A stretch of 64,000 bases of DNA from Phaeosaccion multiseriatum. Taxonomy: Eukaryota > Protista > Ochrophyta, other classes. The DNA is taken from the NCBI GenBank assembly GCA_965112735.1, contig OZ218953.1, forward strand, positions 5,582,048 through 5,646,047, written 5' to 3'. The notes beneath the pieces are model-generated. The model ran no database searches and was not told the origin of the DNA. It worked only from the letters and a program-made list of their open reading frames with translations. Positions 1-64,000 of this stretch are shown here, piece by piece (the stretch's first letter is position 1; each line of letters opens with the position of its first letter). Made by a program: the position numbers and the translations under genes.

Positions 1-558
1 TACGGAAGCCTCCTCGTCCCCCCCAGCAGACGTCGTTCGCCGTCTCTTCTTCCTCCCCTTCCATACCCTGCCCCCCCACGCATCGCCGTCCTCCTCTTCC
101 TCATCGGCGCCCCCTTCCTCCTCCTCTTCTTCGTCCTCCTCTTCTTCTTCCTCCTCCTCTTCTTCGTCTTCTTCTTCTTCTTCTTCTTCGTCCTCCTCCT
201 CCTTGCCCCCCTCTTGGTCTTCGTTTTCCGCGCTTCGCAGCCGCCGCTGCTGCAGAGTATCGCCTCCATCCTGCAGGATGATGTCCTGAAGCTCCTCCAG
301 ATCGACTTCTTCCCTGTCTCCGTCCTCGTAGGTGATGCCATACACCGTCACCGTTGGCGCCTCTTGCTCGCTCCCCGCTGGAGCTTCACACGCAGCCACG
401 GACAGGTCGTAAATGACAGACCCCGTGTAGAACTCCCCATCTGCGAACAGCTTGGACACCTTCTTCTTCATGTAGGGGCTATCGAGACGAGCCCCCTCTG
501 GCGGTGCAGAGTCCAGGCCGTCCTCCTCCTCGTCCATCATGTCGACACTCTCACTCAT
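1..558 (-). CDS. 5' part of an acidic protein with an N-terminal Tudor-like domain (runs off the window start)
   Basis: Manual translation from ATG 558, which has an in-frame stop upstream: MSESVDMMDEEEDG...PYMKKKVSKLFADGEFYTGSVIYD...VYGITYEDGDREEVDLEELQDII, then a long E/D tract. 'V.K.F.DG.FY.G.V...Y.I.YEDGD.EE' is a Tudor-type signature. It is missing from the ORF track because there is no stop in the window. Confidence 0.7.
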   Translation of the reverse strand, partial: MSESVDMMDEEEDGLDSAPPEGARLDSPYMKKKVSKLFADGEFYTGSVIYDLSVAACEAPAGSEQEAPTVTVYGITYEDGDREEVDLEELQDIILQDGGDTLQQRRLRSAENEDQEGGKEEEDEEEEEEEDEEEEEEEEEEDEEEEEEGGADEEEEDGDAWGGRVWKGRKKRRRTTSAGGDEEASV

Positions 559-1666
559 GGGGCTACTCCCTTCTTGGCCCCCTTTGCCTCACGCCCACGC
601 ACAACGACGCCAAAGATCCCTGCTTCGTTGACAAGAGGTGGAGAGAAGGGGGTGGGTGCGAGGACATCGAGTACCAAGTGAAAGAGGGGGAAGAGAGAGG
701 TGTGAAGCAGTTGCCCGTTGAAGCCGGGGGGGGCATCGGGTTTGAGGAGTTGCAGATTAAGAGAGAAGCGCCAGAGGAGAGACCGAGATCCCCACAGCAA
801 ATACTTCATCAGTCCTAAGCAAAGGTGAGGGCGTGCAGAGAGAATCACACAAAAATCTAATCTAATCATTCCTCCCCCCCTCCCGCCAAGGCGGGAAGGC
901 GGATCCACTTCGATTTTGGTATCTTGGCGGCCGCGCCGTCTGTGGAGAAGGAGGAGAGGGACACACTCAGTCTTTCCTCTCCAACCACACTTGTCCCCTC
1001 ACCTCGTTGTTCCCGCCTTGCCTGCCCTGTCTATCCTGCACCCCCCCCTGATGTCCCAACCGTACATCCATCCCGGCTCGGAGTCCGTCCGTTCCTCCCG
1101 GGGTGGAATCCAGGCCTCGAGTTTTATCCCCTTGAGCAGACTCACTTTAGCATTACGAGTATCGACGGCTCGACGTGTGGCGGAGGAATCTGGTGCAGTG
1201 CCTGCTTGATTAGAACGCCGGTAAAGTAGAGGACGTTGCTCGCAATCCCGAGTTCGCTGCCTTAAAGTGTTGAATGGAAGTGCAGGGGAGGGGCAGTGAG
1301 GGGAGGCGCTCGCGACGCACTCGCACCAGGGTGACCCGCCTCGACCGAATCTCTGCGTGAGAAGGGACGGAAGCGCGTGGATAGACTGCCCGTTTTCTGC
1401 GCTGCGATCGCTTTCTCGCAGCTCTTGCGCGGCTTTTCTCGGCCTAGCGGGAGGCGATCACTGTCCAGAGTGGTCGAATTGAGCAGCAGCAGCCGCAGAA
1501 GCGGTAGGCAGCAACAGGAGCACCTCGTCGCGGGAATCGAAGTAGCTGCCACGGTAGCGGCAGTCGCAGCCGTGGCAATGGCCGGCAGTAGGAGTTGTTG
1601 AGTCGGCCCGATCAAGGGAGCGCAGGTGATTGGCGACGACGGTGGGAGGCGTGGCCGCAAGTCGCC

Positions 1667-2834
1667 ATGGCTCCGGCCTCACCAAAGGGTGCGCATACAG
1701 TGTGCCTCGCGAAATGCAAGAATCGCAAGAACATGTTCTGGCCCGCGCGCATTTGCGACGCCGATGAGGTGGATCAGCATTTGGCGGGGGGTGCGGATGC
1801 TGCTGATGACACCGGCACAGCAAGGAAAGCGGGACCGAAGCCGTCGGTGTCTGCGAGTGACGAGGACATGGACCCCAGAAATAACGTGCTGGTACAAATA
1901 TTATGGTAAGTAAGCGCCGGGCGTTGGCTTCGGGAGCGGAGCGAAGGAGAGGGAATTATAGGAATGGGGAGGGAGAGGGACTCCTTTTTTTTCTTTTTTC
2001 TTTTTTCTGTGACGATCTGCTTCTCGCGGCGAGTTGCTTCGCGTGTATGTGAGTGATCCACCAAGGGCAGTACTGCAGCGAGCGGCTTTGGCGGAGAGCA
2101 GCCGCTGCGCGTGGAAGAATCCACGGCCTTCGACTATCCTTTGATTGCCGTGCGTGATTTCTTTTTTTTTCTCATTTTTTTTCGCAAGACCGAGCACGTT
2201 GAGCGAACGCTCTCCTTCATTTCGCCACGCCACGTCTATGGGCTGCGCCGCCTCTCGACCCTTCTCTCCTCGTTTCCCTCCTTCTCTTCTGACCTGCTTG
2301 CCTGCTTTTGCTCCCTGCGTCCCACTCACTTGTCGCCTTGATCCTGACCAATCAGTGAGAGCGGCCACAACTACTTGGACTGGATCCAACCCGACCACAT
2401 CAAGAGATTCGCCGTGGGCTACGGGGGCGGCAATTTGGCGGATCGGACGGGCTTGGTCGATTATCAGGTACGGTTAAAGGTCAAGCAAGTGAGTGCTTGT
2501 AAGACAACGCGGCGGCAGCGTCTCCCAACAGTCGCACGGCTTGCGCGAAGAGCACACACACAATTTTTTCCCTCGCCAGTGTGCCTTTTGTCAGTCTACC
2601 TACTCGCATTTGGTGGGATCTCAATCTCAATCCCCTCCAGCAACACTAGGGGGACACACAGGATAGGACAGGCTCGAAGCTTTTCCTCCCTTTGCTGTGC
2701 ATGCTCTCCTCTTTTCCGCTCACCGCTCCCTGTCCGATGAGCGGAGCTCACTCATCACTCAGCATAGCCCCGCCGAGTAACCACGTCCCCCACACTCCCC
2801 CGGCCTTGCTCTTGTCGCCATGCGTGCTGCCTTT

Positions 2835-2870
<36 letters not shown>

Positions 2871-4207
2871 CTGCCGAGTGCCTGGCTGCCAAGCTTCTCG
2901 AGTGCAAGGCCGAGGAGGAGGAGATTGAGGCCAAGGTCAGAGCCCAGCGGGTCACCCTCGGCCTGCCCGCCCTCGACACAGACTCCGCCAGCAAGGGCGC
3001 CGAGCTGCGCATGCACAGGTACAATAGGGAGGCCTTTAATTTCTACGACGATCAGCTCGAGTGCCCATGGAGGTGCAAAGAGTGTAACCAGCACACGGCA
3101 AGCTGCGGCTGCGAGAAGGGGCTCACGGCGTATATTACTGACGTGCTGACCAAGGGGCCGGACAAGAAGAAGAAGAAGGGCACGTCGGCGCGCAGCAGGG
3201 GCGTGAATCGCTATGTGATGTTCCGCTGCCCTGTGGCCGTGGCGGAAAAGGCCGGCATCAACAGGTCAAAGAAGTGTATGTACTGCAACCCCCCGGGGCA
3301 GCTGATATATATGGTGGAGTGGGGCAAAAAGGACTTTGTGGCGGTGGCGGATCAGGCCTTTGCCGAGCAAGCGCGCCTCGAGGCTATGTACGAGCCTGTG
3401 GACAACAAGCCCACAGCATCCCCCCCCACATCTGCGACTAGGCTTAGGGTTACCGCCGACAGTGGTAGCGGCAGCGGTAGCAGCGGTGAAAGCGGCGGAG
3501 ACTCCTCTATGTTGTCGAGCACCCGGAGAAAGGTGCCTCCCGCCCCGCAGAACCCGGCCGCGCCCCCCTCAGGGGCAGGGGCAGGAGCAGGAGCAGCAGG
3601 AGGAGCGGTGGGGGGGGTGGGCACGAAGAGCAGCAGCAGTCGCCATAGCGGGCCCCTTCGGATACGCAGGTGCAATCAGTGCGAGGGCTGCACGGCCCCG
3701 AACTGCGGCGAGTGCTGGGCCTGCAAAGACATGGTCTTCTTCGGAGGGAGAGGCACCCGGCGCCAGCCCTGTGTGCTACGCTGGTGTAGGGAGAAGGCGC
3801 GCATGCAAGAGGAGGTGAGAGACAAGGGATTTAGAGAGAAGGGAGAAATCGAGGGGGGGGAGACAAAGAAGACTGAGAGAGGGAGAAGTTACGAAACGAG
3901 CAAGAGAGAGCGAGGCGAGACAGAGGACATTCACGCGCTCACACTCGGAGCGTCGCATTCCAGTCTCTTCTCTTCCTCCTCTCTAGACCTGTTGGTGCTT
4001 CGTTGTGTCGTCTCTCTCCCTGTTTCGCGCCTTCTTGATTCTTACAGCAGCGGCAGGCTTTCGAGGATCAGCAGCAAGAGCGGCGAGCTCGAATGGCGGC
4101 AGGTAAGCCCTCCCAGCCGCCAAGAAGGGCCTCCAATCCTACTCCTAGCAGTAGCGCGAGCAGCAGGGCAGCGGCAGCAGCAGCGACGACAGCGGCGGCA
4201 GAAGCAG

Positions 4208-4243
<36 letters not shown>

Positions 4244-7200
4244 CGGCGAGGGGCAAGAGAAACGAACAGCCTGTCGCTCCGATTGACCCCGCTGCCTCGT
4301 TTTCCTCCTCGCGCTCGCTAAGAGCAAAGCGACCGCGCTCGCTCCGCCTGGAGCTGGAAAGTGACCCCTCCTCCGGCCCACGCCTACGGGGCAGCAGCTC
4401 TGCCGCAGCACCGGTGGCGCGCAAGGTCGCGAAGGGGGCAAAGGTGGTGGCGGCTGCTGGGGGGAGCACTGGGGGGAGCTCTGGGGTTAGCACTGGGACT
4501 GCCAAGGGGGGACAGAGTAGTCCGGCGGGCAAAGGGCGCAAGGGAAGGGCTGCGGCAGGGACGGGGACAGGGGTAGGGGCAGGGGCAGCAGTTGGTGATA
4601 CAGGGGCAGGGGCAGAGGCAGGGGCAGGTAGGACGGGTAGAGCGGGCAGGAGGAAGACCGCCGCACAGCTCGAGGCGGAGAAGCGCCAGGAGAGGCACAA
4701 CTTGCTTCTAGAGAAGCTGCGCAGCAATGCGCCGCCGCAGACGCTCTTGACGGAGGAGGAGAGCCAGCAGACGGCGGCGGCTGCCAAGGTAAGACAGCTC
4801 AGTTAGGGGGGACTGACCTACTCACTCACTGACTTCCCTAGAGCTCGACCATTTTACTTCAGTCTGATGAACTAAGGCGAAAGTGTTGCATCATGTGACT
4901 GTACAAAACCCCAAAGGTTATGAAGAAGCAGGCCGTGGCCGTTGTGTGCTCTGCTGCCAAAGACTGCAACCCTTCTCGCGAAAAGTACCGTGACAACGAA
5001 GGCAACATGAAGGTGCGCGACTTTCTCACCAACGGCTTCAGGGTGCTCAAGCTCTGGACAGAACTCAACTCGGTAGAGAGGGGGGGGGAGGGCTTCGGTT
5101 TTCCCATGTGCTCTGTGAATAGAGGTTCGAGGAGAGGAGGAGGAGGAGGAGGGGCAGAGAGGGGAGCGGAAGGGGGAAGGGGAAGCAAAGAAGAAGCAGC
5201 ACCCAAAAGCTCGTGGCTGCAGTCGGCCGGGCGACAAGGACTCCATCCTTTCGCCAAGTATGACTACGGAGTGATGCAAGTGGTCGTGCCGAAGCGCATC
5301 GTCTCTGCGGTGTGGGCAGTGGACCCCTTCGTGGTGGTGCCTGAAATTGGAGCACGGATGGTCTCGGGGCTGAAGAACAATGACCTTGGTCTTGTTCCCG
5401 ATGCCCCGGGTGCGGCCACTGCTGTCCGGGGGGGGCGCAGGAGCCCGCGAGGGAGGGGCTCTGCTGCTTCGCCAGACACCGTGACGGACACTGTGACGGC
5501 ACACTCGTCCTCGTCAGAAGGGAGGGGAGGGAGGGGAGGAGGTGGAGGGGAGTTGGCCTTACCAGACGCTGCCAAAAGGCTGCCCACGAACTTCAATGGC
5601 AAAGCACGCCGCAAGTCATCCTCTTACCGAGGTGTCTCTTTGCAGAAGAAGAAGTGGGTAGCAAGGATTCGTCGGCCTCGGACTGGGGACGATCGAACCC
5701 TTGGACACTACGACACGGAAATGGAGGCGGCGAGGGCGTACGACGCTGTTGCGAAGATTTACTACAAGGACAAGGCCACCCTCAATTTCACAGACGACGT
5801 CGACGCCGGAGAGGCGGCTTTGGCGGCCGCGGCGGCTGCTTCTGCAGCAGCGAAGGAAGACGAAGAGGAATTGCTGGTAGAAACGGGGGGAGAACGCGCA
5901 GGAGTGAAGAGACGGCGAGTGGAGGAGAGCAAGGACGCAGCGATTCTCAACGAGGGTGCGAGAGTGTCCGGAAGAGGAGAAGCTGTGGTGATTGGCGGTG
6001 GGGCTGCCGAGGCGAGCAAGACGGAGGGGGGGGGGCAAGGAGCAGTGGGGGGCGGAGCAGGACAAGGAGGTGGAGGGGTTCATGTCAGCACGGAAGGTGC
6101 TTCGTCCTCGGCCTCCCCGCCTTACAAGGGCGGAGACGGAGAGGTTACACTGCTGGGGAAGAACCAATCGATGGAGGGGACGGAGGGGAAGAAAACAGGA
6201 CCAGTAGACTCAGGAAGGGGCGCTGCAGGTAGTGACAAGTCTGTTGCCGGAAAGTCTCTCCCTAGCACTGAACACGCTGAGAAGGGGGGCTTGGGTGGTG
6301 TCCGTCCTGCAGCCGAAAAGGCGCACGGTGCCACACCCTCAGTGGTCGCTGCTTCCAACGGAGCGAGGCCCGTGGTGGGACCCAATTCTGGCGGGGCCAA
6401 CGGTCCATGCGAGGAGAAGGCGGCTGCTGGGGCTGCTCATTTGAACGGAAGCGCCACAGCCCCTACTAGTCCCACGGCCAGCAGCGGGGCAGGTTTGGGA
6501 AAGAGCGGAGCCGAGAGCGGTGTTGTTGGCGCAGAGGCGACGGCCATGGATGTTGCTGCAGATGGGGTAGGGGTAGTAGGCGGCGGTGTGGAGTCTGGCA
6601 GGAGCGGTGGTGGTGACAGTCTCGCCGCTGATGCTGGCGGTGATGGGGCGAAAGGGGGCAGGAAAGGGCTGGTGCCAGGCCAGGCTTTGCTCTCGTTCTT
6701 GTGCTGCCAACCGCCAGGACGGGATATCAGCGCCGTTGGCACCGACACAAGTCTGCGTGGTGGTGCTTCGCAGTGGTCTCTGGAGGCGCAGGTCCGCGTG
6801 ATGAAGCAGAGGCACCTTGTTGAGAGCATCATGCTGCTCGTGCAGGGGGCGACAGGCTCGAGGCAAGTGGCCCGCTCCAAAGCGTCGGTAGCGAAGGCGA
6901 GGGCACTGGCAGCGACCAAGCCAAGGAAGGGGGCAGGGGGGGTGGGGAGGGCAGCCAAGACGCTGGAGCGGGAGCCAGAGTCCAGTAAAGCAGGAATAGC
7001 GAGAGGAGGAGGGAAGGCGACAGGAGAAGGAGGGGGGGGGGCGGTAGGGAAGACATCGGCCAAGGGAGAGAGGGCATCGAAGTGGGAAAGCTCTAGTTCT
7101 GGAGGGGCAGGAGCGGACGGGAGCAATAAGGAGCAAACCTCCTCCGGGCCACTGTCGAAGGGGAAAGTGGCGAAGGGAGGAGCGGGAGGAGGTGCGCCTA

Positions 7201-7554
7201 TGGGAATGACAGCAGAGGTGGACAAGAGAAGCACGGGAAAGGAAGACGAGACAGGGGCGGGGAAGGGGAAGAAGGCGGGGGGGAAGGCACCTTCTTCCTC
7301 CTCTGTGAGCTCCTCTTTGGTATCCTCTGTAGCCACGGGAGGGGCTTCTGCTGCACGGGTCCCGCCCCCTCCTCCTGTCGCATCGTCTTCTGCCCCTCCT
7401 CGTCCTCCTTCCGCGAAGTCGGCAGGGGGGGTGGCTGCAGCAGCAGTGGCACCAGCAGCACCAGCACCAGCAACAGTAGCAGCAGCTGCAGCAACAGCAG
7501 CAGCGAAAACGACAGCAGCACCAACACCAGCAACCACAACACCACCACCACCAC

Positions 7555-7589
<35 letters not shown>

Positions 7590-9525
7590 AGTGGCAGCAA
7601 TGGCTGCAATGACAGCAAGGAAAGGAGGGGAAAAGCTGCACCTTCATCTGGCCTGCGCTCGTCATCAGCAGCGGCCAAGACCAAGGCTAAGGCCAAGGTC
7701 AACCCCAAGGCCAAAGCCAATGCCAAGCCACAGGCCAAGAAGCTCAGCGGGCGTTCACTTGCCGCTGCCGTGGACGAGGCCCTGGAGATCCTGGAGGTGA
7801 CTCACAGGAGCCTGCAGGAGCTGCTCGATGAGGACGGGGCGGCGGTAAAGGTGGCGTTGGACGGGGCCTTAGAGGAGTATGTGGCACGAGTCAAGACGCA
7901 AGTACAAGTGCTGCGCATGTGTTTGGAGGACGCGCAGACCAACTGTGTGCAGCTCAGGCAGAGAAGGACGGCCAAGGAGGCCCATCTCAACACCCTCGCT
8001 CGCACTCTGCAGATGGGGGGGGGCTTGGCACCAGCAGCGAAAGAGGGCGCTAGTGCAAGTAGTGGGGTTAACAGAGTCGGCACTGGTGGTGGCAGCAGTG
8101 CTACTGCTGAGGGTGGTGGGGGTGGTAGAAGTAGTAGTAGTAGTAGTAGAGGTGGTGATGGTAGTGGTGACAATAGCAGTAGTGGAAAGAAGAGGGGCAA
8201 CAGCAGCGGTGGTGGCGGCACAGGTGGTGCCCAGGTGCAGTCCCTCCTCAGCTCAAACTCTGCACAGCTCGCAACTCAGATCCTCGCGGCGGAGTGGGCA
8301 GATGTGGCCAAGCTCAAGGAGGAGGAGGCGGAGATGCAAGAGGGGCTTAAGGTTATGGAAAGGGACCTCGAGGCCGCGCAGGGCAGACTCGACAAGAAGC
8401 TGCTCGAGGCAAGGGACGGGGAGGCGGCACGCTGGCTCAAGGAGAGGGAGGGGCAGCTGCGCTTGGTGGCGAGGGAGTGGGACGGCCTCCGTGCTGTGCT
8501 CAAGAGACAGGTGAGGGGCCGTGGCCTGTCGGTGGGAGAGGGAGGGAGGGACGAGAGGAGAGGGGGATTGACGGAAAGGAGGGGGGGAATCCCCTTGGTG
8601 TGTCGTTCACGCCACCGTAGAGCCCAGCATTCCTTTCAGCGTCAGCCTTAGCCTCAGCCAGGAGCATGCGCGAGCAAACACACGTCTGATTGTCTTGCTT
8701 CTTGCTGCTGCTGCTGACGTTGTTGTTTCCTGTGAGCAGCTCGAGTCCAGTCGCACGCTTCTTCTCAGTGACTCCGCGTGCCGCGAACATTTGGTGCCGC
8801 CGGAGAAACTGGAGCGGCCCAAACGGATGGACGAGGTGAGAATTGCATACGCTTCTTCCCTCGCGGCTCACGGAAGCGAGGCGGTGGTGCTTTGGTGTCC
8901 CACGAGCGGCTTTGCTTTGCTTTGCCTTCCTGTGGGCAAAATAACGACGGACGATGCGCCCACCCCACCCCCCCCTCCTTTGCCCCTCCCTTCGTACTCC
9001 ATGTGCCTGCCGAAACTTCTTCTCTGTCAACTCCTCCTCCTCCTCCTCGTCGTCGTCGTCGTCGTCGTGGTCGTCGTCATGGTCGTTGTTGTTGGGTCGC
9101 GTAACCTTAACCCCGCTTCTTTCTTGCTTCCATCTCACTCCCATGATTCTTCTGTGTTTCCTTCCTGCCTCCGCCCCCCTCCGCTCTACGACTTCGCCAC
9201 ACCCCACTACACCTTCACACACCACACCACACCACGCTACCCCCCAGGCTGTCCGCGCAATTTCCTTCACCTCCCAGGCCCTTCCTCTTGAGACGCACGT
9301 GAAGGACTTTGTGGACTCGGAGTGGCTCGACATGATCTTCCCCAACGCTCTGCTCAAGCTTGCTCACAGCGTCACTTACGTGGCCCGGCTACAGGACCGG
9401 ATCGCCAAGGCAGGCACCTCGTGGGAGTGCCTCACAGCGGACGACATGAGCGACGACGAGGACCCGGACAGCATGTCGGGCAAGATGAACAGGGACACAG
9501 TGGGCAACCAGAGGTGCGTGCCGGC

Positions 9526-9565
<40 letters not shown>

Positions 9566-10621
9566 TGACTTGTTGATGTCGCCCCGTACCAGGCTGGGGC
9601 GGGAGCTGTGGCTGGGGCTGCTCTGCAGGACGTCCGAAAAGAGTGCCTCAACTCTGTTTCCCTCCCTCTCCCTCTCCCTCTCCCTCTCCCTCTCTCTTTC
9701 TCCGCCTATCCCTTCCCATGATCTGTCCCTTCCTTCCCACGGGACGTGACCAGGTCGTGGGCTGCCGCGCAAGCAGCAGCAGGGTCGGTGATTGAAGCCA
9801 TCGACCGCGTGCTCTTCGGTCGGGCGCACAATGCCTTCTGCGCGGTGCGGCCGCCGGGCCATCACGCGGGCATTCACCTCCACTGCATGGGAGCGGTGTC
9901 GAACGGCTTCTGCTTGATCAACAACGTCGCTCTAGGGGCCATGTACGCACACCACCACCGGGGCCTGGGGAGGATCGCCGTTGTGGACTTTGACGTGCAT
10001 CACGGGAACGGCACGCAGGATGTGCTCTGCCGCACCTACCACCCTTCCTTTCTGTATGCCTCCATCCATGCGCACGGCTGGGCAGAACAGAGTGCAGGGG
10101 GGATGAAGATCTTCCCGGGCACGGGCGGCACTGAGGTGCCTACTCACGACCACGTGCTCAACCTCCCTATCAGCGGCAGGGTCACGCCCTCTGCCTTCCA
10201 CCGCGCCACCACGACGATCTGCGAGGCCCTGGACCGCTTCCGCCCAGACTTGATCTTGCTCAGCTCGGGCTTCGACGCGCACCAGGCAGACCCCTCGAAG
10301 CTGGGCATGCTCGAGGCGAGCGACTTTGGTATCTTCACTAGGAGGATGGTCAATGCAGCGGAGCGGCTCTGCTGTGGCCGCCTCGTGAGTGTACTCGAGG
10401 GGGGCTACGCGCTGGACTGCACAGAGAGCGTGCAGGCGGAGGGCTTGAATGGGAGTCTGGCCCCCGGGGGTGGGAACCCTTTCGCGGTGAAGAGGGTCAA
10501 GCACGCCGGCACGGACAACCCGTTGGAGGAGACGCTCTCAGACTGCATTGAGGCGCATGTACAGGCACTCGTGGACGGCGTCACCATGCGCGTGAGGAAG
10601 GAGGAGGGAGAGGGGCAGTAG
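1667..10621 (+). CDS. Multidomain chromatin regulator: PWWP + Cys-rich region + CXXC zinc finger + AP2 DNA-binding domain + coiled coil + class II histone deacetylase
   Basis: Approximate exons: 1667-1905, 2355-~2490, 2870-3814, 4048-4788, 4863(or 4917)-8510, 8740-8835, 9248-9513, 9754-10621. PWWP: CLAKCKNRKNMFWPARIC...VLVQ. CXXC: RRCNQCEGCTAPNCGECWACKDMVFFGGRGTRRQPCVLRWC (~3665-3787). AP2: SSSYRGVSLQKKKWVARIRR...LGHYDTEMEAARAYDAVAKIYYKDKATLNF (~5616-5790). HDAC motifs: RPPGHHA, NGFC, DFDVHHGNGTQ, GFDAH, LEGGY. The domains are secure; the join of the PWWP/CXXC half to the AP2/HDAC half is inferred. Confidence 0.75.
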
Positions 10622-11026
10622 GCTTGGGAGGGAAGGAGGGAATGGAGAAGGTGCGACGAGGGGAGGGAAAAGGTGCACCACACCTCGAAGATAGATCATG
10701 ATTATGATATTTCGTCCTTGCGGCGAGCTCGTGCAGGCCGGCCGCAAGAGGGGAGAGGGAGGATATGTTCCAAAGTACGCGAGCAAAAGGAAGTAGAAGG
10801 AAGTATAATTGTACTAAATTCCATTTCCCCCAACTTCTTAAAAGCTATTATCTTACAATTAACTATGTACAGTCAAAGGCGCCACTCGACCTCTGCGGTG
10901 TGCTTTTGACTGTGTTACAGCAGGGGGGGCGCTTTGCCCTGCTGCGGGCCCTTTGAGATACATGGCCTGAGGCCACACATGGCCTGAGGCCCGCCCCCTC
11001 ACCCCGCCCCCCCCAGCGCACTCCCA

Positions 11027-13528
11027 TCAGTCGAAGTGTATCCCAATCGCGTCGCACTGGTCCCACGAGTAGCTGTCGTACATGTAGGGCAGGCTGTCGC
11101 TGCCCGGCAGGATGAGGTCGAGGATCTCGCCATTTGTGAGGCGCACCGTCTCCCCGTCAATCTCGAAGGAGAAAGGCCTAATGTCGTCGTAGCCGTGCCC
11201 AAAGCACGTCCCGCTGACGCAAGTGGGCAGTTCCACCTCAGTCTCCACCTCGCTCCAATCGCAAACGAGTCCGCTGTCTCCCACGTCGCTCGTGTGCATG
11301 TATCCCCACGCCGGGTCCCACGAGGCGTCTGCCGTGAGAAATTTCTGCCCCAGGAAGCGCTCCATGGCGGGGTGCAGGATCCAAAAGGTGGGGTCTTGCG
11401 GGGCGGCGGACGTGTACATCTCCCCCACCGTGCCCGTCTCGCACAACACACCGAGGATGCTTGTCCACATGTGTGCGGTGGCGGCCTCGTCCTCCTCCAA
11501 GCCCGCGTACATGAAGCGGCCCAGCGCCTCGTCGTAGTAAATGTATGACGACGAGACGGCCATCCACTCCAGGGCCTTGCTCTGCTGTAGGGCGTCGTAA
11601 GAAGAGAGTCCGTTGGCCTCGAGCACCTCCGCCGGACAGGAGGTGCGGCATTCCGAGTACGGCACGCCCTCCGAGCAGTCCTCGGCGGTGCGGAGGAAGC
11701 CCATCCTCCAGAGGGTCTTGAAGAGGAGGGGGTGTTTGCCGGGCATCCTAAGCTTCATCATGAGGTCATTCACTTCGTCACCAAGCCCCCACTCGCCGCC
11801 GATGAGGATGTGCACGGGCCCGTGGGTGCCGCCGTTGAGGCAGTTCTGCATAGCGGCGAAGCTGATCAACCATGTCCCGTGTTGTGTGTGAGAGCGTTTG
11901 GGAATCAACACCAAGATCCAAGAGCAGGGGTTCATGTGAGGATGGGGGGGAAGCGGCGGAGGGGAGATTGAGATCATTGTAGAGGGGGATGGACGGGGTT
12001 GAAGAAAGTACTCTCTGCTCACAAGGGTGTTCTGAATAGCATGTCCGTTCTGAGCTCTGCCCACACTTTCCATCCACAAACTTGAGTGGCAGATATATCG
12101 CACGCACGCATGCACACATACACGTGCACATGCACACACGCACACCCGCACACGATCATACACGAATACACTCACAACGCGCACACGCCCCCCCCCTCAC
12201 CTTGGTCTGATGAAGCAGTCCTTGAACGTAGAGCAGGTGGGCGGAGAGAAAGTGGTCACACCATTGGTCTTGACACTCCGCTGCAGGAATGGCACCGGGC
12301 TCGTGTTCCACGGCGACCGCAGCAAGCCGTACGGATTGTGCACCGCCTCCCACGCGTCTGCCGCCACCGGGGTGTATGCCCACCTCCCCTGACGAACAAC
12401 ATGGTTTGGCAAGTTGTCGCCCTCCCCTCCCTCAGTGACAGGGTTGTTGTTCCCGAACCAATTGGCATGGAAGATCGGGCTCTTATCTAGGGTGCCGTCT
12501 GTAGAAAGCTCCCCATCAATGGTGTGGTCCCAGTAGGGGATGGCTACCGAAGGGTCAATGACTTGCAAAGCCTGCTCCACCGATAGCGTCACCCCCACGT
12601 GGTTGGTGACGATGCCGGCGTCATCGTGCCAACCGTCGCACGTCTTCACACCAGCCCCGTCAAGGTGCATGCTAATAAAGAAGGACATTGGCTTGTAGGA
12701 AGGTCCGAAGAGCTGCTTCCCTGTGCTGTCGTCGACTCGATACATGGTCTCCAATGCATCGAGGAAACGGTTCCTGTCGTCGTCCGTTAGTGCCCGGATT
12801 TCTCTGCGTACATACTTCACCATGACCTCCCCCGTCAAAGTCGTGGAGTGACTCCACGCATCTCCATCAACGAGCTGTCCCTGCTGGACCTGAACCGTCT
12901 GATATCCCACCGATGTGAAGGTGTAGTCCACTGCAGAGCTGCCGCTGCTGCTCCACTCGGAACCAATGGACCACCTATAGGCCGCCCCATCCGCAGCGGT
13001 CGGGCAGGCCTCTGTCGACGGCTCCCCTCCCTCCTCCCCGCTGCTGCACTGCACCTCCAGAGTGCTCGTCCGGAAAGGCTCGGCCAAGTGTGCCCACTTG
13101 TCTATCCAGGTGATGGGCTGTTCTCGAGTATAGCTATTCGTCACCGTGAAGCTTACGGCCCGTCCCGCTAACTCTGCAGTCGCCGTTGAGCTCGAAAGCT
13201 TGTCTGCAGTGGCGGCCTGCATACCGCTACCACCAACAATGTCAAGTCCATCACCATTCGAGGACACAAGGGGGCCTCGTAATGCCACACCAAGGACCCC
13301 TACAAAAGTCAAGGTCAAGACTCCCACAAGCGCAAGCCGTAACTTGCCTCGAGACCGCGGCGATGGCTCCTGCTGCTGCTGCTGCTGCTGCTGCGGGTGC
13401 AGCAAGGACGAGCGCAGAGACGATGCTGAAGGCAGGTCTTGAGAGAGCGAGTGAGGCAAGCCCTTCTCTGGCACCGCACTTCCATGGCCGTCTGAGAAGC
13501 TGTTGTAGTGATACCGCTGCAGAGGCAT
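11027..13528 (-). CDS. Tyrosinase / polyphenol oxidase family (type-3 copper) protein with an N-terminal transmembrane anchor
   Basis: Two exons, 13528-12201 and 11861-11027. TM segment: LALVGVLTLTFVGVLGVAL. Tyrosinase motifs: YVRREIRALTDDDRNRFLDAL; CuA H..(CDGWH)..(VTNH); AIPYWD; NPYGLLRSPWN; CuB GTHGPVHILIGG...APQDPTFWILH. Confidence 0.9.
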
Positions 13529-14083
13529 CTTGCCTACAGCGACACGGAAGTTATGGTTGAATTTTGGCTCGTCTTATCATAGCACTGCTGCTGTTGCTTT
13601 GCTCTTTTATGTATCATCTCTATCTCGACGTTACACATACCTCACCTCAAACTGGAAATTCTGCGTTTCTCCTCCCAGCTGGCGGCGGTTTAGTTCTATT
13701 TTTCTATTTTTTTTACAATGTAATTAATTAAAACAATAACTAATAATGGAGAGTGGAGAGTAGACTTCCGAGTATCGCGGCACTACACGGAGGCTCGGCT
13801 TGCTCGAAGCGGAATACATTGGCGCTCCGCTCGCTTGAAGCTGGGCGCCAAACAGGGGAGGGAAGGATTGAAGCGCGCGAGAGAGAGAGCTTGAGAGTGG
13901 AATGGTGCCTTGAAGCGAGGGGCTTACTTCGCCCTGCCCTTTCACCCCCCGCGCCCAAGCCGTCTCCAAGGCTCCAGCCATTCCTCCTGCCGTGTGTGTG
14001 GCTCCTGGGGGCTTGAACTGACTCAATCGAGCCTCTCCCTCGCCCCTTGTCACAGCTCCAATCCTCCAAGAAGCTCGTTCGAA

Positions 14084-16597
14084 TCATGGAAAGGAGACGG
14101 GAAGCGTGTTGTACTTTCTGAACTCCTCAGGAATGCCCAGCACCGTTCCTTTCAGGCAGACAAGGCGAGTGGGATGGGCGAGGTGAGCAGCAGCGATACA
14201 GAGGGGGGGACACGCCAAGACAAGCGCAATACAGAGGGGTTCGGTCTCCCCTGCCCGTCAGCTGCACGGGAGGGAGAGCTTTGTCTCCCGTGCCTATCCC
14301 CATCCGGGCCCAATCCGGGCAATTCGATTCATCTCACCTTGGCACTGAGAGTTATCCACGGCAAACATCTCCCACGCCTCGATCCCGCACTCTCCCAGCA
14401 CCTTTTCCACCTTGGCCAGTTGCTTCTCCTCGGGCCAGTTGCCGGTGGGGGTCACGACGAGGGCCCCGCTGTAGGCCTGGCCTGCTGCCTTCGCGGCGCC
14501 TGAGTAATAGAAAACGCCTGGGGAGGGGGAGAGTGAGGCTGTGAGACTACTACTCCATCGTGCAGAGGGGCCTTCAGAGCTCCACATGCAGCGACGGGGC
14601 CTTGCCTGCTTAACTCACCCCAGCTTAGATCGTCCTCCACGTGCACGATCCTCCAGTACTCCTGCGAGGTCACTCCGTTGTCCAGCACGCTGAAGTGAAA
14701 CGTGGCTGGCTCGGTGCCCCTCTTGACTCGGTAGTGCCTTCGCCGCCACACCTTTTCGCCTATGATGCCCCGTGCGAGGAGAAAGGGGAGAGAGAGGAGA
14801 CGACAGGAAGATGGGTAAGCGAAAGAGGACCGCAGTGGAAACGGGGGCACACAACAGTCAACACGGAGAGGGGAAAGCAGCATTGCCTCCACCTCCACCT
14901 ATATGCCTCCATCCCCAGACTCACCGGCAAGGGTCTCCACTCTGAAGACCGGATCGTACCACATGCCCGTCTTGCCCTTGCCCTTGTAAAAGATTTGGTA
15001 TTGGCAATTGAACTGGTCGTAGGCAGCATTCAGACCCGCCACCACCTTCCAGGAGTGGGCGGGCTTGGGATCCTCAGGCCGCTCGTTGCCATTGACCATT
15101 GCTGGGTCACGGCCCAGCCACCCGATGAAGAGCTTCTCGGCGATTTCGAAGGTCATGGGTTGTTTGCGGAAGGATTTCATGGGCGTTATCTCAGGTAGCA
15201 TGGGCGTTGTGGCGGTGTTTCCCATGCAGTTGTTCTTCTGCAGGATGCAGAGCGCAAACTGTTCGAATTTCTCCGACTCGTAGGATGTGATGCACCTGTA
15301 AGCGCAAACTTTAATTTCATCAAAGAAGGAGCGCGAGGGCGAGGGCGAGGGCGAGGAGAGCATCAAGACTCACCGAGACAAAGCGCGTGTGTGCATGGAC
15401 AGGGATGTAGACCAGAAGACTGACGGAAGTTAGTAAGGAAGGGCCTACCTTGGTCGTTGGGCGGACAGGCCTCGAGGCAGTCCAGGCAGGCCTTGCAGTC
15501 GGGGTCGCTAACGCAGGAAACAATCTGACTCGTGCATTTTGTACACATGCACTTTAATTCGTTCAAACCCGCCTTCTTGCCCAGGCCTTGCACCTGGCGG
15601 GTGCAGGAAGAGACACAGCATGGCAGAGCAGAGCAGAGCTGAGCATCACACACGGTCCCCTTCGCGAGAGGGGCGTGCCCTTCTCCCCACTACTTCTCTC
15701 TGACCTGTTCCACAGGCGTGACGTAGGCGTGTATGAGGGACAGCAAGAGGAAGGTGATGTCCTCTGGCGCCCCCCGCTCAAAGTAGGACTCCACGGCCTC
15801 CCACACCCCCTCGTCCTTCTTGCTGCCGCTGCCCCAGGCCCCGAGCAGCTCCAACAGACTTGCAAACACACCGCCGCTTCCCCGCTGGCCTTCATCGTAT
15901 GGGTTGAGCCCGCCAAGCTTGCTTGCCTGCTGCAGGGTGGAAGAAGAGGCGAACGATAGTCTCGTGGGCACTGGTTGGATGGCCTCGCTGAGACGGGAGC
16001 GAACAAACGAAGGCAAGGAAAGGGAGGTCAGAGGCACAGAAAGACGAAGATGCAAAGCGTGGGAAGAGGAGGAAGGAGTATGAGCAGGCGGGCTCTCTGC
16101 GAACATCACCTGAGGTAGGTCGCCACAGATGTGTCCGAGACATGCGCAGCGAAGAAGATATTCGCGCTTCCGAGGGCTTCTTCGAAGCGGTCGCGCTGTT
16201 CGCCGCCATCAGCAAGGGAAGCCTCCTCAAAGACATCCATGCTAAAGGCGGGGTTTGTCCACGCGAGCCTCCTGGCGAGCTGCTGCATCACCTCATGCCA
16301 GGGGATGTGTCGCCCGCGCCACTTGAAGCGACTATCCACAGCTGCGGGCGCCACACACACGACTCTGCAAAGCTCGCTTGCGGCGCTCGAAGCACCCTTC
16401 CTTATCGTGTCCAATTGTTCGGTGCCCATTGGTGCGCCCGCGGTGGACAAGCGCAGCTCGCTGCTTCTCCTCATGCTCCTGCTGCCCTGAGCTGTCTTCG
16501 TTCTGCTTGTCGTTCTCAGGAAGGACGAGACGAAAGGCGACGCCGTCTTGCAGCAGCAGAGCAGCGTAGCGCCTGCCAGTATCAGAGGTCGCCTCAT
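14084..16597 (-). CDS. VDR: Violaxanthin de-epoxidase-related protein (VDR), plastid-targeted
   Basis: Signal peptide MRRPLILAGATLLCCCKTASPF. VDE-type Cys-rich domain CTKCTSQIVSCVSDPDCKACLDCLEACPPNDQVCAYRCITSYES..FALCILQKNNC. Lipocalin domain WKVVAGLNAAYDQFNCQYQIFY, VWRRRHYRVKR, SVLDNGVTSQEYWRI, FYYSGAAKAAGQAYSGA. The last exon, 14148-14084, gives GTVLGIPEEF...*. Confidence 0.9.
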
Positions 16598-16740
16598 GAT
16601 AGAAGGCAGAGAAGAGGCGGTAGGGATCGGGGAACAAAAGAGCAGGCAGGCAGCAGGGAAAGAGAGAACCAACCAGGCTATCACAGATGGCGAAGAGAGC
16701 GACATTTTTTTTTTTTGGTCAGTTGCTCTGTTTGAGAGAC

Positions 16741-17661
16741 ATGAAGCGGCCTCGCCCCCGCAGTGATGACGAAGACCAGGAGCAGGAGAGTGGCGATGCT
16801 GGGACTGCGGTAGCAGGAGAGCAGGCATCGAAGAAGGGGGCGGGGGCAGTGCCAACCGTGCTGAGACCCCCCACGCTTGGGCCTGCGGCACCGCAAGGGG
16901 GCACCGTGCTGGAAAGAGCCCTCGGCAAGCCTGAAACAGGGCCACCGAGCGGGAAGGTCTTTATGGGTAATCTCGAGTGGAGGTGAGGCGGAGTGAAAGT
17001 TCCCCCTGGCGACTTACCTGCCATTTCCGATGATAGGTCGTCGGAACTGCTGTCCCTCTGTGAACGACTCCTGACTGTACCATCCCGAAATTTTATGCCA
17101 ACTACCACCCCCCCCCCTCCCTCTCTCAGAGTTACCGAAGAGATGATACTGAAGGTGTGTCGGCAGTTTGGTACGCTGGTTAGATCCTCCTTTGCGCACC
17201 ACCACGACGGCCCCTTACGAGGCAAGCCGCGCGGGTACTGCTTCGTGGAGTTTAACACAGCAGAAGAGGCCGCCAAGGCTATCATGGGGCTGGACGGACG
17301 CCGCCTTTTCGGGAAGACGCTCAAAGTGCGTTTCTCCAAACCCGAGGGCGCAGGGCCTGATTATGTGTATCCAGGCCCCAATGGCACCACAGGAGCTGCA
17401 GCAGGGGCGACCAGCGCGACTGGAGGCATCCCTGGCGGAGGGGGCGATGCTGGAGGAGGACTTCCTGGAGGACTTGCTGTCGGTGCTGCTGATGCTGGAG
17501 CAAGCGCGGCCGCTACTGCGGCAGCTGCTGCGAGCGATACCATGGCTGGGGATGAGATGAAGTTGACGCGGACAATGGCTTTGCTCAAGCAGAAGCTGAG
17601 GGAGGGTCGCCTTGCTCGCGAAGAGGATAAGAAGCCTCGCCATGATGGAAGGAAGAGCTAA
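16741..17661 (+). CDS. Single-RRM RNA-binding protein, RBM18-like
   Basis: Exons 16741-16982 and 17131-17661. RNP2 KVFMGNL and RNP1 RGYCFVEF, in the context GPLRGKPRGYCFVEF...LDGRRLFGKTLKVRFS typical of RBM18. Confidence 0.85.
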
Positions 17662-18180
17662 ATTATGACACGATGGCAACTGCCTTTTGCTCACATGTAC
17701 AAGTGCGCGTCTCAAATTACCAACGGATGTGGTCCTTGCTGCTGCTGAGACACGGGCACTCCTTTGTGTGGAGTTTAGCTTGTCGGCTTGGCTTCTCTTT
17801 CACCCCTCTCCCAAATCGACCACTCTTTGACTCTTTGGTCTCTGTCGCCGGTGTTGCGTCACAGCCTCTGTTAGGTCCTCCTCAAACCGCGCTCAATTTG
17901 TATACATGAACACCCGCTACTCGTGTCCATGTGGAGCGCAAGTGTAAGGCGGCTACTTTGGTGATTTGCGTCGCTTGGTGCTGCACGACACACGTACGGT
18001 ATGTGATGTCCCAAAAAAAACAAAAAACAGAAGGCTTTAAGACAAGCAAGCCAGTTGTGATTCAAATCGTCGGATCATCAACACGGACCGGTGTCGCACT
18101 CTCTTCCTTTTTTCCCTCTCTTGCTCATCCTGATTAAGACCTCGCCCCCCACAACCTGCTACCTGCTGAGAAAGTGCGGA

Positions 18181-19516
18181 ATGTCTCACTCCAAAGTGTG
18201 GTGCGCGATCTGCTGCTACTCTCTGGCTGTGGCCCTGTGCTTCATAGCCTCCTCCGCACTGAGGATGATTCCTGTGGCGCCTCTTTCTCTGGCACCATCG
18301 GACTTTCGGTCCAAGTCATGTCAGCGGGGGGGGGGGCTGGTGCACTCCTTCGGAAGAGTGGATACCAACAGGTGCGTGTAGGGGGGTGGGGGAAGTGGAC
18401 GTTCTTTCCTTCCTCCGAATCCCCCGGCTTGACCCTCTGGTGCCTCTGGCAACCCTTCGCGTCACTTGGCCATTCAGCCCGTGGGCATGCTCTGCGTCGG
18501 CGAGCTCCAAACGGAGGAGCAGGAGCTGTGTAGGAAGCACACTGTTTGCCAAGGGTAAAGGCGGGAGCTCTGAGGGCGGAGCCCCCCGGTCCTCCCCCAA
18601 GGGCTTCGGGAAGCCCCCAGCGCCGGCATCAGCACCAGAATCGGCAGTGCCAGGGCCCGCTGCCCAGGGAGGGAGTAGCGACGCTGGGGAGAATATTGAA
18701 GGAAAGGGTATCGCCATGATGGGTGCGAATAGCACACCAGCGGCACCGGACGAACAACTACAGAATGCGAAACTCACACTGGCTTTCACCTGCAAGCTGT
18801 GCAAGTCGAGAAGCGTGTACAAGGTGCGCAGTGGAGGAGAGAGAAATGGGGGTCACGAAGATGTAGGGAGGGCAACAGCGAGTACCATACTCCCTCTGAA
18901 TTTCCCTCTCTGCGTTTTCCGAGGGGTGGAGGACTATCCATCTCCTTTCAAGACACTACTCGTCGCTGGCTGCAATGGCCTTCACTGCGAGATTGTGGAG
19001 GAGGATGAGGGGCTCGTGCGTGGAACATCTCAGTTTTGACACGATGCATGTGTTGATAGGTAACCTTGCTCGCTGCTCTCCTCTTGTCCATCCTATCTGT
19101 CGTGGTGATCGTGCTGCTGCTGCTGCTGCTGCTGCTATTGCTATTGCTATTGCTTGTTGCCTCGCCTATGCTCCGAGCAGATCAGCCGCATCGCCTATAA
19201 CGAGGGCATGGTGATTGCCATCTGCAGGGGCTGCCAGGCTAAGCATCTCATTGCAGACAACAACGACAAGATGGACTTCAAAGGCTTCACCAGCAACATC
19301 GAGGAGTTCCTCAAGCTCAAGGGGGAGGGGGTGCAGCGCATCAAGGTCACGGAGGAGGGGCTCAAGCACAAGACGGCGGAGTACTTGGCGGGGGGAGGGC
19401 GGAAAGTGTGGGACAGCGTCAGTGGAGATGCCCCCCATGCAGTCTTGTCTACCCCGATGGAGGAGGGAGAGGCGCTCGCCGAGGTTGTGACCGCCGAGGA
19501 GGACTACCAAGAGTAG
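18181..19516 (+). CDS. DNL-type zinc finger protein (Hep1/Zim17/HEP2-like Hsp70 escort), probably plastid-targeted
   Basis: Approximate exons 18181-18371, 18478-18823, 19180-19516. LTLAFTCKLCKSRSVYK|ISRIAYNEGMVIAICRGCQAKHLIADN is the zf-DNL signature. An N-terminal hydrophobic signal peptide is followed by a Ser/Arg-rich transit region. Confidence 0.85.
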
Positions 19517-19878
19517 GGAGCAGGGGGACTACCAAGGGTATAGAGATGTTCGATCGAAAGAGGGGAGAGGGGGAGCCGTAGAGCGGAGAGGGGAGGGCAG
19601 GAGGAGGTGGAGGACGAACCAGTGTCGGATATTCGCGGCAGGAGGAGTTTAGAAAGCGTGAATGTTTTTTTTGAAAAGAACATAAGACGGACAGCACTGC
19701 TGCCATTGTACATGAACAACTTTTGTTTCCGGGTTTGTTCGGGCGGGTGTGATGATCGAGTGTGAGAAGGATGACAGAATTTGAGTTTCAGGTGGCGATT
19801 GCACTTTGCCACACCCCGTGCAAACAAGAGAAAGAGAGAGAGAAAGAGAGAGCAAGAGAGAGGGAAAAGGGTGTAGGA

Positions 19879-22122
19879 ATGCGTCGCCTCCTCGCAGAAA
19901 GGCTGGTCCAAGCTGGCCAGCGAAGGAGAGAAGTGTGGAGCGGGGCGACGCACTTAACTCATCATCACCCGCACCGGCAGCAGATCAGGGAGATTCGGGG
20001 CGGAGCAGTGGTTGGAGGGAAGAGAGGAAGAGAGGGTGGGGCTGCCACGCCTCCATCTTCATCTTCTGGAGCTCTTGGTGGAAGCAGGGAAAGTGGGAGC
20101 AGCTTGCTGCCCGGAAATGTTTCAGAGGAGCTTAACCAGAAGTTTTCGGCCTCCCTCGCAGGTGGAGACACGGTGGCCGCTACGGGGTATTATTGGAAGA
20201 TTCATGACTCGAGCAGCCCCCTCCGGACGCATAGGAGAATGCAGATGATACAATTGCTGTGCCGGCTGGAGAAGCTCACAGAAGCCAGTGAACTGCTCAC
20301 TATGACTCTGCAGGGACCATCGCAGGGACAAGCCACAGAAAAGACAGGATCTGAGGGAAGAAGAGCCGCGAGAAAGAGGGGAACAGGAAGAACAAGAGGA
20401 AGACGAGGAGCAGCAGCGGCAGCAGAGGCAACAATAGGGACTCCATACCGAAGCCTCCATGCTCACGACGCGAGCACTGTGGCCGCCTTCATCTACCTGT
20501 TGGAGGCTGTTGTGAGAGCCGGAGACGTGCCGCTGGCGCTACTGCACTTTCGCCAGGCAAGGGATCTCTGCGTCTCGCTTGACCTCCCTCTCCTCACAGA
20601 CCTCACTCTCTTGCTCCTTCAAACTACTTCGGACAACGAGACCCGTGAGAGACTGCGGGCACAGGAGGGGCAGCCGCAGACGGCGGAATTTGGCGCCTCA
20701 GATAGATGGGAGCCCATGTGGGAGGTTTTGAAGTACACTCGGCAGCTTGGCATGAAGCCTCCGCAGCCGGTCATGGAGCAGATCCTCGTGGTGGCAAGCA
20801 GCGCCTACGACATGTCCCTGGCCCTGGACACGATTCACTTCATGTCTGGGCTTGAGCAAAGGCCATCCGCTGCGCTTTGCACACAATTGGCCTACCGCAC
20901 CAAGAAGGCGCTCGCTGCCTTGGACCGCAGCGAGCAGGAGTATGTCAACGACATTGTTAAGGCAGCGGGGGGCTGGGGCGGCGACGCTACGCGGCTGCGA
21001 ATAGTTCAGACCCAGCTTGATGAACTCTACCACAACCTTTTGCTGGAGAATTATGCAGAGGACAGTACAGATACGGCGCCACCGCGACGGCCAAGAGTAG
21101 CCACTATCGAAGACGAGGCAGGAGAAGTGTGGGATGACGGTGAGGAGGAGGGGCGAGAGGGGAAGGGGGATGTGGAGTGTCTCGGGCTGGACGGGGCGAC
21201 TCTAGCGGCGGTGGAGGGCGTGTGGAGGAGGGCGATGGAGGCGAGGAGAGTGTTGGCGGGGGTGCGTGACTGTGCTGTGCGACAGTTTCAGGCGCACACT
21301 GACGAAGTCAATATGCGCAAGATGAAGTGGCTCCAGGACGGCTTGCTGGAGCTGGTGGACGAGGAGGAGGAGAGAGAAGCAAGGGGGGGGGGGAGTCTGC
21401 TCGAACACCTGGGCGTGCTTGATTTAGATGATAGCGGGGACGAGGCGGAGGGGGCGGAGTATGAGGAGAGTGATGACGACACTGATGACGACAGTGGCGA
21501 CAGCAGCAGCGAGAGCGATGACTACGGCAGTGACGACTGCTCAGACGAGCGAGTGACCGCATCAGGCGCCTTCCGCAGGAGGAGCAGAAGGAGGAGCACA
21601 CACAAAGGACCGATTGGGCTTGGTGGCATTGGTGCTGCTGCGAGGGGAGAGCGCGGGGCTTCTTACACGGCGTACGCGAGGGAGCAGAGACACGCGGAAC
21701 AGAAGGAGGCGCTGAGAGAGACGGCGAGGATGGTGTCCAAGATACGCAGGCTGAAGGAAAGGGCTGCTCTGTTGGTTACGGAAACGGAGGAGGTAGACGA
21801 GGAATCCTCTGGAGGAGGGGGGGGCACGACGCCCGACGAAAACGAGGAGAGTGAGTGGGAGGTGGAAGAGCGGAGAGAGCGGGAGGCCCAGCAGGCGGAG
21901 GACGACTTCGTTTCGGACCTGCACAGTCACTTTAGAACCAACAGCATTGACTTGAGCTTCACAGCGACGCCTGCGGCTCCTGCCGCTGCTGCTGCTGCTG
22001 TGGCCGGGGCGCAGCACTCTGAGGCGGATTCTGCCGCCGCTGCCGCCGCCGCCGCGCTCATCGTTGGTAGGCCTCTGCGGAGAGGGGCGGGACAGGGTAG
22101 CGAGGACATTCCAGACGAGTGA
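19879..22122 (+). CDS. Intronless helical-repeat (PPR/TPR-like) protein with an acidic C-terminal half, possibly mitochondrial
   Basis: Long ORF with an Arg-rich N-terminus (MRRLLAERLVQAGQRRR), degenerate PPR-like helices (AFIYLLEAVVRAGDVPLALLHFRQAR; WEVLKYTRQLGMKPPQPVMEQILVVA) and D/E-rich tracts. Confidence 0.55.
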   Translation: MRRLLAERLVQAGQRRREVWSGATHLTHHHPHRQQIREIRGGAVVGGKRGREGGAATPPSSSSGALGGSRESGSSLLPGNVSEELNQKFSASLAGGDTVAATGYYWKIHDSSSPLRTHRRMQMIQLLCRLEKLTEASELLTMTLQGPSQGQATEKTGSEGRRAARKRGTGRTRGRRGAAAAAEATIGTPYRSLHAHDASTVAAFIYLLEAVVRAGDVPLALLHFRQARDLCVSLDLPLLTDLTLLLLQTTSDNETRERLRAQEGQPQTAEFGASDRWEPMWEVLKYTRQLGMKPPQPVMEQILVVASSAYDMSLALDTIHFMSGLEQRPSAALCTQLAYRTKKALAALDRSEQEYVNDIVKAAGGWGGDATRLRIVQTQLDELYHNLLLENYAEDSTDTAPPRRPRVATIEDEAGEVWDDGEEEGREGKGDVECLGLDGATLAAVEGVWRRAMEARRVLAGVRDCAVRQFQAHTDEVNMRKMKWLQDGLLELVDEEEEREARGGGSLLEHLGVLDLDDSGDEAEGAEYEESDDDTDDDSGDSSSESDDYGSDDCSDERVTASGAFRRRSRRRSTHKGPIGLGGIGAAARGERGASYTAYAREQRHAEQKEALRETARMVSKIRRLKERAALLVTETEEVDEESSGGGGGTTPDENEESEWEVEERREREAQQAEDDFVSDLHSHFRTNSIDLSFTATPAAPAAAAAAVAGAQHSEADSAAAAAAAALIVGRPLRRGAGQGSEDIPDE

Positions 22123-22281
22123 GAAAAACAAAAAGAAACAAAAATGAGGGCTGGCGGGAACAACCACCGCGATCGTTTCCCCAACATGATTTCCCCCCTA
22201 AAAAATGGAGGTATATGGGCCTGCTCTCCCCCTACCATTTCGTATCGTATCCGATTCCTCTCTTTTTTTTATGAAAGCAAG

Positions 22282-23651
22282 ATGAGTCCTCTACCTGCAT
22301 CTGCACTGTTGGTGGTAGCACTGGGCGGAGCATCGAGTAGTATTGGATCCTCTGTGCAGGCGTTCGTCCCCGCTTTCCCTGCCCAAGGACGAGCAAGTGC
22401 CCCAGTGGGAGGGGGAGGAGAGAGTGCATCGGGGAGGAGAGCTGGAGCAACAGTTGCAACTGCTGCCGTGGCGAGAGGCGACACTGGAGGTGCTGGAAAG
22501 GGTCCACCCAAGAAGGCTGGGGGAAAGAAGGCGGCGGCGGCGGCGGCGGCGGCTGCTGCTGCCGCTGCTGCTGCCGATGAGGCCCCTCGGCGCCAAGCCC
22601 TGGAGGGCGTGATGATGCAGATCGAGCGTTGCTATGGCCGAGGGTCTATCTTAAAGCTGGGAGAATCGGACGCCATGGGTGTGGAGACAACTAGTACGGG
22701 AGCGCTCACTCTGGACATCGCTTTGGGTAAGCGTGTTGTCCATCTCCCCCTTTTTCGCCCATTGAAGTCTGTCCTTCTCTGCTCCCCCCGCCCCCTCCAC
22801 CCGCCTCACTGTATACAATATCGTTTACCTCCTATCTCCTGCCCCCCCTCCCTCTCGCACCTCTCTTATCCTCTGGTCTGCCGTACTTTCCCTTCTGCTT
22901 TCCACTGTTTTCGCTCCTCTTTCATTCGCCCCCCCCCCCCCCACAAACACACCACACACCACTAACCAACACGCAACGCACAACACCAACAACACCAAAT
23001 CCCCCCAGGCGGTGGCCTCCCGCGTGGCCGAGTGATTGAGATCTACGGCCCCGAGAGCAGCGGCAAGACGACTCTCGCGCTCCACGCCCTCGCAGAGGTG
23101 CAGAAGAACGGCGGCGTGGCCGCCTTCATCGACGCAGAGCACGCGCTGGACCCTGCGTACGCTTCCAACCTGGGCGTGGACACAGACAACATGCTGGTGT
23201 CTCAGCCCGACTCCGGAGAGATGGCCCTGGACATTGTTGATCAGCTTGTGCGCTCCTCAGCGGTGGACATGGTTGTAGTGGACTCTGTGGCCGCTCTGGT
23301 GCCTCGCGCCGAGCTGGAGGGGGATATGGCGGACATGCAGATGGGCCTGCAGGCAAGGCTCATGAGCAAGGTGAGGTGCTGAGCGGCAAGGGAGGGGAGG
23401 GGAGGGGGGCTGTTTTTTTTTTGACTTAGGGTTAAGCGGCAAGGGAGGGGGCTCTTTTTTTATAACTTACAGGAATCAACCTAAGAATTACATGTGTGTG
23501 TATATGTGCAAGGGAGGGGAGGGGGATGAGAGGGTGGGGGGAAGCTTGAGGAGAGCCGTTGGGTGAGCGACGACCGACACGCAGGGGCTGGAAAGATGGA
23601 TAGGAAGGAAAGAGATGTTATGTGTGTATATGCTCAGTTGATAACCTTTCT

Positions 23652-23722
<71 letters not shown>

Positions 23723-24855
23723 CACACAGGCGATGCGCAAAGTCACGGGCTCTCTGTCCAAGTCCGCGTGCACCGTGGTGTTCATCAACCAGCTCAGAAG
23801 CAAAATCGGCGTCATCTACGGCAGCCCAGAGGTCACCGCGGGGGGCAACGCGCTCAAGTACTATTCGTCTGTGCGCCTTGATGTGCGCAGGAAGGAGACG
23901 ATGCGGGACGGAACGGGCATCGTGGTCAAGGTCAAGGTGGCCAAGAACAAAGTGGCACCCCCCTTCAAGGTCAGGGAAGAGGGAGGACGGAGGAGAAAGA
24001 GGAGGGACTTGGAGGTGCTGGCTCGCTCGCTCGGTCGCTTGCTTGCTTGCTTGCTTGCTTGCTCTCGGAGGGGGGATCATCACTAGGAACTCATTCGTTC
24101 CGTCATCCGTCCGCCTGCCCGCCCTGCCTCCGGCCTTTCGAGTCATACACCCAACACTGGACGGGGCCAGCCGATTGATTCCGTTCCGTGTGATATAACT
24201 TGAGTCGCGCCTCTGCGCTGCCTGTGCCTGTTGCCTCTGCTGCGCAGGTTGTGGAGCTGGACGTGCTGTTCGGAAAGGGCATCGACTCCGTCTCCTGCCT
24301 GCTCGACGCCGGGGAGAAGGCGGGCTGCATCGAGCGCAAGGGCTCCTGGTACAGCTACGACGGCAACAACGTTGCTCAGGGAAGGCTCAACACCGTGGAC
24401 TGGCTCAAGAAGGTGCGTTGTGTGCGCCGGAGAAACACGTTAACATGCACTCCGCTCTGCCCGATAGCTCTACCCGCTACCTCTACACTGTAGCTCTGCC
24501 CTACAGCAGCGGTAGCACTCTGCCCAGTGGTAGTAAGCCAACTAACTGAACCCCCCGAGCCGTCTTGTCACACCAACACGATGCTGTGTACCCCGTATGC
24601 ATGTATGTATCATCGCAGAACCCTGATGCCCGGGAGAGTCTCGAGCAAAGGGTGCGCACTCAGCTGTCGGTGGATGGAGGGGCCGCTCAAGTAGAGGCTG
24701 ACGAGGATGAGGGGCAGGACCTTGGGGAGGGGGAGGCGGAGGAGGAGGGGGACGCGGAGGAGGAGCGCCCCTCGTTTGAGCGAGATCAGCCTCGGGCGAA
24801 GGACGGATTAAATCAGATGGACATGGCAGCGCACTTCAGCCAGGGAATCCTCTAA
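22282..24855 (+). CDS. recA: Bacterial-type RecA recombinase, plastid-targeted
   Basis: Exons 22282-22726, 23009-23370, 23730-23969, 24249-24411, 24619-24855. Motifs: [109 protein letters not shown]. Bipartite presequence with the cleavage motif VQA|FVP. Confidence 0.96.
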
Positions 24856-24927
24856 ATGATACCACCAGGGAATCTCTAAATGATGCCACCAGGGAATCCT
24901 CTAATCAGCCAGGGGATCCTCTAAATG
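24840..24927 (+). repeat. ~25-bp tandem repeat (4 degenerate copies) spanning the recA stop codon
   Basis: CCAGGGAATCCTCTAAATGAT.CCA is repeated, and the first copy contains the TAA stop. Confidence 0.85.
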
Positions 24928-25433
24928 GTACACAAACCGAAGTGCTTTCAAAGGAAGGCCTCTGTTTGGTAAGGGTTGTTGAGCTTTGAGCTTTGGTCGG
25001 TCCTTGTCAGCCGCGGCATCGCCCCGAGGGGAGAGGGGGAAAGGATCAGACGGTGACTTGTAACAATACACAATGGGGGGGTGGGACGAGGGGGAAGGAC
25101 CTTAGGGCTGGGCACCGTACACCGCGTCGGAGAGAGCCGAGGAGGGCAGGACGAGGTAGGGGCAGCACAGGACAGGGGAAGGCAGTGGATGGCCCTGCAC
25201 ATGGTTGGCAAAGGAGACAAGTCCGCAGCGACTTTACATGTAGATGAACAAGAAAGGGAGCCGTACATTACAGCCGTATGTATATATGACAATAAATCGG
25301 CGCTCTTGATTTGATTGCCCAATGGCTTTGGATGCTTTCACTCTCCTTATTGTACCAGTGGGACCAGCCTACGCTCCCACTGCTCCACTTTATGCTTTAC
25401 TGCCGGCCAACGGCTATGTCCACACTTCAAATG

Positions 25434-26586
25434 TCAAAACTCGGGCGAAGCAGACCGTGTCAAGCCGTAGTAGCCTGCAGTCACTGCAGTCACTGCTCCG
25501 CCCCGCCCCTCTTCTCCCGCCCACTCGGCCCCCTCTTGTGCCCCTCCGCTCTCGCCCTCGCCCTCGCCCTGCCCCTGCCCAGGCCACTGCTCCTGCTGCT
25601 GCTGCTCCATCATGTGATCCTCCTCCTCTTCCTCTTCGTCCTGTGCTTCCACGAGCTCCGGAAAGGTGAGAGCAAAGATGGCCTGAGAGATGAGGGCCTT
25701 GACCTCGTCTGCCAGCCCTCCCTTCTTGGCCCCGCCCCAGCCCTTCTTGCCATCCGGCACGAGCATCCGTTCGAGGTCCACAAAGGCCTTCTCAGCTCTG
25801 AGGTTCGAAGCAATCGTAGCAGGGGGGAAGGAAATGAGAAGTGGGCGGAGGGACAGACAAGGAGAGAATAAAGTCGGGAAGACGCTAAGCACGACTGAGA
25901 CGCTCTGCCGTGCGAGGCCCAACGCTCAACGCTCAACGCATGTGAGAGCTCTGGAGGGAGGCTCACGAGAAAATCGAATCGACATTGATGTTCGATATGG
26001 GCCGGGAAGAAACTGAAACAGCGTACCTTGACTCCCACGTCCATTGTGCTTGGTCCTCAAGCCGTGTCCTCAGGGCCTTCATCCCCTCCGCCACCACGGT
26101 CAAGTGCTCGTCATCGTCGAAACACATCGCCACTCCTTCGAGAGATGAGAGTGGACGGGGAGGAGGGGCACGCGGAGGACGGGGGTCAAACTCACACACG
26201 CACACACGTACTACGAAGTACGAAACAAAACCGCTCCCTTTCTTCCCTCGAGGCCGGGTTTTCTCTCACTCACCTTTGAGCCTGGTGGCCAGTGCCTCGA
26301 CGGGCCCCCAGCCCCCCGCCTCCTCTACCGCCTCTTCCACCCCGGGGAAGCCAAGTAGGCTCAGCACGAAGTCGCGCGCTTTGAAGGCGGCGAGGGCCTC
26401 TGCTACGCAAGAGAAGTGGCGCATGGACAGCTCTAGGGTCCGCCCCTGCCCGCCCCCCCCTCCTCCTGCCGTTCTCCCTGATGGCGCCCCCCCTCTCCCT
26501 GCTGCCCCTTTTCTTGTTGCCTTGACTTGCTCAATGTATCTCTCTGCGTCTTCCAATCCCTTGGGCACGTGAGAGTGCTCACTTCC

Positions 26587-26632
<46 letters not shown>

Positions 26633-27984
26633 ATCCCCAGCTGCTGCTCCTGCCGTCGCCCGTAGGCATGGAGCTCACGCAGCGCCTGCGCAAAGATGGA
26701 GGCGAGGGCTCCATCCATAGCCGCTGCGCTGGACTCGCCTTGGGTGGGCAGCCTCATGTCTACAAGCCGCCACACAGAGCTCCGGATGGAGTCACCGTCA
26801 ACGTCACCGCTGCTGGAGCCAGAGCTACCGCCCACGCTGAGGGGGAAGGGTGAATATAGAGGGGCGGGGAGAGACGCGGTGCTGGTGAGGCGGAATCGTT
26901 AGTTTCGAATGGTGCTGTAGAATAGGTTGGGGTGGCAAAGGCAAAGCGCGAACCAAACGGAGAGCGGGTCGAGGTACTATCGCTTGTACCGCCCAAAGAA
27001 CGCAGAGCAGGGAGGGACGAAATACAACACAAAAAGTATCACGAAAGGACACCACCATTTTCGTACCTCGCGCCCTCACCGCAGAGAAGAAAAGGGTTCA
27101 CTGTGGGTGCGGCCATCCCGAGGGGCTCGCTGTTGAGGAGGCGGCGAAGGTGGAAGCGCAGGAGCGAGCTCAGGAAGCCCGCAAGGCGCGAGCGGAGGGG
27201 CGACTCCAGCGCCGCCACTCTACTCCACCCCGCCACGCCGCCCGACATGGACTGAGACGAGTCAGGGGAGGAGAATGAGGAGGGGGGCCTGCACGAGTAC
27301 ACACAGCAGAGCTCTCGAAGATAACAGGCCGCCGCTGAAGTCACGTGCGTCTCGGACACCTCCGAGCCCATCTGCCGCGCAGCCTCTACCACCACTCCGG
27401 CCAAGCTGAGCCCCGTCCCTGCTACTGCTGTATCACCAACTCCTGCGTCTTGTACGGTGTGAGTCGGTGGAGCGGCGGCTGCTACTACCGAGGATGACGA
27501 GTCTGTTGATGACTTAGCGACCATCACAGCTATGGAGGGGCTCTGCTCGCTCCTGCTCGCGCTGCTCTCGCTCTTAAGCGCACTCCTGCGCGTACCCGTC
27601 GCTGCCCCTCTGCCGCTGCGGGCAATGGTCTTCAGAGCTCGCATGAACGTCAGCAGCGCGTCCTCCCCCCCCTCCCCTCCTGCAAAGTGTCCAGCACGAC
27701 TGCTGACGGCCCTGCCCTTAACAATATCCTCCTGCTCAATGACCCTCGACAGCAACTCTGCGCACCGCTCGGAGGTTCGCCGCGAGGCCGGCCTGGAGTC
27801 GACAGGAAGCGCCACCGCCGACAAGTCAAAGCTACAGAAGCGCACCTTGCCCAGGGGGGGGGCGCTACTCTCCGCTCGAAGGCTCTCCACCGCGGCGGCC
27901 TCCGCTGCCATCATGGCCTGGAGCATCGGGAGCAGGGTCACCACCCCCGTCTGCTCCTGTTGCCCTTGCTGCTGTATCACCAAC

Positions 27985-28020
<36 letters not shown>

Positions 28021-28171
28021 TGCTGGACGAGAGCCAGGGCGGAGGCGAAGACCGCTGGCAGCACGGCTCCGGCAGTATGGCGATATTTGAGGCGGGCGGC
28101 CTGCTCCATGATTTGCTGCCCCGAAGGGACTACAGGCAAGGGAGGGCGCGACCAAGAGGAAGCGCCTTGTC

Positions 28172-28210
<39 letters not shown>

Positions 28211-28825
28211 CTCCCACGCCTCTGTGGCCATAAGCCGTCCGCAGCACTTGTAACTCGCGCTCTACACGCAGAGCCTCGGGCTCCATGGGCTCAGCCTCGA
28301 GCAGGGGGGGATTGGCTGCAGAGGCGGACGTGTCCGGCCCGGCTTTTGTCTGTCCTACCAAAAGCCCTCCTGGGGTCTTTCCTTGCTCTGCCCAAAGAAC
28401 GCTCGAGCAAGAGTCCTGCGTGCCGCCCATCGACTCCACAACAGGGACTTGGCTGGCATCTGTACCACTGCTGATGCCGCTGATGCCGCTGATACTGCTG
28501 GTGCCGCTGGTGCTGCTGGTGACCGGCAAAGGGGCGGCAACTGCGAGGGCCTTCTCGTCAAGCTTCCGCCGCCTCCGTCCGGCAGCGTCTTGCGCTGCGA
28601 GGGCGCGTAAGTTGGTGCTGCTGCTGTTAGTGCCCTTACCACCACCCCCTTGCACAGCCCGAGCCGCAGCCTTGCGCTTAATGGGCAGGGGAGACGGCAG
28701 GCAAGGCCAACCGGAGGTGTGTGAATGTGTGAGGGCAGAGGCCACCGGGGCGGAGGATGGCACGCACTTTCGCTTCTTGACCACCTTCCCCCGCTCCTCG
28801 GGGATGGGCACGAGGCCTGGATGTC

Positions 28826-28866
<41 letters not shown>

Positions 28867-29815
28867 ATCACCAATTGCCCCCTCTGAGCACCCCCGGAGG
28901 CGCCTCCTTTCCCTCCCTGGCCCTGACGAGCTGCAGCTGCTGGCTTCGACCCACCTCTCCCCCCTGCCGCTGTTTTGGCGGTGGCCTTATTCGTCCTCCT
29001 CGCCCCCTGCGTCTCGTCAGTCGCCTTGTCAGCCTTCCTCACTTCTGCCACACCCCCTCCGGCGGTTTCAGCTGTTGCTCCGGGTACTGCGGAGGTCCCA
29101 TGCGCTGTCACCGCCTCCCCGTCTCTTGCTGCTCTACCTGCTCCTCCCTTCTGCGGAACATTCCGACTCCTCTTCACGCCCCGCTCCCGCTCCCCCCCCC
29201 CCTCCTCCTCCTCCTCCTCCGCCACGACTTGCTCGTTGTACACCACGCGGCCCCTCCGACTGATCCTCAAGCTCCGACGACGGAGGGATTGGTCCCTCTT
29301 CTGCACCTGCTCTGTCATCTTCAGAATCTGTGCCGAGATTGCCGCCGCCTCTCCCCCCCCCTCTCCCTCCCCGCCTCCCTCCCCTGCACTTTGTCCATCC
29401 TCTCCGCTGCCCCCCCCCCCCCCCTTGCCGCCCCTGCTACTACAACTACTTGTGCGGGCCTCACTTCCCCCCACCACCCCTGATTCTGCATCGCCTGCTT
29501 CTGCTTCGTCGTCATCATCCTTCAGGAAATCATCGTCAATCACGAGCATCCCCTCCCCTGCTCCTGCTGCTGTATCACCAACTGCTGCTGGTGCTCGTGC
29601 TGCTGGTGCTCCTGCTGCTGGTGCTCCTGCTGCTGGTGCTGCTGTGGTTGGGTCTCCCCCAGTTTTTGGGCTGTGATTCCACTCTCCAATCCTGCCGAGT
29701 CCGATTCCCAGCAACATGTCGTCGTTCTGCGGCATGCCGAAGTCGTCAGGCATGGCCACCTCGTCCAACTCAGAAACATCCATCAAGTCCTCCGCTGCCG
29801 ATATGTCTCCTCCTC

Positions 29816-29846
<31 letters not shown>

Positions 29847-31850
29847 ACCCTTTCCTCCTCCTTCGCTCCCCTCTTCTCCGTTCCTTGCCAGGGACAGCGC
29901 CTGCGTGTCAGCCTTTGCTTCCAACGCTGTTGCTGCTTCTGTTGCTGCCGCTGCGTGTACTGCTTTTGGTGCTGCTTTTGCTGCTTCCGTTGCTGCTGCG
30001 GCTGTTGCGACTACTGGCCTTTCTTCGTGTGTGCAATCTCCAGCACCTTCGCCATGCTTCTCTTCCGTCGCTGAGACGGGGGCTGCTGGGATGAGACTCC
30101 GAAGCAAGGCGTCTCCCTGCAGCTCCTGCCCCAGGTTTGCTGACGTAAAAAGCTCCTTCAGGCCGCGCGCTAACGTCTCTACCGCCGTCTCGCCCGTCTT
30201 CGTTCCTTCGTCCATCGCTGTAGCGGAGGTGGCGGTAGCCATACCTTTCCCCCGTTTGCTGCCTCTGCCTCTGCCTCTGCCTCTGCCTTGCTCTTGACCC
30301 TCGTCTTGCTCCTTGGTGGCGCAGCCCCCTGCCCCGCCCTCCCCTGCAATTGTGTGAGCGACGACGGCCCTCAATCCCTGCTGTAGCGCAACAAGCTTGT
30401 CCTGGACACATTTCACCTCCTCATTGGCCCTCGTTAAGGCAGCCTTGTCCTTCTTTCCCTTGGCCTTGAGAGCAGCTGCGCTTTCCTTGAATCGCCGCTG
30501 CGCCGCGTCACTCTGCTCTTTCAAACAATCTACTTGGGCGCTCAGCTCGCCGTTCTCGCGGGTAAGAGCAGCGGTTTTGAACCCTTGCTGCTCTTGTACT
30601 TGCTGCTGCCTCTCTGTCCCCTCCTCCCGCAGTCTGTGTGCTTCTTGCAGCGCTGTGGCCAAACCTGATGCCATGTCCCTGCCCTCAATCTCCATGGAGT
30701 CCACACGGGCCCTGAGGGCGGCATTCTCCTCTTGCAGACTAGTCTGCCGTCGAACGAGTTCCCTCCTCTCCGCCTCGGCCTCTCCAGCAACCGCAGCAAC
30801 CGCAGCTTTGGTCTTTGCCAGCCCCTGTTGCTCGTCTCGCTCTTTCTCCTCGCGAACAATCGCCGCCTCCCTGCCCAACCTCACGTTCTCCGACTCCAGC
30901 GTCTCGATCTTGCTCTGAAGCTTCTGCACCTCAACTTCCGTCTTTTTGGCCTGCTGTAAAGTTTCCTCCCTTTGAGCACAAGCCCCCTGTACCTCTCCCA
31001 CCAAAGCCTCAGCTGCCAGCTTGGCCGTCTTGGTCTCGTGTCTTGCGAGCGCCAGCTCGCTCTCCAAACCAGCCACACGCTCCTCCAAAGTCTTGATCTG
31101 TTGTATCGACGCCACCCACTTCGCCTGATGTTGCTGTTGCTCCTCCTCCTGTTGCTTCGCTTTCTGCAGCTCCTCCTGACGCTCTTGCTTTTCTTGACTG
31201 GGCTCTTCCTTATTCCGGGCGGCTTCTTTCTTCTCTTGCTGCTGCCGCTCCTCCGTGCAGCTACCGCCGCTCTCCGCCTTTCTTGGATGACCGTCATTGC
31301 CCCTATCTATCCTTCCGGCGTCTACCCCCCTAACTCCTGCTACCCCTACTACCCTATGGTGTTGTTGTCGTTGCTGTTGCTGCTGTTGCTGCTGTTGTTG
31401 TCTATATTTCTGCTTTTCCTGTTGCTTATGTTTCAAGTCTGCGAACAGTGAAGGCTGACCACAGCTGTTCGTGCCCCCGGCTGGGGATAGTGGCCCCGAA
31501 TCTTTCCCATCGGCACTGCTGCCACCACCGCCACCCCCATTCTTCCCGTCTTTCCTCGACGCGTGGAGAGAGGGGACAGAAAACTGCGCCAGCGCTTCGC
31601 CTACTCCAGACGTAAGAAGACCACTCGGTCGAGCCTTCCCCTTTCTCGGACTTCTTCGGAGCTGCTGTTGCTGTTGCTGACCTGCTGAGCATTCAGGGAA
31701 CTCCGTTCTCTGCTTGGTTGCCGCTACTTCTTCCCTATTAATATCCTTTACCCCCAGGGCCTTCTTGCCACTGCCTGCCCTGCCACTGCCTTCGCTGCCC
31801 ACGCCCCCCTCCGGAGCTGCTCCTGGTCCATCCGTGAAGATGAACGGCAT
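25434..31850 (-). CDS. Large low-complexity coiled-coil protein of unknown function
   Basis: A 1603-aa ORF (31850-~27060) with a heptad coiled coil (~aa 200-500) and polyQ/polyA/polyG tracts. Probable downstream exons lie at ~26835-26274, ~26146-26027 and ~25801-25434. Confidence 0.65.
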
Positions 31851-31931
31851 ACTCAGGAGGATCTCTCTCTATTCTCTCTCTTGCTTATATAAAAAAATCC
31901 TCTAACGGTCGTTCCGCCGACACTCGAGAAG

Positions 31932-34900
31932 ATGGCACTGGATGGATGGCTTGCTCATGCGTTGGGCATACCATTGGACACCCCAAAAGGGATGAAGCGG
32001 GCCAAGGCGTCAGGAGAGGCCAAGGTGGTTGGTCCACCCCCTGTGCTACTGCTCTTCGCCGCGACGGCATTGCTACAAACGGTCCATGTCACGGCCTTCA
32101 GCCTTGTTCATTCTCCCCCTGCCTCTGGTCTGGCCCGGCGCAGCAGCAGCGGGAGCACGCGCAGGAGCAACAGATTGCGGGGTGAAGGGAGTGGGTGGGG
32201 TTCTCCTTCATCGTGTGGCTGTGGGAGAAAAAGTTGCGGCAAGAGAGGGGGCAGTCAGCAGCAGTACGGCTGGAGAGAGGAAGGTCTGCTGTTGAGGAAG
32301 TCAACTGCTCGTGATGGAGAAGAGGTGCAGGATGGCAGTCGGAAAAGGCGCAGAGGAGACTCCAGCAGCAGGAGAAGTCGGCTCGCTGACACGAGGCTGG
32401 CTGCGGCGAGCACTCCAACAGGCAGCGCGGGGGGGGGGGGTGACAAGGCGCGAGGCTTAACAAGGAGAGACTTGCTATCCTCTGCCGCCCTGGCCGCCAC
32501 TACGGGCACTGCCGCTGCAGCAGTGCTCACGGCTTTCCCTCAAGTATCCAAGGCAGCAGCGGCCGCAGCGCTAGGAGGATCCGGCTCCCCTGCCTCTGGA
32601 TCTTTCAATTACGTCCCTCCCGAGCTGGTGTGGACCCCCGTGAACGAGGCGGGGCAGGCAGCGGCCAGCGGGACGGGGACGTACAGCCCGCGCTTCACAG
32701 CCTACTTGGCCCGATTCCTCCTGAACTTCGACCCCCGCAGCATGTACTGGTGGGAGCAGCAGAAGAGAAAAGTACCCCGAGACAAGGCCGAGGCACTGGC
32801 CAGGGAGCTGATGGAAAATGGCTCCGACGCGGTCTTTCGAGCGCTCGATCTCAACAAAGACGGCGAGGTGGACAAGGAGGAGTTCTTCGTGTCGCTGAGC
32901 AATCAGAAGAGCGCCTTTAGTGGCTTCCAAGCCTCCGTGAGCTTTGGTAAGTGCAGGGTCCGAGGTGGGCGTAAGTGTTCGCGCCTCGGGCATGCCTCGT
33001 TTTGTTGTCTACACTGTTCGTCCTCCGCCCTCCTCGAGACTGCTTTTTGTCGGTGATGTCTTTTTATGCTCCTGAGAATGAATGCAAGTCGATTAGTCCA
33101 TCCCTCCCTCGATGAGTATCGTCCTCCTCTCCTGTTTCTCCTCTCCTCTTCTCTCCTCTCCTCTCCTCTCCTCCCCCCCCCCCTCCCGTCCCCTCCCCGC
33201 GCGTCTCACGCCAACTCACTCACTCACTCGCTCACTCAGGCCTGCGCAATTACCAAGGGAAGGACGGCACGCAACGCCTCTTCACCCTGCTCATGGACGA
33301 GTTCGGCCGCTCTCTGTCCAACAAGCGCCAGATCGCGCTGCTCTTCTCTCTGCTGGACTCCGAGCAGCCCACGCAGCTCATCAAGAAGCTCATCGCCGAG
33401 ACGGACAACTCCTCCGTGGAGTCGTACAAGTAGGTGCTACTGAGTGAGTGAGTGTGTTCTGGCTAGAGGGGCTAGGTGGTTATGTTTTGTGTGCTACTGA
33501 GTGAGTGAGTGTGGCACGTCAGCGAGAGGCGAGGGAGAGGCGAGGGGGGGAGGGACTTGTGTTCGTGCTGGAGCTCTGGGAGAGGAGAGGAACGAACAGC
33601 GAGGGGCTATGGCATATACCCATATACCCATAAACTAAGTAAAGTATCCTTGTCCCCACGTCCCCACTACCCTTCCCTCCCCGCCCCCCGCCCCCCCCCC
33701 ATCCACTGCCATCTCTCTCGTTTCTCTTAGGGTTGTGAATGGAGGCTCTGGCTATTCTCCCCGGAAGCCCCCTCTAGTGACTGTGGAGAAGCCTCTGTAC
33801 AAGGCGGATCAGGCCACCGCCAAGTGCACTCTCAAGCCCACGGGCCGCTTATTCCGCATCAAGGTAGGAACCACAGAGGGGGGCTTAAGTATGCTTAAGT
33901 ATGGCCGGTATAGTCTGTCCCCTTTCTGTTTTTCAAGGACGAGTGGGGAGCAGGCCAGCGCGAGCCGTTGTGTTGTGCCTTGGGGAGGGAGCAGATGACA
34001 GAATAAGTGAAGAGAGCACTTGGACCCTGGGCCGGCTCCGAGGGACGAGGACACCATCCAGGGTGACCACAGGGAGTACCACCAAAGTGCCACCAGATTG
34101 GTCGCTCCCCGCCCTCTCCCCCACCTCTTGCTCCTTTGGCATGATGTCACTTCGCTACCATCCTGGCCGTTTTCCCGATGCCGTCTTGGTCACTCTCTTC
34201 GCTGTATTTATGCACACCGTGCCGGGCGTCCCTGCACTTGCCAACACTTGCCTGGCCGCTGAGCATGCCTCTTCCTCTGTACCTCCTCTGTCTCTGTGTG
34301 CACCCCCCCCCCCCAGGTGCTCAGCGGCGGCAAGGGCTACACCAGCCCCCCCGAGGTGACTGTTTCCAGTCCGGCGTGGGGCAGAGGCGAGTCTGCCAAG
34401 GCCATCGCCACCATCAAGGGCGGGCAGGTGGCGGGCATTGTCCTGACCAATCAGGTGGGGAGGGGAGATACACAGTAGTTAGCAACCCTGTACATGTTTG
34501 GTCTTAGATCTCTTGTTCTCGTGTGTTCGTCTTGGTCCGCTCTCTGTCTGCTGATGCCCTTGCCCTGCCTTGCCTCGCTGCTGTGCTCTCTCCTTCAGGG
34601 AAAGGATTACAGCCCCGATGACCCGCTCATTGTCTCGATTGGGCTGCCCACCCCCAAGGACGCCAACGTGATTCAGGACCTTGAGTCGGTCATGGGCGGT
34701 GAGTTGTGCGTTGTGCGTTGGAGGGCACCACTGGGAGTCCGCTTGCTGGTGCTGCTGGTGCTGGTGCTGGTGCTGGTGCTGCTTCTTCTGCATTCCCAAA
34801 CTGCCTGTCTCCGAGGCTTTGGACGGTGGCGGATTTGTTTTGTTGGGCTCAAGTCTTTCCCCTTGGACTCATCGTTCCTTCCTCCGTGCCCCTCTTTGCC

Positions 34901-37742
34901 TCTCTCCCTCCCTCCCACCCGCCAAATCGATTGCCCACACCACACCAACACCTGTCACAGGCGCATCTGCAGAGGCTGTCTTAGAGTGGTGCGTGTCCTC
35001 CGTGGAGGTGGTCGACCCCGGCTCAGGCTATGCGCACTCCATCCCGCCCAAGGTCACTGTAGAACCCCCCCCGGACAGAAACGAGTTCGCCAACTTCGGC
35101 CAAGCCGCCAAAGTGGAGGCCGTACTGAGCGAGTCCCCGGGGGGCCTGATCCTGACGTCATGGCTGCCCACGCCCACCATGAACCAGGAGGTGACCACTC
35201 TGCTGCCATCCAACCTGGTGCCGTCGTACGACCCCTGCCTCGGCAAGTTTTACATCTCTCCGGTGCCCGTGCAGGACCCCAACTATTGCGTGTACTTTGC
35301 ACAGGACAACTTTGAGGTGTGTATGACCAACATGTGTGCGTGTGTTTGCTTGTGTACCGTCGTCTCGTGAAGAATGGCGAGCGAAAACTCGACTGTTGAA
35401 TGGTGGCCCCTCGCTCCGCCCTTTAGGCTCTCCCCTCTTTTCTACTGTCACTCATTCGCATTGGGGGGAAATACCCTTACTCCAAGCCGTGGACTTACGC
35501 ACCCGCACCCGCACACACGCACCCACCCACCCGCGTCCTCCTCCCGTCGTTGTGCTGCTGTATCACCAACTGCTGCTGCTGTTGCTGCTGCTGTGCGCAG
35601 GTGTACCCGTCTGAGAAGATGAGTCGCTACTTCAGCTTCCTGGACGGCCCTCGCGCCCGCTACCCCGTGGAGAAGGAGCGGCAGCTCGACCTCGGCGTGT
35701 TCCTACGCTTTGCGGCCTGCGGGGCGGTGTGCGGATCTGCGGCGCACGCGTTGCTCGTGCCCATCGACGTGGTGAAGACTCGGATGCAGAGCGAACCCGA
35801 GAAATACAAGGGCATGGTGGGGGCCTTTAAGACTATCGTCAAGGAGGAGGGGAAGGAGGCCTTTTTGCTCGGCGCGGTGAGTGAGGGAGGGAGTGAATGC
35901 GTTGTGTGGCGTCGCTCGTCGCTCGTTACCGTGTGTGTGTCCTCTTTCCTCTGTTCTCTGTTCTTTGGCCCTCCCTTCCGTATGTCCACCCTCCCCCCCT
36001 GATGCGATTCCCATCCCCTGATGCCATACCTCACCCCGGCCCTGTCGCTTGCCCCATCCCGCCTCCTGTGCCTGGCACACCTTTGCGCGCGCACACACAC
36101 ACACAGGGTGCAACGACAGTGGGGTACATGCTCTACGGAGGCTTCTCCTTCGGACTAACAGAGTTCTTTAAGCGGAAGTTCGTGGAGTTTGCAGGGCCCG
36201 GTCCTGCCGCCCTTTACCCTGTGCCCATCCTGCTGCTTGCGAGTGCCTGTGCCGCCACCTTCGCAGCCACCGCGGTGACCCCCTTCGAGGCCATTCGCAT
36301 CCGCACAGTGACTGTGAAGGACTACCCCAAGTCGCTGGTCGGGGCTCTCAAGCACGTGAGTAGAGGGAGGAGGGAGTAGAAGGAGCAAAGGGCGGAGGGT
36401 GGGGGGCGTGTGAAGGGATGAGGAGCGTTTATGGCAGAGAGCGCCAGGAGGGAGACAGGGATCTAGCCCTAAGCGTGAGGAGGGAGAGAGGGCCCTAACC
36501 TAAGCGTGAGGAGGGAGAGAGGGCCCTAACGTAAGCGTGAGGAGGGAGAGAGGGCCCTAACCTAAGCGTGAGGAGGGAGAGAGGGCCCTAACCTAAGCGT
36601 GAGGAGGGAGAGAGGGCCTTCGCTCATTGGCAGGAGTGTGCTCGAGCTCGCGACGCTTTGCCACTCCAATTCGTTGGATCCCTTCTAATCGCTCCCTCCC
36701 CCCCCCCCCGCCTCTGTTTGTCCCTCAGACGCTCGAGACCGGCGAAGTGGGAGATCTTTTCTACGGCGTACCCGTGCTGCTCCTCGCGGAGATTCCCTTC
36801 ATGATGACCAAATTCGCGGTGTTTGACTTCACCTCCAAGCTTACGTACTCGCTCTTCCCCGTGGCCGCCGACTCTGTGACGCTGTCCCTGCTCGTGTCGT
36901 TGGTGAGCGGCATGATCGCCGGAGTGATGGCGAGTCTCGTGTCGCAGCCCTCGGACACCATCATGACGGAGGTCAGCGAGGGCGGGCATGAGGCGGGGGA
37001 AGCGGAGGGAGGGGAGGCAGGGGCTGGGGCAGGCAGGGGGGAGTACGAGGAGTCGGGCATCGAGAGCTCTTTGGTAGCAGCGGCAGAGTCCAAGGTTGCA
37101 GCCCTCGCACTCGCCGCCACAGAGGCGGAGGGGGGAGGAGGCGGGGAGGAGGGAGGATTGCTCGCAGAAGCGGCTGCCGAGGCGGAGGCGGCGGTGGCGG
37201 CGCTGGCACTCGCGGCCAAGGGAGGCGCGGAGGAAGAGCTGCAGCCCGGCCTGGCCCTCGCAGCCGTCAAAGGCGTGGAGGAAGCGGCATCTGTGGGGCA
37301 GAACGGTCTCGTCGATGAGGAGGGGGGGCTGACAGCAGCAGCGGCACCAGCAGCAGCAGCACCAGCAGCAGCAGCAGCGTCAGCAGCATCAGCAGCAGCG
37401 GCGGCGGGAGATGCGACAAGCTCTCTTTCCGCACCCGAGGCCCCTCCCGTACCGCAGGAGTTGCACAAGCCCGGCGGTGTGAACATTCCCGAGGTGGCGG
37501 CTCGGCTCATCAGGGAGGGTGGAGGTCCCTTAGCGCTCTACAGCGGAGCCCTCCCGCGGTCCATCAAGAGCGCCGTGAACATCGCGGTGCAGTTCTTCCT
37601 GTACGACTTCTGCAAGCGTGTGGCCATGGTGTCCCCGGACGACATCAAGGTGTTCTTTGACGTCATGTCCGGCCTTGAGGTGAATGATCCGGGCCTCGCA
37701 TCCAAAATCATCTCGGGGGCCGCCAATATCCCCACCCCGTGA
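31932..37742 (+). CDS. Mitochondrial-carrier-family (SLC25, phosphate-carrier-like) protein with plastid + Tat presequence, EF-hand and G.GY beta-repeat N-terminal domain
   Basis: Approximate exons: 31932(or 31992)-32947, 33239-33429, 33731-33863, 34317-34454, 34599-34698, 34960-35316, 35601-35876, 36107-36355, 36729-37742. Three carrier signature motifs (VPIDVVKTRMQ, TPFEAIRIR, SQPSDTIMT) plus PiC-like helices GATTVGYMLYGGFSFGLTEFFKR and IPFMMTKFAVFD. EF-hand DLNKDGEVDKEEF. Confidence 0.85.
36467..36620 (+). repeat. Intronic 31-bp minisatellite (~5 copies)
   Basis: Unit CCCTAACCTAAGCGTGAGGAGGGAGAGAGGG. Confidence 0.9.
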
Positions 37743-38475
37743 GCGAGTACGAGTGAGAAGGAGTGGGTGGTACGAGTGTGAGTACGAGTGAGAAGGAGTC
37801 GTGCGTGAAGCGCTACTCTTGGCATTATACTAACTGTTTTACAGCACCTTTTTTATTATTATTTTTATTATTATTATGTTTGCAATAACAAAACTTGCAC
37901 AAGACAAAAGGACAGCGGACAGAGGAAAGAGCGGGGTGTCGGAGGAGAAGGGGGAAGCGATATACTGAAGGGGGAGGGGGCACCGAGGACATGTAGAACA
38001 AAAGATTTTCATGAATACGTAACATACAATTATACGACTATAAAGTATTACGATATGAAAATATGAGAGAGACCGCCTTGAGATGGAAGCGGTACGGTCA
38101 GGCAGTGCAGTAAGGCAGCACAAGGCAAACCACACCACACGCCATAATTACACAGTCACACGCTGCCTCTCCCCCTCACAGCAGAGCAGAGCAAAATTGT
38201 ATGACCCGCGGCGACTCTGCAATCGTCCCAGAGACTCTCCTCTCCTCTCCTCTTCTCTTCTCGTTCCACTCTCAAGAGCATGTGCTCCCCCCTCCACGCT
38301 CCACTAATTACACCACTATCCACTCTGTGAACTTGATCACTCCACTCAACACACTTCACTGCAGCACCCAAACACCACCGGAGAGAGGAGCACACCTCAC
38401 ACCTGTCTGTGTCCCTTGTACGTGGCGCTGCCAAGCCTCAGCCTCACTTCAGAACACCTCACTGGACCACTCAGT

Positions 38476-42009
<3,534 letters not shown>

Positions 42010-42661
42010 GGCTGCCGTCTGTTCGCTCAGGTAGCAGCAGGAGTCGCGAATACAAAGCCTGCAATAGGTCCTGCGAGCAAAGCGGAAGCGGAAGGGTTAT
42101 TGTAAACCGTGCTTCCCAAATTGTGGGACCTCCTCCCTTCTTCCTCAAGTGGAGCAGTCTGAACGACGACTATACAAGGCGAAGAAATCTGTCACTCAAC
42201 AAGCACCCCTCACACCATTGTCAGCCCCTATGGGACGAACACTCTGCTGGACAAGGACAGAATTGAGCGTGAGAGGGAGAGCAAGACGGAAGGACTTTTC
42301 CTCCGCCACCCGTCCTATTTCGGGGCTGCAGATGGATAGCAGCAAGAGCAGTACGCTCTTCTTTGTTCATTAGGGTGTATACAAGCTTTACCTGGCTTCT
42401 CGCGACGTTTTTTTTTTGTCTTTCGGGTATTTAAAGTTAGACAGGATTCGTGGGGGGGGAAAAAAGGATGGCACCAGACGGGTAGCCAGCTAGCCAGCTC
42501 GATCTCACCCTCACCCTCCCCTGGTGATTATCTCAAAGCTCCTCCAATCCGATTGACCGAAAGAGAGGGGAAACACACAGCATAGAGCAGCGACGAACCT
42601 CTCCTCGGCTGCTGCAGCAAGCGCCAGGAGCGGAGGGGGGGGGTTAGGGCGAGGGAAAGTC

Positions 42662-45600
42662 ATGAGATCGAGCAAGCCCGGCGGCGGCTTCAAAGCAAAC
42701 CTAAGCGGCAGCAATGGGCTCCGGGGAGGCGCAGGAGGGCCCTCTGTCAAGAAGAAAATGGTCATCAAGGTAGGCGGGTGGTCGGTGGAGGTTGTAAAGG
42801 TTGCACGTGTTGGTCTTCCACTATTGCCTCTGCTGTTAGATATTTGGCGGGGAGGGGGGGGTGCAGCAGAGTGTTTGGAGCTGATCAGAGGCACCTCCTC
42901 TATGTTGCTTTCAATTTTGCAGCGAAAGAAGGCCAGTGTAGGGAAGGAGAGAGAGGGCTGGTGAGTGTGAACGAACAAAGAGCTCCTCCTGTGCATTCAT
43001 TCGCCCCTCAGCCCATTGACATGCGTCCCTCCCTCCCCCCCAAACCTGTGAGGTCAGCCCTTTAAGGTCCAGCCTAAGCTGCCCGAGGGCTTCGAGGACG
43101 CCACCTGGGAGAAGCTGCGAGAGGGCGTGGTGGCCGTGTTCGCCAACAAGTCTGTCGCCTCGAGCAGGGAGGAGCTGTACCGGGCGGTTGAGGACGTGTG
43201 CGTGCACAAGCTTGGGCCCAAGCTCTACCAGCGGCTCTCCGCAGAGTGCGGTGAGTCACCAGTCAGTCCCTCTGCACTGGATGTGATAGTCAAGGACTTT
43301 GGGGAGAAGGGTAGGAGTGCAAGGCAAGGGCCTGACCTGGACTCTCGGAGCTTGCCTCCTTACCCCGCGGAGCCCCCTTTCTGCCGTCCGTCCTCTTTGT
43401 CCCCCTCACCCCCTCCCTCTCGCATGCGCCAGACTCCCATACCAAAGCCAAAATCGACTCTCTCTCTAATCAAACGCCGGACTGCAGCGCATTTCTGCAA
43501 TTGGCCAACAGCTGCTGGAACGACCACTGCGACCACTTGCTCGTAAGTACAGGAGGGAAGACCGCCCTCTTCTTGTTCTCTCCATCTCACAGCACGCCAT
43601 CACAGAGACTTACCCTGCTTTTACCCTGCTCTTACGCTCTGTTCTTTCCCTGCCCCCCCCCCCTTATTCTGCACTCTCTCCGCCGTCCAGACCGTTCGAA
43701 ACATCTTCCTCTATTTAGACCGAAGCTTCGTGCTGCCGGACCCGTCCCTGCGGAGCATCTGGGACATGGGGCTGCACTACTTCCGCAGGTATGGAAGGAA
43801 CAAGGGTGTGAGAGGGGCCTTTTTGTTCGGCTTTGGGGTTCGGGGTGGACCATCCCAAGCCATCCCAGCCCAACCTAGGAGTTGAGAAGGACTGAATGAG
43901 TTGGTGGTCCAAGCGGAGGGAGAGGGGAGTAGGTAGAGGACAGCGCATCTGTCCTTTAGTCTCTTCCAAGTGTCCTGTCCAGCCCTTCCTCTCGGCGCCT
44001 GTTGCCTTCGCTAACGCGCCCCCTTCTATGTGCCATGTGATGTGCGCTTGGTTGGGTGGGTTGTCTTGGGACGATCTCTTCATCCACTCCCTTGCTCAGC
44101 CATCTGTTGGCGTCGACAGAGGTGAAGGAGAAGCTAGTGGCAGGGCTGCTGGACCTCATCGAGCGAGAGCGCAAGGGGGAGGACGTGGACAAACAGCTCA
44201 TCCGATCGCTGCTTCGCATGCTCAGCGCACTCGGGCTGTATACAGAGCAGTTCCAGGGCCGCTTCTTGGCGGAGACGGAGCTGTTTTACAAGGCGGAGGG
44301 CCTGAGGTACATGACCTCGTCGGATGTGCCCCACTTCCTCAGGTGAGACGCAGCAGCAGAGCGACAGGGCGAGGGAGAGAGGGCCATGCAGAGACAGAGA
44401 GGGAGGGCCTTCGGGTGTGGAGACAGAGAGGGTAGGCCTTAAGGGTGTGGAGACAGAGAGGGTAGGCCTTAAGGGTGTGCAGACAGAGAGGGAGGGCCTT
44501 AGGGTGTGCAGACAGAGAGGGGCCTTAAGGGTGTGCAGACAGAGAGGGAGGGCCTTAGGGTGTGGAGACAGAGAGGTTGTGGCTGACGGGCCGCTCCTTG
44601 CGCTTGCTTCAAAGCCTCGTGCGCACGGGGAGAGGGGCGCTCGTTGGTGGTTGGTGGGTTCGTTGCTTGATCGGTCGGTCGGTCGGTGTCCAAGCTCCCA
44701 CTGATACTAATTCATGTCATCCGTCTCCTGAACTGAGCGGAAGTGAAGTGGACTGAAGTGAACTCTCTCGTCTATTGCAGGCACGTGGAGCTGCGTCTGT
44801 CGCAGGAGGCGGAGCGCGTGGTGCAGTACCTGTCCGAGCACACTCGGAAACCCCTCGTGGCGTGTGTGGAGGGCACGCTGCTGGTACCGCACACAGGGGC
44901 CGTGTTGGAGAGGGGCTTCAAGGCGCTGCTTGACGGGCACCGCCTCACGGACCTGCAGAGGATGTACACGCTGGTAAGAGGAGGAAGCTGCAGCTGGAGG
45001 GACTAGAGGGACTAGAGGGAGCTGGGTCAGTCAGTCAGTCAGCCAGTCAGTCATTCAGTCATTCAGTCATTGAGTCAGTGAGTCAGTGAGTCAGGTCAGG
45101 GTGTAGAGGACCCTTTTGCCACTGGGGCCCTGTTCTGTTCATGTTACAACAGATCAATCGTGTGTTTGAGTGGGATTACTTCGTTCGTCCTGACACAGCG
45201 TTGCTTTGCTGCACCCACCTATACACTTGACTCAATCCCCACCCCATGTGTGTGTTGCGTGTGATGTTCGACATGTGTCATGGTCGTGCTCATGACTCTG
45301 CTCTCTCTCTCTCTCTCTCTCTTCAGTTCGCTCGAGTGGACGCTCTGCCGCAGCTGAAGCAGTGCCTGCACGAGTGCGCGTACAACTTCGGTTACGCCAT
45401 CATCATGGACAAGGAGAACGACAAGGACATGGTGCTCAACCTGCTCGCCTTCAAGAAGAAGCTTGACGAGGTAAGGGGTGGCGTCATATCCTTTCGTGTT
45501 GGGAAGGAGGAGGAGGAAGGAAGGAACGGCGCTCTGCTGCGAGCACGGTAGCAGCACGCGCAACGCCGGCCCGCACACACATTCTTGTTAGCGCCACAGA

Positions 45601-48508
45601 CAGTCGTGCTAGCCCCACAGAATGCTCGCCCCGTCACTCGACCACAAGCCTGTTGCTTCTTCCGCTGCCCCCCACCACATGGCGGATCGTACCGGTATAC
45701 TAAACTGAAACTGCAACACACTCAACGCACTGTCCCTCCGCCCTCCCTCCGTCACCACAGGTGCTGCTGCGTTCCTTCAGCAAGAACGAGCAGTACGCCT
45801 ACGCCCTGAAGGAATGCTGGGAGAGGTTCGTCAACGAGGGAAAGGGCAGACAGAACAGGCCGGCCGAGCTGCTGGCCAAGTTTGTGGACGCCAAGCTCAA
45901 GGGGGAGAAGGGCATGGCGGACGATGACGTAGAGGCGCTGCTCGACAGGTAGGTACAGGGAGAGGGAGAGAGAGAGACAGGGGGGGGTGGAGTGTGTATG
46001 TGTGTGTGAGAAGAGAGGATGGGAGGGAGAGTGAGAGAGAGAGTAATGCTCTGCCTAATTCCTCCCCCATCCCCCCCCCCCTCTCTGTATGTGTGCGCTC
46101 ATCTCTCTCTCTCTCCCTCTCAGACTGATGGAGCTGTTCCGCTTTGTGCACGCCAAGGACGTGTTTGAGGCCTTCTACAAGAAGGACTTGGCCAAGCGGC
46201 TCCTGCTGCAGAGGTATGCATTCGATGTCGGCACATCGAATATCGACGTGTCGTCGATATCTTGATCGATATCGTATTGTGTTTATGGTCTGAGAAACTG
46301 CACCTGAACCCCCCTTTCACCACCCCCAGGTCCTCCTCGTTCGACCTGGAGAAGAGCATGATCTCCAAGCTCAAGACGGAGTGTGGCAGCGCCTTCACCA
46401 CCAAGCTCGAGGGCATGTTCAAGGATATCGACCTCTCCAGGGACCTCATGAACAACTACAGGTAAGTGTGTGTGTGTGTGTGTGCGCGCGTTTGTGTGTT
46501 TTTACCTGACTCTTGTCGGGCTGCCCTTCCCCCTTCCCAGTCAATACCTGCGGGACCGCACTCTGGAGCCACGCTTCTTCTCCAGCGACAAGGCCAAGGA
46601 GGTGGACGTTAACGTGCAGGTCTTGACCACAGGTTAGTTGGCTTAATTAGTTGACTTTGTCAGTTAGCTTGTTACTTCATTTGTCTACTGTGAAAGTGGA
46701 GCACCCTCGCAGGGCACGGTTCCAAACGGTACGCTCCCCCACGGGCCCTGGGCCTGGGTGTGGGCACACACGTGCCTCGCCTAAATGTCCCTCTCTCACA
46801 CACCACCCCGCCCTGGAACCTTGCTCCTCTGCCCCCCGCCCCTACCCCTGCCCCTGCCCTTTTGTGCTTGACTCTTGTGTGCTTGACTCTTGTGTGCTTG
46901 ACTCTGTGGTGCGGTACTGCGCGTCAGGCTACTGGCCCTCATACCCGCCTATGGAGTTGACTGTGCCCTTCGAGCTGTCCGAGCACATGGACAAGTTCAC
47001 CACGTATTACATGGGCAAGTACCAGGGAAGGAGGATCATGTGGCAGCACGGGTGAGTGGATGGCAGTGGATGGGTGAGGGGGTGGCAGTGGATGGGCAGG
47101 AGGGGAGGGGGAGTGAAGGAGGATCATGTGGCAGCACGGGTGAATCGATAATGTGCAGGGCAAGAAGGGCATTTGTCCCTTGTTCAACCTCTTCCCCCCT
47201 TCCCCTCCCTCCGTGCCTTGTTTCTCGTGTTCGTTGGAAAGGCTCGGGCACTGCGTACTCAAGGCAGTGTTCCCCAAGGGCAAGAAGGAGCTTGCGGTGA
47301 GCCAGCTGCAGGTAAGGAAGGGGTGAGCCCTTCATCTAAGCTGGGGGCGGGGCGATGCGCCTCTGCAGCTGCCCTTCTCACAAGCGGAGCTTCATGCTGC
47401 TGCCCTCCTCCGGCCTTTATTTAGTTTGTCACTTGGCCTCGCTGAACCTTACCTCCTTGCCTTTCTGTTGCCGTGGGCCCCTGCTTCCCTCCCCTTCCTC
47501 CCTCCCTTCCCCCCTCCCTCTTACCTCCCCTGCCCAGGCTATCGTGCTGCTGCTGTTCTCCTCCGTGGACTGCTTGACGCTGGAGGAGATTAAGGCCGCC
47601 ACTCTCATTGAGGATGGAGAGCTCCGGAGAGTGCTCCAGTCGCTGGCGTGTGGCAAGGTGTGTGTGTATGTGTGCGTGTGTGTGTCTTGTGTGTGTTTTG
47701 TGTGTGTTGTGTGTGTGCATGTGTGTCTTGTATGGCAAGGTGTGAAGTGAGATTTTGCATACTCTCTGTCTGCGCGTACGTGACGTTGCGTTGCGTGCAG
47801 TGCAGTGTGTGCTCTGTGGCTGGGAGTGTTGCGCCTCCATCCTCCCAAGGCCAAGTGGTCTTTTCTTGACGTACCCTTCCCCTCATAGGTGCAAGGCCGT
47901 GTGCTAAAGAAGAGCCCCAAGGGCAAGGAAGTGGAGGATGGAGACTCCTTCCACTTCAACAGTGACTTTCAACAGAAGCTCTTCCGCATCAAGATCAACT
48001 CCATCCAGCTCAAGGAGACGGTGCAGGAGAACGAAAAGACGCACGAGGCCGTCTTTCGGGACAGGCAGTACCAAGTAAGTCAGTGAGAGGAGTGGGGTTG
48101 GGGTGTGGCCGAGAGGGGAGGGAGGGAGGGCACGCACACAAAGCGGATGAGCTGCTGGTGTGCACAGTTTTGGACGGTCCGTGCGAACTACTCTCCACCG
48201 ACACTTTGCGACTGTACTCCGCTCTGCTCTGCCCAACTGGCTGCTTCCATCCATCCATCCATCCATCTTGCTCCACTCTTTGCACTGCCCAACTCTCTCC
48301 ACCCCCCCCTAAGGTGGATGCGGCCATCGTGCGAATAATGAAGAGCCGTAAGACTCTCTCGCACCAGCTGCTTGTGAGCGAGCTGTTCGGACAGCTCAAG
48401 TTTCCCGCCAAGCCCGTGGACCTGAAGAAGCGCATAGAGAGCCTCTTGGAGAGGGAATACCTCGAGAGAGACCCCAACACGCCGGGCATGTACAACTACC
48501 TGGCATAG
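42662..48508 (+). CDS. CUL4: Cullin-4
   Basis: Multi-exon gene. Motifs: KKKMVIK|[122 protein letters not shown], the neddylation motif [13 protein letters not shown], and the C-terminus [18 protein letters not shown]. Confidence 0.95.
44370..44575 (+). repeat. Intronic ~30-bp minisatellite
   Basis: Unit approximately GAGACAGAGAGGG(T/A)GGCCTTAAGGGTGTG, 6-7 copies, in a CUL4 intron. Confidence 0.85.
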
Positions 48509-49282
48509 GAGGGACTCCGCGATCATGCATGTATACAACTACCTAGGATGAGAAGAGAAGACTTGACATGAGAATGGAGGACTTGGGGCATGCATGTACA
48601 AAGAGAAACTGCTTGTGTCTCACTCACTCCGGCGGCCACAGGAGCAGCTCTCACTCATGGCTGCAGCACAGTGAGCAGGGGAAGGGGAAGGAAGTGCGCC
48701 CTCCGTCTTTGGGCAACGTCGAGCGAATCGGCAATGTGTTCTCTGTTTTGGATATCGCGACATGGAGGACCTCCACTCCCACCCCCACCACAGCTAAGCA
48801 GCAGTAGCAGCAGCAGCAGCGGACGTACCGAGGAGGTGAGATGGAGATGGAGCGCTGCTCTGCTCTGCTCTGATGCGGGGCCAGCTGCAGTGCACAGGCT
48901 GTAGTGCAGTGCCCGTCCCTCCACAGGGCCCTCCATCCGGTGGGGCTGTGGGACTGTGGGACTGTGGACTTGCTCTGCTCTTCGAAGAAGAGCCTCCGTC
49001 TTCGAAGAAGAGATACGAGGAGCATATGGAAAGCCCGAAGCCCGCGCAGTGTCAGAAGCTATGGGCGCGAGGCTGAAGCGACGGCCCCTGTCCCTGCCGT
49101 GTGGCAATGTGCAGTAAGGGCAGCGGGGCAGTAGGCGCGGCAGTGTGTTCCTCCCGAGCGGCCCTTGGGATCGGAACTATGTTAATAGAATGTTAAATTG
49201 GGTTTCGCCAACAGGAGGTGCTACGCCCCCTCTCGATCATCAAGTATCGATGCATCCATCCCCCCTCTCTACTGTGTACAAG

Positions 49283-50782
49283 CTATTCCAGACTTGGCGG
49301 CCCAAAGAGCGTCGCTTCGTGCAGCAGCAAGGCCTCCGCCGCTCGAATCCGCCGAAAGTGCTCTCCGTCATCCGCACACCCCTTGTTGGGCCACCAGGAG
49401 GGGACCTGGGGGGCAGAGGGGCGGAGGAGGGGGGTGAGTCATTCGGAGCTCGAGAGAGGACGGCACGACTCGGAAGTGCAGAGCAGAAGAACGTCGTACG
49501 CTCTCGCTCCACGCCATGGGTGGTCGTTCGCGAGGGGAATCGTTGAGGGGAAGCGCACACCCAGCCCAGCCACAAGCAATCGCAGATCATCCAATCGTCC
49601 GGCAACGCAACACAGCACAACTTGTCTTCTCACTCACGCACACACGCACCTTTCTTTGGCGTTCTTTCTGGGCCTCCAAGGCCTTCTCCTCCTCCTCCCC
49701 TTGCTGCTGGAGCTCGGGATGGAGCACAAGCACGAACTTGCCGTCCTGAAACGTTTTGTACTGACGCGCACGGAGGCTGCGCGGAGAGGTGGCTCGGTCT
49801 TGGAGCGAGTACACCAGGCTGAAGGGGTTATCGCGGAAGGGGAAGTCGGGGCCGAACCAGGCTACCTGCTCAGGCGCAAGCAAGGAGGTATGTGTGTGTA
49901 ATGTGTGGGTGGATGGGCGCGTGCGTGCGTGGGGAGGCGGGTGGTGAGCGAGGATGAAAGAAAGAGATACGGCCGTGAGAAGGGGCGAAGCAAGGTTTGC
50001 CGCAAGCAATAGCAAGCACTGCGTGTGTCCAGAAAACGAAATGCGGACGGAGGCAGCAGTTAACCACCAAATCATGAACGTTCTAAGACAAGCAAGGGCC
50101 TGCCCTACCACAAGCATAGATGGCACTTGAGGGTGTAATATATAGACTGCCCTACCGCTTACCAGCTCCTTGCAGTCCCCCAGGAAGTCGAGCTTGCTGC
50201 GCACCGCGAGGAGAAGGTTGGAGCCTCCCCACACGAAGGGAAGGTCCTTCTTACTGCAGCCCGTGCTACCGTCCTCCTTGGCTTGCTGCCGCTGCCGTTG
50301 GCGCTGCTGTCGCGGTTGCTGCACCTCACTTCGGTCACGATCTTCTCTTGCCCCCCCATCCAACCCGCCCCCTTCCTCCTTCTCCCCCTCCTTCTCCTCC
50401 TCCTCCTCTTCCGCCTCCTCCTCGTCTTCCTCTTCCCGCTCGCCCTCCCCCCCTGCTTCCTTGCGCAATATCTCACGCCACTTGCCCACCGCCTCCACGA
50501 CATCGAGTGTGACGGTGTGCATCCCAAGCACCGCCCTTCCCCTCCAGTCCTTGTCTGGGTCGCAGCCCCCCTCTGGCGGCCTATACGGCCCTAACATGGC
50601 CAGCAGCTCCTCGAACACCTTGTGTTGGATGGAGTACAGCTGCGCCCCCCGGAAGCGCTCGAGCGACGAGCTTAAGCAGCGCCGGACCTCTCTCACGTAC
50701 TTCTCGTGTGCGATGGCACAGCGTATCACATGGCTCTCGGCGGCGAGGCGAGCGGGACTGACGAGGTGCTGCGGTATCACCA

Positions 50783-50824
<42 letters not shown>

Positions 50825-53542
50825 GACCGGCACTCCTAGTCCGACACCTCAACGCCCCGTCCTCCTCACCAGCGCGGCCATTGCTCTGACGGCGAGCAGG
50901 GGGAATAGCGCAGCGCCCTTCCTGCCCTTCCTGCCCTTCGGTGTCCTCGCTTCCGCCCCTTTGCTGTGTGTAGACAGGTATCCTCCTGTGCTGCCCCGGC
51001 ATCTGAGCGCCACGCTCCTCTATACGCCTCTCCATACGGTTGCTCCTGCTACTGCTGCTGCTAGTGCTCCTGCCCCCCCTCCGGCTTGCGCCCCCTGCTG
51101 TGGCTCTCCCTGCTCCTCCACCAGTGACTGCCTTCTCCCCACTACCGCTACCTCTCCGCTGAAACGCCAGCGGACGCTCCTGGGCCCCAATCTCCCTCTT
51201 GCGTGCCTCTGTCTTGTGCAGCAGTGGGGTGCGGCCGTTCCACTCGGGTTTCTTGACCCTTCTCTCTGCCTGAAGCTGTCGGAGTCGCTTCATCTCCTCG
51301 CCAATTGTAATCGGTTGCCCCCAGCTTCTCCGCAACGCCTCGACGGTCCCGTTCATCAGCACCACCTTGTCTTTGCTCTTTCCCTTGAGCGCGGAGAGCG
51401 CCTGGCGATGGTCCTCCCTGTCCCTCTTCTCCTTCTCCTGTCTCCGCTGCTTCTTCGACAACTGTTCTTGTTGCGGCGGAAGTTCTTCCTCTTCCTGGTG
51501 TGCAGCGTCCGCACCACTTCGAGTCTGCTGTCCCTCCTCCATACTACTCACTTCACCAAGCTTGCCCAACTTACGGAGATGCTGGGGCAAGACAGGTCCC
51601 TCCCTTTCCTGCAGCCCGTCTCTGTACTTCACATTGACCTGCCCTGAGTCGTCATTGTATACAAAGGACACTTGGGCAGGGGCCCAGACGGAAGTCACGT
51701 GAGGCGCGGAGAGGCGATTGGGCTTCCTCCAGCGACACTCCACCTCCTCGCCCACGGTAAAGCACGTCTGCACCACCTTTTTCGTGTGCAGAACCTCCAG
51801 GGCTAGCCCTTCCAAATGGGACGAGGACACGTGGCCATCTCCTGTTCCTGATGCCCTTCTACCTTCATGCCTTGCGCCATCCCTGCTATTCAGATCCTTT
51901 CTTTTGGCTGGTCCTGCTCCTCCTCCTCCTCCTCCTCCTCCTCCTCCTCCTGGGACTGATCCTGCTCCTACCCCTGCTCCAGCCACTCCACTTCCCCCGA
52001 CGCTACCCGCTTGTGGGTGGGCAGGTCTCTGTCGGCGCCTTCTCCTCACATCTGTGCCCATTCGTGCGTCTGTCTGCAGCAAGCCGTCAAGCTCGCTCAC
52101 CAGTTGTAGGTGGGTGGGTGGCTTGTCAGAGTCGCTGTCGTCGCTTTCGCTGCTCTCACCCGGAAAATGCCCCCGATGCCCGTCCCCCTCCTTGCCTATC
52201 TCTGTCTTTCCTCCCGCTGCCTTCTTCATCCGCTCGCTGCTGCAGACACTGCCCACATCGCCCCGGCCAAGTGCCAGCCCCTGTATCCCTCCCTCTCCGC
52301 TCACAAAGCACTGGTGCCCTGCTGTCTCGAGAAGGTCGTCTGTGCCCTCTCTCCATCGTCCTGCCCGTACCTCGGCCGCATCCAAAGGGAAGTAAGGGTC
52401 CACCGGAGGAAGCCTGCGGTGCGCCTCAGCCATCATCTGGGGGTGTTGCACCCACTTCACACCGCGGTTGTACGTCTCGTACACATGTGAGAAGATTGCC
52501 GGATGTCTTGTTGCGCAACGGAAATGAGACGACGGACGGGGCGAGGGAGAGAGAGGGAGGGAGGGGAGAAATGAGAGAAAGGGAAGGAAAAGAAGGAAAC
52601 TCTTCGAAGTTATGATTCATTGCCTCGCAACTCTCTCTCCTCATCGCTTCAAGCACAAGCCTCTCACCTGCGAAGATGGGTGATAGCGAGACAAGTGGAC
52701 CAACGGCGCGGGGTGACTCCCGGGGGTGGATCCGGCGTGCAGCCCCCCAGAGCCTTTTCAAGTGCTGGACTGGGCTGCCACAGCCCGTTACTACTCTGCA
52801 GCCGACAGAGCTTCACAATGGACGGTGGGACGTAGTCTATGTGGCTGGAGGCTTGGGCTTCTCTCTCCTCTGCCTCAGCTTTGACGGCGCGTTGCAGGTA
52901 CCGCTTCGGATTGACCGTGGACTTTGGTTGTCGGAAAGTAGTCGGATAGGAAAAGAGAGTTGAGAAAGCAGGCGAAAAAAGAAAACAAGAAAGGGGGCAC
53001 ATGAGTTAATGCATGTGACGATGGCTCTCCTCTTTACGCTCTCCTTCCCCTTACCCACGACACACTATACGGATCCCTCTTCCACGTACCAGTTGTCCTT
53101 CCTGAACGGCCAGCTTTGTAGCCCTCGCCCTGAGGAAAGGGTCCAGAATTTGTCTGTCGAAGGTAACCTTAGCCTGTGCCTCGTAAAAGGGGCCCTGCTT
53201 GATCCATTCGTCCTTGCACTCCTTGGACGAAGACTTAAAAGGTCTCCTCTTCTCTTTCCCTTTGCCCGGGCGCCCTCGTCTCTTCGTTCCATTGTTGGCG
53301 GGCAAGTGTGGTGAGCAGCTTTTACCCCGATTCCCTTCTAAAGAGCCGAAGCTCGCCTCGCTGCGGCTGCTACCGCCGATTGCCCCCTCATCGGCACCCT
53401 CGCTGCTGGTGCTACTGCGTCCGCCACTGTGGGAGCTGCTATCGCCGATTCCGCCCTCATTCCCATCCTCACTGCTGGAACTACTGCTTCTACTACTATG
53501 GGAACCCTCCAGGCTTGGCTTCGCGCCTGGCGGAGGACGCAT
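49283..53542 (-). CDS. Uncharacterised protein with a Tudor/Agenet-like domain and a conserved-looking C-terminal helical domain
   Basis: Approximate exons: 53542-53056, ~52930-52667, ~52485-50163, 49868-49650, 49381-49283 (GCADDGEHFRRIRAAEALLLHEATLFGPPSLE*). Tudor-like segment FTVGEEVECRW...WAPAQVSFVYNDDSGQVNVKYRDG. N-terminal LQSSNGLW..ALEKALG..WSTCLAITHLRR. C-terminal TLDVVEAVGKWRE...PFVWGGSNLL...DFL...RDNPF. Confidence 0.6.
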
Positions 53543-53629
53543 AAAAGAAGCAAAACAAGAGGGGACGAGGCGGGAGGTTACGGATGGCACCAGACGGACT
53601 TGGCGACTGCGGATTCGACATGAGGAGAG

Positions 53630-56600
53630 TTGGAAAGGCAGATGGCCGGTTCTGTCCACGTCCGCCTCGTGTGGTGGCTGGAAACGGTACTCTTGGCCCT
53701 GCTACTAACAGGGGAAGCAGGTGTGGTTCTGTTCTCGGTGCAGCCGTCCTCCTGCCTTCGATTTGGGGGAAATCTTGCCCTGTTCACAACGGCCAGCTCG
53801 GTCCAGGCTCAACAGCAGCAGACTCCAGACAGCGGAATAGGCCATGGGACTGGAGACGAGAGGCTTGTGGAAGAGGAAGTTGGGACTCTGCTTCGCAAGG
53901 CGCAGCTGCTTTTGGAAGGAGTGCCGGATGGGGCAGAAGGGGGAGAGCAAGTTGCCAGAGTGGAAGATGTCGTACACGCGATGGAGCTCATGGGCAAAGG
54001 TGAGTCCTGTTCTGCCAGCTTAGACAGACACATCCTAGAGAGGATCTTAGGAGGGGCTTAATGTGGGCATTGGGTGGGGTGCTTACCTCTCACTTGACTA
54101 CCGCTTTCTTTCTCCCCTTCACCTGCCTCCCTTCTCCCCGCCACTTCACCCCTCGTAATGCACTGCACTGTGCGCTCTCATTCTTGCATCTTCCTCTCAG
54201 CCCTCCTGCTCAGCCCAGGCTCTCCCCGGGCGCAGCTCTCCCTTCTGAACCTCCTGTCTGGCGTAGGCGACACGTCCCAGCGCCTGTGGCTGCTGGAGAC
54301 GGCGGTTGACCAGCTCCAGATGCTTTCTCTCCCCTCCCTCGCATCAACCCTGGCGGCCAACCTCGCATCCCTGGAGGACGACGTCCACAGCCCCTCCGCA
54401 GACGCCATGTTCGAGGAGAGTCTCCGCCTCGACCCGGACAACGTAGGCAAGTTGCAGGCAGTTGTTACTCACGCGCCCTCCATACTCCGCTAACCCTGTC
54501 GTCGCGTTGAGAGTCATTCATACCTTGCACTATCACCCGCCAAGAGACTGTGCCCCAACTTTGGAATTATTGGTTTTCTCGGAAGCTTGCAGTATCCCCT
54601 TTGAGCCCTGCGTTGATACATGTGAATGAAGGCACCTTTGCTTACCACCCCACCACCCGGCGTGCGCTCTCTTCTCCTGTCTCGCGAACATGGCAGCGGC
54701 GCTTCTCTTCCACGGAAGCCGCCTGCAGCACTCGAACCGCTTGCCCCAGATGCGCCATCTCTACGCCGAGCACATCCAGCGACGGCCAGACCGCCTCGGA
54801 GTTAGGCTTGTCAACGCAGCAGCGGCGCCTGCCCACTTTGAGTCTTCGGAGGATGTCTTGTCGTGGTACACAGTCGTGCTCCAAGCCATGCAGGACTTCG
54901 TTGGGGAGCTGGAGCTGCAGCAGCAACAGCAGCAGGAGGAGTCGCAGCACCACGAGGAGCACGTGGAGGGGTACGAGAATGAAGCACGTCAAGGATACGA
55001 CCCTGCTATGGAGATTATCAACATGCCGAGCTATCCGTGGCAGTGGATGGGATTCAGCATGCGGCCGCTAATGCAGGTACATGCTTGCTCTTTAGTCCAG
55101 ACTACTGTACCGTCGCCTGGTGAGCGTGCCTGCGGATGTTTGAGAGGGGGGGGGGAGGGTTGAGATGGTGCCTCAAGGGGCTGCATTTGTTTTTCCCTTC
55201 GAGTTTCAGGCAAGAGAGGAGCAAGCACGACGCAGCTTGTGTCCTGCTGGCTTTCTCCCCAGAGCTGGTATACGTGCTTTCCAGACATCGGAGGGGAAGA
55301 GGACGCGGGACATGCTCAAATCTCTCCTTGTGACACGAACAAACAGCCCAAAGCCATCGATACCTTTGCGTTGAACTTCTGCTCTCGCCTTCTCCCTCCC
55401 GTCGCCGACTCTCCTCTCCTTCCCTTTCCTACCCTCACTCAGGCCTTATCTGCCTCTTTGGTTACCTTGGCGCCATCCTTATCGGGAGTAGCCTACGGCT
55501 TGTCCCCTCTCTCGGCGAGCGGCGCCGCTGCTCCTCCTGCCAAGCGCATCCGTCTAGGCGTGGTGTTTGAGAGGCCCACCAACCACTCCCCATTCCGTCT
55601 GCTGGTGCCAGTTTTGGAGAAGCTTGATCGGTCGGCCTTCCAAATCGTTGTGTTTGCTCCGGAGTCGTCGGCGGCAGCAGAGGCGGCGCTGTCGTCATCT
55701 TCGGGCGTCGGGGATGGAGGTGATGATAGAAATGATGATGGGAGCCGAAAGCGTGGCAGTGGGGAGGAGCAGTACGGCCATCACTATCCCCCGGCAGCTG
55801 CGGCGTTGCTTCGCTTGGCGGACGAAGTTGTGTGGCTTGCTCCATCATCAAGCTTCCCGAGCCTGTCGGACACGTGGGCTGCTCGACAAGCCGTCTGCGC
55901 CGCGCGAGTGGACGTGCTGCTCTTCATGGCGCTTGGGAACACCCTCACCACTCAGCTCCTGGCGGTGGGTAGGCTCGCTCCGGTGCAGGTGAGAAAGAGT
56001 GTTTGGCGGGCGGGGGGGTGAGGAAAGAGGCGAGTACGCCCCGGAGGAAACGGGGCACGAAACTGAGGATGTGCGGCGGGGGTGGTGGCGATGTGGGGCG
56101 AGGAGGACATGGGAGCCAGGATCTACACGCACGCACCGGCAAGCGGACAAGCGCTCAACCAAATGAAACTTGTAGCTCTCCCTGCCAAGTCGCAATGCCA
56201 ACCCACTAAACACTAAACACCGTTCCCCCGGCCCTCTCTCCGTAACGCTCTTGCAGATGGGATTCGGCCACGGCCACCCCGTGACGTCAGGCTCTGGCAG
56301 CATAGACTACTTTGTCTCGTCTGATCTGTTCGAGACGCAGTCCTCACTGGCGGCGAGAGAGGAGCGCAGGTGGTGAGCGAGAAGGGATGCCTCGTGACAT
56401 ACCCAAAGTACTTTTTGCCTGACTCAGCTGAGCTGTGAAACACACCACGGGCCATCTCCCTGTCCCGTGAGAAAGGCCGGGGAGGAAATCCTGACACTGC
56501 TCTCTCCTCTCTGTCCTCTCTGCACACTTCCACTGACCCGAAAGGCTCCTGGAGAATGGCGGAGGAAGTCAGCAAGCGCCGCAAGAGCCACCGGCAAATG

Positions 56601-58045
56601 GCGACGGCGCCCAGGACTACACGGAGCAGCTCGTGCTCTTTGATTCTCTCACTGTCGCATGGCCATCTGGAGCCGCCTCTGCTGCGGACTCGCCCTCGTT
56701 GTCTGCTGCGGCTTCTCTACGAGATGGCATTCTACGTGTTCCTGCGAACGCGACGCTGTACCACTGCCTTCAGGCGAGTGTCAAGCTCCACCCGGCCTTC
56801 GACGCGGTACTGAAGGGCATTCTGGAGGCAGATGCGTCTGCCAGGATTCTTCTCCTCAAGGGCAATCAGGTGGGTAAGGAAGGGTCTCTGCCCCTAGTCT
56901 GATGGCATCGAGGAGGGAGTTGAGCAAACTCACGCTAACCTCCTTTTCTCGCCTCTTCATGCACCTGGCCCTGCCTCTTTATCTCCCTTCGCACTGTGCT
57001 ATCGGCAGGCGAACTGGCCTCGCTGGCAGCGCTCGCTGGGCCCGCTCCTGCTGCAGCGCCTCGAGCTCGTAGACTACATGCCCTACAAGGACATGATGGT
57101 GCTGGTGAGTGCTGAGTGGGGGGGGGGGGTAGAGGAGGGGAGACGAGGGGGCGCGGCCAATGTCCCTTACTGACCATGGCCACTCTTGGGGAATGAAGCG
57201 CTGCTACTGGTGTGTTAGAAGTGCTCAGCGGACGGCTTGTCGCAGAGCTCTGGTGCAGAGGCATCAGTCCACACCAACGCTTGCCGCACTCTCCTCCTCC
57301 TCGACCCCATTATTGTCTCTCTGCACTCTCTGCGCTCTCTGCAGGTGGGCGCTTGTGATGTCATGCTGGACACCTTCCCTTGGGGTACGGGGGTGACTGC
57401 TCTGGAGGCCTTCGCCCTGGGTGTGCCCGTCGTCACTCTTCCTTCGAGGTGCGTTGCTCGTCTTTGCAGAGAGACAGGGTGCTCTGTGGGTGGGGCGGGC
57501 ACCACTGTGGACTACACCCCCTCACACAGCCCCTGCTCTTGAGAACGTGAAGGAAAGCTGTTGCTGTAAGATTTTAGTGACTTGGTATACCTCCCTTAGC
57601 TTCTGAACTTCGACTGGCCCCTCGTACAACTCCCTTACTCGACTGGCCTCTACTCCTCTCTTGTACCTTCCACTCTGTCTCTCACAGGGTGTCCGTTCTC
57701 CAGCTGGTGCAAGGCCAAGTGCTGCAGCTGGGAGGGGACGTGCTCACCTCTAGCCTCATCGCTACGGATTTGGACGATTTTGTAGCGAAGGCCGTGCGCT
57801 TGGCCAGGAAGGAAGGACCTGCTCGTGACTTGGTCAGGCGGGAGATCAAGGCTCGGCGGCACCGGCTGTTTGGACTTGATTCTGATTCCGCTGACTCCGA
57901 TTCCATCCATGCTGATTCTGTCGATCCCAGCTTCGGTGGTGACCGGGGTGATGATCGCGGTTCAACTCCTGCAGATGCGGTGGTTCGAGAATGGGAAGGC
58001 TTCCTCAAGAGGACACTGAAATGCGCGCCCGGAGGCTGGGGTTGA
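53630..58045 (+). CDS. Glycosyltransferase family 41 (OGT/SPINDLY/HMW1C-like) protein with an N-terminal signal/TM segment and TPR
   Basis: Motifs: KRIRLGVVF..NHS, VDVLLFMALG..LAVGRLAPVQ|MGFGHGHPVTSGSGSIDYFVSSDLFE, DYTEQLVLF, LYHCLQASVKLHPAFDAVLKGILEAD, DVMLDTFPWGTGVTALEAFALGVPVVTLPS. TPR-like segment FEESLRLDPDNVAALL. Hydrophobic N-terminus. Confidence 0.88.
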
Positions 58046-58143
58046 ATACTTGGGGAGCAAAGCGCCAGGGAGAGAGGCAGTAGAGACGCCATGCAGCACA
58101 GCTTCAGGGGGAGGTGATCGCTGTGTTCCCGTTGGCAACTGGA

Positions 58144-58341
58144 TCCTACCCCCAGTGTCGGCACTGAGCTCACTAGGGTCTCTTGGTATTCTTCGAAGTT
58201 TAGGATATGCATATGCTCATCGCTCCTCCTGTAGATGGTGCCGCTTCGGCCGGACAGAAGAGCGATGAGCATATGCATATCCTAAACTTCGAAGAATACC
58301 AAGAGACCCTAGTGAGCTCAGTGCCGACACTGGGGGTAGGA
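58144..58341. repeat. Perfect 82-bp inverted repeat (arms 58144-58225 and 58260-58341, 34-nt loop)
   Basis: TCCTACCCCCAGTGTCGG...ATGCTCATCGCTC is the exact reverse complement of GAGCGATGAGCAT...CCGACACTGGGGGTAGGA. Confidence 0.97.
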
Positions 58342-58601
58342 GCGCAGGAGGTCGCGGCTGAGTGCCCCCCTCCTGACGTTGGTGCAGAGGCACCAGGTGT
58401 TGACGCCATTGGTGGTCAGCCCCTAACTAATAAAGACCGTGAAGAGTGTGAAGGTGTACCAGATACTATTCAAGGGCCATCAGAGGGACACCCTCCCTCT
58501 GAGGCACGCCGCAGAGAGGTGCTAGGTCCCATTGTGGACAAGGCAATCACTGATCATGATTTCCCTGCGGAGCTGAGAGAGCCAATGATGGAAAGTTTGG
58601 G

Positions 58602-58685
58602 TTAGGGTTAGGGTTAGGGTTAGGGTTAGGGTTAGGGTTAGGGTTAGGGTTAGGGTTAGGGTTAGGGTTAGGGTTAGGGTTAGGG
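58602..58685 (+). repeat. Telomeric repeat (TTAGGG)14
   Basis: 14 perfect TTAGGG units, with the G-rich strand running toward the window end as expected at a right chromosome end. Confidence 0.95.
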
Positions 58686-61600
58686 CCAGGCCAGGCCAGG
58701 CCAGGCCAGGCCAGGCCAGGCCAGGCCAGGCCAGGCCAGGCCAGGCCAGGCCAGGCCAGGCCAGGCCAGGCCAGGCCAGGCCAGGCCAGGCCAGGCCAGG
58801 CCAGGCCAGGCCAGGCCAGGCCAGGCCAGGCCAGGCCAGGCCAGGCCAGGCCAGGCCAGGCCAGGCCAGGCCAGGCCAGGCCAGGCCAGGCCAGGCCAGG
58901 CCAGGCCAGGCCAGGCCAGGCCAGGCCAGGCCAGGCCAGGCCAGGCCAGGCCAGGCCAGGCCAGGCCAGGCCAGGCCAGGCCAGGCCAGGCCAGGCCAGG
59001 CCAGGCCAGGCCAGGCCAGGCCAGGCCAGGCCAGGCCAGGCCAGGCCAGGCCAGGCCAGGCCAGGCCAGGCCAGGCCAGGCCAGGCCAGGCCAGGCCAGG
59101 CCAGGCCAGGCCAGGCCAGGCCAGGCCAGGCCAGGCCAGGCCAGGCCAGGCCAGGCCAGGCCAGGCCAGGCCAGGCCAGGCCAGGCCAGGCCAGGCCAGG
59201 CCAGGCCAGGCCAGGCCAGGCCAGGCCAGGCCAGGCCAGGCCAGGCCAGGCCAGGCCAGGCCAGGCCAGGCCAGGCCAGGCCAGGCCAGGCCAGGCCAGG
59301 CCAGGCCAGGCCAGGCCAGGCCAGGCCAGGCCAGGCCAGGCCAGGCCAGGCCAGGCCAGGCCAGGCCAGGCCAGGCCAGGCCAGGCCAGGCCAGGCCAGG
59401 CCAGGCCAGGCCAGGCCAGGCCAGGCCAGGCCAGGCCAGGCCAGGCCAGGCCAGGCCAGGCCAGGCCAGGCCAGGCCAGGCCAGGCCAGGCCAGGCCAGG
59501 CCAGGCCAGGCCAGGCCAGGCCAGGCCAGGCCAGGCCAGGCCAGGCCAGGCCAGGCCAGGCCAGGCCAGGCCAGGCCAGGCCAGGCCAGGCCAGGCCAGG
59601 CCAGGCCAGGCCAGGCCAGGCCAGGCCAGGCCAGGCCAGGCCAGGCCAGGCCAGGCCAGGCCAGGCCAGGCCAGGCCAGGCCAGGCCAGGCCAGGCCAGG
59701 CCAGGCCAGGCCAGGCCAGGCCAGGCCAGGCCAGGCCAGGCCAGGCCAGGCCAGGCCAGGCCAGGCCAGGCCAGGCCAGGCCAGGCCAGGCCAGGCCAGG
59801 CCAGGCCAGGCCAGGCCAGGCCAGGCCAGGCCAGGCCAGGCCAGGCCAGGCCAGGCCAGGCCAGGCCAGGCCAGGCCAGGCCAGGCCAGGCCAGGCCAGG
59901 CCAGGCCAGGCCAGGCCAGGCCAGGCCAGGCCAGGCCAGGCCAGGCCAGGCCAGGCCAGGCCAGGCCAGGCCAGGCCAGGCCAGGCCAGGCCAGGCCAGG
60001 CCAGGCCAGGCCAGGCCAGGCCAGGCCAGGCCAGGCCAGGCCAGGCCAGGCCAGGCCAGGCCAGGCCAGGCCAGGCCAGGCCAGGCCAGGCCAGGCCAGG
60101 CCAGGCCAGGCCAGGCCAGGCCAGGCCAGGCCAGGCCAGGCCAGGCCAGGCCAGGCCAGGCCAGGCCAGGCCAGGCCAGGCCAGGCCAGGCCAGGCCAGG
60201 CCAGGCCAGGCCAGGCCAGGCCAGGCCAGGCCAGGCCAGGCCAGGCCAGGCCAGGCCAGGCCAGGCCAGGCCAGGCCAGGCCAGGCCAGGCCAGGCCAGG
60301 CCAGGCCAGGCCAGGCCAGGCCAGGCCAGGCCAGGCCAGGCCAGGCCAGGCCAGGCCAGGCCAGGCCAGGCCAGGCCAGGCCAGGCCAGGCCAGGCCAGG
60401 CCAGGCCAGGCCAGGCCAGGCCAGGCCAGGCCAGGCCAGGCCAGGCCAGGCCAGGCCAGGCCAGGCCAGGCCAGGCCAGGCCAGGCCAGGCCAGGCCAGG
60501 CCAGGCCAGGCCAGGCCAGGCCAGGCCAGGCCAGGCCAGGCCAGGCCAGGCCAGGCCAGGCCAGGCCAGGCCAGGCCAGGCCAGGCCAGGCCAGGCCAGG
60601 CCAGGCCAGGCCAGGCCAGGCCAGGCCAGGCCAGGCCAGGCCAGGCCAGGCCAGGCCAGGCCAGGCCAGGCCAGGCCAGGCCAGGCCAGGCCAGGCCAGG
60701 CCAGGCCAGGCCAGGCCAGGCCAGGCCAGGCCAGGCCAGGCCAGGCCAGGCCAGGCCAGGCCAGGCCAGGCCAGGCCAGGCCAGGCCAGGCCAGGCCAGG
60801 CCAGGCCAGGCCAGGCCAGGCCAGGCCAGGCCAGGCCAGGCCAGGCCAGGCCAGGCCAGGCCAGGCCAGGCCAGGCCAGGCCAGGCCAGGCCAGGCCAGG
60901 CCAGGCCAGGCCAGGCCAGGCCAGGCCAGGCCAGGCCAGGCCAGGCCAGGCCAGGCCAGGCCAGGCCAGGCCAGGCCAGGCCAGGCCAGGCCAGGCCAGG
61001 CCAGGCCAGGCCAGGCCAGGCCAGGCCAGGCCAGGCCAGGCCAGGCCAGGCCAGGCCAGGCCAGGCCAGGCCAGGCCAGGCCAGGCCAGGCCAGGCCAGG
61101 CCAGGCCAGGCCAGGCCAGGCCAGGCCAGGCCAGGCCAGGCCAGGCCAGGCCAGGCCAGGCCAGGCCAGGCCAGGCCAGGCCAGGCCAGGCCAGGCCAGG
61201 CCAGGCCAGGCCAGGCCAGGCCAGGCCAGGCCAGGCCAGGCCAGGCCAGGCCAGGCCAGGCCAGGCCAGGCCAGGCCAGGCCAGGCCAGGCCAGGCCAGG
61301 CCAGGCCAGGCCAGGCCAGGCCAGGCCAGGCCAGGCCAGGCCAGGCCAGGCCAGGCCAGGCCAGGCCAGGCCAGGCCAGGCCAGGCCAGGCCAGGCCAGG
61401 CCAGGCCAGGCCAGGCCAGGCCAGGCCAGGCCAGGCCAGGCCAGGCCAGGCCAGGCCAGGCCAGGCCAGGCCAGGCCAGGCCAGGCCAGGCCAGGCCAGG
61501 CCAGGCCAGGCCAGGCCAGGCCAGGCCAGGCCAGGCCAGGCCAGGCCAGGCCAGGCCAGGCCAGGCCAGGCCAGGCCAGGCCAGGCCAGGCCAGGCCAGG

Positions 61601-64000
61601 CCAGGCCAGGCCAGGCCAGGCCAGGCCAGGCCAGGCCAGGCCAGGCCAGGCCAGGCCAGGCCAGGCCAGGCCAGGCCAGGCCAGGCCAGGCCAGGCCAGG
61701 CCAGGCCAGGCCAGGCCAGGCCAGGCCAGGCCAGGCCAGGCCAGGCCAGGCCAGGCCAGGCCAGGCCAGGCCAGGCCAGGCCAGGCCAGGCCAGGCCAGG
61801 CCAGGCCAGGCCAGGCCAGGCCAGGCCAGGCCAGGCCAGGCCAGGCCAGGCCAGGCCAGGCCAGGCCAGGCCAGGCCAGGCCAGGCCAGGCCAGGCCAGG
61901 CCAGGCCAGGCCAGGCCAGGCCAGGCCAGGCCAGGCCAGGCCAGGCCAGGCCAGGCCAGGCCAGGCCAGGCCAGGCCAGGCCAGGCCAGGCCAGGCCAGG
62001 CCAGGCCAGGCCAGGCCAGGCCAGGCCAGGCCAGGCCAGGCCAGGCCAGGCCAGGCCAGGCCAGGCCAGGCCAGGCCAGGCCAGGCCAGGCCAGGCCAGG
62101 CCAGGCCAGGCCAGGCCAGGCCAGGCCAGGCCAGGCCAGGCCAGGCCAGGCCAGGCCAGGCCAGGCCAGGCCAGGCCAGGCCAGGCCAGGCCAGGCCAGG
62201 CCAGGCCAGGCCAGGCCAGGCCAGGCCAGGCCAGGCCAGGCCAGGCCAGGCCAGGCCAGGCCAGGCCAGGCCAGGCCAGGCCAGGCCAGGCCAGGCCAGG
62301 CCAGGCCAGGCCAGGCCAGGCCAGGCCAGGCCAGGCCAGGCCAGGCCAGGCCAGGCCAGGCCAGGCCAGGCCAGGCCAGGCCAGGCCAGGCCAGGCCAGG
62401 CCAGGCCAGGCCAGGCCAGGCCAGGCCAGGCCAGGCCAGGCCAGGCCAGGCCAGGCCAGGCCAGGCCAGGCCAGGCCAGGCCAGGCCAGGCCAGGCCAGG
62501 CCAGGCCAGGCCAGGCCAGGCCAGGCCAGGCCAGGCCAGGCCAGGCCAGGCCAGGCCAGGCCAGGCCAGGCCAGGCCAGGCCAGGCCAGGCCAGGCCAGG
62601 CCAGGCCAGGCCAGGCCAGGCCAGGCCAGGCCAGGCCAGGCCAGGCCAGGCCAGGCCAGGCCAGGCCAGGCCAGGCCAGGCCAGGCCAGGCCAGGCCAGG
62701 CCAGGCCAGGCCAGGCCAGGCCAGGCCAGGCCAGGCCAGGCCAGGCCAGGCCAGGCCAGGCCAGGCCAGGCCAGGCCAGGCCAGGCCAGGCCAGGCCAGG
62801 CCAGGCCAGGCCAGGCCAGGCCAGGCCAGGCCAGGCCAGGCCAGGCCAGGCCAGGCCAGGCCAGGCCAGGCCAGGCCAGGCCAGGCCAGGCCAGGCCAGG
62901 CCAGGCCAGGCCAGGCCAGGCCAGGCCAGGCCAGGCCAGGCCAGGCCAGGCCAGGCCAGGCCAGGCCAGGCCAGGCCAGGCCAGGCCAGGCCAGGCCAGG
63001 CCAGGCCAGGCCAGGCCAGGCCAGGCCAGGCCAGGCCAGGCCAGGCCAGGCCAGGCCAGGCCAGGCCAGGCCAGGCCAGGCCAGGCCAGGCCAGGCCAGG
63101 CCAGGCCAGGCCAGGCCAGGCCAGGCCAGGCCAGGCCAGGCCAGGCCAGGCCAGGCCAGGCCAGGCCAGGCCAGGCCAGGCCAGGCCAGGGCCAGGCCAG
63201 GCCAGGCCAGGCCAGGCCAGGCCAGGCCAGGCCAGGCCAGGCCAGGCCAGGCCAGGCCAGGCCAGGCCAGGCCAGGCCAGGCCAGGCCAGGCCAGGCCAG
63301 GCCAGGCCAGGCCAGGCCAGGCCAGGCCAGGCCAGGCCAGGCCAGGCCAGGCCAGGCCAGGCCAGGCCAGGCCAGGCCAGGCCAGGCCAGGCCAGGCCAG
63401 GCCAGGCCAGGCCAGGCCAGGCCAGGCCAGGCCAGGCCAGGCCAGGCCAGGCCAGGCCAGGCCAGGCCAGGCCAGGCCAGGCCAGGCCAGGCCAGGCCAG
63501 GCCAGGCCAGGCCAGGCCAGGCCAGGCCAGGCCAGGCCAGGCCAGGCCAGGCCAGGCCAGGCCAGGCCAGGCCAGGCCAGGCCAGGCCAGGCCAGGCCAG
63601 GCCAGGCCAGGCCAGGCCAGGCCAGGCCAGGCCAGGCCAGGCCAGGCCAGGCCAGGCCAGGCCAGGCCAGGCCAGGCCAGGCCAGGCCAGGCCAGGCCAG
63701 GCCAGGCCAGGCCAGGCCAGGCCAGGCCAGGCCAGGCCAGGCCAGGCCAGGCCAGGCCAGGCCAGGCCAGGCCAGGCCAGGCCAGGCCAGGCCAGGCCAG
63801 GCCAGGCCAGGCCAGGCCAGGCCAGGCCAGGCCAGGCCAGGCCAGGCCAGGCCAGGCCAGGCCAGGCCAGGCCAGGCCAGGCCAGGCCAGGCCAGGCCAG
63901 GCCAGGCCAGGCCAGGCCAGGCCAGGCCAGGCCAGGCCAGGCCAGGCCAGGGCCAGGCCAGGCCAGGCCAGGGCCAGGCCAGGCCAGGCCAGGCCAGGGC
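58686..64000 (+). repeat. (CCAGG)n array of ~5.3 kb distal to the TTAGGG tract; probably telomere miscalled by nanopore basecalling
   Basis: A near-perfect pentamer array with occasional CCAGGG hexamers (~63190, ~63950-64000), continuing directly from TTAGGG. Confidence 0.9.

Follow-up and report, generated by a model that had tools for sequence, protein, structure and literature searches.

A carrier-family fusion protein of Phaeosaccion multiseriatum as a candidate Tat-routed thylakoid transporter

The locus lies in a window of 64,000 nt of Phaeosaccion multiseriatum (the whole stretch of contig OZ218953.1 that was analysed) and comprises a gene of 9 exons at 31932-37742 of the forward strand, rebuilt from open reading frames, frames and splice sites and encoding 1156 amino acids (Table 1). 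The 8 introns are all of the GT-AG type, measure 144-453 nt and have consistent phases; the donor of exon 1 is G/GTAAGT at 32947 (a slash marks a splice or cleavage point). From the N-terminus the product comprises a predicted ER signal peptide, a Ser/Arg-rich stretch and the segment T-R-R-D-L-L, followed by an uncharged core and a run of Ala; then come a helical domain that includes a single canonical EF-loop, the GxGY beta repeats and the six-helix carrier. All 8 exon junctions were gap-free in the alignment with proteins of Chrysoparadoxa, Tribonema and eustigmatophytes, at 34-56% identity. The 166-aa insert of carrier repeat 3 is absent from the homologues and has G at 71% of first codon positions; this strong periodicity and the lack of a strong splice donor suggest that it is coding, and an intron hidden inside it was judged unlikely on the same grounds. 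Only four sequencing runs, all from one study, cover the stretch; they gave genomic contigs, introns included, and no spliced joint was seen in them. Apparent joints in these runs, with sides of 20-21 letters at low-complexity tracts, were taken as repeat artefacts.

Table 1. Features of the carrier-fusion gene, with positions in the 64,000-nt window
Feature	Position	Strand	Evidence
Exon 1, aa 1-338: start codon, signal peptide, transit-like region, Tat-like signal, first part of helical domain with EF-loop	31932..32946	+	ORF/frame analysis, gap-free junction
ER-type signal peptide, from second Met (MKRAK...); core PPPVLLLFAATALLQTV; predicted cleavage VTA/F, Phe at +1	31992..32096	+	Hydropathy, inspection
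Ser/Arg-rich transit-peptide-like stretch, aa 56-174	32097..32453	+	Read from sequence
Tat-like thylakoid-transfer signal: G-L-T-R-R-D-L-L, 26-residue uncharged core, Ala run (AxA sites)	32454..32570	+	Inspection, pattern scan, homologue conservation
Canonical EF-hand loop DLNKDGEVDKEE	32847..32882	+	Pfam EF-hand_5, 26.7 bits (cut-off 25.9 bits)
Exon 2, aa 339-401: conserved helical block GLxxYQGKDG...RQIALLFSL..QP..IKKLIAETDN	33240..33429	+	Splice sites, homologue alignment
Exon 3, aa 402-446: GxGY beta repeat 1	33731..33863	+	Splice sites, homologue alignment; weak PHROG matches to phage structural repeats
Exon 4, aa 447-492: GxGY beta repeat 2	34317..34454	+	Splice sites, homologue alignment, weak PHROG matches
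Exon 5, aa 493-525: degenerate repeat (GKDY)	34599..34698	+	Splice sites, homologue alignment
Exon 6, aa 526-644: GxGY repeat 3 and conserved block SWLP...LLPxNLVPxYDPCL...DPNYC directly before carrier	34961..35316	+	Splice sites, homologue alignment
Exon 7, aa 645-736: linker YFSFLDGPRARYPVEKE, carrier repeat 1 (PIDVVKTRMQ)	35601..35876	+	Pfam Mito_carr 4.2e-13; exon 6/7 junction gap-free
Exon 8, aa 737-819: carrier helix 2, repeat 2 (PFEAIRIRTV)	36107..36355	+	Pfam Mito_carr 6.2e-06
Exon 9, aa 820-1156 and stop: carrier helix 4, repeat 3 (SQPSDTIMTEV), conserved C-terminal tail	36729..37742	+	Pfam Mito_carr 5e-12
Ala/Glu/Gly-rich in-frame insert, 166 aa, in matrix-side loop of carrier repeat 3	36978..37475	+	Codon periodicity, alignment to P0002

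The sequence-only reading of this DNA had placed the N-terminal half and the carrier in one gene, and this was borne out. The exon 6/7 junction (GAG/GTGTGT...GCGCAG/GTG) is in phase 0/0 with an intron of 284 nt, similar in size to the others, and the homologues align straight across it without gaps. The N-domain and the carrier occur in single uninterrupted ORFs of 977, 818 and 1173 aa in three relatives (L001, L003 and L004, respectively), and Mito_carr was identified in all nine of the matches of at least 700 aa that were scanned from the search with the N-domain. Judged from these alignments the two halves form one gene and a true fusion, since all the junctions are gap-free with the homologues and three relatives carry the fusion in one uninterrupted ORF.

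The carrier domain contains three Mito_carr repeats in exons 7-9, as do the homologues, in agreement with the phosphate-carrier-like, six-helix SLC25 domain recognised in that first reading. Two copies of the SLC25 signature PX[DE]XX[KR]X[KR] are intact (PIDVVKTR and PFEAIRIR) and the third, PSDTIMTE, is degenerate as in phosphate carriers. The AlphaFold model of a homologue 56% identical to the window protein (P0002) matches UCP1 (TM 0.74 by target) and ADP/ATP carriers, in line with a six-helix SLC25 barrel in the window protein. The nearest named relatives are the SLC25A3, MIR1 and Cu-Pi carriers, at 31-38% identity. With the mitochondrial phosphate carrier (SLC25A3, yeast Mir1, Cu-Pi carrier Pic2) the family shares the three-repeat six-helix fold and the hallmarks PxDVVKTRxQ, GY..G..FG..E..K, PFEAxRIR, IPF/YxMxKF and the degenerate third signature S.P.DT. 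It differs in its N-terminal extension of ~650 aa, which carries signals of plastid and Tat type, in a conserved tail at the C-terminus and in large loop inserts, and in changes to the acidic residues of helix 3 and the Lys/Gln of helix 4. In the tree the canonical phosphate carriers lie on one side of a branch with 99/87 support and all the family members lie outside, forming a separate clade; by this placement the family is a sister or related subfamily and not a phosphate-carrier orthologue. Considering the 93 columns that are at least 90% conserved in canonical phosphate carriers, 59 are kept, including the His of helix 1, and 34 are changed. Charged or polar positions are replaced in helices 2 (Q,K to Y746,S750), 3 (E,D to A786,A790) and 4 (K,Q to A839,E840), and coupling of phosphate to H+ may thus be lost. 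Phosphate itself is uncertain as the substrate because a number of the residues that do not vary among phosphate carriers are different here.

The N-terminus contains both a signal peptide ending VHVTA/FSL and a Ser/Arg-rich region, as had been read from the sequence alone. The hydrophobic core of the signal peptide spans aa 30-55, with a hydropathy maximum of 2.42 at aa 37, and ends at ...HVTA/FSL (32094-32096/32097). By inspection, N-terminal hydrophobic signal peptides are present in the window gene, in the eustigmatophytes and in other members, and in many of them Phe stands directly behind the predicted cleavage position; the eustigmatophyte homologues have the same layout, with AxA/F in those of Nannochloropsis type. 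The transit-like stretch is unusually long (~120 aa) and has some acidic residues. It is followed by the twin-arginine motif GLTRRDLLSSAALAATTGTAAAAVLTAFPQVSKAAAAAA, noted before and confirmed here with the Arg pair (aa 178-179) at 32463-32468, one base from the 32464-32469 given originally. The segment T-R-R-D-L-L-S (aa 177-183) fits an S/T-R-R-x-F-L-K-like motif where the n-region meets the h-region, and the uncharged run that follows has 26 residues, with a mean Kyte-Doolittle value of 1.44 over the first 18, before the Ala run. In the six-frame stop-free translation of the window (61,524 residues) a loose Tat-like pattern occurred only twice more. Among 28 family N-termini, 24 have the Arg pair, located 47-81 residues before the mature-domain core YxPRFxxYLxRFLLN and followed by an uncharged core of 16-35 residues (mean Kyte-Doolittle 1.1-2.1 over the first 18 core residues); the family consensus is RRxxLxxxA...PxxAxA. 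Exceptions are the four brown-algal orthologues, with a single Arg (SR[AE][SA]FV) and the hydrophobic core kept. Homologues lacking the pair were named at the outset as what would refute the twin-arginine reading, and in the brown-algal lineage this observation goes against it; the proposed conservation of an RR signal joined to a carrier holds across distant lineages outside it. From this comparison, algal lineages far apart share the layout of signal peptide, Arg pair, hydrophobic core and AxA site.

The soluble part after the signal comprises ~430-450 aa in two parts, a helical domain and then the GxGY beta repeats; a soluble domain with an EF-hand had been described earlier, where the EF-loop stands and the size of ~500 aa does not. 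The EF-loop is limited to the clade of brown algae, xanthophytes, Chrysoparadoxa and eustigmatophytes, and in diatoms and other members the EF-hand is absent as an indel of ~38 aa. The suggestion of a Ca2+-sensing domain keeps one canonical loop in its favour and is otherwise weakened: as read from these sequences, Ca2+ sensing cannot be the core function of the family, since the EF-hand consists of one loop and diatom and other members lack it. No Pfam match was obtained for exons 3-6. The GxGY...P.V repeats gave weak PHROG matches to phage structural repeats (E 4e-4 to 0.1), and the best VIA-align structural match of the N-domain was T4 gp18, with Z 5.2 over 75 residues. Foldseek of the N-domain against PDB returned none at E<=0.001. 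Its shape neighbours in the ESM Atlas were mostly phage proteins (best TM 0.33), the search by features gave no match, and the own-model search gave only a loose EF-hand resemblance (TM 0.3-0.4). The GxGY repeats weakly resemble those of phage virion proteins with GSGY-type repeats, such as the insertion domain of the T4 tail sheath protein gp18, but the scores are below homology level and here the protein is a eukaryotic organellar membrane protein. Going by its model (pLDDT 82.6), the N-domain is without a solved structural relative and is therefore a new module to study.

The family is present in eustigmatophytes, xanthophytes, Chrysoparadoxa, brown algae, diatoms and other algae, and every organism named for a member is a plastid-bearing alga. 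A word search with aa 170-338 of exon 1 gave no match, which was attributed to the length window, since the full-library search that followed gave 75 matches. On the sequences compared, the fusion has been kept in many algae whose plastids are red-derived. Its only annotation is 'hypothetical', and no description of the fusion family was found in the literature search. The diatom plastid SLC25 carrier MCFc is a different protein, ADP/ATP-carrier-like and of the envelope (PMC12645085).

Several known systems share part of this architecture. The Ca2+-regulated carriers (APC/SCaMC and AGC/Aralar) also have an N-terminal soluble EF-hand domain fused to an SLC25 carrier on its cytoplasmic face, but they have 4-8 EF-hands, no beta-repeat domain and a carrier domain of a different subfamily. 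The present family has one canonical loop, in one subclade and absent in part of the family, and a phosphate-carrier-like carrier, and does not belong with them. TAAC/PAPST1, the thylakoid ATP/ADP carrier of green plants, is an SLC25 carrier working in the thylakoid membrane, so the fold can function there (PMC5948301). Unlike the family, TAAC is ADP/ATP-carrier-like and lacks a large N-domain and an RR signal; the nearest named relatives of the family are phosphate and not nucleotide carriers, which sets it apart from TAAC. A possible functional counterpart is PHT4;1 of Arabidopsis (SLC17 type), which moves phosphate across the thylakoid membrane but is unrelated in fold; reports of PHT4 homologues are limited to green and red algae, and homologues of TAAC and PHT4 are reported to be absent from brown algae and diatoms (PMC5948301). 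The Tat-dependent membrane proteins (Rieske, and the bacterial tail-anchored subunits of hydrogenase and formate dehydrogenase) share an N-terminal twin-arginine signal and a large folded exported domain followed by a membrane segment (PMC10924467), but this segment is a single helix, whereas in the family six carrier helices follow the candidate exported domain.

We favour, with moderate confidence, the reading of the locus as one gene whose product would be a membrane transporter targeted to the plastid, from a family not described before, and routed by Tat to the thylakoid with the N-domain in the lumen. The signal peptide and transit region would take the precursor through the four membranes of the plastid envelope, and the RR segment would engage the thylakoid Tat translocase. 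The folded N-domain would pass into the lumen, where the signal would be cut at the Ala-x-Ala site; helix 1 of the carrier would stop the transfer and the other helices would integrate into the thylakoid membrane. The 'cytoplasmic' face of the carrier would look into the acidic lumen, because both carrier termini are on the face of the N-domain, and the 'matrix' face with the low-complexity loop insert would look into the stroma. The orientation relative to the proton gradient would be the same as in mitochondria, and most likely the carrier would move phosphate or a comparable small anion out of the lumen into the stroma, linked to the proton gradient. In the lumen, the N-domain could be a regulatory or docking module, binding Ca2+ only in the subclade with the EF-loop. 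To our knowledge, Tat in plastids operates only at the thylakoid membrane, and the Tat-integrated membrane proteins that we know of have one helix, not six. Other points against the favoured reading are the single Arg of the brown-algal members, the length and acidic residues of the transit-like region, the loss of residues conserved in phosphate carriers and the lack of the EF-hand in diatom and other members. Bacterial Tat is described as integrating proteins in which a large exported domain precedes a helix at the C-terminus (PMC10924467). Thylakoid location, lumenal N-domain and Tat dependence are what we infer, on well-motivated grounds, from the conserved layout, and the protein is probably an undescribed transporter of the thylakoid membrane.

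The Arg pair and hydrophobic segment of a plastid protein could also be something other than a Tat signal, either a Sec/SRP-type thylakoid signal or an uncleaved anchor, or the carrier could reside in the inner envelope, which would place its N-domain in either the stroma or the intermembrane space. The retention of the hydrophobic core with one Arg in brown algae, the lack of precedent for a six-helix Tat substrate and the envelope location of the diatom MCFc (PMC12645085) are consistent with this. We consider it unlikely: the Arg pair persists in most of a set of very divergent sequences, in the context S/T-R-R-x-hydrophobic-hydrophobic with a weakly hydrophobic core and AxA; Sec signals do not need RR; and the large, well-folded N-domain is of the cargo type of Tat. 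A location in the mitochondrial inner membrane, with the N-domain in the intermembrane space and the RR used by a mitochondrial Tat remnant or functionless, appears improbable. The closest named relatives are mitochondrial phosphate carriers, and the N-terminal EF-hand domains of the ATP-Mg/Pi and aspartate/glutamate carriers do face the intermembrane space. However, the plastid route in ochrophytes uses an ER-type signal peptide with an aromatic residue, usually Phe, at +1 of the cleavage site, and one with Phe is read in the window gene and its homologues; in the tree the family lies apart from the canonical phosphate carriers, among them those of other algae, and its members are known from plastid-bearing organisms. 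Finally, a soluble RR-signal protein (exons 1-6) merely adjoining a carrier gene of its own, beginning at the Met of ...EKMSRYF (Met 652, 35619), is very unlikely and was rejected: there is an in-frame ATG near the start of exon 7 and some public gene models give the family as two separate proteins (P0001 with P0110; P0102, P0103), but the junction is in phase 0/0 with an intron like the others, homologues continue across it with this Met not conserved (L, L, F), and three relatives have the fusion in one continuous ORF.

Taking the Tat-routed thylakoid carrier further, and more tentatively, the protein may be the first of the mitochondrial-carrier fold to be routed by Tat, with a lumenal domain of ~430 aa and a six-helix carrier in the membrane, and may supply the lumen-to-stroma route for phosphate or small anions that is missing without TAAC and PHT4. 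If true, this would extend the range of what Tat is known to insert; should the twin-arginine route be confirmed, the family would show Tat dealing with a membrane protein of several helices, which is unusual. Very little has been mapped of how solutes cross the thylakoid membrane in diatoms, kelps and related algae, and this conserved carrier, apparently single-copy and bearing an address label of lumen type, offers a concrete candidate.

The gene comprises nine exons on the plus strand (31932-37742), where all the elements listed by the sequence-only reading (signal peptide, transit region, twin-arginine motif, soluble domain with EF-hand and six-helix carrier) were found by six-frame ORFs and frame-by-frame translation, the DNA then being inspected at every exon boundary. 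The eight introns are all GT-AG, of 144-453 nt and with pyrimidine-rich 3' ends; the spliced product has 1156 aa, no internal stops and consistent intron phases. Of the two candidate start Met residues, the second (31992) yields the signal peptide that looks more typical. The first ATG of a minus-strand low-complexity ORF (27039-31850, 1603 aa with poly-Q/Gly/Ala tracts) lies only 82 nt from that of the gene (31850-31932); either both have a very short divergent promoter region in common or one start codon is wrong. Just downstream and convergent is a ferredoxin-NADP reductase-like gene, whose C-terminal exon (38476-39027, minus strand) ends in ...GQWHVEVY.

Exons and protein elements of the fusion gene
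Feature	Location in protein	Nucleotides	Strand
Exon E1		31932-32946	+
Exon E2		33240-33429	+
Exon E3		33731-33863	+
Exon E4		34317-34454	+
Exon E5		34599-34698	+
Exon E6		34961-35316	+
Exon E7		35601-35876	+
Exon E8		36107-36355	+
Exon E9		36729-37742	+
Candidate start Met residues (n=2)	aa 1 and aa 21		+
Signal-peptide hydrophobic core, end VTA/FSL	aa 55/56		+
Ser/Arg-rich stretch	after signal peptide, up to ~aa 174		+
GLTRRDLL, then 26-residue uncharged segment and Ala run	RR at aa 178-179	RR at 32463-32468	+
Helical region: YSPRFTAYLARFLLNFD...WW block and one canonical EF-loop	EF-loop at aa 306-317		+
Second conserved helical block	exon 2		+
GxGY...P.V beta repeats, three to four, about one per exon	exons 3-6	33731-35130	+
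Cys/Pro/Tyr-containing block	between beta repeats and carrier		+
Mito_carr repeats (n=3, domain search)	C-terminal to Cys/Pro/Tyr block		+

The targeting signals were compared across the family, that is, the homologous algal fusions of N-domain and carrier, in the stretch that precedes the conserved YxPRFxxYLxRFLLN core. Of 28 distinct N-termini, 24 have an Arg-Arg pair in the context S/T/G/D-R-R-x-hydrophobic, for example TRRDQL in eustigmatophytes, SRRSFL and SRRLFL in diatom-type members, SRRQFV in Tribonema, and DRRTIL, GRRAAL and SRRTAL in unnamed clades. The pair lies 47-81 residues before the core, and the 16-35 residues after the pair are uncharged and moderately hydrophobic; the alignment consensus is RRxxLxxxA...PxxAxA. 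Conservation of RR signal plus carrier, the check put forward with the sequence-only reading, held except in four brown-algal sequences (P0093, P0094, P0097 and P0098), which carry a single Arg in SR[AE][SA]FV; in these the hydrophobic core is retained, as is the AxA site. The Tat motif may have been relaxed in this lineage, or the pathway may have been switched. Complete gene models have an ER-type, strongly hydrophobic signal peptide at the N-terminus, and inspection placed Phe, the hallmark of ochrophyte plastid import in this position, after its predicted cleavage site (VTA/F in the window gene, AxA/F in eustigmatophytes). Elsewhere in the 61,524 six-frame residues of this Ala-rich window, only two matches to a loose Tat-like pattern occur. 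Given the frequency of RR, the signal peptides and the rarity of the pattern, the predicted tripartite layout is conserved and no chance feature. The reading as a thylakoid carrier with a Tat-exported, lumenal N-domain is slightly more likely than not. We know of no six-helix Tat substrate, and this lack of precedent counts against it, as does the loss of one Arg in brown algae. Other plastid topologies are possible but rather unlikely.

The named proteins closest to the family carrier domain are the phosphate carriers of mitochondria (SLC25A3, MIR1 and the Cu/Pi carrier, 31-38% identity); PDB sequence and fold searches returned only generic SLC25 structures. A mitochondrial location is improbable for the window protein. 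In the maximum-likelihood tree, 68 canonical phosphate carriers fall on one side of a branch supported at 99/87 and every family member falls outside, the Heterococcus row P0185, labelled canonical, being actually a family fragment. Among 93 columns at least 90% conserved in canonical phosphate carriers, 59 are retained in the window protein, among them the His of helix 1 and both of the first two signatures. Polar or charged positions are replaced in helix 2 (Q,K by Y746,S750), helix 3 (E,D by A786,A790) and helix 4 (K,Q by A839,E840), and for this reason the domain is called only phosphate-carrier-like, its substrate being left unassigned. The helix-3 Glu is presumably the counterpart of a yeast Mir1 residue implicated in proton coupling. 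These losses also count against the thylakoid reading. The matrix-side loop of repeat 3 contains a 166-aa in-frame insert rich in Ala/Glu/Gly (36978-37475) and absent from homologues; its codon periodicity points to translation, as does the absence of strong splice signals. An acidic insert unrelated to this one lies in the repeat 2 loop of the eustigmatophyte protein P0003. The loops of repeats 2 and 3 seem to tolerate large insertions.

The N-terminal half and the carrier form one gene, as the sequence-only reading had proposed. When exon 1 (aa 170-338) was searched against the full library, 75 proteins matched, and Mito_carr was present in all nine scanned matches of at least 700 aa. The spliced model is 56% identical to the Chrysoparadoxa australica protein over 714 columns, 49% to Tribonema minus, 50% to one further relative and 34% to a eustigmatophyte, and these alignments cross all eight exon junctions without gaps. 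That two genes were joined by a gene-model artefact is very unlikely, since homologues align gap-free across exon 6/7 (...NYCVYFAQDNFE/VYPSEKMSRYFS... with ...NYCIYFEASEFR/VLPSEKLIPYFS...), the exon 7 Met is not conserved in them, and three relatives encode the whole fusion as a single uninterrupted ORF (L001, 977 aa; L003, 818 aa; L004, 1173 aa). The only four public runs that contain the stretch come from one study and gave genomic contigs, introns included, with no sequence differences and no spliced joints. All four stop at a CTG/GCT trinucleotide run (35562-35597, intron 6) directly 5' of the exon 7 acceptor. Short-read contigs also break in intron 8 (36465-36600), where a ~32-nt unit (cctaagcgtgaggagggagagagggccctaac) forms a tandem array, roughly four to five copies long.

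The N-domain was modelled with AlphaFold on 28-sequence alignments. The models are confident: the Chrysoparadoxa homologue, near-complete but N-terminally partial, reached pLDDT 79, and its N-domain alone pLDDT 82.6 and pTM 0.72. About nine helices are predicted and, after them, a beta-rich repeat domain. Foldseek gave no match in the PDB; the best VIA-align match, the insertion domain of the T4 tail-sheath protein gp18 (Z 5.2 over 75 residues), is below the tool's noise guidance. The ESM Atlas neighbours, mostly phage structural proteins (TM at most 0.33), echo weak PHROG matches (E down to 4e-4) of the GxGY repeats to phage virion structural protein repeats, a likeness too weak to establish homology. 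The helical part bears only a loose likeness to EF-hand proteins. Sequences from brown algae, xanthophytes, Chrysoparadoxa and eustigmatophytes share the canonical EF-loop with the window protein; diatom-type and other members lack it through an indel of ~38 residues. Of the Ca2+-sensing domain first suggested, the single loop stands and Ca2+ binding by the window protein is plausible from it, but this is not a family-wide property.

The family comprises Nannochloropsis oceanica VYU27_001867, Tribonema minus JKP88DRAFT_194574 (UniRef label 'EF-hand domain-containing protein'), Chrysoparadoxa australica CAM9800459.1, members from Ascophyllum, two Ectocarpus species, Undaria and Heterococcus, a Nitzschia transcriptome protein and many further sequences from algal assemblies and metagenomes. 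Every member is listed as a hypothetical or unnamed protein. The window protein branches, in the carrier tree, beside the Chrysoparadoxa/xanthophyte/brown-alga group. The literature search found no paper describing the family, and one characterised diatom plastid SLC25 carrier, MCFc, a different, envelope protein (PMC12645085).

SLC25 carrier, Tat signal and EF-hand are known kinds; what is new is the way they are combined, and the N-domain. The data establish that the two parts are fused and that both the fusion and the signal layout are conserved; the mechanism built on this is our proposal. The plastid Tat translocase is a thylakoid machine that exports folded domains, and we know of no carrier in these algae that would take phosphate or a similar anion out of the lumen into the stroma. 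Homologues of TAAC and PHT4, the thylakoid ATP/ADP carrier and a phosphate transporter of green plants, are reported missing in them (PMC5948301), and bacterial Tat can leave a hydrophobic helix after the exported domain in the membrane (PMC10924467). In the thylakoid reading, Tat would export the folded N-domain into the lumen and the carrier would stay in the thylakoid membrane. As both termini of SLC25 carriers lie on the cytoplasmic face, a lumenal N-domain would turn that face toward the acidic lumen and leave in the stroma the matrix-type loops, the insert sites in the window and eustigmatophyte proteins. Relative to the proton gradient this would be the mitochondrial orientation, which fits a carrier that uses the gradient to export phosphate, or an anion like it, from the lumen into the stroma.
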